Shown: positions 1-64,000 of the stretch, in pieces
Layout: every line of letters starts with the position of its first letter
Numbering within the stretch: the stretch's first letter is position 1
DNA from: Octopus sinensis
Taxonomy: Eukaryota
Assembly: GCF_006345805.1 (NCBI RefSeq)
Contig: NC_043007.1
Coordinates: 7,750,001-7,814,000, forward strand
Reading direction: 5' to 3'
Length of the DNA: 64,000 nt
Made by a program: the position numbers and the translations under genes
The notes under the pieces: model-generated
What the model was told of the DNA's origin: nothing
Databases searched by the model: none
What the model saw: only the letters and a program-made list of their open reading frames with translations

Positions 1-625
1 AATACTTGTAATGTTAGAATCGGGAAACACAAATGCTTCATCGTTAGCACAAACCCTTTCAATCAGATATTAAATTTAAGAGCAGAAAATCAACGCAGGA
101 AACCTTCTCTACTTGAAGTTACTGATTTTGTTTCTAATACTTTTCTGGTTCGCTTAATATTCCTGCTGTTTCTTATAATACTACTACTTCTATTATTAAA
201 AATAATGGGGACCATATTAGAAAACTAATGCAGAATGTAGTGTTAAGAGTAGCAACCGTATTCGATATATTAATTATAACAATGAAAAGGTGGGTATTAA
301 TAAGCCCATTCGTCTAGGTTTTAACGATAACCACATTCACATTAGCAATAATGGTAGATTTAGTACTCATAACAAGAAGAGCAGTATATTAGGTTCTAAT
401 ATTGGTTCATGTGATATAAATAGTAGTTTAACTATCACTTCGGAAAATAACAATAATAGGAGTAACGATAATTGTAATTTAATATGAGATAAAAAGAAAT
501 GCAACTGTAAAGCACTTAATAAATGTCCCGTGAATGGTTATTGCTAGAGATATAACGTAGTCTACAATTGCACCGTACGTTAAAGACAACAAAGTACAAC
601 CAGAATATGTGTGTATGCATAAAAT

Positions 626-920
<295 letters not shown>

Positions 921-1364
921 TGATATGGGGGTGGGGGTGTCGACTTTAAGAGAGGATTTTTCATTCTACATTAGCTAATCGTATATACTATCCTAAGAAC
1001 AACATGTCTTTCAACATTATTTGGTCCATTATTAAAACATAAAAGGCCGCACCAAGGTGTCTGAACACTTTCCATCTCTCTAGCAAAGAGTCTATCGAGA
1101 TCTTAGAGAGAATTAGCATCGTTTTCTGAACCGTCCAAGGGAAGCTATCACCTTTTCTATGCATTATTTTCTAAAACCTTTGTTTTTCGCCATACGTTCC
1201 ATCTGATTTAGATAAGTATTCGCCTCTACGATTACTTTTCTATCAACCTGCCTTAGTTTTTTTTTCGGATTCCTCGGCTTTATCCTTAGTATTCTCTGAT
1301 ATCGAACCTTTATATTTATTTATGTCCTTTATAAATGAGTATTTATAGGATTATATAACTATTA

Positions 1365-1750
1365 GTGGAGGCGCAATGGCCCAGTGGTTAGGGCAGCGGA
1401 CTCGCGGTCGTAGGATCGCGGTTTCGATTCCCAGACCGGGCGTTATGAGTGTTTATTGAGCGAAAACGCCGAAAGCTCAACGAGCCTCCGTCAGTGGGTA
1501 GTGGCGAACCCTGCTATACTCTTTCACCACAACTTTCTCTCACTCTTTCTTCTTGTTTCTCTTGTACCTGTATTTCAAAGGCCAGCCTTGTCACACTTTG
1601 TGTCACACTGACTCTCCTTGAGAACTTCGTTAAGGGTACGCATATCTGTGGAGTGCTCAGCCACTTGCACTTTAATTTCACGAGCAGGCTGTTCCGTTGA
1701 TCGGATCAACTGGAACCTTCGTCGTCGCAACCGACGGGGTGCCACAAAAA
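1365..1750 (+). mobile_element. tRNA-derived SINE, family A (resembles octopus OR-type SINEs)
   Basis: Pol III A box tggcccagtgg and B-box-like gtttcgattcc; near-identical copies at 21032-21399 and 53317-53680; imperfect TSD tataactatt/tataattatt. Confidence 0.85.
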
Positions 1751-2204
1751 ATATAATTATTTATTTGTTCGATAATTTATAGAATTGTAATTATGTAGTC
1801 ACTCCTTAGACTTTCCTAAGTTGACCGTCTGTTTGCTCTATTTTTATTTGCACCCTTTTCTTAATGTTTTCCCGAATCATTCACGCCTTGCATGCATGGA
1901 TGATCTTTAAACAGTTTGATAGCTAAGCCTTTTGGCAGTCTTTCGCTCAGCAGGTGATCTATTAGATTTTCTTTAATTTATTTTTGTTAATACTTCTACC
2001 ATATACCCTTGTAGCCTTATACACTCTGCTGTATCGCACCATTGTCTTTTGAACAACAAGCCAACATCTTTCTCTTATAGCTACTCCGCCATCTCGCCGC
2101 TCTCTCCATCCTCTGTTCTCACAAATATTTTTTGTTCTTCTCTTGTATATCTCCCTCCACCGATTATTTTGATCACGCTCTTTTTAAAACTCTCTGTATT
2201 CCCT

Positions 2205-2625
2205 TTTTTTTTTACTACCCACAAGGGGCTAAACACAGAAGGGACAAACAAGGTCAGCAGACAAATGGATTAAGTCGATTACATCGACCCAAGTGATTAA
2301 CTGGTACTTATTTAATCGACACCGAAAGGATGAAAGGCAAACTCGACCTCGGCGGAATTTGAACTCAGAACGTAGCGGCAGACGAAATACCTATTTCTTT
2401 ACTACCCACAAGGGGCTAAACAGAGAGGGGGCAAACAAGGACAGACATAGGTATTAAGTCGATTACATCGACTCCAGTGCGTAACTGGTATTTATTTAAT
2501 CGACCCCGAAAGGATGAAAGGCAAAGTCGATCTCGGCGGAATTTGAACTCAGAACGTAGCGGCAAACGAAATACCTCTAAGCATTTTGCCCGGCGTGCTA
2601 ACGTCTCTGCCAGCTCGCCGCCTTC
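2205..2625 (-). mobile_element. SINE family B (Deu/Nin-like core), tandem dimer
   Basis: Minus-strand core cctttcatcctttcggggtcgattaaataaataccag; ~185-bp internal unit duplicated (2215-2400, 2401-2580). Confidence 0.8.
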
Positions 2626-2657
2626 TCTGTATTACCTGCGCTATTATTTTCCATTCC

Positions 2658-2734
<77 letters not shown>

Positions 2735-3103
2735 ACTCTCTGCTTCTATCGGACTACAGACTTTATTTTTCTTGCTTTCTGCTTAATTAAATTTATATAC
2801 ACATCTGTATAACTAATCTTAAAATTCATTGACGCCATTAGCAAGCCCCTGTCCGTCTTTATTTTACTTTCATTAACTTCACCAGCGCATTTCCTCTGGC
2901 CAGCTCCAGCTTACTTCGAATACGTCTCCCATCATTTGACGTTGGATTTTAGACATTCAGTCGGAGATCTGTTCACTAATCTGTGTCTATTACGTGCCTT
3001 TTAACGCACACTTATCCATTACACACACACACATATACAATACATACATACATACATACATACTGTATATATGCATATATATGTACGTATACATATGTAG
3101 ATA

Positions 3104-3169
<66 letters not shown>

Positions 3170-4903
3170 TGTATGTATGTATGTTTGTATGTATGTATGT
3201 ATGTGCAGAAATAGATATAGAAAATGCTTGACATAGGGAGATAGAGACAAGGAGACGGACATCTTTTATGCAAATTTCTCAATTTAAATATTTTCCTCTC
3301 ACAAACTTTTAGTCTTCGTTTACAAAATCTACGCCGACTCTTTTATAAGCAGTCGGGCAATTAGAATTGCATATGTATGCACGCTTCACTGCCACAGTAA
3401 GATAAAACTGTGAGCTTGCCACCAGGTTATCAAAACACCTTGGTTTTTGCGCCAAGAGGATTTCTTTACTTCTCATGTTCTGATGTCTTTTTATAAACTA
3501 TGTCTCTTTCATCCATGTTTTTCAACTCTTCTTAACTGATTCGTTATTATAACATTTCCTTTTCAAAATATTTCTCCTCCGGCTTTAGAAATCAAAACAA
3601 AAAAAAAAGGTAAATTATTTTTATTTGATTCCGATATTTTCTCTAAAAATTACCTGGTTTCTTGGATGTAGAAGAGAAATGATGCGGTTAATTTACCAGA
3701 TGTTTATTGGCTGTTTTTAAGCAACCAGACAGATTACTGTCGGCTCTCTTGTTGCTTACTGACGAATTCCAGCCATATATACAATCAGTGGATGTCCCAA
3801 TATGGCCTTTTGTTAAAGAATAATGGTAGGTAAGAGCGATGATGTCTCCGGTGGAAGTCTAACCGTTGACGAAAATCAAACAGTTGACCTATTCTGGAAG
3901 ACTTTCAAACAGGACCTATGTTAAACTTCCAGAAATTCCATGGCCTGGCTGTACTGCGATGGGGGAAGCACTGTCGGCACGGGAAAAGCTCCACCGACCG
4001 ACATGGTAGTGCCGTCATCCGGGTCAGGTCGAGATGGTTGATTCTTGCCATGGCGCCCGGTGTTTACTTGCAGACTGTTTACACTCACCACCCTCGCCTT
4101 TTCAATAGTTATGATTTTTATTGAACATAGAGAGGAATCGAAATTGAAATTAATAAGATTCTACATCACAAACTCTCAAACTAACAAACACATCTTCCTG
4201 TACATTTGCTTCCATTCATGTTAACGCTCAGTCACAATGTCTTGCCACGTCTACAGCAACCTAACGTTATTCAATACTGCTTCATGTTTGCAGCTTCAAT
4301 CTTAACCTCACATCATTTCCTCTATTGTCTCTTTATTATAAGCCTTTGATAAATTATCGGTCAAGCCGATTCGTTTTTACATTCCAAATATTAATTCTTG
4401 TGCTGTTTCTAAAAGACAATGTAAGCAGTGAAATTTTCCAATGTCCACGATAAATATTCCAGAAATTTCAGACCACAGATTCTCCGTATTCTACAACACC
4501 TGGCGTCCAATATGGCGGACATTTGGAACAGTGTTCTTTTACCAACGAGAAAATCAATATTTTATTTTTCTGTTATTAATTTTAAAGATTATATACAAAT
4601 AACTTTTGTTGTTATATTTACTGAGTTCATATTATGATAAGATCTGCGATGCCTTTCATCACTCTGGGTCGATAAAACATCACTCAAGTACTGTGATCGA
4701 TGTAATCGATGATGTCCCTTTCTTCAAAATTCTAAAACATGGAACTAATTTTGAAACACAATTATGAATGGCTGTGTGGTAACAAGTTTGCTTCCCAACC
4801 ACATGGTTCTGGCTTCCCTTCTATTGTATGACAATTGGACAAATGTTTTCTACTATAGCCCAAGGCCAAGCAATGGTCTCCTCTGTGGAAACTGAAAGCC
4901 CCT

Positions 4904-4967
<64 letters not shown>

Positions 4968-5050
4968 CCCAAATATAACTACAGGTGGATTATTGGCGAT
5001 TGTTTTCCTCTGTCTTCTTAATCTCTTGGACTTCCATCTGTTTCCTAATT

Positions 5051-5077
5051 CTGAAGAAAAGTTTTGCTCGAAACGTA
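5051..5077 (+). ncRNA. Degenerate minimal hammerhead ribozyme motif
   Basis: CUGAAGA-aaagttttgctc-GAAAC-GUA; stems I and II eroded. Confidence 0.4.
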
Positions 5078-5123
5078 AAACACCCTTTCTTTCCTTCCTT
5101 CAGTGTCGTTTAATACTTTACAT

Positions 5124-5155
<32 letters not shown>

Positions 5156-5158
<3 letters not shown>

Positions 5159-5449
5159 AGACGCAATGGTTAGGGCAGCAGACTCGCGGTCGTAAGATAG
5201 CGGTTTCGATTCCCAGACCGGGAGTTGTGAGTGTTTATTGAGCGAAAACACCTGAAGCTCTACGGGGCTCCGGCAGATGGTGATAGCGATCCCTGCTGTA
5301 CTCTCTCGCCACAACTTTCTCTCAATCTTTCTTCTGTTGGCCTGCTCGCTTAGCCAGCGGGGTGGCCTCATTTGAAAGCTAAAACAATGTGAAGCGCATT
5401 GTGACCAGCGATGTGTAGCAACATCTGATAGCCTGGTCGGTCACGGTGA
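5156..5449 (+). mobile_element. tRNA-derived SINE, family A head with a different tail
   Basis: Head matches 1365-1540; distinct 3' part ending cggtcacggtga into (TA)n. Confidence 0.8.
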
Positions 5450-5457
5450 TCAGGGTG

Positions 5458-5488
<31 letters not shown>

Positions 5489-5491
5489 CAT

Positions 5492-5528
<37 letters not shown>

Positions 5529-5845
5529 CTTACATACAGTATACACGCAAACATATGTACACATGTATACACATAAATACGGTGTACGTATATATATTTT
5601 TGTATGTATGTATGTATACGCATACATGTATGTGTATGCAGAAATTAGACGAGCTGCTGAAAAGCGCGCATCGCTAGTGAATTGAACAGGAGACGCAGCT
5701 TGACCTGCAATAGCTGTGAATATGTGCATCTTTTTAAATACTGGACACATTGGTCAACTGCAGAGTTCTACATTTTGCCTGATTGCACAATATTCTTGAT
5801 GGACAGTGATGCTCTTTCTCGAACACGAGTGAATAGACGTCATTC

Positions 5846-5888
<43 letters not shown>

Positions 5889-6286
5889 TTCATTCAAGTG
5901 CTAAAAGTTTGAAAGCGGAGCTGCGGCGGCACTCGCTCGCTGCCGCCTTTGTTAAATCACCCAATCAACGCAACGCCAACCAGTTGCTATCCAACAAACA
6001 CTGATCCACTCTTTAGCTTTCACTTCGTCAAATTTTATCTGCATTTTTCTTGTCTTCCCACTCATTCTCTCTTACTTTCTCTCTTTCTTTGTTTTTCTCT
6101 CTATCACCCTCTCTTTCGCCCTCTCTCTCTCTCTCTCCTTCTTTCTGTCTCCCTCTCTGTGCGCAACATAATGCGCTCTTTTCACACATACAGGAAGACA
6201 CTCGAGCACACAGATATACATACATACAACACTCAAGCATACACGCACACACACACACACACACACATGTATATATTTATACTTAA

Positions 6287-6340
<54 letters not shown>

Positions 6341-9300
6341 GTACTTCTAATGCATTAACTGATTTATTTATACTTTTAGCTCTCATACAGTCCATTTATT
6401 CATGATTTACTTCCGTATGGCTGTTGGAATCGCACTATCAGTTGGGCGACAAATGGTTTCAATTTTACGGACGCTATTTTTCGAAACAAAATGACATTTC
6501 CAAATGAAAATATAATTATTTCTAAACGAAAAATACAATCCGATATAATGCATTAATAAGCTTCCATGTAAAAATAATGGCGTCGCTTCCGGTGTCACGC
6601 TTGTCCTGATTTAATGATTGCGTTAATGCTCCTGACTTGCTGGATTGTTATGAACTTCATTCGTCGGTTAAAGTGACGCTAGCCAAGTCAATTGATAGTT
6701 TACCGGAAGTCAAACAATCTAATAAAGGAGGATCTACGAGATCATTCAAAATGCGAGAAATACCCGAACGAATCTCATTCAAATCGCATCCTAGCTTCGT
6801 CAAAAAAAAAGAGAAAGGAATGAGTTAGATAATGTCATCCTAGATGTACTATTTCTGAAAAAGGGCGCTAGTTTATTTTTATTGAGTGGATCTAGAGTAA
6901 AGGCATTGCCCTTAGCTTTTACTGGTTCCTCCAAGAACGATGTATTTGATGTGTGTCTTTTACATTTGTCAGTCAACACTTTCAGGGATGACATAAGCTG
7001 TGTGGAAGCTCCAGAGGACCGATGCTGTGCGGAGAATGGGAAGTGCTGGCCGTAGTGATTAGTTCGGGCCCTAGACGATAGTTGAACACAGCAACAGAGG
7101 GGATGAGAGACAAGGAGGTCAGGAATTGAGTAGAGTTGACATGATCCCGGCCAGCACTGACCAACTGAGGCTATTATAGTATCGGTAGTAAAATCAGAGA
7201 GAGGTGACGGTTTTGCTGAATCAGGGGTAACTGGAAGCGAACTAATAATAAACGGAAACCTGACGAGAATTCGCTGACTTTTTCTTACTTTACCGACCAC
7301 GAAGGCATAAAATACTGATTTGAAATCTTGAATGAAAATAGACAAAGCAATCGATAAGAATAAAATTTCTAGAAAATTACTATTTTTAAATCTCACAACG
7401 TGAAATATTCAGCATTACTTCTTTGTAGTAAAGATTGTTTGCCGACATAACATGGCAGATATTGTTTTGAGCTGAGTGGGGGTGCTAGATTCCCTTGTTC
7501 GAAAATATAAGGACACAGATCGTGTCGTATAGCCAGCTGGAGATGATGTCTCCTGGGGCTAATTACGGCAACATTCGTCCTAAACCAGGACTGCCATGTT
7601 ATGTTGGCAAACAATCTTTACTATAAAATTTCTAGTCTACCTTTGTATCACCTGCTCCAACTTTGCTTCTTATTCCAGATTGATTAAATAGATTTCTCAC
7701 GTGAACACAAGTCCAACTATTTGTAAGGGACAAGTACAACAGTCTACATTGACCTGAGTACGTTACGCCTGTTTAGATTTGAACTTTAAGTTAGATTTGA
7801 AATTGGAACGTAGAGAGAAGTAACTAAATATGGAACACGAAACACCGGGTTTAACACAGTAATGTATTATAGGTTTGCACCCCCCCCTCTCTCTCTCTCT
7901 TTGTTACTTTGCAGAATTTATTCAAAAACGTTTTACATATCAATCGTAAGCATAAAAACCACTTCTGTAATAATTCGTAATCGGAAACATAGTCACAGGC
8001 TAAGATTAGTATAGAACGGTTCCAGCGAAATTGTATGCCTAAGACGATCTCTCTGTAACTACATGATTATAGGTTCGATCTCACTGAGCGACACCTTGAG
8101 AATGTGCATTTCTTTTACCAAAAGCAATGAATCGAGTGGAGAAATTTGACATTCGAAAACTGTGTGGAAGCCCATTAGAAGAATTCTTGCTTTAGAGTAA
8201 AAGACCTGATCCTCGTCTGCTTTAACGTCTCTACCTTGGATGCCTTTAGTGGATCTCTGGTCGGAAGATAGTTTCGCTCTTTTTTACGCTTCTAACAGAC
8301 TCTGAGATCCTGATAAGTGTCATGGGTGCCTCGATTTATTCTGTAGCTAAATTAATTATATAAAAGCAAGATTTTAAAAATGCTAAGGAATTTCAGTTAG
8401 TAGAGTTGATCTGAAAATCGCTGTGAATGGAACGGTCGATGCGAGTCTTTAAATAATGGAAGAAGTCATCAGATACCGTTCCTTAATCAGTTGCATTTAT
8501 CATCAAGGGTATATGAGGAATTCAATCAACTCTACTTATAACAATATTTAAACTCTGGCACTAATCCAGCCAAATAATTACCAATAACACGGTGCCTGTA
8601 CTGCCGATGTAGTAGACTAAGATGTTTCGTTCCACTGATCAAGTAGGAGCAAAAACATTCCAGGTGTAAATATTCTTGGCATTTTGGACCACATTTCCAA
8701 GCCTCCTTTCTCTTTGATTTGGAGACGATTTATCTCTCATGTATCTTATTCTTTAATTGGTTTCAGCGTTGGAACCGCGGAACGGCTTTCCAATCACTTT
8801 CAAGAATCGGTTAATCGATGATGCTGAGTTCACTAATTAGGCTGATAATAACTTTATCGATCTTTAAATATTTAATGGCTAAGCTCTGTGTAAAGGGACG
8901 TAACTGAATGATTAAACACTACAAGGTATTGCTGATGTAAGTCGATAGTGTTACTGTGTTCATCATATTTGTGTCTGCAGGATTAAGCGGGTTTACAATA
9001 ATGCTCCATAAACCCTGCATTGTGTTCGCGTCCTACGGCGCGGTTTTGTTTAGTAGAACTGATTGTTGCTTTGTCTATTATGCCTCTGCATTGCATAAAG
9101 AGTCGGGTGGCTATACTCCGGCGTTTCTTCACGTTTCTTCTATTAACATAGTTGGCAATGCGTTACGTTACTTTTCGTGGATGAGATACTGCTGCTAATG
9201 ATACTGACCAGCCGGTGTTAAAGGTATGATAGGCTTTTCTTTTCTTCTTTCTTTTTTCTTTTTTGACTTGACTTATGCATAAATTGTGTTAGGCAATGCT

Positions 9301-9392
9301 TCAATCGGATCTTTAAAACCTGTCCAAGTTTTATATGTGTAGCGATAGTTATGGAGCCAGCTTATTACTTAATTACTTTGTTATATAAAGTA

Positions 9393-9449
<57 letters not shown>

Positions 9450-9492
9450 CAGCAAAATTTATAAGTCCGTTTTAATTGAAAAAATTCTATAT

Positions 9493-9578
9493 GTGGCTGA
9501 AGATTGCTCGACATTTTAAAACTGATATAATACTTACAGTGTTTAATAAAATGAAGTAGCATGAAACGATTGTACTAC
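9493..9578 (+). ncRNA. Type-I hammerhead ribozyme motif with long stem II
   Basis: Stem I GUGG/CUAC; core CUGAAGA (9497-9503); stem II UGCU/AGCA plus CAUUUUA/UAAAAUG; GAAAC (9563-9567) GAUU GUA. A related 3' half lies on the minus strand near 60445-60500. Confidence 0.6.
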
Positions 9579-9611
9579 TCTACCTTGGATATCTTTGTTG
9601 CTTATTTTGAT

Positions 9612-9644
<33 letters not shown>

Positions 9645-9949
9645 AGTATATATATATATACTTGAACTTTATAAAAAAATGAAGACGAAGACAGGTGTAT
9701 TAACAACAAGCAGGTGTATTAGTTTAACGCTCGAGAAAATGAAGTCAAATATATGTGTGTGTGTGTGTTTGTGTGCGCGCGTGCGTTTGTATACCTATAT
9801 ACATATACATAGGTATATTCATAAATGAGTATGTATATATATATATATATATAAGTATATATCTCTACCTATTTACCTATGTATACATACGCACCTAAAG
9901 ATATAATGTTCTTCCACGGAGACCCAATTTCATTCAACAGGGACAAATA

Positions 9950-11235
9950 ACTTACATTGGTTTCGGCCATTATCACTAGGTAGCACCACCTGGAAATGTT
10001 TTTAGTTAATTATTTTGGCACACCATGGACCACTGGACCAGAGAGTAGTTGTTGGTTGAGACGTATCCAGGTGTAGGTGGTTTGTCCGGTATTTCCTGGA
10101 GGAATTTGTCCAGGTACCGTTTGGAAGTTGTGGGGTCTTTTTCTACTTTAATTTCTATCGGGATAACATTAAAAAGTGCAGGACCATTTGCAGTGAAGAA
10201 ATTGTGTTGCAATGTTCTTATGTGATGTGATCTCGACCTTTGTAGGGGACGCATTGCATGGGGCCTAGTCTTGGGAGAATTGTAAACATAATACCGATAT
10301 CATTTGGATAAAATATGGTGGCCTTGCAGAGAACAGGGCTTCAGCTGTTTAAGTCGAGCCCAATAATCAAGTTCCAGTATGCCATATATTGTTTTTGTGA
10401 TTGATCCTTTTGGCGCTTCGATCCTCTTTATGTCTTGTTTTTATAATTTTTTTTCTTTTTATAAGAGGACCACAACGGGCAGCAGTATTCGAGGTGAGGC
10501 CTAACTAATGTGGAGAAGAGAAGGATGATGGTTTCATGTTCCCTAGATTGAAAAGTTCCGAGGATCCATGAGCACATTCTGCGGGCAACATCGACTTGTT
10601 TGATGATGTTGCACACTCCAGCTAAGTTTACTGTCGGCGATTACACCTAAGTCTCTGATATTATCCGACGGTTCAAGTAGGTCTCCCGACAGAGGTGTAT
10701 ATGGTTGTTTGAGTGTGCCCTCTCTTCCAAAGTGGATGAGCTCAAATGTTTCTTCATTCAACTGCATATTGTTTTTATTTTTGTGCCCACTGGGTTACTG
10801 CGCATGGGTCCGATTGAAGCCTCGTTCGATCATCTGCTCCCTTAATGACTTTCTGGAGCTTAGAGTCATATGCAAAAATTTTAACGGTGCTATGTTCAAT
10901 GGAATCGGCAATGTCATTGATATAGAGAATAAAAAGAAGTGGACCCAGCACAGTACCATGCGGAACTCCGCTGATGACTTTTGGTAGTCCTGAGTGGATG
11001 CCATCAACCACCACATGCCGGGTCCTGTTTGTTAGGAAATAACTAATCCATTGATGTTGCTCTTCACCGACTCCAGCGTTGGAGAGTTTCTTGAACAGTA
11101 TGTTGTGGTCGACTCTGTCAAAGGCCTTGCTGAAATCAAGGGATATGCCATCCTCGTTGGAGCCCTCACTTAGTGCATTTAAGATGTCATCAAAATGGTG
11201 GAGGAGTTTGTTAGACAGTTCCTCCCATCACGAAT
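9950..11235 (-). mobile_element. 5'-truncated CR1/L2-group LINE, RT domain to 3' end, frameshifted
   Basis: Fragments DFSKAFDRVDH, SGVPHGTVLGPLLFILYINDI, IFAYDSKL (degenerate YADD), LVRPHLEYCCPLW, GPALFNVIP. Confidence 0.9.
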
Positions 11236-12119
11236 GCCAAGCTAGTTGCAATTTAGATGAATTATTCGAAGCTATGGTACTGATCATTGTATCCTAGGCG
11301 TCGAGCAAGTGGAGACGATCGTAGGAGCACGTGGCTGTGAAGCAAACGTTATAGAAACCCGGCCATACACGACCACCCAGCATCTAATTCCATGCATCAC
11401 ATCTAAATTTATTTTATCTATCGGAAGGATTTCGCCTACCGTAACTTTTTTCAATTCTCCCAGATAAACAGAAGCAAAATATTATCCAGATTTTCTTTTC
11501 ATTTCTTTCTTTCTTTTAGTATTTTTTATATTTCTTCTTAAACCAATTTCAGAATCTCAAGTCAACGTTGCAAAATTATCAACCAATTATAATGTGAATG
11601 AAAGGCAGGAAAAAGTTTCTTTTGAAGGAGAAAGAGAAAAAGAAACAGTATTTACGAATCTTGTTTTATAAAAACATAACTTAAATATACCTAAACATTG
11701 ATAAGATTTCGAATTTTCTTTTAAATCGTTTTATTTTTATTTTTCAAATAATTTTGTCTCATCTTACTAATTTTGTAAATCTGTGCTAATTTAGAATGAA
11801 AAAAGAATTTCAAAAAGCAAAAGAGCTAAGGGAAGAATGAAGTTTTAAACAAAACAAAGATAACGAACAGATTTTTTTTTTCTCATGTAAAAGAATTTAT
11901 TCCTTTATTTTATAAGATTTTCATTTTATTTTATTATATTTTATGTTCTTGTTTTTCTCTTTGCAGGGATTGGATGAAAGAGAAACATAGCAGAAGCGGC
12001 GCAGCTGATTTTAAACAACATCGGAATACATAGAGCAGAACAGAGGATACGAAATGCACAGAATGTATAAGAAACTTATGATTGTGTACAAGGATATATA
12101 TATATGTGGACTATCTGAA

Positions 12120-12160
<41 letters not shown>

Positions 12161-12292
12161 CTAAAAACAAATATATATTTACACGCATGTGAATGTGTGT
12201 GTACACATTGCATTAGATCGTGTAGGTAGGTGTGAACAATATCAAAGAGAAATAGATTCTAAAGCTCTTTCACAATACACTGAATATATACA

Positions 12293-12323
<31 letters not shown>

Positions 12324-12353
12324 GTATATATATATATATATACTACGGGTATA

Positions 12354-12391
<38 letters not shown>

Positions 12392-12738
12392 GATATTAAT
12401 ACAGAGAAAAAATGACCAACTATAACTTTATTCTTACTAATGGCAATATCTCAACAACAGAGTATAATAACAGATTATTATTCTACTAACGCAATGATAT
12501 ATAATAAAGATATATACATATATAGTGTGCATGTATATATGTTTGTATATATATATATATATATGTGTGTGTGTGGTGTGTGTGTTGTGTGTGTGTGTGT
12601 GTGTGTCTAAAAACAAATATATATTTACACGCATGTGAATGTGTGTGTACACATTGCATTAGATCGTGTAGGTAGGTGTGAACAATATCAAAGAGAAATA
12701 GATTCTAAAGCTCTTTCACAATACACTGAATATATACA

Positions 12739-12801
<63 letters not shown>

Positions 12802-12811
12802 TACGGGTATA

Positions 12812-12851
<40 letters not shown>

Positions 12852-13006
12852 GATATTAATACAGAGAAAAAATGACCAACTATAACTTTATTCTTACTAA
12901 TGGCAATATCTCAACAACAGAGTATAATAACAGATTATTATTCTACTAACGCAATGATATATAAATAAAGATATATACATATATAGTGTGCATGTATATA
13001 TGTTTG

Positions 13007-13053
<47 letters not shown>

Positions 13054-13201
13054 CTAAAAACAAATATATATTTACACGCATGTGAATGTGTGTGTACACA
13101 TTGCATTAGATCGTGTAGGTAGGTGTGAACAATATCAAAGAGAAATAGATTCTAAAGCTCTTTCACAATACACTGAATATATACATACATACATACATAC
13201 A

Positions 13202-13232
<31 letters not shown>

Positions 13233-13280
13233 GTATATATATATATATATATATATACTACGGGTATAGTATATATATAT

Positions 13281-13314
<34 letters not shown>

Positions 13315-13472
13315 CATGATATTAATACAGAGAAAAAATGACCAACTATAACTTTATTCTTACTAATGGCAATATCTCAACAACAGAGTATAATAACAGA
13401 TTATTATTCTACTAACGCAATGATATATAAATAAAGATATATACATATATAGTGTGCATGTATATATGTTTG

Positions 13473-13527
<55 letters not shown>
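12161..13527. repeat. Three tandem copies of a ~446-bp microsatellite-rich unit
   Basis: ctaaaaacaaatatatatttacacgc starts at 12161, 12607 and 13054; unique parts essentially identical; units bounded by (TG)n. Confidence 0.95.
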
Positions 13528-13530
<3 letters not shown>

Positions 13531-13609
13531 TATGTACATATATATAAATGTATATCTGTATGTAAGCACGAACATCTATGTACCTATGTCTGAGGGATAT
13601 CAGCCATTG

Positions 13610-15160
13610 GTGAAATAAGTTGAAACTCTGTCACAAACGCTGATAGATTCCCAGCAACCCCCCTAAAGAAATGCAAAAGGGATCTAGCAATAGCACTACA
13701 GATTCACTTCCAGAGCTCCCACGCAACTGGGAGACTTCCCAAACTGAAACGTATAATATTGCTATCGATAAGGGAGGTAGCAGAGCAAATGCTAAACTTT
13801 GTAGACCTGTCTCTCTCAACTCCCATGTCAGCAAAGTCTTGGCACGCATTGTCGGGAGGAAACCGAGTTGGCTCCTCCAAGATAATGACTCGCTCCCTGA
13901 TGTCCAGCATGGTTTCCTCTCGGGAAGAAGCTGCCTCACACAGCTTTTGCTGTATTATGACTGAGTATTCAAATAACTAATAAATTGCTCAAACGTGGAT
14001 GTGATATATCTTGACTTTGGAAAGGCTTTTGATAAGGTCGATCATGGGATGATATGTCACAAGCTACGGAGACTCGGTATGGTCGAAAAGGTAGGGGAAG
14101 GGTTACATGACTTCTTAAAAGAAGCCAACGAAGCCCTCTCCAAGGAGACAGTGGTAGAGAGTAGTGTACCTCAAGGAACTTGTCTTGTGGTCGCTGCTGT
14201 TTATGGTGGCTCTCTCGGACATGCCGTCAGTTACGCAGACAGTCTCACTTACTGGCGACGCCGACGACACAAAAGTTATATAACAAGTCATGAAACCTTC
14301 CGATGTTAATCCTCTACAGAAAGGCCTAAACGTCATATATAAACGGGCTGAAGAAAACAACTTGCAATTTAATGCAAGCAAAATCCAAGCTCATCCGCTG
14401 TCATCTGCCGAGTGCTTACACGCCGCAACAGCAATACATTCGACTAAAATGAGGGGCAATTTCAGTGTCAAGTACAGTGCGTCATCTTGGAATTGATATG
14501 AGCAACGCCGCCGCGTTTCATGCACATATCACCAAGGTGGTGGCAACATGCAAGCAAATAGCCGGATGGATTCTAAAATCCTTCAGAACAATGGACCATT
14601 AAATAATGCTGGTTCGATGAAGGGCATTTGTTCCCAGTCATCTTGACTACTGCTCTCAACTATGATCATCCTACAGTGTCAAATTAATAACGGAACTTGA
14701 GGCCCGTTCAGTGGTGCTACACCAATGGGATTGCATCAATGGAACAGCTGTGTTTCTGGGAGAGACTGAAAGAGCTACGACTCTACTCCCTGCAACGAAG
14801 ACGGGAGGGGTATGCAGTGATACACGTACGGAAAATCCTGGAGGGGTTGGCACCAAATTACTGCACGATTCCAAAGCTATCCCGTCTAGAAAGAGGACCA
14901 TGTACTGTAGTAGCTTGGGATTCAAGGGCTTGCAGCTATTTAATTCCTTCCCAAAATATCTGAGGAGTCTTCATAGATTATGAGGGGATGTTGTAAATCT
15001 AGATCTCCTGTTGTCCATGGTCCCAAATGTATCTATATCGCGGCAAGAAACTCAAAAGAAAGCAGTAATGTCAAACTTCCTCCTTCACTAAAAGTCACCT
15101 CTGAAAAGGTGCTCCAGCATGGCACAGACTTTGAGCTAAAACATGTAAAAGAAATAAAAG
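13610..15160 (+). mobile_element. Degenerate CR1/L2-group LINE, RT region to 3' UTR
   Basis: RPVSLNSHVSKVLARIV, QHGFLSGRSCLTQLL, DVIYLDFGKAFDKVDHG, SVPQGT, LRLYSLQRRRE, GLQLFNSFPKYLR; many frameshifts. Confidence 0.9.
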
Positions 15161-15194
15161 AAAAAATATATATATATGTTTGTAAGTATATATA

Positions 15195-15311
<117 letters not shown>

Positions 15312-15315
15312 TATA

Positions 15316-15349
<34 letters not shown>

Positions 15350-15836
15350 CGCATGTATGTAAGCATATTTGCGTGCGTGAGTATATATGTATATGTTTCT
15401 GTGCATATTCTGCACCTGTACAGGACGCCGGCCCGCTACAGGATTACTCAGGTGAGTGGTCTTGAACCACGTGACATGAATTATTTTGCTGAAGGACGCA
15501 GCGCAGTGTCCAGTCCAGGCATCAAAAAGCCATGCGTTCATAGGTTCCAATTCTAATTTCTTAACAAGCCATCTCCTTTCATGTTCTGTGAAACGCAACT
15601 TCAGAAGATTTGGGCTGAGGTAGACAGATTAATAACAAGTGTAAATAGCTAAAGTTATATTTTGAGTAAGGAATCTTTAGATTTCTCATTAGTTTGTCAT
15701 CCGTGCCTTTTACCTTCCACATTATGGTAGCATGCGGCATAGCGGTGCGCTTTGGATGTTGCCTTTGACACACGTGGTTTCGAATTCTGCCTTACTGAGT
15801 GACACCTTTATAGATGGAAACTAAACGAAGCCCATC

Positions 15837-15875
<39 letters not shown>

Positions 15876-16210
15876 TATAATATATATATATACATATATA
15901 TATATTATTTATTCTCACAGATCAGTGGAAGGTTAATGCATATCTCAGAACGATACAGTGTGACAGATATCTAGCAAGACTGGATATTCGAATTACAAGT
16001 TCAATCCAGAGAGCAGGATGAGAAAAAAAAGAAGAAAAACAGGAGCTGAACTTAAAACTGATATTTTATCTACTGATAAAGAAATGATAAAGAGGCAAGT
16101 CGGCCTCAATGGGATTTGAAATCAGCGGGTAGGCAGTTCCAGCGAATACTAGGAAGCTTTCGATTCGACGCCCCTAATGATCCCTTCTGTTCGCTGTCTT
16201 CTCGCATATA

Positions 16211-17062
16211 CGCGATCTGATCAATAAGTATCCGAACTGGCGCCGTAATAACGAAACTAAAGCACGCAGAGTGAAGCTGCTTGGACGCTGCTGTGCATGC
16301 GCACTAAGTTTTGACGTTCTAGCTCACTTCCGGTGTTTACAGCAGTGCTTGGTGGGAAGGTGTGTAGCGTGTGATTGCTGCACTGACCATGACAGAGAAA
16401 GATGTCATGGCGATACCTGCTCAGAGGCCTGCGCAAATTGTAGAAAATATATGAAGAGGAGTGTATGAGCCTCACACAAGTGTACGAGTGGTTCAGATGT
16501 TTCCAAGATGCCCCCAAAAATGCCGATATTGACGAACGTTCTAGGAGATCCACAACCAGCAGAACTGAGAAAAACATCGCAGATGTACGTGCAGCTGTGA
16601 GGGGGAAATCGTCGAATCACCATCCGTGAGTTATCAGAGGATGTGTAGTTCGGTTACCGTTCAGTTCTGTCCATTATCACAGAAGATTTAGGTATGAGAC
16701 GCGTGTCTGCTAAGTTTGTGTCAAAACTGCTTTCATCTGACCAAAATGGAATTCGGGTTTCAGTCGCACAAGAACTTGATTCTATCGAGAACGATGAAGA
16801 CTCTTTTGAAAACTTTGCGTAGGCCTCTGAGCAGGTATCACCAAGCTTTTAGCAAAGTTTGATGCAGATTGTCTGCTTAACATTCTCTGTTAATGCGACG
16901 ATCACACGCTACACACCTTCCTTACAAGCACTGCTGTAAACAGCGGAAGTGAGCCAAACCATTAAAACTTAGTATACAATGTACAGCAGAGTTCAAGGTC
17001 ATTCTGTGCCAACCGGCTTCGTTGCTATGGCAACAGTGCGAATACTTATTGATCAGACCATG
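16211..17062. mobile_element. Non-autonomous mariner derivative (fold-back, two inverted 5' ends)
   Basis: TIR ..tctgatcaataagtat / atacttattgatcagacc, flanked by TA. Internal HTH fragments (VYEWFRCF, LGMRRVSAKFV) on + and the transposase N-terminus on -. Second copy at 61580-62376. Confidence 0.85.
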
Positions 17063-17086
17063 TACATATATGTGAGTGTGTGTGAG

Positions 17087-17118
<32 letters not shown>

Positions 17119-17344
17119 CAGAGAGAGAAGGAAGAGAAGAGACAGAGAGGGAGAGAGAGAGAGCGATTCCATACAACTGATTATTGGTACCGCTTTGGCT
17201 GAGTGGAATTATAAAACAAGCAAAAATATATATTTGGATAACATTATGTAACAAAGGGAAACTAAGCGGAGATGAACAGTAAAGATTAACCTTTCCAAGC
17301 TGTACACATACGCACACATGTACTTATGTACGTATGTATGTGTG

Positions 17345-17396
<52 letters not shown>

Positions 17397-17542
17397 TTGC
17401 ACGTGTAGCCGTAGGAGAAAAACGATTATTGGAGAAGCAGTGAATTTTAAGTAGAAATAATCTACTTATCTGTTCCGCATCTCTGTGCACTTATAATGAC
17501 TTTGAGGAGAGCACAGACACTACAGCTCTTATACGTACATGC

Positions 17543-17603
<61 letters not shown>

Positions 17604-18394
17604 GTATGTATGTATGTATTATGTATGTATGTATGTATGTAGCTATATTTGACGATGGTCATATTTTGTTTTTGCTTTTTCTTTTGCCAATTAACCTCAG
17701 GAACTAAACACTCGTCCTTCGTTCAGCTTTATTACTATTCTTATTTTAGAGTTGTTTTGTCTGAAAGCTTTCGTGACTTCTTCAGTGACTCCCCAGCCCT
17801 CAGTTGAAGTGTCTCCTCCAATTCTGTTTAGGCCAATCTCTCTTTCTGTTGTGTGTACCCTGATCTGAGCATACATTCGTATCTGTATCTGTGTGTTTGT
17901 GTACGATTGTGTGTGTGTGTATTTTTTGCAGAGTAATTACATATCAAAACGGGAGGTGGGAAAATGTTTTTGATATTATTTTTTATCATTGCACGCGTTT
18001 CATTTGTTAAGAGGGGAAACAAAAATAGTACATGTAAGAGAAACTTTTAAGACATCACCGATCAGAATTTCTTGAGACAGAAAAGTCAAATAATATTTGA
18101 TTCTCTGTCTGAAGAATTTGCAATAGATGTCATACATGTTTCTCCTACATGTAGAATTTTGTACTCTTATTAGCAAATGAACCATGTAATATTGAATAAA
18201 TGATACCAAAAATTTTCCAATTTCTTGTTTTGATAGATAGATAGATATACATACATAATATATATATATATATACATACATAATATATATATAAATACAT
18301 AATATATATATACATACATAATATATATATAAATACATAATATATATATATTATACATATATACATAATATACATATACATATATATATATATA

Positions 18395-18514
<120 letters not shown>

Positions 18515-18526
18515 ATATAATATATA

Positions 18527-18568
<42 letters not shown>

Positions 18569-19744
18569 ATATATATATATATATATAGATATATATATAT
18601 ATACATAATATAAATATTTATAGTATCAGTAAGCGGTAATTACGATGCAACGATGAATAAATTTCTTGAGAATCGAAAATTTGTTTGGTTATAAAAATTA
18701 AGAAATATGATAAGAAATACGAAACGCAAATTGTACTTGATGCCATTTCCATTTCTTACAAATTAACTTTTCTGCAAATTTTGTAACGATTAAGGATTTG
18801 GAGTTTGATCCGAGAGAAATCTTATTTATGTCTCCGTGATAATAATTGTAGTATCAACACTTCTCTTTCTTATTGGAACAATTATTAATCCCTATGTGAT
18901 GAGATTAATCAGAGCGAAATTTATTTCAATACATCACTCGATCCCAGTTGGGGAAGCTTTCTTCAAATACTGAAATTTAACGCATTCACTCGATTGTTTT
19001 GATCCCAATGTCTTCCGCAATATCAATATGCTTACGCTGCTATCTTATGAACTGTAAAAATTAATACAGAGAGTTGCTTATTTGTAAAAGAAAAATATAT
19101 AACATGTGACTTCATTGACCGAGGTTACCGTGGTCTTTTCCGTAGGCTTTTCTTTCCACGGGTAAACCTCACCTGTCCTCCCCTTTACACTTTATATTGA
19201 CATTTCTGTGATAACGATCCCTATTGATCGATTTTTTTCTTTTCCTTTTATTCCCCCCCCCCTTTTTTTTCTTATCCCTCTGTCTTTCCTTTTACGATCC
19301 CTTTTGATCGAAAACCAAACCCCCTTTTTATCTCCCAAAGAAAAGCTCTACCTTGTAATTTGTCCTGTCTGTGTGCAGCCCTGTGTGGCTAATAAAGAAA
19401 CATATCTAACAAGATTCCACTGCTAAGGCTTTCATAACCCTAGCGTGCTCTTGTGACAGCATTGGCCTTCATATTGATCTTAGTTAAAGCTATTCTTCTT
19501 TATTCTTGTGTTCTTTCAATTCAAAGACATCACGGAATCCTTTGTTTTACGTGTGCGGCCAATATACACCGAATGCTCTTATAGTAAATTGGATTCATTA
19601 CCATTCCATTATTTCAAAACTGGCTGTTCTGCTGTTCTTGCTAACTTTATTTCATTCTACCATTAACGGTAATGGAATGACTGAATTATTCAAAATCTTG
19701 TTAACACGAGTTTCATACAGCAGAATCGGTGCGTCGATGGAAGA

Positions 19745-19844
19745 NNNNNNNNNNNNNNNNNNNNNNNNNNNNNNNNNNNNNNNNNNNNNNNNNNNNNNNN
19801 NNNNNNNNNNNNNNNNNNNNNNNNNNNNNNNNNNNNNNNNNNNN
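19745..19844. other. Assembly gap (100 N)
   Basis: Run of N. Confidence 1.
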
Positions 19845-20152
19845 AGAGACAAACCACTATTATGCAATTCAAACAAAAAAGACTTAATCCAATACATAAA
19901 ATAATTTATATAAATTAGAATTTAACATATGAATACCACTACGATCGTTTCGTGTCAGCACATCTTAGACATTCTTCAGGTGGTTTCAAAACCTTCTTAG
20001 CGGGTTTTGAAACCACCTAAAGAATGTCTAAGATGCACTGACAGGAAACGATCGTAGTGGTTATTCATATGTTAAATTCTAATTTATATAAATCATTTTA
20101 TGTATTGGATAAGTCTTTCTTTGTTTGATAGCATATATTGGTTTTGTCTCTA
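19845..20152. repeat. ~150-bp-arm palindrome carrying two divergent hammerhead motifs (PLE-type inverted terminal repeat)
   Basis: Arms are reverse complements around ~19998; the right arm continues into (TA)n at ~20245. Confidence 0.9.
19935..19984 (-). ncRNA. Minimal type-I hammerhead ribozyme
   Basis: ACCAC-CUGAAGA-A-UGUC..GACA-C-GAAAC-GAUC-GUA-GUGGU: perfect 5-bp stem I and palindromic stem III (ACGAUCGU). The mirror copy at 20012-20061 (+) has the core mutation CUAAAGA. Confidence 0.8.
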
Positions 20153-21031
20153 ATTTGATATAATATAATATTTTACTATAAAATGGATTCAATCTTAAAT
20201 CTGATTTTTCCTTGTAAATTTGGATTTATTCCCTAATATTTATTATATATATATATTATATATTATATATATATATATTATATATATATGTAGATATATA
20301 GTATGTATATATTATTATATTAATATATATATATATATAATATGTATGTATATATATATTCGTGTGCGTGAAATGTATGTATGTGCAACTGGATTACATG
20401 TAAGTCATTGTTCAGTTTTATTTCAAGTTTCTTGCCAAAAGAGAAGGAGTCGGTTTCTAACCAAGATCCTTCATTGGAATTTCAACATCACCATGAAGGT
20501 ATTCTTGTTTGTATGTATGCATATGTGCAGATGTATGTATGTATGTATGTATGTATGTATGTATGTATGTATGTATGTATGTATGTATGTATGTATGTAT
20601 GTATGTATGTACGTACGTATGTATGTATGTATGTATGTATATATGTATGTATGTATGTATGTATTTATGTATGTATGTATGTATGTATGTATGTATGTAT
20701 GTAGGTATGTATGTATGTATGTATGTATTTATGTATGTATGTTGTACCGCATCCGCATAAACATTTGTACGATTTTACCAATGAAATAGAATTACACATT
20801 ATTTCAGAATTGTACGATATTATTATTCGAAAAGCCATTATCAAATATGACAAAATTGTGTTGTTAATTTCTAAGGCGGTTCCCAAATCTGGTGTCAAGA
20901 GAGAATGCGTATCGAATGCATTGGATCGAATTGAATGTCATTTTGAAGCTCCATTGCGTTTTAGAGTTAAATAATTCCTTTTGTAGGAGACGAACACCAT
21001 GTTTATTCCGGTGCGTACAGTTACTACATAA

Positions 21032-21399
21032 TGGCCCTCCGTCGGTTGTGACGACGAGAGTCCCAGTTGATCTACTCAACAGAACAGCCTGCTCATGAAA
21101 TTAACGTGCAAGTGGCTGAGCACTCCACAGACATGTGTACTCTTAATATAGTTTTCGGGGAGATTTGGCGTGACGCAGAGTGTAACAAGGCTGGCCCTTT
21201 GAAATACAGGTACAACAGAAACAGGAAGAAAGAGGGAGAGAAAGTTGTGGTGGACGAGTACAGCAGGGTTCACTACCGACCCCTGCCGGAGCCTCGTGGA
21301 GCTTTGGATGTTTTTGCTCAGTAAACACTCACAACGCCCGGTCATCTCTCCTACAATCGCGAGTTCGCTGCCCTAACCACTGTACCATTGCGCCTCCAC
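21032..21399 (-). mobile_element. tRNA-derived SINE, family A
   Basis: Reverse complement of 1365-1750. Confidence 0.85.
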
Positions 21400-22511
21400 G
21401 TACTGCAAAGTGAATATTGGATAATATGAGATTCATATTATTTTTATTCTGCTTATAATTGGTAAAGATTGTCTGAAATTAGATGCAAATCAATAAGAGA
21501 ATACTAAACTTTTTACATCCAACGGTACAAATCTTACAACAAGAGACTTCTCGTAAGGCTATAAGGTGCACCACTTGTAATATATGAATATGAGTTATTT
21601 TCCTTCAGCAGAGGACGAAGAGACGAAAATGTAAAAACCAAAACTATTTAAGGGGAAAATAAGGAAAAAGAAAAGAATAGGTGAGAGAAATATAATGAAA
21701 AGTGGGGGAAAGAATGAAAAGAAATACATTTGAAATGAATAAAAGTAAAGAATATTAATTAATAAAATTGGGAAATAAACGAAAATGAAGGCGAGAGTTT
21801 AAAATATAACAAGGAGAGAATGAGAAAGAGAAGGAAGTGCATCCGCTCTGTTTTAAAGAGTGTTTTGGCTCACATCTTTTACTTTGATTCTTATATAGTT
21901 GAAATCTTTTATGGATTCTTCATTTATATTTGAAATCAGTAGAATGTTCTTCAAAGTACAACATGTAATTGGACAATTGCATTTCGAGACATTCCGTTTT
22001 TTAAAGGTCAAAGGGAAGTAAGTGATTAAAGCATCATGGCTTTAATTTATTTACTGTCATACTTATGTAGTGTTTGGTTTCGCGCAGTTCAGCTCCACTT
22101 CATATATAATTGCTTCTACATTACGCAAAGAATTTAATTGGCATGCGTCAGGTTTTTTTGTATATATGTTTCGATTCGGACGAAGATACTCCAATGCATG
22201 TCCACTTAATCCGTCATTGTAGATTTGATCGATAGAATTAGTGCAACTATAATTCGTTTTTTAATAATCTCGTAAAAGATATTTTCTCTGAAGTTAGACA
22301 CGAAATGTTTATCAACAAAATCTGGAAAACTACTGGAAATTAACAACAAAATGTTAGATTATAATATAGGTGTGCGTGTGTGTGTGTGTGTGTGTGTGTA
22401 CATAGATATGTATATAAATGTGTGTGTAATTATATATATATAATATACACACAGATATATCTCTATATATCTGTGTAAGCATAAGAGAAGCAATGTTTAT
22501 ATTATATATCA

Positions 22512-22908
22512 CTTTTACTCTTTTACTTGTTTCAGTCATTTGACTGCTGCCATGCTGGAGCACCGCCTTTAGACGAGCAAATTGACCCATTGTAAGCCTA
22601 GTACTTATTCTATCGGCTTTTTTGACGAATCACTAAGTTACGGGGACGTAAAGACACCATCATCAGTTGTCAAGCGATGTTGTGGGGACAAACACAGACA
22701 CACAAACATATACATACACATACATACATATATATATATATATACGACGGGCTTCTTTCAGTTTCTGTCTACCAAATCCACTCACAAGGTTTTGGTCGGC
22801 CCAAGGCTATAGTAGAAGACACTTGCCCAAGGTGCCACGCAAGGGGATTGAACCCGGAACCATGTGGTTGGTAAGCATGCTACTTACCACACAGCCACTC
22901 CTGCGCCT
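22512..22908 (-). mobile_element. SINE family C (abundant octopus-type SINE with an internal microsatellite)
   Basis: Head ggcgcaggagtggctgtgtggtaag..gggttcaatccc; tail ggcggtgctccagcatggc..aaatgactgaaacaagtaaaaga; many copies in the window. Confidence 0.85.
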
Positions 22909-22924
22909 ATAAAAAATAATCTTT

Positions 22925-23107
22925 TCCACTCTAGGTACAAGGCCTGAATTTGGGGGTGGGGGAACGGGCCGGTCGATTATATCGACCTCAGTACTCATCT
23001 GTTATTTAAATTATCGACTCCAAAAGGATTGAATGGCAATGTCGACCTCGGCGGAATTTGAGCTCAAAACATAAGGACAGACGAAATACTACTTAGTATT
23101 TTGCCCG
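22925..23107 (-). mobile_element. SINE family B
   Basis: gtcgacctcggcggaatttga core shared with 2205-2625. Confidence 0.75.
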
Positions 23108-23122
23108 AAGAAATATATCTAT

Positions 23123-23545
23123 AGGCACCGGAGCGGCTGTATGGTAAGAAGCTTGCTTACCAACCACATAGTTCAGGGTTCAGTCCCACTGCGTGGCACC
23201 TTGGCCAAGTGTCTTCTACTATAGCCTCGTGCCGACCAAAGCCTTGTGAGTGCATTTCGTAGAGGGAAACTGAAAGAAGCCCGTTATATACATATGTGTG
23301 TGTGTTAGTGTCTGTGTGTTTGTGTGCGTGTGTGTGTGTGTGTGTGTATGTTTGTGTGTGTATGTTTTTGTGTCTGTGTTTGTCCCCCCACCATCGCTTG
23401 ACAACCGATGTTGGTGTGTTTACGTCCTAGCGGTTCGGCAAATGGAGACCGATAGAATAAGTACTAGGCTTACAGAGAATAAGACCTGGTATCGATTTTC
23501 TCCTCTAAAGGTGGTACTCCAGCATGAAACAAATAAAAGAATAAA
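23123..23545 (+). mobile_element. SINE family C
   Basis: Full head-to-tail match to 22512-22908 in the opposite orientation. Confidence 0.85.
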
Positions 23546-24731
23546 AGAATATATATATTCTTTTATTCTTTTATTCTTTTGCTAGTTCCAGATTCTAAAT
23601 TTTCAGCAAATGCTCGAATATAGACAAATTTCTTTCAGTGAACTGGACGACACCACCCTCTCCGGATTTAGCAACTCTCTCAGACTTTTGACTCCTCTTC
23701 ATTGAATCATGCGACAACTAGTTTCATTATGGCTATTATAGTCAAAGGGGTGGCGGGGTGAAACTAATTTTCTTTCTTTTCTTTTCTTTTTCCATCTTTA
23801 TTCAACCTGACACATTTTACGTGAATCTTATTTTGTTTTTTGTTTCTTTTAGTGAATTGTCATGTACCAGTGTCCTGATTTTCAAATAGCACAGACTCTG
23901 TGCTCTGAGCCCGAGGGTTGCTTGGAATCAATATTTATAATATACATAACAAACAATAAGGGTAATGTGTGTAGAGTGTATTTCCTTCATTTACAACCTG
24001 ACATTTCGTTTACATCATCAACTCAACAGTTTAACAATTTAGAAAAATCTTCATAACTTTTTTTTTATCAATATTACCTTTAGAAGGGTTTTAGAAGTGG
24101 ATATCATGACAATTAGATTATGTAAACTACGATGAATTAGATTAAAGCTTTGAAGCCTTATAATCTCAACTGTAAAAAACAACGATTACAAGTTGGTACA
24201 GGAACCAGCTAGTAAAAAATGTACGATTTGTTTTCTTTTCTGGTAATACTTTAATGCTTTGATGAGACGAGTACATTCTTACTAGTGGCTTTTAGCGATA
24301 CAATACACAGAACATAGCAGGACTTTGATTCTAGGGACTTGGAAAAGTGAATTAAAAGTTCGTATCACTTTTGTATTTACACATACGTTTAATTGAAATA
24401 TGATCCTATAAGTTTTATTCAATTCTACATATTTTAAATATTTTTGGGATCAATTATTGAATAATTAAAGATGCCGAAAATAAGTATGTGTTATTCAAGT
24501 GACCTGAAGGAATTGAAGGAGACTTTGTGTTGTGGTGTGTTTGTGTATGTGTGTGTGTGCGTGAGCGTGTGCACGTGTGTGTGTGTGTGTGTGTGTGTAC
24601 ATGCATTTATGTGTGTCGTGCGTGTGTGCGCGTGTACGCGTGTGTGCATGCATGGGCGTGTATGCGTGTTCGCGTATGTGTGGGTGCATGCATGTGTATG
24701 TGTGCGTGTGCGCGTGTGTGTGCGTGTGTGC

Positions 24732-24763
<32 letters not shown>

Positions 24764-25040
24764 GTGTTTCTCATCCATCACATCCTTTTTTCCGTTTGCA
24801 TGAAAGACAAACAAGTGTGACAGCCGTTTGGCATTGAACATCTAAGCCAGCCAATCGGCTTTCGCTATTTCTCCGTAATCCATGCGAAAGTCTGAAACTT
24901 TACCAGATCTAACTTTCTAGCTGATCAAATCCACATTAGCTTTGAAACTGTGTTTCTCACCAAACTCTTCCAACTCAATAATGCTCTTTATTTACATTAT
25001 TTACATTTGACATATATTTGTCCTCATCCTGTTTGTTGTT

Positions 25041-25086
25041 AACCCAATGTTTCGGCTGATATACCCTCCAGCCTTCATCAGGTGTC
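25041..25086 (-). ncRNA. Hammerhead motif (mutated stem III/I)
   Basis: GACAC-CUGAUGA-A-GGCUG..CAGCC-GAAAC-AUU-GGGUU. Confidence 0.65.
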
Positions 25087-25140
25087 TTGGGGAAATTTCG
25101 AACCTGGGTTCTCATTTCTAAGGTATTTTCGATGTTGTTG

Positions 25141-25199
<59 letters not shown>

Positions 25200-25203
<4 letters not shown>

Positions 25204-25280
25204 TCACTGCCTGGAATCGAACTCGGAACTTTGGGGTTAGTAGACCGCGCTCTTAACCACTACGCCATATGCCCGTGGGC
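25200..25280 (-). promoter_or_regulatory. tRNA-like Pol III head (A and B boxes)
   Basis: A box TGGCGTAGTGG (25267-25257), B box GAGTTCGATTCC (25224-25213); acceptor stem not intact, so not a functional tRNA. Confidence 0.75.
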
Positions 25281-25342
<62 letters not shown>

Positions 25343-25374
25343 AATAATAATGATAATAATAATAAGAAGAAGAA

Positions 25375-25405
<31 letters not shown>

Positions 25406-25466
25406 AAGAAGAAGAAGAGATCGAAAATACCTTAGAAATGAGAACCCAGGTTCGAAATTTCTCCAA

Positions 25467-25512
25467 GACACCTGAAGAAGGCTGGAGGGTATATCAGCCG
25501 AAACGTTGTGTT
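25467..25512 (+). ncRNA. Minimal type-I hammerhead ribozyme (Penelope-type, loopless palindromic stem III)
   Basis: GACAC-CUGAAGA-A-GGCUG-gagggtatat-CAGCC-GAAACGUU-GUGUU; stem I GACAC/GUGUU; predicted cleavage after 25507. Confidence 0.8.
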
Positions 25513-26320
25513 AACAACAAACAAGATGAGGACAAGATGGTAAATAATGTAAATAATGTACATAATTCCTCATCTCTTAAATATAGAACTGTCAATAATG
25601 CTCTGTTGTTATAGTTTTGTGATACAAAACAAAAAATCAGAGAATCCAGGGGCAGTGGCTCGGAAACGAAATTTGCTTAGGGAGTTCAAACCCAAGTCTA
25701 AAATTTAAAATATAATTTTCTTCTTTGTTCTAACTTGAAGCTATTTTTCACTTTTTACACATTGTTTTGTAAAGCTGAGAAAAGTAAATAGGCAGCAAAT
25801 TTCGAGTTTGCACACAACAAAACTTTTAAGGGATGCGTCTGTATCCCCTGCACCCCTTGTTCCCGGGCCGGTCAATCAGCTGGAACAGTCTATAGTTTTG
25901 CAAGGAGTTCTTCTTTACTTTTTTCCTTTATTTATTTATTGACTTATTTATTAGTTTGACTGAAAAATGAACTCCGGTGTCAATGGTAAAAGTCTGAAAT
26001 GTTCAGCGGTTAGGGCTTGCGGTTATGGTTTCTGTGGTTTTCCGGCCCTCACCACCATAGAACGCAACGGGTCCAATACAACTTTTAGACACTGACAAAA
26101 CAAACTCCATATTAAAGTTCAAGTTTATTCGGAATGAAAGTGGCACCCACCACGGAATAAGGAAATGGATTCACCTGACAGAAGCATTTCATAGGTTGGG
26201 ATACATATGTGTGTGTGTCTGTGTGCGTGCGCACATGCCCCCCCCCCCACACACACACAGACACACACATACACACATATATATATAAAAGAGAGAGATA
26301 TGTTATATTAAATCTCTGAG

Positions 26321-26376
<56 letters not shown>

Positions 26377-26569
26377 TACACACACACACATATGTATATA
26401 TACATATATATAAATATATATATATATAAATTAGTGGTGTGGCTATAAAGGAATTATAAATGCTAAGATTCATTAAAAACATTTTTTTAACAAACACAGA
26501 TTGGATCATATGGTTCACGTGATAAGAAAAAACAATATGCATTTGACTAAATATAAGAAACTATAATTG

Positions 26570-26611
<42 letters not shown>

Positions 26612-26804
26612 GCTCTCCATAAATCGTACTCACCGCTCTCAATCACTATTCCTGCTCTTCTTTTTGCTTCCACCAATTAAGCCGCCATCACTAATATTTC
26701 ACATTCAACCTCATTAAATTCGACAAATTATTTTTACCTTTCAATCTACAGACTACGAGATGCTTGCTTTGAGCATTGCTAGTTATTTATCCCATATTTA
26801 GAAA

Positions 26805-26858
<54 letters not shown>

Positions 26859-26944
26859 CATACGGAAAATCTTATTACTCCGATAAAGAGTAAATTTATG
26901 ACTGCTTTTACATTAAAGCGATGTTTCGAAAGCGACCACGAGCC

Positions 26945-27459
26945 TCACTGAACCTTATCGTATAACACGATACGACTTGTTGCTATTCGAGATGAGGCGT
27001 TGAATCCGGACATTGATGTGTTGGGACGTCGGCTGATGTTTGATTTGCTGACTTTGCAGCAACGAAAAACTGATAGAAATCCTTGACGGAACTTTTTGTT
27101 CATGAAAGCGTACGTTATGGGATTAGTGCAAGATGATGTGTAGGCGAGAAGATAGACGAAGCCCAAAAGGGTTGGCGATATGTTTTCATTCGCCCCTTTA
27201 CTATCAAACGACAACCAAGTTTGAATGAAGTAAAGAGGACACCAGCAGACAAAGAATTCCAATACTATTACAAATAGCATCCTGATGACCCGTAGTTTTG
27301 CAGCTTGACTCTTTTCACTGTTCGATTGTCGTATGCCTCCACTGTAATCGTAGAAGTGTTTCGATCTTTTCTGAGTGCGGATAGGAGTTTCACCGACCGC
27401 TCTTCCACTACACATCATTGTTTCAATTTCATCTGAGTTTCCTTGCCTTTTCTGATTCA
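26945..27459 (-). CDS. Terminal coding exon of a cholecystokinin/sulfakinin receptor-like class A GPCR (end of ICL3, TM6, TM7, helix 8, C-tail)
   Basis: AKLRVIRMLFVIVLEFFVCWCPLY (TM6 CWxP; LEFF as in invertebrate sulfakinin receptors) and LLAYTSSCTNPITYAFMNKKFRQGF (NPxxY), with CC after helix 8. Phase-1 acceptor ...ttcatcttatgttttgtAG at 27461-27460 with a long pyrimidine tract. Confidence 0.92.
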
Positions 27460-28049
27460 CTACAAAACATAAGATGAAAAAGAAGAAAAAGAAGTAATTA
27501 GATTTTTTTTAAAGAACATATGGAAACACGGAATGCATCAACAGATATATTCTTTACGTTCAATGATATAAATTTCTGTATTGATTTCCGCCATAAGCAC
27601 ACAAAATAACACCTCTGGCTTTTAACAATGAGGAAATGAAACACAAGGCTCTAATATAATTTTATAGCAGTAAGAAAGTGCGAACCAAGAGCCAAGCGTC
27701 GTAATTTTATCTCTCTATTATAGTTTTTAAGAATCTTTTTCCACCAGTTGTTCTTTAGAGATCGGACAACCGACGTATTGTGAGCGCAGGCGTGACCATG
27801 AGATTAACAAGTTATCTTGTAATCGCATGGATCGATTCCATCCAGGAACATCTTAGCCTTAATAAGTCTCACGGTTTGTTTGGACGGTTTTCGACCTTCC
27901 TAGTGTTTGCGGTGTGGGAGAAAAAACAATAGAGTACTGTAGTGAATTTCTCGGTCCGATTACTTACTTCCGTCAGAGGAATTCAAATCAATCACGAACG
28001 ATGACTGTTTTTCATATTTTAATATTTTAACAATGAATCTATTGAGGGC

Positions 28050-28185
28050 AGTTGTTGTTGCTGCTGTGGTTGTTGTTGTCGATGATGATGTTGTTGTTGC
28101 TGTTGTTGTTGTTGTTGTTGTTGTTGATGATGATGATGATGATGAGGAGGAGGAGGAGGAGGAGAAGGAAGAGGAGGAAGAGGAT
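28050..28185. repeat. Compound (GTT)/(GAT)/(GAG) trinucleotide repeat
   Basis: Direct inspection. Confidence 0.9.
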
Positions 28186-29188
28186 GTCAACAACATGGAT
28201 GGCGACGATGACGAAGATGATGCCAGCTCAGGCCCTAACCAACAGAACTAAGTCTCAAAAGTTTTCCAGCGGTGATCATTCAATTAATATATAAGTCAAC
28301 ACAATCTAATATGCTGTTGCCTTTCTTAATAATGGCAATGTGTGAATTAAAAATCTGGCTCCTATTTCTAGCCGATAGAGCATCCAAATAGTGGCTCTCT
28401 CCTTGGCCTCTTTCAGAGTGGTGAAAACCAGTAGCATACCAAAATATTTCTTGGTATTTATTACCCCCTCTTTAATTTTCTATTCAAATACTCTCGGAAT
28501 GTAATTTGATTTTTTAAAGTCCTTAAAATAAATTTTAGTTATATAATAGCAACTGATGGTGGTTTGTTTACGTCCCTGTAACGTAGCGGTTCAGCAAAAG
28601 CGACCCCGATAAAAGCAGTAAGCATTTTGGCCAGTTTTACCCTTTGCTTTTAAAGATGCAAGTACTCCGTGGAATCTGTATAATATCTAGTGTTTAAAGG
28701 ACTCTCACATTCTTTTCTACTCTAGGCACAAGGCCCGAAATTTTTGGTGAGGGGGCCAGTTGATTACCCCAGTACGCAACAGGTACTTAATTTATAGATA
28801 TCGAAGATAAAAGACAAAGTCGACCTCGGCGGAATTTGAACTCAGAAGAGGGGATCTCTCACATATTACATCTATACTTATACGCTTCTACTGGTATTGT
28901 ATGTTTAAAGGGTGTTTCGTTAGCTTGCAATAACCTGTACCGTTTCTCCTATAAGTGGTGATACAGCACGCAGAAAACAGCTTCAGAACATTTCTTCCGG
29001 ATATATTCCTTCTTATAAAAAGTCTTCGATTCAACAGCTGCCTTGAACGTATCTTTTAAAACAGTGCGCCGTAAACCTATCTAATCTACTTAGCTGATAG
29101 CAGAATTGGTGACAGAGACAAACAGAAAGAAAGAAGAAAGAAAGAAAAAGAAAGAAGGAAAGAAAGAAAGAAATATAGAAAGAAAGAT

Positions 29189-29223
<35 letters not shown>

Positions 29224-29240
29224 AATATAGAAAGAAAGAT

Positions 29241-29282
<42 letters not shown>

Positions 29283-29491
29283 GTAGGTAGATAGATAGAT
29301 AGATAGAGAAGATAGATGATAGAGTGATTGATTGATTAACATAGAGACAAATGATGTTTGTTGTATCAATTGTTTCTCTCACTTTCCTTCTCTCTCCCCT
29401 CTTTACTTTTCATTCTCTCTGTCTCTCTGTCTTTCTCTTTCTCTCTCTCTCTATCTCTCTCTCTACTTTCTCTCTCACTCTCTCTCTCACT

Positions 29492-29539
<48 letters not shown>

Positions 29540-29560
29540 TATATATATATATATATATAT

Positions 29561-29715
29561 AACATTATTGGTGAATTGAAGAATGGAGCTGAACGCAGAT
29601 TGAACAGAAATCGTTTTATTTCATTCTACACGTGTTTCGAAACACGTGTAGAATGAAATAAAACGATTTCTGTTCATCTGCGTTCAGCTCCATTTCTTCA
29701 ATTCACCATAATGTT
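29561..29715. repeat. Near-perfect palindrome centred on tttcgaaa, each arm starting with an HHR 3' half
   Basis: Centre at 29638/29639; each arm reads GAAAC-ACGU-GUA-GAAUG (palindromic stem III plus GUA site); abuts (TA)n. Confidence 0.9.
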
Positions 29716-29888
29716 TTAATTTCAATTATCCGCACCAACGCACGGTTGCAACGCCAGATGGTTGTACCTCCACCGTGCTGTTTACTGCTGTGATTTTTGC
29801 TACTAGGGATCGGTAAACTTTTGATTAATCTACTACAAGATTATTCATCTTTCTATTTCACATAATATATATATATATATATATATAT

Positions 29889-29942
<54 letters not shown>

Positions 29943-29945
29943 ATC

Positions 29946-29981
<36 letters not shown>

Positions 29982-30017
29982 TGTATGTATGTATGTACAA
30001 CAGATGCAGCACAGAAT

Positions 30018-30068
30018 TTTGTCAGTGAACAGGTCGCGGTCTGAAAGCGACGAAAATATTTTGGCAAA
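30018..30068 (+). ncRNA. Degenerate hammerhead motif
   Basis: Stem I UUUGUCA/UGGCAAA, stem II GUCGC/GCGAC, GAAA-AUAU-UU; core eroded to GUGAACA. Confidence 0.5.
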
Positions 30069-30388
30069 TTAAATTTACATGTTGAAGTGAATCTAACGGT
30101 TTTTACGTGTTTCTTAAGTGGCTTACAAACACCTTCCACGCTGCAATTGTTTTCGTTCCAGCACTCGATCTCAGATCAGGTCACTTGCTATGCAAGTACA
30201 TCTCCGTAATATATATGTGCGTGTGTGTGTGTGTGTGTGTGAGTGTGAGTGTGTGTGTGTGTTATATTTAATGTTTTGGACTAATAAGTATATGTTGATT
30301 AATGTATTGAAGTTTTGAGTAGGGCACTGGCACAGTTTGGGTCTACCTGATGCCATCCGCATTTAGGGTATATTTCTGTTGGATCTAC

Positions 30389-30421
<33 letters not shown>

Positions 30422-30444
30422 TTATACATACTCGTATATAGTTG

Positions 30445-30614
30445 CAGGCGTGGATATATGGTACGAAGTTTGCATCCCAACCGCATGCTTTCGGGTTCAC
30501 TTTCACTGCGTAGCCTCTTAGGTAAGTGTCTTCTACTATAACCTAGGGATGCCCTAACGGATTCTGAAAGAAGCCCATCGTGTGTGTGTATGTATGTGTG
30601 TGTGTGTGTGTGTG

Positions 30615-30659
<45 letters not shown>

Positions 30660-30845
30660 TGTGTGTGTGTTTATTTGTGCTTCTGTCTCACCGCAGTTTG
30701 ACGCTCGGTGCAGGTGTGTTTACGTTCCTATAACTTAGCGGTTTAAAAAAAAGGACTGGGATCGATTTGTTCGACTGAAATTCCTCAAGGCTGTACTCCA
30801 GCATGGCCACAGTCTAATGACTGAAACAGGTTAAAGATGAAAGAT
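30445..30845 (+). mobile_element. SINE family C
   Basis: Head and tail similarity to 23123-23545. Confidence 0.8.
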
Positions 30846-31276
30846 GTGTGTATGTGTGCACATGAATGTGTGAGTGTGTCTGAGTGCATATATGTGTGTG
30901 CTTGAGAGAATCCACCCCCTTCACTTATTGGAATATCGAACCCACGTAACGAAGAGTTACTTTCGATTTGTTATATTTTATATTTTCCTCTAAATTTGTG
31001 TTGATAGATTTCGCTTCCTTAGTTGTATTTTTGTTTCTTTGTTTTGTTTGTTTTGCTTGTTTTCTTGTTTAACCTTTTCCATCACATCGCATATATTTCG
31101 GCATTAGTTTAACGTTTGTTTTGGAATCATTCCAAGCATTACTTCAGTGCTAACATTATTTTGCCAAAATAATGTTTGATTTTCAATTATTTTCAATCAT
31201 ATTTGGAATATTAATGGTTGTGATTAGAAATAAACATATCTATAAAAAAAAACAAGCACCGGCTGTCTCTGTGCGT

Positions 31277-31326
<50 letters not shown>

Positions 31327-31556
31327 ATATGTGTGTGTGTGGTGTGTGTGTGTGTGCATGTGTGTATGTATGTATACATATATATATGGATGTGTAGTGT
31401 TGGGATAGATAATTCTATATATAGAATTATAGAATTAGTAATATATGTATGTACTATTATGCATGTGTGTGTAGATATCTATGCTTATATATGTGTTCAT
31501 ATGTATGCGGGTATACATAATTTATATATGTATACATGTTTATATACATCTAATTC

Positions 31557-31587
<31 letters not shown>

Positions 31588-33163
31588 TGTCGGCATACAC
31601 ATATAACATACATGCATGCATATCTGTGCATTGATTTGTCCGTATGTGTGACTGTTCGACTTCCCAAATCTGTATTAAGTAACATTCGATTGCACAAATG
31701 AACTAAGAAAATCAATGTGAATTGTGCATCACCCAACCTAAAGACAATGCACAGTTGTTGTGCACCCTTCAACGGTAATGTATATCGATTTATTACGTAT
31801 GCATAACTCCGTGCCTATGAAATAAGCAAAACCTATGCACTGGATGTTTACGTCTAACGCAAGAAAGCATAACGATGTCAGTTAAGTGAAGTGGGAACAA
31901 TTGGGAATCGAAACCAAATCTTCGAAGTGACTTCACCAATAATAATGCTGTCTAAGTTAGTTGAAGCAAGGCAGCACATTTTCAGTGAGAAAATAGTTGA
32001 TTTCGTCGATATCGATACTTGACTAGCATTTATTCTATCGATCATCGAAAGATAAAATTCCTAAATCAACCTATTTTTGTCGTATTTGAACGCAGAATGT
32101 TACGCGTCCCACGCATTACGGCAAGGCTTTTTTTTTGTTTTGTCTTTCTGGGTGTGTATGCCTCTCTTGTGAACCAGTTCCAATAATGGTCACACATTTT
32201 CGCGGAAAAGCATGGTTATTGATTACCATATTCCAGGTACTTATCGCATCGACCCGTGGATGATAGGATTGAATGCATCAGTAACGTCGATATTTGAGTT
32301 TAAAAATGTAGAGTAGACACAAAGTTCCTGCTCACCCACCACTCTACTGTTAGGTTAACCCTTCCATATTCTATGGCTGTTTTCTCGGGTGGACTTATTA
32401 TCTATAATTTGATTTTTCTTAGAACGGTATGTGACACGTTTTCGATGCCGATAATGATGGAACGAAACCGAAGTTGTAATTGTAATTTTTAGCGTAATGA
32501 AACCAGGTTAGATTAAGATTAGTATTTTACGAGTTTACAACAGGACTTTTGCTGGAGGAGAGACAAAGTAGGACCAAATTTCTTATTAATTTTTGCATTG
32601 ATTGTTTTTTAAGTTTCGCCTGACGGCTTATCCAACTGGTAGAAGAAAGTTTTTCCGGCGTTTATGTAAAGATGTAAATGAAAACACTTGTCGAAGACCA
32701 TCTGATGTTTTCTCTCTGTTTCCACCTTAATATATATCATCTGATCATTTGTTCCTCTCCTTCAACATCACTTCTATTTAATGAGCTGTCCACCTGTTTC
32801 ACTCTGTAAGCACCAAAATGGAAATTGTTCTTTGCAGACTGAACCATCAGACGAAAGTTGACGCTCCTTTCAAAACGAATTTTATGCTTAAAAAATAATG
32901 AAACAAGGTCGAGTGTTATGCTTTAAACAACCTTAACTATAGAATAAAACAGAAGACAGAACGAAGTCTTTAACATAATTAATCAATTTTATGAAAATGT
33001 GTGAATTTATGTATCAAAATAGAAAGAAAAACGTTTAGAAATCGTGGAATTACACGGGTTCCACAAGTATCAGAGCCGTGGCTGAAATGACAGAATCAAT
33101 TTAAAAAGTCGATATTTGAGCTTCGGGTAGAGATTGACCAAACAATAAATACAAGCCCTAAGA

Positions 33164-33199
<36 letters not shown>

Positions 33200-33219
33200 A
33201 ATGATAATAATAATAATTT

Positions 33220-33400
33220 TGGCACAAGGCCAGCAAATTCAGGGTAAAGATTAAGTCGATGACATCGACGCCAGTGCTCAACTGGCATTTATTTTATCGA
33301 CCCCTAAAAGAATGGAAGGCGAAGTCGACTTCGGCGGAGTTTGAACCCAGAACAAAAAAAGCGGACGAAATGTTGCTAACCACTTTGCCCGGCAACATTC
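33220..33400 (-). mobile_element. SINE family B
   Basis: aagtcgacttcggcggagtttgaac core; (TTA)n at the tail. Confidence 0.75.
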
Positions 33401-34816
33401 TAATGATTTACGTGTGTGTGTGTTTGTGTCTGTGTGTGTGTGTATGTTTGTGTCTGTGTGTGTGTGTTTGAATTTCATTGGAAATAATTCTTTCACTTGT
33501 CGTTACTCCGAGTTTTTCGTTATACAGGAAACTTCAGATGACAAAAACAAAAGAAAGAACCGCAAGTCCGCATCTAACTAGAAACACTGATCAGCGATGG
33601 AGTGTATCATCAACTTCGAACAGATAATATATACTCTTTTACATGTATTGCGTACGTAAACTTTATACACCCGAATTGCATGCAAGTGTAGGCATTTCTT
33701 TATTTGAATGTATATACTCGTATGTATGTTTATGTATGTGAGTGTATATAAGTTTAAATATAATCGTGTACAAGAGAAAAAAAACCGTAAATCTATATCG
33801 AAAAGAACTTCATCTGATGAGCTCTGTACTAATTGCATGTTCAGCTCATTGCTTCTGTTCTAATTCCCTGTGTCAGGGAACGGAATAATTTAGATTAGTA
33901 TAATGCAGGCGAAAATAGAAAAATCCCTCCCCAACTGAAAACAAGAAAAGCAAAAATCTTATAACTTTAAACAAATGTAAAATTACTGAAAAACACGTCC
34001 TTCCGATACACTTGCCCCGAACTAGAATTGATTTTATTAGTTTAAAAAAGAAATATGTAGCAAAATCCCAGCTTGCACTTCTATAACTTGTTCACGCCTA
34101 TGAAATATTTATTTTACGAAAGGAAGCAAAACGAGGTTAATTAAGACTGTAAAATGAAGAATAGGAATTCTTCAATAATAATTTTTTTTTGTTTTCTCTC
34201 TCAGCTTCTTTTTCTTTAACAATCTTAATTTATTGTTTCGGATTTTTAAAATTCTATTTTGTTCTGGCTTGCGCAGAATCGTTAGCGTTTTACTGTTTTC
34301 TTTCCTGCTTATGTCCTAAGCTTAAATGGAATAAAAGAAAATGAAACAATATTAGACAACCCATTCGACATTTAGAAGGTTGTCGATATAAGAAGACCTA
34401 GAATAAAATTAAAAAAAAACACTCCTCTTACAAGTAACTACTCAAATATCTAAAAGAATGTCATGCCAGCCGTCACTCGCGAGCGAGTGTAGCATAGAGA
34501 TGTGTTCTATGGTTTTGCTAATTATTGAAAGTGATATTATTAGTCGCCAACAGACACATGTTGTTGCCGTTATAAGAATTTACAGGACAGAGAAATTCAA
34601 AGGATCACTTTGGTCTTGTGCTGAATGCCTGTCCGGACAGCCTTCACTTTTTCAACCTAAGGGGTTTTTAACGCAATATTTTACACGCTCTTGGTCATAA
34701 CTTTGTCTGCTTCGAGGTCGAACATTCAAACAAAGAATTATTTCGCGTTATTTGTAAGTTCTCATCACGCCATCAATATATATGCGCGTGTGTATATGTA
34801 TGTAAGTATATACATA

Positions 34817-35141
34817 CCAGTGGTTAGAGAGTCAGGCTTACAACCACGAGGTTGTACGTTCGATTCCCGAACCGGGATATGTATTGTGTTCTTGCACAAG
34901 ACACTTTATTTCACGTTGCTCAACTTCTACTCAGCTATAGAAATGAGGTGCGACATTACGAGTGCCAAGCTGTATTGGCATTTGCCTCTCCCTTGGATAA
35001 AATCGGTGGCGTGGAAACGGGAGGCTGGTATGCATGGCTGACAGCTGGTCTTCCATAAAACAACCTTGCCCGGACTTGAGTCTCGGAGGGCAACTCTCTT
35101 GGTGTAATCCCATGGTCATTCATGACCGAAGGGGGTCTTTA
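34817..35141 (+). mobile_element. tRNA-derived SINE (further family)
   Basis: ccagtggttaga...gttcgattccc A/B boxes followed by a SINE-like body. Confidence 0.65.
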
Positions 35142-35174
35142 TTACTATTATTATTATTGCTGTTGTTGTTGTTA

Positions 35175-35385
35175 CGGTGGTAAGCCGGCAGAATTGTTAG
35201 CATACTGGATGAAATGCTTAGCGGTATTTCGCCCGTCGCTACGTTCTGAGTTCAAATTCTGCCAAGGTCAACTTTGATTTCATCCTTTCAGGGTTGATAA
35301 ATTGAGTACCAATTGAGATACTGGGATCGAGGAAATCGACTATCCCCCTGCCCCCAAATTTCAGGCCTTGTGCCTATTATAGAAA
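35175..35385 (+). mobile_element. SINE family B
   Basis: gctacgttctgagttcaaatt...catcctttcagggttgataaattgagtacc. Confidence 0.75.
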
Positions 35386-35410
35386 TTATTATTATTATAA
35401 TTATTATTAT

Positions 35411-35873
35411 TTTTCCTTCTTTCTTCAAATTTTCTTCCTTTTCTCGCCGAGTGTTTTCCGTACACCTAGGGCAGAGAAGCTCATTGTATGCATTCCCAGA
35501 TTACACACGCAAATTCACAGGTAAAATATGTATTTAAAAAATTAATAAATAAATTCATGAGTGGATGTTGTTTTCACAGCGATAATGCTCTTCTCAGTAC
35601 ATGAGTCGTTCGAGTTAACACTGTCTTTTGCACTTCCTGTAGGGATGGTAAGCCTGGTATCATTTTCAAATAGATTTCAGTACCTTTTTTTTTTTATCAT
35701 TCCTAGAAATCCTACAATCACTGGTACTGTAGTCGCCCTGAGATGCCACATTTTTTCAATTTCCATTAGCAAGTCCTTATATTTATTAATCTTGTCAAAT
35801 TCTTTCGTCGCTATATTGTGATCGCAAGGAATACTCATGTCAATTAACAAACACATCCCTTTTGCTTGATTTT
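35411..35873 (-). mobile_element. 5'-truncated R4/Dong-type non-LTR retrotransposon (RLE end + 3' UTR)
   Basis: Minus translation KGMCLLIDMSIPCDHNIATKEFDKINKYKDLLMEIEKMWHLRATTVPVIVGFLGMIKK; (TAA)n on both sides. Confidence 0.85.
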
Positions 35874-36122
35874 TATTATTATTATTATTATTATTGTTGT
35901 TGTGTTGTTGTTGTTGTTGCTTGATTCGGGTTCCGTGCGACCTAAAGTTTCGTAGGGCTCAGTTAAATAATGATATACGTAATTCGTACTAGACATCTTG
36001 AGTACGTCTTTCATTTGCCCAATCACGCAATCACTCACACACATCTCTCTGTGTCACTCTCCCTCTCTCTCTTTGTCTCTCTCTGTATATATATGGAGAG
36101 AGGGAGAAATACATACATATGA

Positions 36123-36160
<38 letters not shown>

Positions 36161-36245
36161 ACAGCAGTTTGCAATATTGCACCAATATACACTCACACAT
36201 ACATACATATATATATAGACACACACACAGATATACTTACATACG

Positions 36246-36366
<121 letters not shown>

Positions 36367-36927
36367 TATATATATACCCATCACATCGATTTCTCTCTCG
36401 TACCTGAAATTGCTTCTGGCTGTTTATTTTGTTAATTTGAAAATTTATGTATTTATGACAGACGACAATCGATAACAATTAATTCTATTAATAATATCTT
36501 TATTAATAACTAATTGCCATGAGACCTAATTTAGAAAGTTTGAGTTTGACGAAATTCATGTCCCTTGAGAATCGCAGACATTTTAGCAGCCACATTAGCT
36601 GCTAAATAGCGTACAATTCCCATGGGTCGTCGGAGAAGAATAGATTACAAAGCATATCCAGTGGATAGACATTTACGTCGCTTATTTTGTTCACCTTGAA
36701 CGCTGGGAGGTCGATTGCTGTATTCTGTTAAATGGGTGTTTCGTAGCATGTAGGTTCGTAGCGGGAGTCTGTGCTTATGGTTTGTGAGCAGAGATATACT
36801 CCTTATCAACCCCCTTAGTTCTTATCCTACACCGTAATATAGATACCACCCCCACACTCACATGTGTGTGTGTGTGTGTGTGTATGTGTGTGTGTGTGTA
36901 TGTGCGTGCGTGTATGTGTGTGTGTGT

Positions 36928-36964
<37 letters not shown>

Positions 36965-37250
36965 TGTTCTACGCACAGCAATGTATGAAACAGAAGAAAT
37001 TAATTGAAATATACCAGTTGCAACTGACATAGTAATGGACGTCCATTCATTCATTCATTTTGATGAGCGTAAAAGTAAAATGATGGGCGGTTTCATGGTG
37101 CATTGAACATTTCTTGTAAAAGACGAACTCTGTTTCCTTCCTACATATGTATATATATATATATATATACATATATATATTATACCGGAGTAAACACATA
37201 AATGTGAAACAAGGTGGAAAAAAGAGTACTCAAATACCAGTGGTAGAGTA

Positions 37251-37383
37251 ATATGCTTTGTTTAAAGCAGCAGAAAATTCAACAAAACCTGTTACTCTGA
37301 GTTTCCCGTTGCCGATGAACGGCAACGGGAAACTCAGAGTAACAGGTTTTGTTGAACTTTCTGCTGCTTTAAACAAAGCATAT
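37251..37383. repeat. 64-bp-arm palindrome with a variant hammerhead core
   Basis: Arms 37251-37314 and 37320-37383; + strand reads CCGAUGA-A-CG-GCAA-CG-G-GAAAC-UCAGA-GUA-ACAGG; flanked by (TA)n. Confidence 0.85.
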
Positions 37384-37386
37384 ATA

Positions 37387-37428
<42 letters not shown>

Positions 37429-37479
37429 AGAGAGAGACAGAGAGACAGGGAACAGGGCAAGAATAAGACGCCACTGCAT

Positions 37480-37710
37480 AGTACCAAAGACTCCAGCTTG
37501 GCCATGAAAATATAGAAAGAGATATTGCAAAAGCTTGGGTTTTAAAGGCCCACAACTCTTCAATATCCTGCCGAAGGACCTACATGGTATGGATCTGGAT
37601 GTTTTCAAAATAAAACAAGATCTCTTATTTCCAAGAGTCTCGGACGAGCTAACTACACAACAGGAAGTACGAATGAGAATAGCAGTGTCTGACTCCCTCA
37701 TGCAACAGAT
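37480..37710 (+). mobile_element. 3' fragment of a CR1/L2-group LINE
   Basis: SLGFKGPQLFNILPKDLHGMDLDVFKIK.D, homologous to 14900-15090. Confidence 0.75.
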
Positions 37711-37764
37711 TATATTATATTATATTATATTATATTATATTATATTATGTTATATTATATTCAG

Positions 37765-38115
37765 GCGTAAGAAGTTTGTTTTCCAACCATGCAGTTTCGG
37801 GTTCATTGCGCGGGAACTTAGGCAAGTGTCTTCTGCTATACCCTCGGGCCGACCAAAGCCTTGTGAGTAGATTTGGCTGACGGAAACTGAAAGAAGCCCG
37901 TCGTGTATATGTATATATGTATGTGTCTCTGTGTTTGTCCCCCACCACCACTTAACAACCGGTGTTAGTTTGTTTATGTCCCGGAACTTGGTGGATCGTC
38001 AAAGAATGATACGGATAGTTTAAGCACCAGGCTTCAAAAAAAGTTCTGAGGTCGATTGTTCAACTAAAATTCTTCAAAATGGTGCCCCACCATGACTAAA
38101 AGAAAAGAATAAAGC
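37765..38115 (+). mobile_element. SINE family C
   Basis: cgggccgaccaaagccttgtgagt..gacggaaactgaaagaagcccgtcgt. Confidence 0.8.
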
Positions 38116-38469
38116 AGTAAAATATAATGTGTGTGTGTGCGCGTGTGTCTTTTTGTGTGTTTGTGTGTTGTGTGTATTGTGTGTATTGTGTGTGTTTGTG
38201 TGTGTATTTGTGTGTGTATATTTGTGTGTTTGTGTGTTGTGTGTGTTTGTGTGTGTGTGTATGTGTGTGTGTTTGTGTGTTTGTGTATTGTGTGTGTATG
38301 TGTATTGTGTGTGTTTGTGTATGTGTGCGTGTTTGCATGTATACGTATGTGCGTGTGTATTTGTATCGGTGTGATGCATGCATACATACATGTATGTATC
38401 CTCTAAAGAGGAACCACCCAGAATCGCCGCTCCCAAACACAAATAAGCTCCTTGGAAACACGATGTTTC

Positions 38470-39050
38470 AAGCTGTGAGAGAAAAAACTATGTCCCTGGT
38501 CAAAGCTGACCTCAGCTGGTCATCATAATTTATAAAATCTTTACAGTTGTCTCAGATTCAACGTATGTCTACGTATCCTCAGTCAGAGAATCACGAATTC
38601 CCCACTGACCCACAAACCGATTCCATCTTCAAAACATGAAACAAATACACGTTCCGGTCCTGCCTGATATTGCATGGGACTCGGCCCGATAACCAATCCC
38701 TAGGAGAATCGACGTTGGCATTCATCATCTCTGCCTAAAATTTTAGTTGCTTCTTTTCATTTCTATGTGAGACTGGGCTTGTTGCTGTTGACAGCATCTC
38801 ATTCCCGAGACACACTTCGTGGTCTGGGTCGAGAAATTTCCGAATCACTTTAATCGAACTTCCAGCAAAATTCCCACAAACACGTGAAATACTTTCTTCA
38901 GTTCTTTGGTCTGACTCATACCCGTTTCTGCTTCTATTTCGTATTTCATCAGTAATCCCCTGCCAGGAATGTTGTGATACCCGATTTCACACTTAACTGA
39001 ACGTCGTTCATTATTCATAGAAAATGCATGAACACGGTAGCGTTTCATTT
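38470..39050 (-). mobile_element. Highly degenerate Tc1/mariner-like transposase remnant
   Basis: Scattered minus-strand peptides (RTEESISRV..., second-HTH-like spacing); no clean ORF. Confidence 0.3.
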
Positions 39051-39418
39051 TCGTCGTAAATAAATATAAGATTTCCTACTCAAATACAAAAGTTAGAAAA
39101 ATACCTGGTTTTCGGTTACTGTTAGTTTAATCTTTGACATATATCTTCTGCGTGTTCCCTGCTGAGCGGATTTGTTAGAAAGTAAAAAAAACGCTAGAAG
39201 CAATTGATGAGAAGATAACACAAAGACAGAAGGGAACACTTAAGCGGATAACCGAAAGAAGATGAAGTAGCAGTAGTAGAAGGAGAGGGAGGAGGACGGT
39301 GGAAGAGGGGGAAGAGAGAGGTGGTGGTGAAGAAGCAGAAAGATGATGATGAATAAGAGAAAGAAAGAAAGATGCTGAAGGAAAGAGAAAAAAATGAAAG
39401 AAGATCCTCCTTTTCCTC

Positions 39419-39450
<32 letters not shown>

Positions 39451-42400
39451 GAAAAGGACAATAACATTGCATCACCACCAACAACCACAGCTACTATTAG
39501 TGCTATGTCAACGGTGAAGACGTCGGCGACGAGGAAGAGGAGACTGGTTAAAGGCTCAACACCTGATTTCTCAAATAATTATCGTTGGAAACATCGCTCA
39601 ATTTACAAGTTTCTTATTCCCGGCTGAACTTCACCAAAATCTTCGTTTTCGATTTATTATGAATGGAATTCAATGCACTTGAAAATGGTTCCGTACTAGA
39701 TGCATCGTGAAGTCATTTAATTTTCATAACAAAATACAAACAGTGATGATAATATATATAAATGTGTGTGTTGGTAGGTAGGTAGGTATGTCTATTTTTG
39801 AATTCTTTGAATTATTGAATTCTTTGCTGGTTATTTTTAAACACATTCAACCTTAGCTTTAACCTAGGATCAAGGTCAACCTAATATTATTACCTGTTAT
39901 GTTTTTGGCTTTTTTATGTTTTGTTTTTTTTTGTTGGTTTGTTTTTCAGAATCGTATTTTTAACTTTGAAGCCATTATGCTATATACAAACCTACATAGC
40001 AGAAATATAAACATCGCAAATTTAACTATTTCTCCATTGACTGAAACAAATGATGAACAGCCTTAATCGGTTTTTCGAGCCTTATTGGGTACTCATCAGT
40101 GATGCTTACATCATTTACCCAATTCCAGACAATTTAGCAACCAGTCTATTTACATAGTCAACACATCCACTAGCTATAGAGAAATGTAGCTACTAATTTG
40201 CATACCATAAGTTTTTAACATTTTATTTAACATCATCGGCCTATCAACAGGCATCTAAGTCCACACAGTATCTAGATATGATATATGTAAACTTAATTAG
40301 CAGAAATAAAAGCCTAGAAAATGTTAAATTCCTCTGCAAATTGAAAGAATGACGGTAACTAAAGAGATAAAAGTAGACGCACACACGCATACAAATAAGT
40401 TGTTCTTTTATTTTATTAGTTTTCTTTTCTTATACAATTTTCAGCCATTGGACCGTAGGCATGCGATGCATCACCTATAAGGATTTAGTCAAAAAGGACA
40501 ACAGTTTTTAGACCGTTCTAAATATAGACATGTATTTAAGTAACTACTGATATACAGGGGGGGTTGTATATACAACATACATGCATACACATGACTGGTT
40601 ATTGCAGTTTGTTTTCCAAATTCCATCAAGATAGTTTTGGTCAAAACGAGGCTGTAACAAAAGACAATGGGATGCGTAGTAGCATCGAACTCAGAAGCCC
40701 ACGTTTACCAAGCGAACTTCTTAATCTCAAAATCACATCTGCGTCTCTATTTTCATTTAATCTTGGCTTTAGCCTCTACCACTGACTTTCAATCGACAAA
40801 GGCGACTTGCTTCGTTATACATGGTTGAGTGCATGGACATGCGATGGTGTATCTGCATGTGCACATTGCTTTATATGGTATATTTCTTTTTTCATGCACT
40901 GATGCAGAACCTGTTCAAGAGCAGCTAATACCGATGGTTAATCAAGAAATACTATTTTTTTATTAGGGGTTAAAATCTTGGTGATATTAGTCTTGTTGTT
41001 TAAGGAAAGGGAATGCGAATCATATAATCTGATGGAATCTATTCGTACTGTAAATTGACGGATGACTGACAGGAAGCAGTAACTTTATCTTTGAAACCGC
41101 TCTTTTCTAATGCATTACTCTAATAAGGATCGACCTAATAGGACTTTTGTTTTGCTTTATCTTTGTTTTTTTGTGGGGGGATTAACGTGGATTAGATTCA
41201 TCTGTTGATGTCAGTATGCAGCATCATCAGTAGTCACGAGTGGGTGATAGGTATTTTGTCAATGTACGTAAGTTTTAATTAGCTTCATTGATCAGTTTTA
41301 AGTTGCGTATAATTTGAGAGTAACATCCCGGAAAATCACAATAGTCAGATTACTGTGGGTCACGATTAGCCTTGGCCTTCGACCCTCAACTGCTAGGGGA
41401 GTCATGGCGATGTCATTGTGATATACAGTGTTTTTGAAGCATGGCAGACATCACCTTTCTTTCATCTTTCAGATATCATCTTGCTCGATTTCTTCGAGAA
41501 AAAGCGATTAAGACAGAAAGACAGGAAAATTGAGATAAAGAAACGAAGACCTGACTTCAACGATACTTTATCGATCTCGAAAAGCAAAGTTAACCTAAGA
41601 AGTATTGGAGAACTGGAACGAATGCTACAAAGTAATTAGCTATGCCATCATTCTCTATATAAAATGGTATAGAAATTTTTGTACTTTATGTTTTAGCTGT
41701 ATAAGCAGCCAGCAAGCTCAATTATATCTGTTAAATCTAACGAACCCTACTGATGTCGAACTTGTGCAAAGGAATGGCAATCACCATGTATGTGTATATG
41801 CATGTATGATGGTTGCCATTTTTGAACACGTGACCCATATAACGTTGCAACATTTTTGCTGACGAAAACACATAGTGCATTGCTGATAATTTTAAAATCA
41901 ATGACACGTATGTTCTTAATATATTCTAACAAAGTACTAATTAGAGGTGGTGATGAGTTCGGAGGAACTCATAACTCAGTATTGTCAAACTGGTTGAACC
42001 TCAAGGCATAATTAGTATCTGAAAAACACCTGATCACTGAACTACTGTTCTTTCATTACTCGAATTCCAGTCATCCAAGATTTTCTTGCTGATTACACTC
42101 AACTTTGAGTTAGTTACATTAATTAGCCTATTTTTGGATGGGAGATAAAGTTTTGTTTATTGTCCTTAAGCGTGTACTACCCACCCACGCTTAGAAAGAC
42201 ATGGTAACTATTTTCTACTTTCGTTTTCTAGTCCATGTTTTATTCCCTCGTTATTTATATTGTACTTAATTGTTAGTACATTTTTCCTTAAGTAGTAGTG
42301 TATATAATTTCGCATAGATTATAGGACTAATCGGGGAAAACAAAGTTATTTCTGATTCCTTCAAATCTTTAATATCAGTGCCAAAAATATTGTGATCAGT

Positions 42401-42772
42401 TTCAATTGGCAAAAGGTTATTAATCTTAAGATGGAGAGTCTTGTGCTTCTATCGTGATGTTCTAAAATTGTCCCGATTCTCATAGAAAATAGAAATATCT
42501 GTTGCATGTATAAATGTATGTGCGTGTCTGTCTGTGTATGTGTGTGTGTTAAAATTAGTGGGAGGACGCATATGATACAAGAATTTTGTGACTGAAATGC
42601 ATTTCATCATAAGGCTACGGGATAAGGGTTGACCTTGGGTTAACCGCAGATTTATTTAAATAAGACTTAAATCTGTGGAAGCGTGTATGCATACACACTC
42701 TTACACACATACATGAATACATACACATATACAGACAGACAGACACTTCAATGCATGCACATAATTAAATAA

Positions 42773-42868
42773 GTTTAACCATTACAGAGCCTGACTGTAG
42801 GTTAAATAAATATATAAACACGTTTACATTCTTATTTAACTTACACTCAGGCTTTGTAATGTTCAAAC
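42773..42868. repeat. Imperfect ~47-bp-arm palindrome
   Basis: gtttaaccattacagagcctgactgtaggttaaataa versus its reverse complement on the right arm; centre aaacacgttt. Confidence 0.75.
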
Positions 42869-43499
42869 ATCACCGTATGTGTGTGTGTACTTATGTATGT
42901 ATGTATGTATGTATGTATGTATGTATGTATGTATGTATCTAAAGACATGTATATATATATTCATGTATATATGTATGAATATATATATATATAGGCGGTG
43001 CTCCAGTATGGCCGCAGTCAAATGACTGAATCAACACCGCAAGAGTGGATATAGTTTCTTTATTTGTGAATTAAGGCTACCATGTAACTGTGCGTAGAAC
43101 ATTGCTATGCCTTTGGAACTTTCTTCTCGAAGACGATTAGACGTAAGGTTTATGGGGAGAGACCACCAGCAGCCCATACAAACGAAATGCAAAGCCGATA
43201 TAGCTTGGCACCGGAGAAATTGCAGACATTCCGCTCAAAACAGACGGAGACGCAGCAATTACCGCAGGGCACCACTTCAACGCTCTAACAGTTCAAACAA
43301 TCTGTCATTTAAGGAGTTCTTTTACGTTATTTTTCGAACCCTAAAGGAGATAAAAGACAAGGCTGAACTAAGCAGGATTTGAACATGAGTCCTGCCAAAT
43401 TTTTCTCGCTAGACAAGCAAGAGACAAATATGCCTACAACGGATTTGAAATTACAGCCCATGAGATCGTAGTTAAATAACCCTTTCTGCTCAGAAGCAC

Positions 43500-43925
43500 A
43501 AGGCTTCAAATTTGGAGGATGGGATTAAGTCGATTACATCGACCTGAGTGCGTAACCGGTATTTATTTTATCGACCTCGAAAGGATGAAAGGCAAAGTCG
43601 ACCTCGGCTGAATTTGAATTCAGAACGTAACGGCAGACGGAATACCAGTAAGCAGTTCTCTTGGTGTGCTGTCGGTTATTATTATTATTATTATTTGTTT
43701 ATTGCCCACGGGGTGGAGGCTTAACATAGAGGGGACAAACATGGACAGACAAAGGGATTCAGTCGATTACATTGATCGCAATGCGTCACTGGTACTTATT
43801 TAGTCGACCCCTTTTGGATGATAGGCAAAATCGACCTCGGCGGAATTTGAACTCAGAACGTAACGGCAGACGAAATACTGCCAAGCATTTCGCCCGGCGT
43901 GCAATCGATTCTGTCAGCCGCTGCC
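43500..43925 (-). mobile_element. Two adjacent SINE family B copies
   Basis: Core repeated at 43580-43640 and 43800-43880, separated by (TTA)n. Confidence 0.8.
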
Positions 43926-44357
43926 CTTAAGATCGTGGTCAAATAATGAGTGATTTAATGATTGACCAATTGACCAACGCTACACATAAAGCTAAACAGA
44001 AGAGTTGTTGCTTTACAATCAACTCCATTCGGACTTTTCTCTTCTCAGTTTGCAAATACTTCGTCTGAAAAATCTGTCATCGTTTCATTAAGTCATTTGT
44101 TAGGGCTTTAGTCTTTCGAAATCAGTTGTTTCTGATTGCATTCGATCTTATGTGGTCCGCTAAGTGTTCAAGTAATGAGAAATATTGTTCCTTATGGTTA
44201 TTATCGCTATTGACGGCCGCAATTTATGTAAATGAGACATTTTATTTCGACTCATTATCGATGAATAATGAATAGCACTTCATTTGTTATCATTTATGGT
44301 AATAGACACACACTTGCGCGGGTACATGAGTGTATATACACATATATATATATACAC

Positions 44358-44414
<57 letters not shown>

Positions 44415-44473
44415 GTGTGTGTGTGTGTGTGTATGTATATACATATATATATATGTATATGTATGTATGTATA

Positions 44474-44506
<33 letters not shown>

Positions 44507-44520
44507 GTATGTATATATAT

Positions 44521-44553
<33 letters not shown>

Positions 44554-45428
44554 GTACACACACGCGTGCGCGTGCACACCCCTACATCGTATTTGGTTTT
44601 TAAACCCTAATATACTGCCAAGTATGTTAATGTTTATAAGTCAGTAATGACTTCTACTTTTGATTAAGTACTGCGTTGTTTCCAGACACATACATATATA
44701 TACATATATATAAACACACACACACACACATATATATATACAAACACACACACTCACACACATATATATATGTGTATATATATGCTCATAATAGTTACTT
44801 GTGTGTGTGTGTGTGTGTGTGTGTGAAATTATGTATATGCATACATAAGAGTATATCTCATTTTGTTTTGATCCCATCTTTGACCCTCCATAAATCCTAA
44901 ATTTTATTTTAGAATTTATAGGAGCTACTGTCTCTGAAGACTCATATTGTCGTTTGAATGCCCGAAATGAGGAGTAGACAGACAGCCGACAAATAATGGA
45001 GGGTCCTTTTATTCTGGGTTAATTTGTCCTGTTTTCCATTTTGCTTACGTATTTCGCTTGTTTTTGTCCTGTAATTACTATCCACGTCTTGTATCTATCA
45101 CTCCTGTACACGTTATTTGCACCGTTGGTGACGTCCTGCACCCACATAAACATGTATATGTATACATACATACGTACATACATACATACATACATACATA
45201 CATACATACATACATACATACATACATACATACATAAACGCACTCACACCATACATATATAATTCTGAGGTTATATAGGATACTGCTTTAAATTTCTTTA
45301 TTTACTTCTGGATTATATATTTACACTCGCACACTATGTTCGAACCCTTAAATTGATAAAGATATACCTGTCTTGCGCACGTGTTTTCGGTACGCATTTG
45401 CAACTACGTAATTATTCATTAATTAGCG

Positions 45429-45726
45429 ATTCCGCTGACGAGCTACAGATTTCAAATTACACTTCTATATTTAAGAGATGAGGAATTATGTACATTATTT
45501 ACACTTGACGGATATTTGTCCTTATCTTGGGGAAATTTTGAGCCTGCATTCTCATTTCTAAGGTATTTTTCGTTGTTGTTGTTGTTGTTGTTATTATTAT
45601 TCAGGACACTGCTTGGGATCGAACTCGGAATCTTGGGGTTAGTAGCCGCGTTTTTAACCACTATGGCATATGTCTGTGGGCAAATTAGTTTATTTGGAAA
45701 TTAATAGCGAAACTCGAGTTCGAGAT
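45429..45726 (+). ncRNA. Hammerhead motif split by a SINE insertion
   Basis: CUGACGA-GCUA (45435-45445) ... UAGC-GAAAC-UCGA-GUU-CGAGAU (45705-45726); the insertion at 45460-45681 lies in the stem II loop. Confidence 0.7.
45460..45681 (-). mobile_element. Second copy of the tRNA-headed element, HHR deleted
   Basis: Matches the head, microsatellite spacer, body and tail of 24988-25591; (c)aaatta direct repeats at 45453-45459 and 45681-45687. Confidence 0.8.
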
Positions 45727-46059
45727 TAACTCATTCATTTTTTGTTCGTTCTAGTGTTATAACTGGCGTGCCTCATGAATTCTCTTTTTGATGGTTCGGG
45801 TTTTAACTGGCCTTTTTAGCATGTAAGGAGTCCTGTCATAGGTGTCCTCTTTGTGTATAAAATATTTTATACACTCTTATATTTTTAAAAATGCGTTGTC
45901 CTAAGACTTCTTTATGCATGCTAACCTCTGGTAATAAATTATTTTAATTTATTACCTTCACATTTACGATAGTATATATATAATATTGTGTATCATACTG
46001 TGTGTAGATTCTAGTCTAAAGTTTTATTTACGTTCTTCCAGATCTATAACAATACGAAA

Positions 46060-46923
46060 CCGAAATTTTGCAATGTTACTTTATTCACTTAGTTTTACAC
46101 GTTAACACTTTTATCCCCTCAAAGTATTCTCCATTTGAAGCAACGCATCGGTCCAGGCGCGTTTTCCACTGTTCGAAATGATGCCTTTTAAGGCCTCCAT
46201 CGTTATTTTTTTCTTCACCTTTTCTACATCTTCAAATTCCGTAGCACCAGCTTTCATCACCAGTGATGACCTTCAAAAATGGCCCAGACCAACTTCCAAA
46301 TGTGCTTTCAGTTCATGACGCACATTCAGTCGTGACTGCTTTTGATCTCCCATGAGCAAATGAGGCATAAATTTTGCCTCAACTCTTCTCATTTGCAATT
46401 CCTCACTCAAAATTCATTGGCAGGAGCTCCAGGACACACCAGTCATATCAACAAGTTCTGCAATTGTTTGGTGATGGTCCTCCAAGATCAGTTCATGAAT
46501 TTTCATGATGTTTTCATTCGTTTGGGAGGTTGATGTTCGCCCTGAACAAGGGTGGTCTTCAAGCAACGCGTGACCATTCCTAAAACGTGGAAACAACTCG
46601 TAAACATGTGTTTTGCTCATGGCAGCGTCCTTGTAAGCTGTTTGAGGGATGACAACTATTTTGCTGCCGTTTTTCCGATTGGGAAACAGAATTCCACGGA
46701 AGCACGCTCTTCTCCTTCGTTTCAGCCATTGCAAAAATCGACGAACTGGGAAAGAGCACTGCAAAGCAAAGACGTATCACGTGGCAGTAGGACCACAGAG
46801 AAGGGTGCCGGTCGACAGACTAATGCCTGATAATCGCATCAAGTGGTTTCTAACGGCAGAAGCCCGAACTACAATGAGCCTGTCCTACAGAGAGCGTTTC
46901 CGGTTACTTTTGAGTGCCCCTCT
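46060..46923 (-). mobile_element. Internally deleted mariner element
   Basis: QTAYKDAAMSKTHVYELFPRFRNGH.LLEDHPCSGRTSTS (HTH), KVITGDESWCYG (first catalytic D), C-terminal RCVASNGEYFEGD; TIR-like end near 46920. Confidence 0.85.
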
Positions 46924-48019
46924 ACAAGAATTCAGTTTCAGTCATTCTTTGCTCCAAACCGGTTGGTACGTAACTTATTCTACCAATGATAAGAGCTACC
47001 ATATTTCCAAACTCCTTCTCACTGATTTCACTGATTTCACCCGTAATTTTCTTTTTTAACGCATTGGTCTCCATTGGTCTCCAGAGGGCAGCTTATTTCC
47101 ACAAAAGAGTATATTTCTTTCTTGTGGGCCCCACACGACAATATATGGCGATTGTGCTTTAAGTTTGTGGCTGTTTTCATTTTTACGTTCCACCAATATT
47201 CTTTCGACCCGTTGATTCTCGACGTAATTAACTCTGTTGCTATTCTCTATTATTCTGTTTCAGATTGCTTTGTATGTATGTATGTATGTATGTATGCATG
47301 GATGGATGGATGGATGGATGGATGGATGGATGGATGGATGGATGGAGGGATGGATGGAGGGATGGATGTGTATACCGATCGGCCATGTTTGAATATATGA
47401 CTTTTAAAATGTTACAGCATTAAGCTATAAATAAAAATGACAGCATTAGTGCAAGTAATATTGATTGGCTGATATTAGGTGCCCTGGCTGACAGAGCTTA
47501 GCTTGTTAGAAGCAGTTATTAGTTTTCTTCAGAATATGGAATACAGCAAGCTTTGGCCTGAGGTGCATGGCTGATTTTTGCATCTTTAAAGAGCGAGTAT
47601 TACTATAAACAGTCTCGCGCTGTAGCAACATATTAACGATGGCGACAACGAACGTTCGCTGTGTAAATGTTTTCTGAGAATGTGGCGGGTTTCTTTATTT
47701 GTTTGTGTATGTGCGTGCATGTGTGTGCGCTTGTGCGCTTGTGCGTGTGTGTGTGTGTGTGTGTGTGGTGTGTGTGTGAGTGTTGCCTTATGCTTTTATT
47801 CTTTTACTTGTTTCAATCGCCGGAGTGCAGCTGTGTTGAGAAACCGCTTTTAAGGAATTAGTCGAACAAATCGACCCCAGTTCCTATTCTCTGTACGTCT
47901 GATAATTCTACGGGTTTCTCTTACCGAGTTCAGTGGGGTGTCGAGCGGATTACAGACAAGCACAAAGACACACACACACATATAGAGAGGTAGATATAGA
48001 TACAAATATATATATATAA

Positions 48020-48058
<39 letters not shown>

Positions 48059-48400
48059 CTTATATATATATATATAAAAATTCCCTCAAATAATTATTAT
48101 ATATATATATATATACGTATATATATATATATATACATCAAAAAAGGGGGTAGAATAATTAATTGTTAATAAATTCGACCAAGCAGTATTCGGTATGTAA
48201 AGACCATTTACGGTGTATTTGAAGTATTAATTTATAAAAATATGGTAAAGTAAAAAAATTCACTTTACCACACACCGAACTTTTCAGAAATAGCAGCCAA
48301 AAATATGGCTATTTCTTCAACTGCAAATAAAAGTCTCCAGACAATGCATACTCAGAAAATAACTCACATAGGTATAAGGGAAAAACATCCATATGCGATA

Positions 48401-48470
48401 CCCGAGGACAGTCTGTTTCTGGATTTGTGGATTTTGTTTTAAAACGCCACTTTTCCTTCATCAGCTCAGA
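48401..48470 (-). ncRNA. Hammerhead ribozyme, array left arm (altered stem II loop)
   Basis: Reverse complement of the motif at 50413-50474. Confidence 0.7.
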
Positions 48471-48965
48471 GATTTCTTCTTATTTAGATTTGAAAATACT
48501 AAGAATCAAACATACCCGTCCGATATCTGTAACATCGGACAAACCATGCCAGACACCCAGTACTAGCGAATCCAAAAATACGAATGAGATCTATTATTCT
48601 CCCTGTCCACCCACGTGAGTCATAGAGCATTACATTTCTACAGAGGTAAAAACTGTAGTTCAAATTCTTGGAGAGAAAAGTATTATATTGTCATCAAAAA
48701 AGGGGGTAGAATTAATTAATTGTTAATAAATTCGACCAAGCAGTATTCGGTATGTAAAGACCATTTACGGTGTATTTGAAGTATTAATTTATAAAAATAT
48801 GGTAAAGTAAAAAAATTCACTTTACCACACACCGAACTTTTCAGAAATAGCAGCCAAAATATGCTATTCTTCAACTGCAAATAAAAGTCTCCAGACAATG
48901 CATACTCAGAAAATAACTCACATAGGTATAAGGAAAACAATGAAAGATCACATCCATATGCGATA

Positions 48966-49027
48966 CCCGAGGACAGTCTGTTTCTGGATTTGTGGGTAAA
49001 ACGCCACTTTTCCTTCATCAGCTCAGA
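48966..49027 (-). ncRNA. Hammerhead ribozyme, array left arm
   Basis: Reverse complement of the motif at 50413-50474. Confidence 0.8.
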
Positions 49028-49523
49028 GATTTCTTCTTATTTAGATTTGAAAATACTAAGAATCAAACATACCGTCCGATATCTGTAACATCGGACAAAC
49101 CATGCCAGACACCCAGTACTAGCGAATCCAAAAATACGAATGAGATCTATTATTCTCCTGTCCACCCACGTGAGTCATAGAGCATTACATTTCTACAGAG
49201 GTAAAAACTGTAGTTCAAATTCTTGGAGAGAAAAGTATTATATTGTCATCAAAAAAGGGGTATAGAATTAATTAATTGTAATAAATTCGACCAAGCAGTA
49301 TTCGGTATGTAAAGACATTTACGGTGTATTTGAAGTATAATTTATAAAAATATGGTAAAGTAAAAAAATTCACTTTACCACACACCGAACTTTTCAGAAA
49401 TAGCAGCCAAAAATATGGCTATTTCTTCAACTGCAAATAAAAGTCTCCAGACAATGCATACTCAGAAAATAACTCACATAGGTATAAGGGAAAAACAATG
49501 AAAGATCACATCCATATGCGATA

Positions 49524-49585
49524 CCCGAGGACAGTCTGTTTCTGGATTTGTGGGTAAAACGCCACTTTTCCTTCATCAGCTCAGA
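49524..49585 (-). ncRNA. Hammerhead ribozyme, array left arm
   Basis: Reverse complement of the motif at 50413-50474. Confidence 0.8.
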
Positions 49586-50412
49586 GATTTCTTCTTATTT
49601 AGATTTGAAAATACTAAGAATCAAACATACCCGTCCGATATCTGTAACATCGGACAAACCATGCCAGACACCCAGTACTAGCGAATCCAAAAATACGAAT
49701 GAGATCTATTATTCTCCCTGTCCACCCACGTGAGTCATAGAGCATTACATTTCTACAGAGGTAAAAACTGTAGTTCAAATTCTTGGAGAGAAAAGTATTA
49801 TATTGTCATCAAAAAAGGGGTAGAATTAATTAATTGTTAATAAATTCGACCAAGCAGTATTCGGTATGTAAAGACCATTTACGGTGTATTTGAAGTATTA
49901 ATTTATAAAAATATGGTAAAGTAAAAAAATTCACTTTACCACACACCGAACTTTTCAGAAATAGCAGCCAAAAATATGGCTATTTCTTCAACTGCAAATA
50001 AAAGTCTCCAGACAATGCATACTCAGAAAATAACTCACATAGGTATAAGGGAAAAACAATGAAAGATCACATCCATATGCGATACCCGAGGACAGTCTGT
50101 TTCTGGATTTGTGGGTAAAACGCCACTTTTCCTCGAATACTGCTTGGTCGAATTTATTAACAATTAATTAATTCTACCCCCTTTTTTGATGACAATATAA
50201 TACTTTTCTCTCCAAGAATTTGAACTACAGTTTTTACCTCTGTAGAAATGTAATGCTCTATGACTCACGTGGGTGGACAGGGAGAATAATAGATCTCATT
50301 CGTATTTTTGGATTCGCTAGTACTGGGTGTCTGGCATGGTTTGTCCGATGTTACAGATATCGGACGGGTATGTTTGATTCTTAGTATTTTCAAATCTAAA
50401 TAAGAAGAAATC

Positions 50413-50474
50413 TCTGAGCTGATGAAGGAAAAGTGGCGTTTTACCCACAAATCCAGAAACAGACTGTCCTCGGG
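50413..50474 (+). ncRNA. Type-I hammerhead ribozyme, array right arm
   Basis: Stem I UCUGAG/CUCGGG; core CUGAUGA; stem II GGA/UCC plus GUGG/CCAC; GAAAC; quasi-palindromic stem III ACAG-A-CUGU; GUC cleavage after 50468. Confidence 0.82.
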
Positions 50475-50971
50475 TATCGCATATGGATGTGATCTTTCAT
50501 TGTTTTTCCCTTATACCTATGTGAGTTATTTTCTGAGTATGCATTGTCTGGAGACTTTTATTTGCAGTTGAAGAAATAGCCATATTTTTGGCTGCTATTT
50601 CTGAAAAGTTCGGTGTGTGGTAAAGTGAATTTTTTTACTTTACCATATTTTTTAAATTAATACTTCAAATACACCGTAAATGGTCTTTACATACCGAATA
50701 CTGCTTGGTCGAATTTATTAACAATTAATTAATTCTACCCCCTTTTTTGATGACAATATAATACTTTTCTCTCCAAGAATTTGAACTACAGTTTTTACCT
50801 CTGTAGAAATGTAATGCTCTATGACTCACGTGGGTGGACAGGGAGAATAATAGATCTCATTCGTATTTTTGGATTCGCTAGTACTGGGTGTCTGGCATGG
50901 TTTGTCCGATGTTACAGATATCGGACGGGTATGTTTGATTCTTAGTATTTTCAAATCTAAATGAAGAAATC

Positions 50972-51033
50972 TCTGAGCTGATGAAGGAAAAGTGGCGTTT
51001 TACCCACAAATCCAGAAACAGACTGTCCTCGGG
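50972..51033 (+). ncRNA. Hammerhead ribozyme, array right arm
   Basis: Identical motif; GUC at 51025-51027. Confidence 0.82.
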
Positions 51034-51532
51034 TATCGCATATGGATGTGATCTTTCATTGTTTTTCCCTTATACCTATGTGAGTTATTTTCTGAGTATG
51101 CATTGTCTGGAGACTTTTATTTGCAGTTGAAGAAATAGCCATATTTTTGGCTGCTATTTCTGAAAAGTTCGGTGTGTGGTAAAGTGAATTTTTTTACTTT
51201 ACCATATTTTTATAAATTAATACTTCAAATACACCGTAAATGGTCTTTACATACCGAATACTGCTTGGTCGAATTTATTAACAATTAATTAATTCTACCC
51301 CCTTTTTTGATGACAATATAATACTTTTCTCTCCAAGAATTTGAACTACAGTTTTTACCTCTGTAGAAATGTAATGCTCTATGACTCACGTGGGTGGACA
51401 GGGAGAATAATAGATCTCATTCGTATTTTTGGATTCGCTAGTACTGGGTGTCTGGCATGGTTTGTCCGATGTTACAGATATCGGACGGTATGTTTGATTC
51501 TTAGTATTTTCAAATCTAAATAAGAAGAAATC

Positions 51533-51594
51533 TCTGAGCTGATGAAGGAAAAGTGGCGTTTTACCCACAAATCCAGAAACAGACTGTCCTCGGG
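51533..51594 (+). ncRNA. Hammerhead ribozyme, array right arm
   Basis: Identical motif; GUC at 51586-51588. Confidence 0.82.
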
Positions 51595-52093
51595 TATCGC
51601 ATATGGATGTGATCTTTCATTGTTTTTCCCTTATACCTATGTGAGTTATTTTCTGAGTATGCATTGTCTGGAGACTTTTATTTGCAGTTGAAGAAATAGC
51701 CATATTTTTGGCTGCTATTTCTGAAAAGTTCGGTGTGTGGTAAAGTGAATTTTTTTACTTTACCATATTTTTATAAATTAATACTTCAAATACACCGTAA
51801 ATGGTCTTTACATACCGAATACTGCTTGGTCGAATTTATTAACAATTAATTAATTCTACCCCCTTTTTTGATGACAATATAATACTTTTCTCTCCAAGAA
51901 TTTGAACTACAGTTTTTACCTCTGTAGAAATGTAATGCTCTATGACTCACGTGGGTGGACAGGGAGAATAATAGATCTCATTCGTATTTTTGGATTCGCT
52001 AGTACTGGGTGTCTGGCATGGTTTGTCCGATGTTACAGATATCGGACGGGTATGTTGATTCTTAGTATTTTCAAATCTAAATAAGAAGAAATC

Positions 52094-52154
52094 TCTGAGC
52101 TGATGAAGGAAAAGTGGCGTTTTACCCACAAATCCAGAACAGACTGTCCTCGGG
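52094..52154 (+). ncRNA. Hammerhead ribozyme, array right arm (GAAAC reduced to GAAC)
   Basis: One A missing: an inactivating mutation or a homopolymer sequencing error. Confidence 0.65.
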
Positions 52155-52349
52155 TATCGCATATGGATGTGATCTTTCATTGTTTTTCCCTTATACCTAT
52201 GTGAGTTATTTTCTGAGTATGCATTGTCTGGAGACTTTTATTTGCAGTTGAAGAAATAGCCATATTTTTGGCTGCTATTTCTGAAAAGTTCGGTGTGTGG
52301 TAAAGTGAATTTTTTTTTTTTACTTTACCATATTTTTATAAATTAATAC

Positions 52350-52383
<34 letters not shown>

Positions 52384-52405
52384 CACACGTTCAACACACG
52401 CATTC

Positions 52406-52442
<37 letters not shown>

Positions 52443-52504
52443 GCATATTCGAACATACACTTACACATATATACATCACATGTGTACATATACATATATT
52501 TGTT

Positions 52505-53250
52505 TATAAAGGTGGAGAGAAATCGAAGTGATCAGTTAATAAAGACGTATATAGAATCCGAAGAAGTGTTTAGACTGTAATGGTGTGTAAGAACTTATGG
52601 AGAAGCTCTACAGAAAGAGATAAAAGCGGAGTGGAGTAGTTGAAGTTGAAAAATGTATAATGCTTTAAAAAGTTAAAATGAGACGTATAAAAACTACCTG
52701 GAGAGGCAGGCTGTCTGTAAACGAGAATGATGTATGTGTTGATATGGTGAAGGCATGACTTTGTTAAATGAAATAAAATTAAAATGTTGAGATCGAAACA
52801 TTAGCTTTTAAATCACAGAAGAAGATACGAGCACACACTACATCAATTCCCCTAAAACCATTGAGTCACTATTACATGTGAAATGTGTGGGAAAAGCAAA
52901 AGAAAAACTTGCTTAAAAAATACATTTGATAGTCTCAGAAAGTATATTAGGGGAGACGCAGCAATGCTACTTAGGAATTTCTCTCTATTGGAAATATTTG
53001 TGAACCATGGCTTAAAACAAGAAAAGAATTCGGAAGAATAGTACAAAGTTCTTTGGGATTTCAATAGTGAATTCAATTATATGCAAGAAAGTCGGAACCT
53101 AGATATTGCTGTAGCAAAAAGGAAACGACGTGTAAAAAGATCGATAATTCAATAATGGAGAATATTGTAGCTGGGATTAAGACACATTAAAGAAAGAAGT
53201 GTTCGATTGAAAAGTTTGTGGCCATTAAGGAAGCCATATCAATACATGAA
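52505..53250 (+). mobile_element. Very degenerate R4/Dong-like retrotransposon remnant
   Basis: TCEMCGKS (zinc-knuckle-like) near 52873; YKVLWDFN..ESRNLDIAV (RLE 'LWD..RPDI'-like) near 53040-53110. Confidence 0.45.
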
Positions 53251-53316
53251 ACATTCACTTCAGGTAGAAAATATTTCTAGCGAAAGGAACACGTATCTTG
53301 AAAGAGGACACTCACC

Positions 53317-53680
53317 GTGGAGGCGCAATGGCCCAGTGATTAGGGCAGAGGACTCGCGGTCGTAGGACCGGGCGTTGTGAGTGTTTATTGAGCGCAAACA
53401 CCTCTAGCCCCACGAGGCTCCGGCAGGGGAGGGGGCGAACCCTGCTGTATTCTTTCGCCACAACTTTCTCTCACTCTTTCTTCTTGTTTCCGTTGTATCT
53501 GTACTTCAAAGGGGCCAGCCTTGTTGCACTCTGTTTCTCACTGAATCTACCCGAGAACTACGTTAAGGGTACACGTGTGACTGTGGAGTGTTCAGCTACT
53601 TGCATGTTAATTTCACGAGCAGGCTGGTCCGTTGATCGGATCAACTGAGACCCACGTCGTCGTAACCGACGGAGTGCCAC
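53317..53680 (+). mobile_element. tRNA-derived SINE, family A (B-box region deleted)
   Basis: Matches 1365-1750. Confidence 0.85.
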
Positions 53681-53924
53681 AAGACAATTACATATACATG
53701 CGCATGATGCATATGTATGTGCGCAGGTGTGTGTGTATGTCTGAGTAGGTGTATGTCTACATATATAAATACATATCGATTAGTTACAGCATCCATTAGA
53801 ACCTAGGCCCATCAACACGCAGAGCGCCAGAGCTAGCCGGGTATCATAGCATTGAATTCACAATAAGATAAAACAACAACCATTATCTGATATTTCGTGC
53901 AGTATATGCATATATATATATATA

Positions 53925-54147
53925 CCAAATCCGATATAAACCGTAGATCCTACCCAGGGTTGATTGCAGGAGTGGAGTATTTATAAAAAGACATAAGCGG
54001 CGTTTAAAATTTACTACACCTGTTTCCGTAGCATTTTATTGATGTTTTGCTCAAGAAAACGACACATCGGCCGGTCAGGAATCGAACCCCCAGCCAATCT
54101 TATGACCATGAGTGCAACACTTTAACCACTAAGCCACGCATCTCCAC
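53925..54147 (-). mobile_element. tRNA-derived SINE fragment
   Basis: Minus strand gtggagatgcgtggcttagtggttaaa...gggttcgattcctgaccgg. Confidence 0.65.
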
Positions 54148-54190
54148 TTCTCATTAGAGTATGGCTAATACATTATGAATATAAATGTAA

Positions 54191-54230
<40 letters not shown>

Positions 54231-54838
54231 GGCTAAGAAGGAATATATTCACAGACATGACTGAGTTGGAACCTACATACACTGGAAGCTATGCCAACAT
54301 TATGGAATAACAACAGAAAAAAATGGTATAGGCACACACCAGAAAAGGTCACAGAAAACGAGAAAGCAACCATACTCTGGGATATGCCGATACACACAGA
54401 TAGAGAAATTAAGGCCAACAGACCAGATATAGTTGTCAGAGATCATGAAGAAAAAAAATGCTTTCTAATTGATGTATCAATACCAGCGGATGACAACGTG
54501 TCTCTAAAAGAAATGAAGAAACTTTCAAAATACAAAGACCTGGAAATGGAGGTAACCAGAATGTGGAACCTAAAAACAGAAACAATTCCTATTATAGTAG
54601 GTGCATTAGGCATGATAAAAAAATATTCAGACAAATACATAACAAAAACACCAGGACTTACAAACACATATAACATACAGAAAATTGCACTACTAGGCAC
54701 TGTACACATCCTATGCAGAACACTTTCCATACAATAACCATCAGAGCATCACAACAAATCACAACATATACCCAAGGCACACAGAACTGCGCTCGGTAGT
54801 GAAGTGAAAGCACGCTATAAAAAAATAAAACTACTGAA
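54231..54838 (+). mobile_element. 5'-truncated R4/Dong-type non-LTR retrotransposon (restriction-like endonuclease domain + 3' UTR)
   Basis: ORF 54291-54737: ILWDMPIHTDREIKANRPDIVV..CFLIDVSIP..KLSKYKDL..IPIIVGALG (PD-(D/E)xK RLE); (TAA)n at 54196-54230 and 54838-54858. Confidence 0.92.
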
Positions 54839-54958
54839 TAATAATAATAATAATAATAGAAATATTACATTTCTAAATCTCTCTTCAGTGAATGTATTTC
54901 ACTTGAAATAGGTTTTCAAAGGCGCATAAGCATCGACAGCTAGGAAGCCATGTTACTC

Positions 54959-54997
54959 CAGACTGATGATGAGCAATGACTCTGAAACCAGTCTCTG
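54959..54997 (+). ncRNA. Solo minimal hammerhead motif
   Basis: CAGA-CUGAUGA-U-GAG-caauga-CUC-U-GAAAC-CA-GUC-UCUG. Confidence 0.65.
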
Positions 54998-55179
54998 CTT
55001 GCTGGCTTTGCTGGGTAGAGGTGCTTATCTCCACCTTTGAATACATAAGGACACAGAAAAATGTGTCAAGTCCAACAGGAAACAGTGTTTCCTCGGGCTA
55101 AATAGCAGTAGCATTCTTCCCTTTCATGGGACTGCCACATTAAGTTGGCGAGATACCATCATGTTTTCGAATTCTGCCA

Positions 55180-55335
55180 CAAGGGCAGCCATTTGGGGGA
55201 AGAAGATGTTTCATCGGCCCCGAAAGGATGAAAGGCAAATTCCACCTCGGCAGAATTTAAACTCGGAACATAGCGACGGGCGAAATGCCACTAAGCATTT
55301 TCCCCGGCGCGCTAACGATTCTGCCAGCTCACCAC
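55180..55335 (-). mobile_element. SINE family B
   Basis: ccccgaaaggatgaaaggcaaa..gctaacgattctgccagctc. Confidence 0.75.
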
Positions 55336-55344
55336 TTTATATAA

Positions 55345-55376
<32 letters not shown>

Positions 55377-55674
55377 GAATATAAATATAAAAAATTCATA
55401 ACAGGTACATACATGTAGAAAACATGTATAGGATCCCCTACGCGTAATTTCTCAATCAAAGATTTAAATAAAAAAAATACAATGTTATTCGGATGAAATT
55501 GCAAATTATAGTTTGTAGATCTTAGCAATGGTATTTAGACATGAAATAACATTATGCATAATTCGTAGTGTTACGTAACCATTCCATTTCATTTGATGAT
55601 AATCTGCGATGTGTGTGTGTATGTGTGTGTATGTGTGTGTGTGTGCGTGTGTGTGTGTGTGTGCGCGCGCGCGC

Positions 55675-55705
<31 letters not shown>

Positions 55706-57561
55706 TGATGGTAGACTCGCAGTCCAAGAAAGACAGTTCTGCATCTTCTAACTGAATGTCGTGCACGAATTATTTGTTTATAGCGAACAATTGTATGTTC
55801 TGTACATTAGCTCACTTTTCCAATCAAACTGATGTTGCCTGCACAGGCGGACAAGTGTATCATGTATCAGGTGTGGAAGTGACCAGAAAGCATTGTGAGA
55901 TGAAAAGTTTTGCTCGAGAATAGAACCTTTCCCCACCCCACCCAGTCCAAACAAAAAAAAACAAAGCCAAAAGATGAGCTAAAATAACAATGAACGTCGT
56001 ATTGTCCCAGCGGAAGGAAAGAGTTAATGGCACAAATGATTTTGTTCTTCATCGGGTAAGAATAAGAAGAAAGACCAAGAGGAAGTTAAAAAAGCAAGGA
56101 AAGAGATGTTCTAGACTTTAAGTCCTAGGTTCAACTCCATTCAAGATCAGCTTTACCTTTCATCCTTCTGGGATCGATAGAGAAGTCGTCGTGTACAAGA
56201 GATTGATGTAATCGACCAACAGCCTTCTATCGAAATTGCTGGCCATGTGTTTTTATTGGAAAAAATTTTACTATATTCGATTCTACTCGGTCTTGAATTA
56301 TTTGGGGTTTTATGTATAACTAGCAATGCACCCCGGCGTTGCCCGCGTTTTATGATCTACAGCCACATTGTATTATTCGTTCCTTTCTTATGGACAGAAT
56401 CGGCACACGAGGAGCAGAGGAGCACACAACTCTTCCTTATAAACATGTTTTCGGTCATTTTCTGATGAACAAAGCTGCAGTTTCCGTCTACAAAATTCAG
56501 TCACAAGTCTGTGGCTGGCCTAGGGCTATAGTAGAAAACACTTGCCCAAGGTACCATGCAGAGGGACTGAACGTGGAACCATGTGGTTGGGAAGAAAACT
56601 TCTCAACCACACAGTCATTCTTGCAATATGCGTATGTGTGTTTACATTTGTTACTAAATCGGGTTTTGTGTCTCACTGTGTCTCGAAGTGAACAATTCAT
56701 CAAGCAGAGATCTATAGAATAAATGCCAGATTGAAATATGGACTGAGGTCAGTGCGATCAAATAAATTTTTAAAGGTGACACGCCATCATGACGAAAGTC
56801 GAAAAACCAAACCTTGTAAAATGATGTCTAAAGACTTAATGGCTTTAAATTTAAGGTAATTGATTACTAACTACAAGATAATGATATATTTCTATCTTGA
56901 CTTCCAACGATTAACAATTGTAATTTGAAGTTGATTAGTTAGCAACAAGAAAGATGTCCAGATTTCACAAAAAATTATTGAACCAAATATTCTGAATAAA
57001 AGTTCTTTTTTTCAGCACAACAAAACACACAGGCACACAGGTATTTCTGTGGTAACTTGAGCTGCTACAAATATCAGCCAAATGTCACTTAAAACACACC
57101 CTTTCAACAAAACAAAGATACAGATAAACTGTATTTCAGGAAGGAAAATGAAACAAAAACTATGCGATGGATCTGCTACGTCAGAGGCAAGTCTAGGCGA
57201 AACAAAGCACACACAAAGATACTTTGGCATTAAAAGATTATCTCCTAAATAATACTAATAAAGTTGACGGTATATCTTCGAAGTTTCATTCCATATTTTA
57301 AACATTTTCTCATTATGCTCTAAGACATAAAGAATATTCAGGCAGAGTTGCCTCTCCTAGCTAAAGACCTCAAAATCATGTGACTTGACCTTGTTTTCTA
57401 GGTTATTTCTGTCGTAAAAAAAGAGTTGTTGTGCAAAAATCATACTTTATTTGGTAGCCGAAAGATTACTGATTCTTTTGATACCTAATACGTCACAATC
57501 GCAACTCAGTTTTCGGATCCATAGGGAACATACGCGAGCACATACGTACACACAAACTCTG

Positions 57562-57620
<59 letters not shown>

Positions 57621-57903
57621 ATATGTTTTGCATATGTGGATTGCAGGGTTATGTCGTATGTGGAGACCCACTCGTGGAAAAAAAGAAATAAACAGTCTCC
57701 GACTGCTATTTTTATTTTTTTCGATATGCGGCTAAGCAACCTGTTGCCTGCCCCTTCTGTTTATATACAATATATACTGAACTTCACAAAAGTTCTTGCC
57801 ACTAATGGTTATATTTACATACCGAAATCTAGCAGTAAATAATTGTTGGTTTTTTGTAAAACCATCGAAGAAATTATTTACTCTTATTATTATATATATA
57901 TAT

Positions 57904-58013
<110 letters not shown>

Positions 58014-58089
58014 TATATATGCACGCACACACATATACATTGTGTGTGTGTCTTCATGTATGTGCCTGTGTGCATAAATACGTGCAGTG

Positions 58090-58640
58090 GTATATGGTGG
58101 TTTTTATCATTGGGTGTATTGCCAAAAATGTTGGTAAAATGATGTATCAGAGAACCATATTATGACACAATGCGCATTGAGGTGTGCAGTGTTATTTCAG
58201 GAAACCCGCCACTAAATTCCAAGCAGGTGCATAGCAGAAGTTTTCCATTAAGATTTGTAATTAAATTAATGAGTGAGGTTAATATTTATAATGTATTTGC
58301 CATTTTGGATGGATGTGCAACACACACCTAGCACACCACGGATATACATATGTGAAATATTACCGACCTTAGTAAAATTTATTTCCATTTGGATGAGGTA
58401 GATTTTGCAATGTTATGCATGCAATTGTTATGCATGAGCGATTATAAAAGTGTGTGGAATCCATCATTTGTAGTCTGTGAGATTTTCTGCAATAAATATA
58501 TTCCTTTTTTGTGTTGCGGGTAGATTTATATATAATGATGCACACACAGTCACTTGTGCTTCCAAGAATATAATCTGCTGTATTAAATACAAGCGCTATG
58601 GCATATTGTGTATTTGAAGCAAAAGTTAGCGATTGGCTGA
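58090..58640 (+). mobile_element. Probable degenerate Helitron PIF1-helicase remnant
   Basis: Frameshifted peptides in PIF1 motif order: VGKMMY (GTGKT-like), AILDG.ATH, IWDEV, CNKYIPF..GDF-like, LVLPR, CIK.S.LW-like. Confidence 0.45.
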
Positions 58641-59091
58641 TTGTTTAAAGGGACACATATTTGATGAAGGTCAGTACCGTATCATTCAATCCTTTAGCAC
58701 TCCATTTCAAATCTGTAAACCACTGCTGCATATATCACGTTATTTTTTTTCTTGGGTTATACAACACCTCACTACTCTTCTGTACTGGTTTTGTGGGGTA
58801 CAAGTGATATGCCTCTTAAGCCCAGCTATTTCTGTTGGCATCAATAACCAAATATATTTCTCCAACAACATTCCTGCACACGGTAAGAAACGCCCATAAA
58901 CGTTTTCTACCTGTCATCCCTTTTTTAGATGTACATTCTCACACACTTCACCAAACCCCCACCATTGCATACCCAAAAGCTCTCACCTCTAAGTCATACC
59001 ATCGCATATTTATTCACTAGTATTACACACACACCCTCACTCACAAACTTCTTCCTGTTTGTACACACATTTACGCATGCACACATGAACA

Positions 59092-59126
<35 letters not shown>

Positions 59127-59426
59127 TTCTAATATAAGGATAAAATTTTATTAAAAAATTTTATCAGTGGCCAGCATATAAAAAATACCTTTTAAGGGGA
59201 AAATTATAATATAATTAAAATAAGGGCAAAAAGAAAAATTTTCTTTGCCAATATACTGAAAAATAAACGCTAAATCGACTAACTACATAAAATATTTTCA
59301 CTTGTATTATTACATCACGTGTCAAAACGAGGAAAAGCAAGCTAACAGTTTTTCATAAAAATATAGTTATCCCCGAATCGGTTCCTTCATCAGCGAGGAA
59401 CAACAAAATGAAAATAAATGAAATAC

Positions 59427-59500
<74 letters not shown>

Positions 59501-61004
59501 CATCGATAATTTAATCCCCTGCAATCTTCTTCGCTTGTCACATTTATTTTCCTTACCGCACTGTCTCCCCGGTATACCGAAAAACATCTTTACTTCACCA
59601 ACTTTTCCCAATCCTAGATTTATCACTGAACTAACATCATATTCTTTAACTTGTTTTTTCTTTTGTTTCTCATCTTTATGTCTTGATGAAGGACACTGGT
59701 CCAAAGCGTCTATTTCTATTATTTCTCTTCCAAACACAATTACATTGACCTTTGTACGCATGATCATTGCTTTGGCTGCGTTTTTTTTATCTCTCGTGGA
59801 TGTACCCTTTAAAGGGCCCATCCACGTATTCTAAGAAGCAAGATAATTCTACAGCAGGACTACATACATTTGCATATAATTCCATAAAGGTACCAGTGGT
59901 GCTTAAGTAACAGACACGTGTTTTGTCATGCCTTCTACCCGAGACTCCATCACGGTGCTATCCACCCATTAATCTGACAAGAAGAGCCTTCGCAGCATGT
60001 GACCTTTAAATGTACAACATTTAATTAGCGTTGGCAGTTCTGTGATCTGTCTTTCATGGCGAAAAACAAATATGACACATACTCATCAGATTTATTGACA
60101 GGAAATTATAAAACACGCAACTTTAAAGGAAAGACAAAAACGTTTCTTTTTGCATTACATCCGATGAATTTTCTGTTTTTCGAAAAAATTCCGTTTTCGG
60201 ACTTGTAATTCCATCAGACATTCCATCAATGTGGTTTGATATTCAGAATAAAATTTTCAACATGTAAACATTTACAATTTACAATTACTGACAATTAATT
60301 AAAATTCTTGTGAATTCTGTACTGTAAAAGATTGTCTATATATAAGTTCAGCAAAATTTAGATTCAGATTAATCTGGTACTTAAGTTAAAGGCACCAGAA
60401 TTTGGTATGGTATTATCCATATAAATCAAATGGGGTGATTATAATCAAAATAAGCAACAGGGATATCCAAGGTAGAGTAGTACAATTGTTTCATGCAATC
60501 TATAAGGTGTGACTTTAGGTGAGGAAGGCAAGGGAGACAAATGTGAACTTAACATATATACGTGAGAACACACTTGTGAAATTAATGTGTGCGTGTATAT
60601 TCTGTGTGTCTGTGCGTGTGTATATATGTGTGTGTTCGTTTGTTTTCTTTATGTGTATGAGGCTATCTCACGTAGGTGTGTGTATGTGTACAAACGCAGG
60701 TGTATGCATGAATTTGTTGTGTATGCGTATACTGTGTGTATTTATGAGTCTGTGTATGTGTGTACATGTGCGTCTGTGTCCTTGTTTTCTCTTTATGTTT
60801 GTGCGTGAGGCTGTCCGACATGCGTGTGTGTGTGCTAGAGCGTTGTGTGTGCATGAAGCTATAGTGTGCATGTGTATGGCGTGTGTGTGTGTGTGCATCT
60901 GTGCCTGTGTATATGTGTGTATGCGTGCCGCACACAGTGTGTGCTGTGACAATTTTGTGTGTTTCATATTGGATAAAGGTTTTAGTTCTAATATCGATTT
61001 CGAA

Positions 61005-61210
61005 TTTTGGCACAAGGCCAGTAATTTCAGGGGAGGGGTTAAATTGATTACATTGACCCCACTGTTCACCTGGCACTTATCTTATATTCCTGGAAAGGAA
61101 GAAAGACAAAGTCGACCTCGGCGGTATTTAAACACAGAACGTAAAGACGGGTGGAATGCCGTTAAGTACTTCTTTCCCGGCGCGGTAACCATTCTGCCAA
61201 CTCCCCGCCT
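61005..61210 (-). mobile_element. SINE family B
   Basis: ggcacaaggccagtaatttc...aaagtcgacctcggcgg. Confidence 0.7.
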
Positions 61211-61579
61211 TTGGTTTTGGCTGAAGTATCAACGACAAAGCTGTGGGTGATCGGAAGCGCAGGTGTGTTATTACACCCTGCTACTTATGAGGGTGGCGAT
61301 GAGGGTGGCGCAAGGAACTGTAATGGGACTGTGGGGCTGGAAGAAGGAGTGTGTGTGTGTGTGTGTGCATCTTGTGTCTGGTGTTGATTTGTTTACTTCC
61401 CCGTAACTTAGCGGATCGACAAAAGAATCCGATCTCTTAAAATGCCATTTATGTACTAAAGTCGATTTGTTCGACTAAAGAATTCAAAGTTGTGCTCCAG
61501 CATGACAATGGTCTGAGTAAAAGATAATGTATTTGTATATCTATCATTCTACACACACACACACACACAGACATGCATA

Positions 61580-62376
61580 CGAGGTCTGATCAATAAGTAT
61601 CAGGACTGTTGTCATAATAACGAAGCTAAAGCAAACAGAGTGAAGCCGCTTGGCAGAAATTGACCTTGAACTCTGTACATGCGCACTAAGTTTTAACGTT
61701 TTAGCTCACTTCCGCTGTTTTTAGCAGTGCTTGGAAGCAAGGCATGTCGCGTGTGGTCGTCGCATTGACCATGGCAGAGGAAGTGGTCATGAAATAGCTG
61801 CACAGAGGTCTGCGCAAAGTAACGGAAAGTGTATGAGCCGTGTACGAGTGGTTCAGATGTTTCAAAGATGGCCGAAAAAATGTCGATATTGAGGAATGTT
61901 CTAGGAGACTGAGAGAAAGGTCGCAGATGTGCGAGCAGCTGCGAGGTAAAATCGTCGAATCACAATCCCTGAGTTACCTGAGGATGTGCGGATTAGTTAC
62001 GGTTCACTTCAGTCCATTATCAATGAAGATTTGGGTATGAGACGCGTGTCTTCCAAGTTTGTGCCCAAACTGCTTTCAGCTGACCAAAATGAGACTCGAG
62101 TTTCCGTTGTACAAGATCTCCTTGATTGTGTCGAGAACGATGAAAACTTTTTTGAAAACTTTGCGTAGGCCTCTGAACAGGAATCACCAAGCTTTTGGCC
62201 AAATTTGATGCAGATTCTTTGCTCATCTTTCTCCGTCATGGTCCATGCGACGATCACACGCTACACACCTTCCTTCCAAGCAACGCTGTAAGCAACAGGA
62301 GTGAGCTAGAACGTTGAAATTTAGTGCACATGCGCAACAGATTTCAAGGTCAATCTGTGCTAAGCGGCTTTACTCT
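61580..62376. mobile_element. Fold-back mariner derivative (same family as 16211-17062), right TIR lost at the (GAT)n tract
   Basis: TA-cgaggtctgatcaataagtat TIR. + strand: VYEWFRCFKDGR, DLGMRRVSSKFVPKLLS. - strand: MTEKDEQRICIKFGQKLGDSCSEAYAK. Confidence 0.85.
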
Positions 62377-62377
62377 A

Positions 62378-62660
62378 CGATGATGATGATGATGACGATG
62401 ATGATGATGATGATGATGATAATGATGATGATGGTGATGATGATGATGATGATGACGACGACGACGACGATGACGACGATGACGATGATGACGATGATGA
62501 TGATGATGATAATGTTGATGATGATGATAATGATGATGATGACGATGATGATGATGATGATGATGATGATGGTGGTGATGATGACGATGATGATGACGAC
62601 GGCGACGACGGCGATAACGCTGATGGCGATGATGTCGATGACGAAGCTGATGATGACGGT
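62378..62660. repeat. (GAT/GAC)n trinucleotide repeat
   Basis: Direct inspection. Confidence 0.95.
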
Positions 62661-62888
62661 GAAGGTGAGTGAAAGTGAAGGTGATGGCGATGGGGGATAA
62701 ACATGACGAGGAGGCTGCATTCTTGCAAGACACTTCAACGTTCCACCTTCAAAGAAGCAATTACCATTCAACGGTTCTGAGAGCTGAGCAATACTTGACG
62801 TTCCTTCATAATTTATGGCCACCATTTCTATTTACTCCTAACACATTCGTTGCTGTTTTATAACGGATACACACACACTCACACACAC

Positions 62889-62922
<34 letters not shown>

Positions 62923-63399
62923 ACACTCACACACACACACAACACACACACACACTCACACACACACGCAAACACTAAGCTACCCGCACACACTTACTGA
63001 TGAAAGATATACGCACGTATAACTACACACACACACACACACATTTATATATATATATTCATGTATATAAATAGGCATATTTATACGTATATATGTGTAT
63101 AGATACCTACGCATTTATGTACACATGTAAATGTTTGTATGCGTGTGTACGTGTGTATGTGTGTGTGTGTGTGCATGAGTATGTATGCATATATATATGT
63201 GTGTGTGTGTGTGTGTAGGCGCAAGCAAAGCTACGTGGTTAAAATGTTTGCTTTGCAACCGTGTGGATTTGTATACAGTCCCCTTCAGCAAGTATCTTCA
63301 CGTATAATGTATATGTGTGTATGCGTGCGTCACACAATGTGTGCTGTTTTCTGTTTGTGTGTGCTGTGAGAATTTAATGTGTTTCATATTGGATAAAGG

Positions 63400-63615
63400 T
63401 TTATCTTTATGTGTCTGTGTTTGTCGCTCCTAGCATTGCTTGACAACCGACGCTGGTGTGTTTGCGTCCCCGTTACTTAGCGGGTCGGTAAAAGAAACTG
63501 ATAGAATAAGTGCTAGGCTTACAAAGAATAAGTTCCGGGGTCGATTTGGTCGACTAAAGGCGGTGCTTCAGCATGGCCGCAGTCAAATGACTGAAACAAG
63601 TTGTTAAAGAGTAAA

Positions 63616-63620
<5 letters not shown>
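63400..63620 (+). mobile_element. SINE family C, 3' half
   Basis: cgactaaaggcggtgcttcagcatggccgcagtcaaatgactgaaacaag tail. Confidence 0.8.
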
Positions 63621-63683
<63 letters not shown>

Positions 63684-63685
63684 TA

Positions 63686-63739
<54 letters not shown>

Positions 63740-63812
63740 GTATATATACATAAGGAAAATGGAGAGTTGAACTCAGAAAAATCAATTTATTAATATAATA
63801 GTCAATTCTATA

Positions 63813-63887
63813 TCGTCTACGTACGTTTCAATTTCTTACCTCAAGATTGCATTATGCATTTCAAAGTTAAATAAATCTTCAGGGCAA
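63813..63887 (-). ncRNA. Hammerhead motif with long stem II
   Basis: UUGCC-CUGAAGA-[imperfect hairpin closed by UGCA-uaa-UGCA]-GAAAC-GUAC-GUA-GACGA; palindromic stem III ACGUACGU; element abuts (TA)n. Confidence 0.65.
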
Positions 63888-64000
63888 AAATTGACAAATA
63901 TTCGTTCACATCCAAATGGATGGACAGTTGCCTACAGCCTGAGATAGCAGCATGCCTTTGAGTGTTTTTGCTTGTCAGCATGTACCTTTTGAATTCCTTT

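What the first reader, a model, noticed from the sequence alone, without database searches (positions are those of the whole stretch)
48136..52350. Candidate retrozyme: ~560-bp tandem units each carrying a hammerhead ribozyme
Seen: about 7.5 near-identical non-coding units. Each contains UCUGAG-CUGAUGA-A-[GGA..GUGG/CCAC..UCC]-A-GAAAC-AGACU-GUC-CUCGGG, with GUC sites at 50468, 51027, 51588 and 52148 (spacing 559-561). The unit has further hairpins (GGUAAAGU/ACUUUACC, AGAAAUAGC/GCUAUUUCU, UCCGAU/AUCGGA, CUACAG/CUGUAG). Known: animal non-LTR retrozymes are tandem repeats with one type-I HHR per monomer, yield circular RNAs and are thought to use Penelope-like RTs; minimal HHRs with palindromic stem III cleave as dimers, which tandem units allow. 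Inference: this is a young cephalopod retrozyme making a ~560-nt structured circRNA, larger than the few-hundred-nt monomers I recall for animals. The A·A juxtaposition at the base of stem II is non-canonical.
Basis: partly seen in the sequence, partly recalled or inferred. Interest (0 to 1): 0.92.

Follow-up and report, generated by a model that had tools for sequence, protein, structure and literature searches.

The report
Head-to-head hammerhead retrozyme insertion
This is a young copy of a protein-free jumping RNA with a self-cutting hammerhead motif, and the shape of its insertions shows how Penelope-type enzymes probably copy such RNA circles into DNA, while a second retrotransposon uses the same element as its landing site.

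Summary
The repeat and hammerhead are real, but this is not one tandem run: a minus-strand arm (48136-50133, 3.6 units) meets a plus-strand arm (50134-52350, 4.0 units) head to head, and both outer ends abut (TA)n. The 561-bp unit is a dispersed young family; a 558-bp sister family (68% identical) keeps the hammerhead core, palindromic helix III, mismatch below helix II and the same two end sites. Across fetched loci, 3' ends cluster at two internal sites about 95 nt apart, the two arms of an insertion almost never use the same site, and variants are fixed across all units of an array, both arms included. This is the Penelope-like (PLE) 'tail' and inversion signature and fits rolling-circle reverse transcription of one RNA circle primed from both target strands. 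An L1/Tx1-type LINE inserts at one site in the unit (18-bp duplication) and was in two loci apparently carried along. Cleavage, circles, expression and the partner enzyme are not shown. Verdict: non-LTR retrozyme, a known kind, with unusually informative insertion anatomy and a LINE parasite that I did not find in print.

The parts
48136..50133 (-). Left arm: unit positions 519-561, three full units, then 1-285 (numbered from the base after GUC); 3' end at the second initiation site (P2)
50134..52350 (+). Right arm: unit positions 228-561, three full units, then 1-197; 3' end at the first initiation site (P1)
50133..50134 (.). Head-to-head (5'-to-5') junction, blunt, unit 519 joined to unit 228
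   Evidence: not bridged by any listed contig
47994..48135 (.). (TA)n target, left half
52350..52439 (.). (TA)n target, right half
50413..50474 (+). Type I hammerhead, predicted cut after 50468
50972..51033 (+). Type I hammerhead, predicted cut after 51027
51533..51594 (+). Type I hammerhead, predicted cut after 51588
52094..52154 (+). Hammerhead lacking one A of GAAA (mutation or homopolymer error)
49524..49585 (-). Type I hammerhead, C17 at 49530
48966..49027 (-). Type I hammerhead, C17 at 48972
48401..48470 (-). Type I hammerhead with 8-nt insertion in helix II, C17 at 48407
50085..50133 (-). 3' half of a hammerhead cut off by the junction, C17 at 50091
51132..51320 (+). Structured module (unit about 105-293) holding both initiation sites, shared with sister families B and C; shown for one unit
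51453..51470 (+). Empty 18-bp LINE target (unit 426-443); also at + 50332, 50893, 52014 and - 48551, 49107, 49666

Best explanation
A non-autonomous Penelope-like retroelement of the non-LTR retrozyme kind. Inferred cycle: (1) an array is transcribed; pairs of hammerheads cut through a shared palindromic helix III; monomers (sometimes multimers) are ligated to circles [inferred from anatomy and from PMC7229834; not shown here]. (2) A PLE RT-GIY-YIG protein, probably as a dimer, binds the conserved hairpin module, nicks both strands of a (TA)n tract and starts reverse transcription internally at two A/U-rich single-stranded sites of the RNA, unit ~190-204 (P1) and ~281-293 (P2) [end positions shown; enzyme inferred]. 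(3) Each cDNA runs round the circle for a variable length, and either one is joined to the target or the two are joined to each other by 0-14 nt of overlap, giving the head-to-head array with one arm from each site [architecture shown; circle inferred from array-wide fixed variants]. The window's array is one such recent event, 3.6 plus 4.0 laps. Secondarily an L1/Tx1-type LINE inserts at unit 426/443 and can be carried by the retrozyme's priming signals [insertion site shown; carriage inferred from two loci].
For: Dispersal: 1425 candidate places, 39 scored, on at least 18 large contigs; 314 exact hits of a 23-base hammerhead pattern, 0 for the reversed control. Ends: 60 of 64 arms in 39 loci end at TA-rich DNA, 45 of these 60 in two 23-nt windows (windows chosen on these data); 19 of 25 fully seen arm ends in 20 further loci taken in genome order fall in the same windows; family B ends at the homologous ~197 and ~295. 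No 3' end of 60 within 5 nt of the cleavage site; 60 5' ends uniform (KS p 0.53). Inversion: 22 of 39 loci head to head within the fetched stretch, 2 more upstream of a LINE. Both arms at the same site: 1 of 23 in family A (5.95 expected, p 0.003), 0 of 13 in B (5.76 expected, p 0.0008), 0 of 17 in later loci. One template: among 181 copies, 184 substitutions shared by all covering copies of an array, 19 by some, 151 singletons; 15 fixed and private to one array, several across both arms; within-array 0.31% against 1.7% between; window 0 of 12132. Period-4 and period-2 variant patterns in family-B arrays L233 and L150, one L233 unit carrying a core G8A change. RNA-level selection: fixed variants break helices in 15 of 59 cases, singletons in 52 of 93 (p 2e-4), none fixed in the core; A against B, 27 of 55 one-sided changes keep the pair (12.3 expected), 16 of 27 two-sided (11.6 expected). 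Helix III: monomer pair probability <=0.02, dimer -8.3 kcal/mol in A and -12.2 in B. Young PLE families with open RT-GIY-YIG frames, a CxxxxCxxC linker, (TA)n ends and a tail exist in the genome. PLE internal initiation at two sites, on both strands, is shown in vitro in PMC11167929.
Against: No cleavage, circle or transcript was shown. No BLAST similarity (E<=0.01) between the unit and the PLE elements in 42 GIY-YIG loci examined, out of 5029 candidates, so the partner is not identified. The distance between the two sites (~95 nt) exceeds the 30-40 nt PLE tail. PMC11167929 found uncleaved RNA to be the main substrate in vitro. Ends often share TA/AT letters with the target, so simple annealing may explain part of the clustering, whereas that paper reports initiation without homology. 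In L233 one marker (A117G) does not follow the period and the short arm does not continue it; the permutation p for the period is only 0.027. One head-to-head locus has both arms at P1 (L060). The first 39 loci were the best full-unit matches and so are biased to long young arrays. Rfam has no hit.
Confidence: 0.78

Rival explanations
1. Same PLE-driven insertion, but the template is a linear, uncleaved multimeric transcript of a source array; the hammerhead is weak and circles are not needed.
For: Uncleaved RNA is the main substrate for an anole PLE in vitro (PMC11167929); 8 of 9 Xenopus retrozyme dimers did not cleave in vitro (preprint); a homogeneous source array would also give homogeneous daughters; no 5' ends at the cleavage site in family A (0 of 60).
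Against: 30 distinct fixed variant sets among 39 arrays and 15 private fixed variants need repeated one-monomer bottlenecks; 5' truncation would only shorten arrays, yet arms reach 8.5 units in A and over 10 in B; repeated period-4 and period-2 patterns; the core is conserved between families 68% alike.
Confidence: 0.14
2. A single PLE-type end was inserted and then expanded locally at DNA level (unequal crossover), as the 2026 preprint proposes for retrozyme tandems.
For: Higher-order periods in L233 and L150 can arise by block duplication; model stated in 10.64898/2026.07.22.740005.
Against: Variants shared by only some units are rare (19 against 184 fixed and 151 singletons), whereas stepwise duplication predicts nested sharing; private variants run across inverted arms; both arms end at defined sites in (TA)n and have non-integer unit numbers.
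Confidence: 0.04
3. The L1/Tx1-type LINE found in the unit, not a PLE, mobilises the retrozyme.
For: Physical association in 20 of 30 listed LINE loci.
Against: The LINE makes 18-bp duplications at a non-repeat site; retrozyme ends are at (TA)n without poly(A), with the two-site and head-to-head pattern described for PLEs; family B inserts the same way though its homologous target stretch is the most diverged part.
Confidence: 0.02
4. The inverted array is an assembly artefact of long reads.
For: No listed contig bridges the junction (a hole proves nothing); many single-base indels in the units.
Against: Flanks differ on the two sides; junction is asymmetric (519 against 228); the same design with different junctions recurs in 24 of 39 family-A loci and in family B; a private variant marks both arms.
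Confidence: 0.02

Closest known systems
Non-LTR retrozymes of coral, mussel, axolotl (PMC7229834; results and discussion read) and vertebrates (bioRxiv 10.64898/2026.07.22.740005; abstract to discussion read)
   Same: Non-coding, GC <50%, tandem units with one type I hammerhead each, weak palindromic helix III, strongly self-paired predicted circle, dispersed copies, coexistence with PLEs.
   Different: 561 nt against 170-400 nt in the first paper (within the 51-972 bp of the second); long bipartite helix II with mismatched base and no Rfam match; insertion anatomy (head-to-head arms, two start sites, (TA)n target) is not described in the parts read; circles and cleavage not tested here.
Endonuclease-bearing Penelope-like elements, Neptune type (PMC8557442, PMC3846280: passages; PMC11167929: main text)
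   Same: (TA)n bias, head-to-head inverted 5'-truncated copies, a 'tail' on only one of the two ends, two internal initiation sites, microhomology joints, cargo moved in trans.
   Different: No ORF; spacing of the two sites ~95 nt rather than 30-40; multi-lap arms; no sequence match to the PLEs examined.
Target-specific Tx1-clade LINEs (Tx1L in Tx1D, Tx1-Mar in Mariner-N4, Keno in U2; PMC4494074, passages)
   Same: AP endonuclease-RT-zf-RVT LINE inserting at one site of a multicopy element, with a target duplication and tandem re-insertion.
   Different: The target is a ribozyme-bearing retrozyme; the LINE lies between hammerheads and appears in PLE-type inverted insertions. Clade membership not tested by phylogeny.

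Membership tests
non-LTR retrozyme | Tandem units with one type I hammerhead each | tested here: met
   arms are tandem internally but opposed to each other
non-LTR retrozyme | No protein-coding frame, no LTR-type layout | tested here: met
   longest ORF 106 aa stop to stop; unit repeats throughout; PBS/PPT not searched separately
non-LTR retrozyme | Dispersed multicopy family | tested here: met
non-LTR retrozyme | Stable self-paired monomer, strand-specific | tested here: met
   z -6.25, antisense much weaker; selection on pairs
non-LTR retrozyme | Self-cleavage | not testable with these tools
   needs in vitro transcription
non-LTR retrozyme | Expression as circular RNA | tested here: inconclusive
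   only contigs of runs of unrecorded kind were available; circle inferred from genomic variants
type I hammerhead | Core CUGANGA, GAAA, UH with helices I-III | tested here: met
   core unchanged in family B; no fixed core variant in A
type I hammerhead | Canonical G10.1-C11.1 directly on the core; Rfam model match | tested here: not met
   extra A on both sides of the G-C pair; no Rfam hit; precedents
PLE-mobilised element | Head-to-head 5'-truncated copies, tail on one end, microsatellite target | tested here: met
PLE-mobilised element | Sequence shared with the pLTR of an autonomous PLE | tested here: inconclusive
   none in 42 GIY-YIG loci of 5029 candidates
Tx1-clade target-specific LINE | APE-RT-zinc finger ORF2 | tested here: met
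   PF03372, PF00078, PF13966
Tx1-clade target-specific LINE | Over 20% of copies at one target, independent insertions, target duplication | tested here: met
   20 of 30 listed loci (ranked by likeness to a retrozyme-borne copy, 196 candidates); 18-bp duplication in 11 full-length copies; flank haplotypes differ by locus and other units are empty
Tx1-clade target-specific LINE | RT phylogeny within Tx1 | not tested
   homologue search gave no clade names

The most novel reading that the evidence does not exclude
A three-tier system: a PLE dimer primes one RNA circle from both strands of a (TA)n nick at two mutually exclusive sites and rolls round it, which would explain both PLE head-to-head inversions and retrozyme tandems in one step; circles can be multimers when hammerheads are dead; and a target-specific LINE lives inside the retrozyme, borrows its promoter and flanking hammerheads to define its own transcript, and spreads by its own enzyme and as >5-kb cargo of the PLE machinery.
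Probability: 0.4. Interest if true: 0.82.

Novelty: new variant of a known kind. Interest (0 to 1): 0.63.

Why it matters
How animal retrozymes are copied, and by which enzyme, is stated as open in the papers read: one proposes reverse transcription of circles, another local unequal crossover, and a review says the repeats show no motif pointing to a partner. These young families record the process in their ends and variants: two fixed start sites, exclusive use by the two arms, one haplotype per array. That gives exact predictions for the existing in vitro PLE assay and a candidate cis module able to move kilobases of cargo. The LINE target site adds a parasite of a ribozyme element.

Tried and rejected
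Rfam: no hammerhead hit in the window or in six related loci. Expression: no RNA holder listed; four runs laid as contigs, kind guessed or unknown, show the unit and its end-to-start joint, which fits tandem DNA as well as a circle; no listed piece bridges the inversion junction; neither counts for or against. One-lap pile-up: 7 of 13 arms at 1.01-1.12 units in one sample was not repeated (1 of about 24 arms in 20 loci taken in genome order); dropped. 5' ends at the cleavage site: none of 60 in family A; in family B two exactly at position 1 and four within 14 nt upstream, a weak hint that RT pausing at the palindrome could also give. A-to-I editing as source of variants: fixed A>G 10, T>C 16, no sense-strand excess. 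Autonomous partner by homology: not found. Family C shares the hairpin module but no hammerhead was found in 15 loci of older, short copies. Other LINE landing sites match neither unit nor Rfam. Fold-back self-priming as the general cause of inversions: junction positions of the two arms are unrelated in most of 22 loci. Rows left out of counts: L052 (gap) from the pair test; four LINE-junction 5' ends from the uniformity test; arms reaching a stretch edge. Earlier findings of the scan: none returned. Not in print within the held library: searches; the supplement of PMC7229834 could not be read and may list cephalopod repeats or insertion sites; Repbase/Dfam were not available.
Full report
1. 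What is there. The stretch 48136-52350 holds 7.5 copies of a 561-bp unit, numbered here from the base after the hammerhead's GUC. It is two arms. The left arm is on the minus strand (5' end at unit 519, three full units, 3' end at unit 285 at window 48136). The right arm is on the plus strand (5' end at unit 228, three full units, 3' end at unit 197 at 52350). The arms meet 5' to 5' at 50133/50134 without overlap, and both 3' ends run into (TA)n tracts.

2. The hammerhead. Each whole copy has a 6-bp helix I, the core CUGAUGA, an extra A, a two-part helix II, another extra A, GAAA, a near-palindromic helix III and GUC. Rfam does not detect it. A descriptor as strict as the observed motif hits 1 of 20000 shuffles of the unit, and the unit folds as a circle at z -6.25, on the sense strand only. 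Helix III hardly forms in a monomer (probability <=0.02) but pairs between two copies (-8.3 kcal/mol), as described for animal type I motifs (PMC4209133). A sister family B (558 bp, 1593 candidate places, 68% identical over aligned columns) keeps the core, replaces A.A by U.U below helix II, changes GGA/UCC to AGA/UCU and has a perfect palindrome in helix III. Variants fixed in family-A arrays avoid breaking helices (15 of 59 against 52 of 93 for singletons, p 2e-4) and none lies in the core. So the motif is under selection as RNA. Activity is untested.

3. The family. The unit has 1425 candidate places in G000, of which the best 39 were scored and fetched; a 23-base core pattern has 314 exact hits. 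Of 64 arms in those loci 60 end 3' at TA-rich DNA, 30 at unit 185-207 (P1) and 15 at 274-296 (P2). These windows were set on the same data, but 19 of 25 fully seen ends in 20 more loci taken in genome order fall in them, and family B ends at the homologous places. Both sites are single-stranded A/U-rich stretches next to conserved hairpins. 5' ends are uniform round the unit and no end marks the cleavage site in family A. 22 of 39 loci are head to head, two more once the DNA beyond a LINE is read. The two arms of an insertion almost never use the same site: 1 of 23 in A and 0 of 13 in B against about 6 expected each, and 0 of 17 in loci fetched later. Most insertions are under 1.4 units; the window's array is in the long tail.

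4. One template per array. In 181 copies, 184 substitutions are shared by all covering copies of an array, 19 by some, 151 are singletons; 15 are fixed and private, some across both arms. The window itself carries a private C at unit 12 in all its copies on both arms and no other substitution away from indels, so it is very recent. Stepwise DNA duplication predicts nested sharing, which is rare. Two family-B arrays show higher-order periods, four units in L233 and two in L150; in L233 one repeating unit has the core change G8A and another a broken helix III palindrome, as expected if uncut junctions left a multimeric circle. That case is imperfect: one marker and the short arm do not follow the period, and block duplication could give the same.

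5. Mechanism. Head-to-head truncated copies, a tail on one end only and (TA)n bias are PLE traits (PMC8557442 and PMC3846280, passages). PMC11167929 (main text) shows a PLE protein nicking both strands of AT-rich DNA and starting at two internal RNA sites whose interval is the tail. P1 and P2 are best read as these sites, with a 95-nt interval. Exclusive use of the two sites plus shared private variants point to one RNA primed twice; arms of up to 8.5 units (over 10 in B) with no end at the cut site point to a circle. The genome has young PLE families with open RT-GIY-YIG frames, (TA)n ends, a 35-nt tail and their own minimal hammerheads, but none of 42 loci examined shares sequence with the unit, so the partner is inferred by behaviour only. 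The main rival, a linear uncleaved multimer, remains open because that paper found cleavage unnecessary in vitro.

6. A LINE that targets the unit. Four of the 39 arrays contained the same 5.5-kb element (endonuclease, RT, zf-RVT) at unit 426/443. Of 30 listed copies of its 3' end (best of 196 candidates) 20 are followed by unit 426, four of them by only the duplicated 17-18 bases and another LINE; ten lie elsewhere. Eleven full-length copies show the 18-bp duplication, two of them probably one duplicated locus. Flanking haplotypes differ between loci, match on both sides, and other units of the same arrays are empty: independent site-specific insertions. Two loci on different haplotypes share four changes only in the 5' flank, suggesting that LINE RNA carries upstream unit sequence. 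In L183 and L185/L187 the head-to-head junction lies inside the LINE while the outer ends are retrozyme sites at (TA)n, which is most simply PLE-type copying of a LINE-bearing RNA. Tx1 elements that target other transposons are known (PMC4494074, passages); a retrozyme target was not found in the searches. All seven target sites in the window are empty.

7. Comparison and verdict. It works like, and on all features testable here belongs to, the non-LTR retrozymes (PMC7229834; preprint); cleavage and circles are the untested defining features. Size and helix II mismatch have precedents. No cephalopod case appeared, though an unread supplement may hold one and the host is inferred. What is new is the insertion record, which bears on the open question of how retrozymes are copied (PMC7761336, passages), and the LINE relationship. 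New variant of a known kind; interest 0.63.

Noticed in passing
window 24988-25565: Head-to-head pair of short repeats beside (ATT)n with a PLE-type minimal hammerhead (core at +25472, palindromic helix III).
   Followed up: partly
window 19845-20151: Inverted pair whose left arm has a hammerhead on the minus strand (core at 19979) with A.C below helix II, so a mismatch there recurs in other families of this genome.
   Followed up: partly
window 29558-29718 and 37251-37383: Near-perfect palindromes abutting (TA)n; the first has its centre in a hammerhead-like 3' half; probably short head-to-head PLE-type ends.
   Followed up: no
window 54955-55000: Weak hammerhead-like motif at +54963 just after a LINE-like C-terminal frame (54261-54737).
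   Followed up: no
window 12095-13519: Tandem duplication of about 450-480 bp units rich in microsatellite, 92-94% identical.
   Followed up: no
L157:887-1444 and L136-L160, L220-L233: Sister retrozyme family B, 558 bp, young, same insertion anatomy.
   Followed up: yes
L161-L175: Older family C sharing the hairpin module with compensatory changes; 1437 candidate places; no hammerhead seen in the short copies.
   Followed up: partly
L124:174-4960: Young two-frame PLE (479 and 781 aa), 97-99% identical copies, with a U3-A8 variant minimal hammerhead near its 3' end and a 35-nt tail with a hairpin.
   Followed up: partly
L082, L086, L087, L089, L090, L091, L093: Tandem clusters of related LINEs at other targets that also end in CGAT about 18 nt downstream; target unidentified.
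   Followed up: partly
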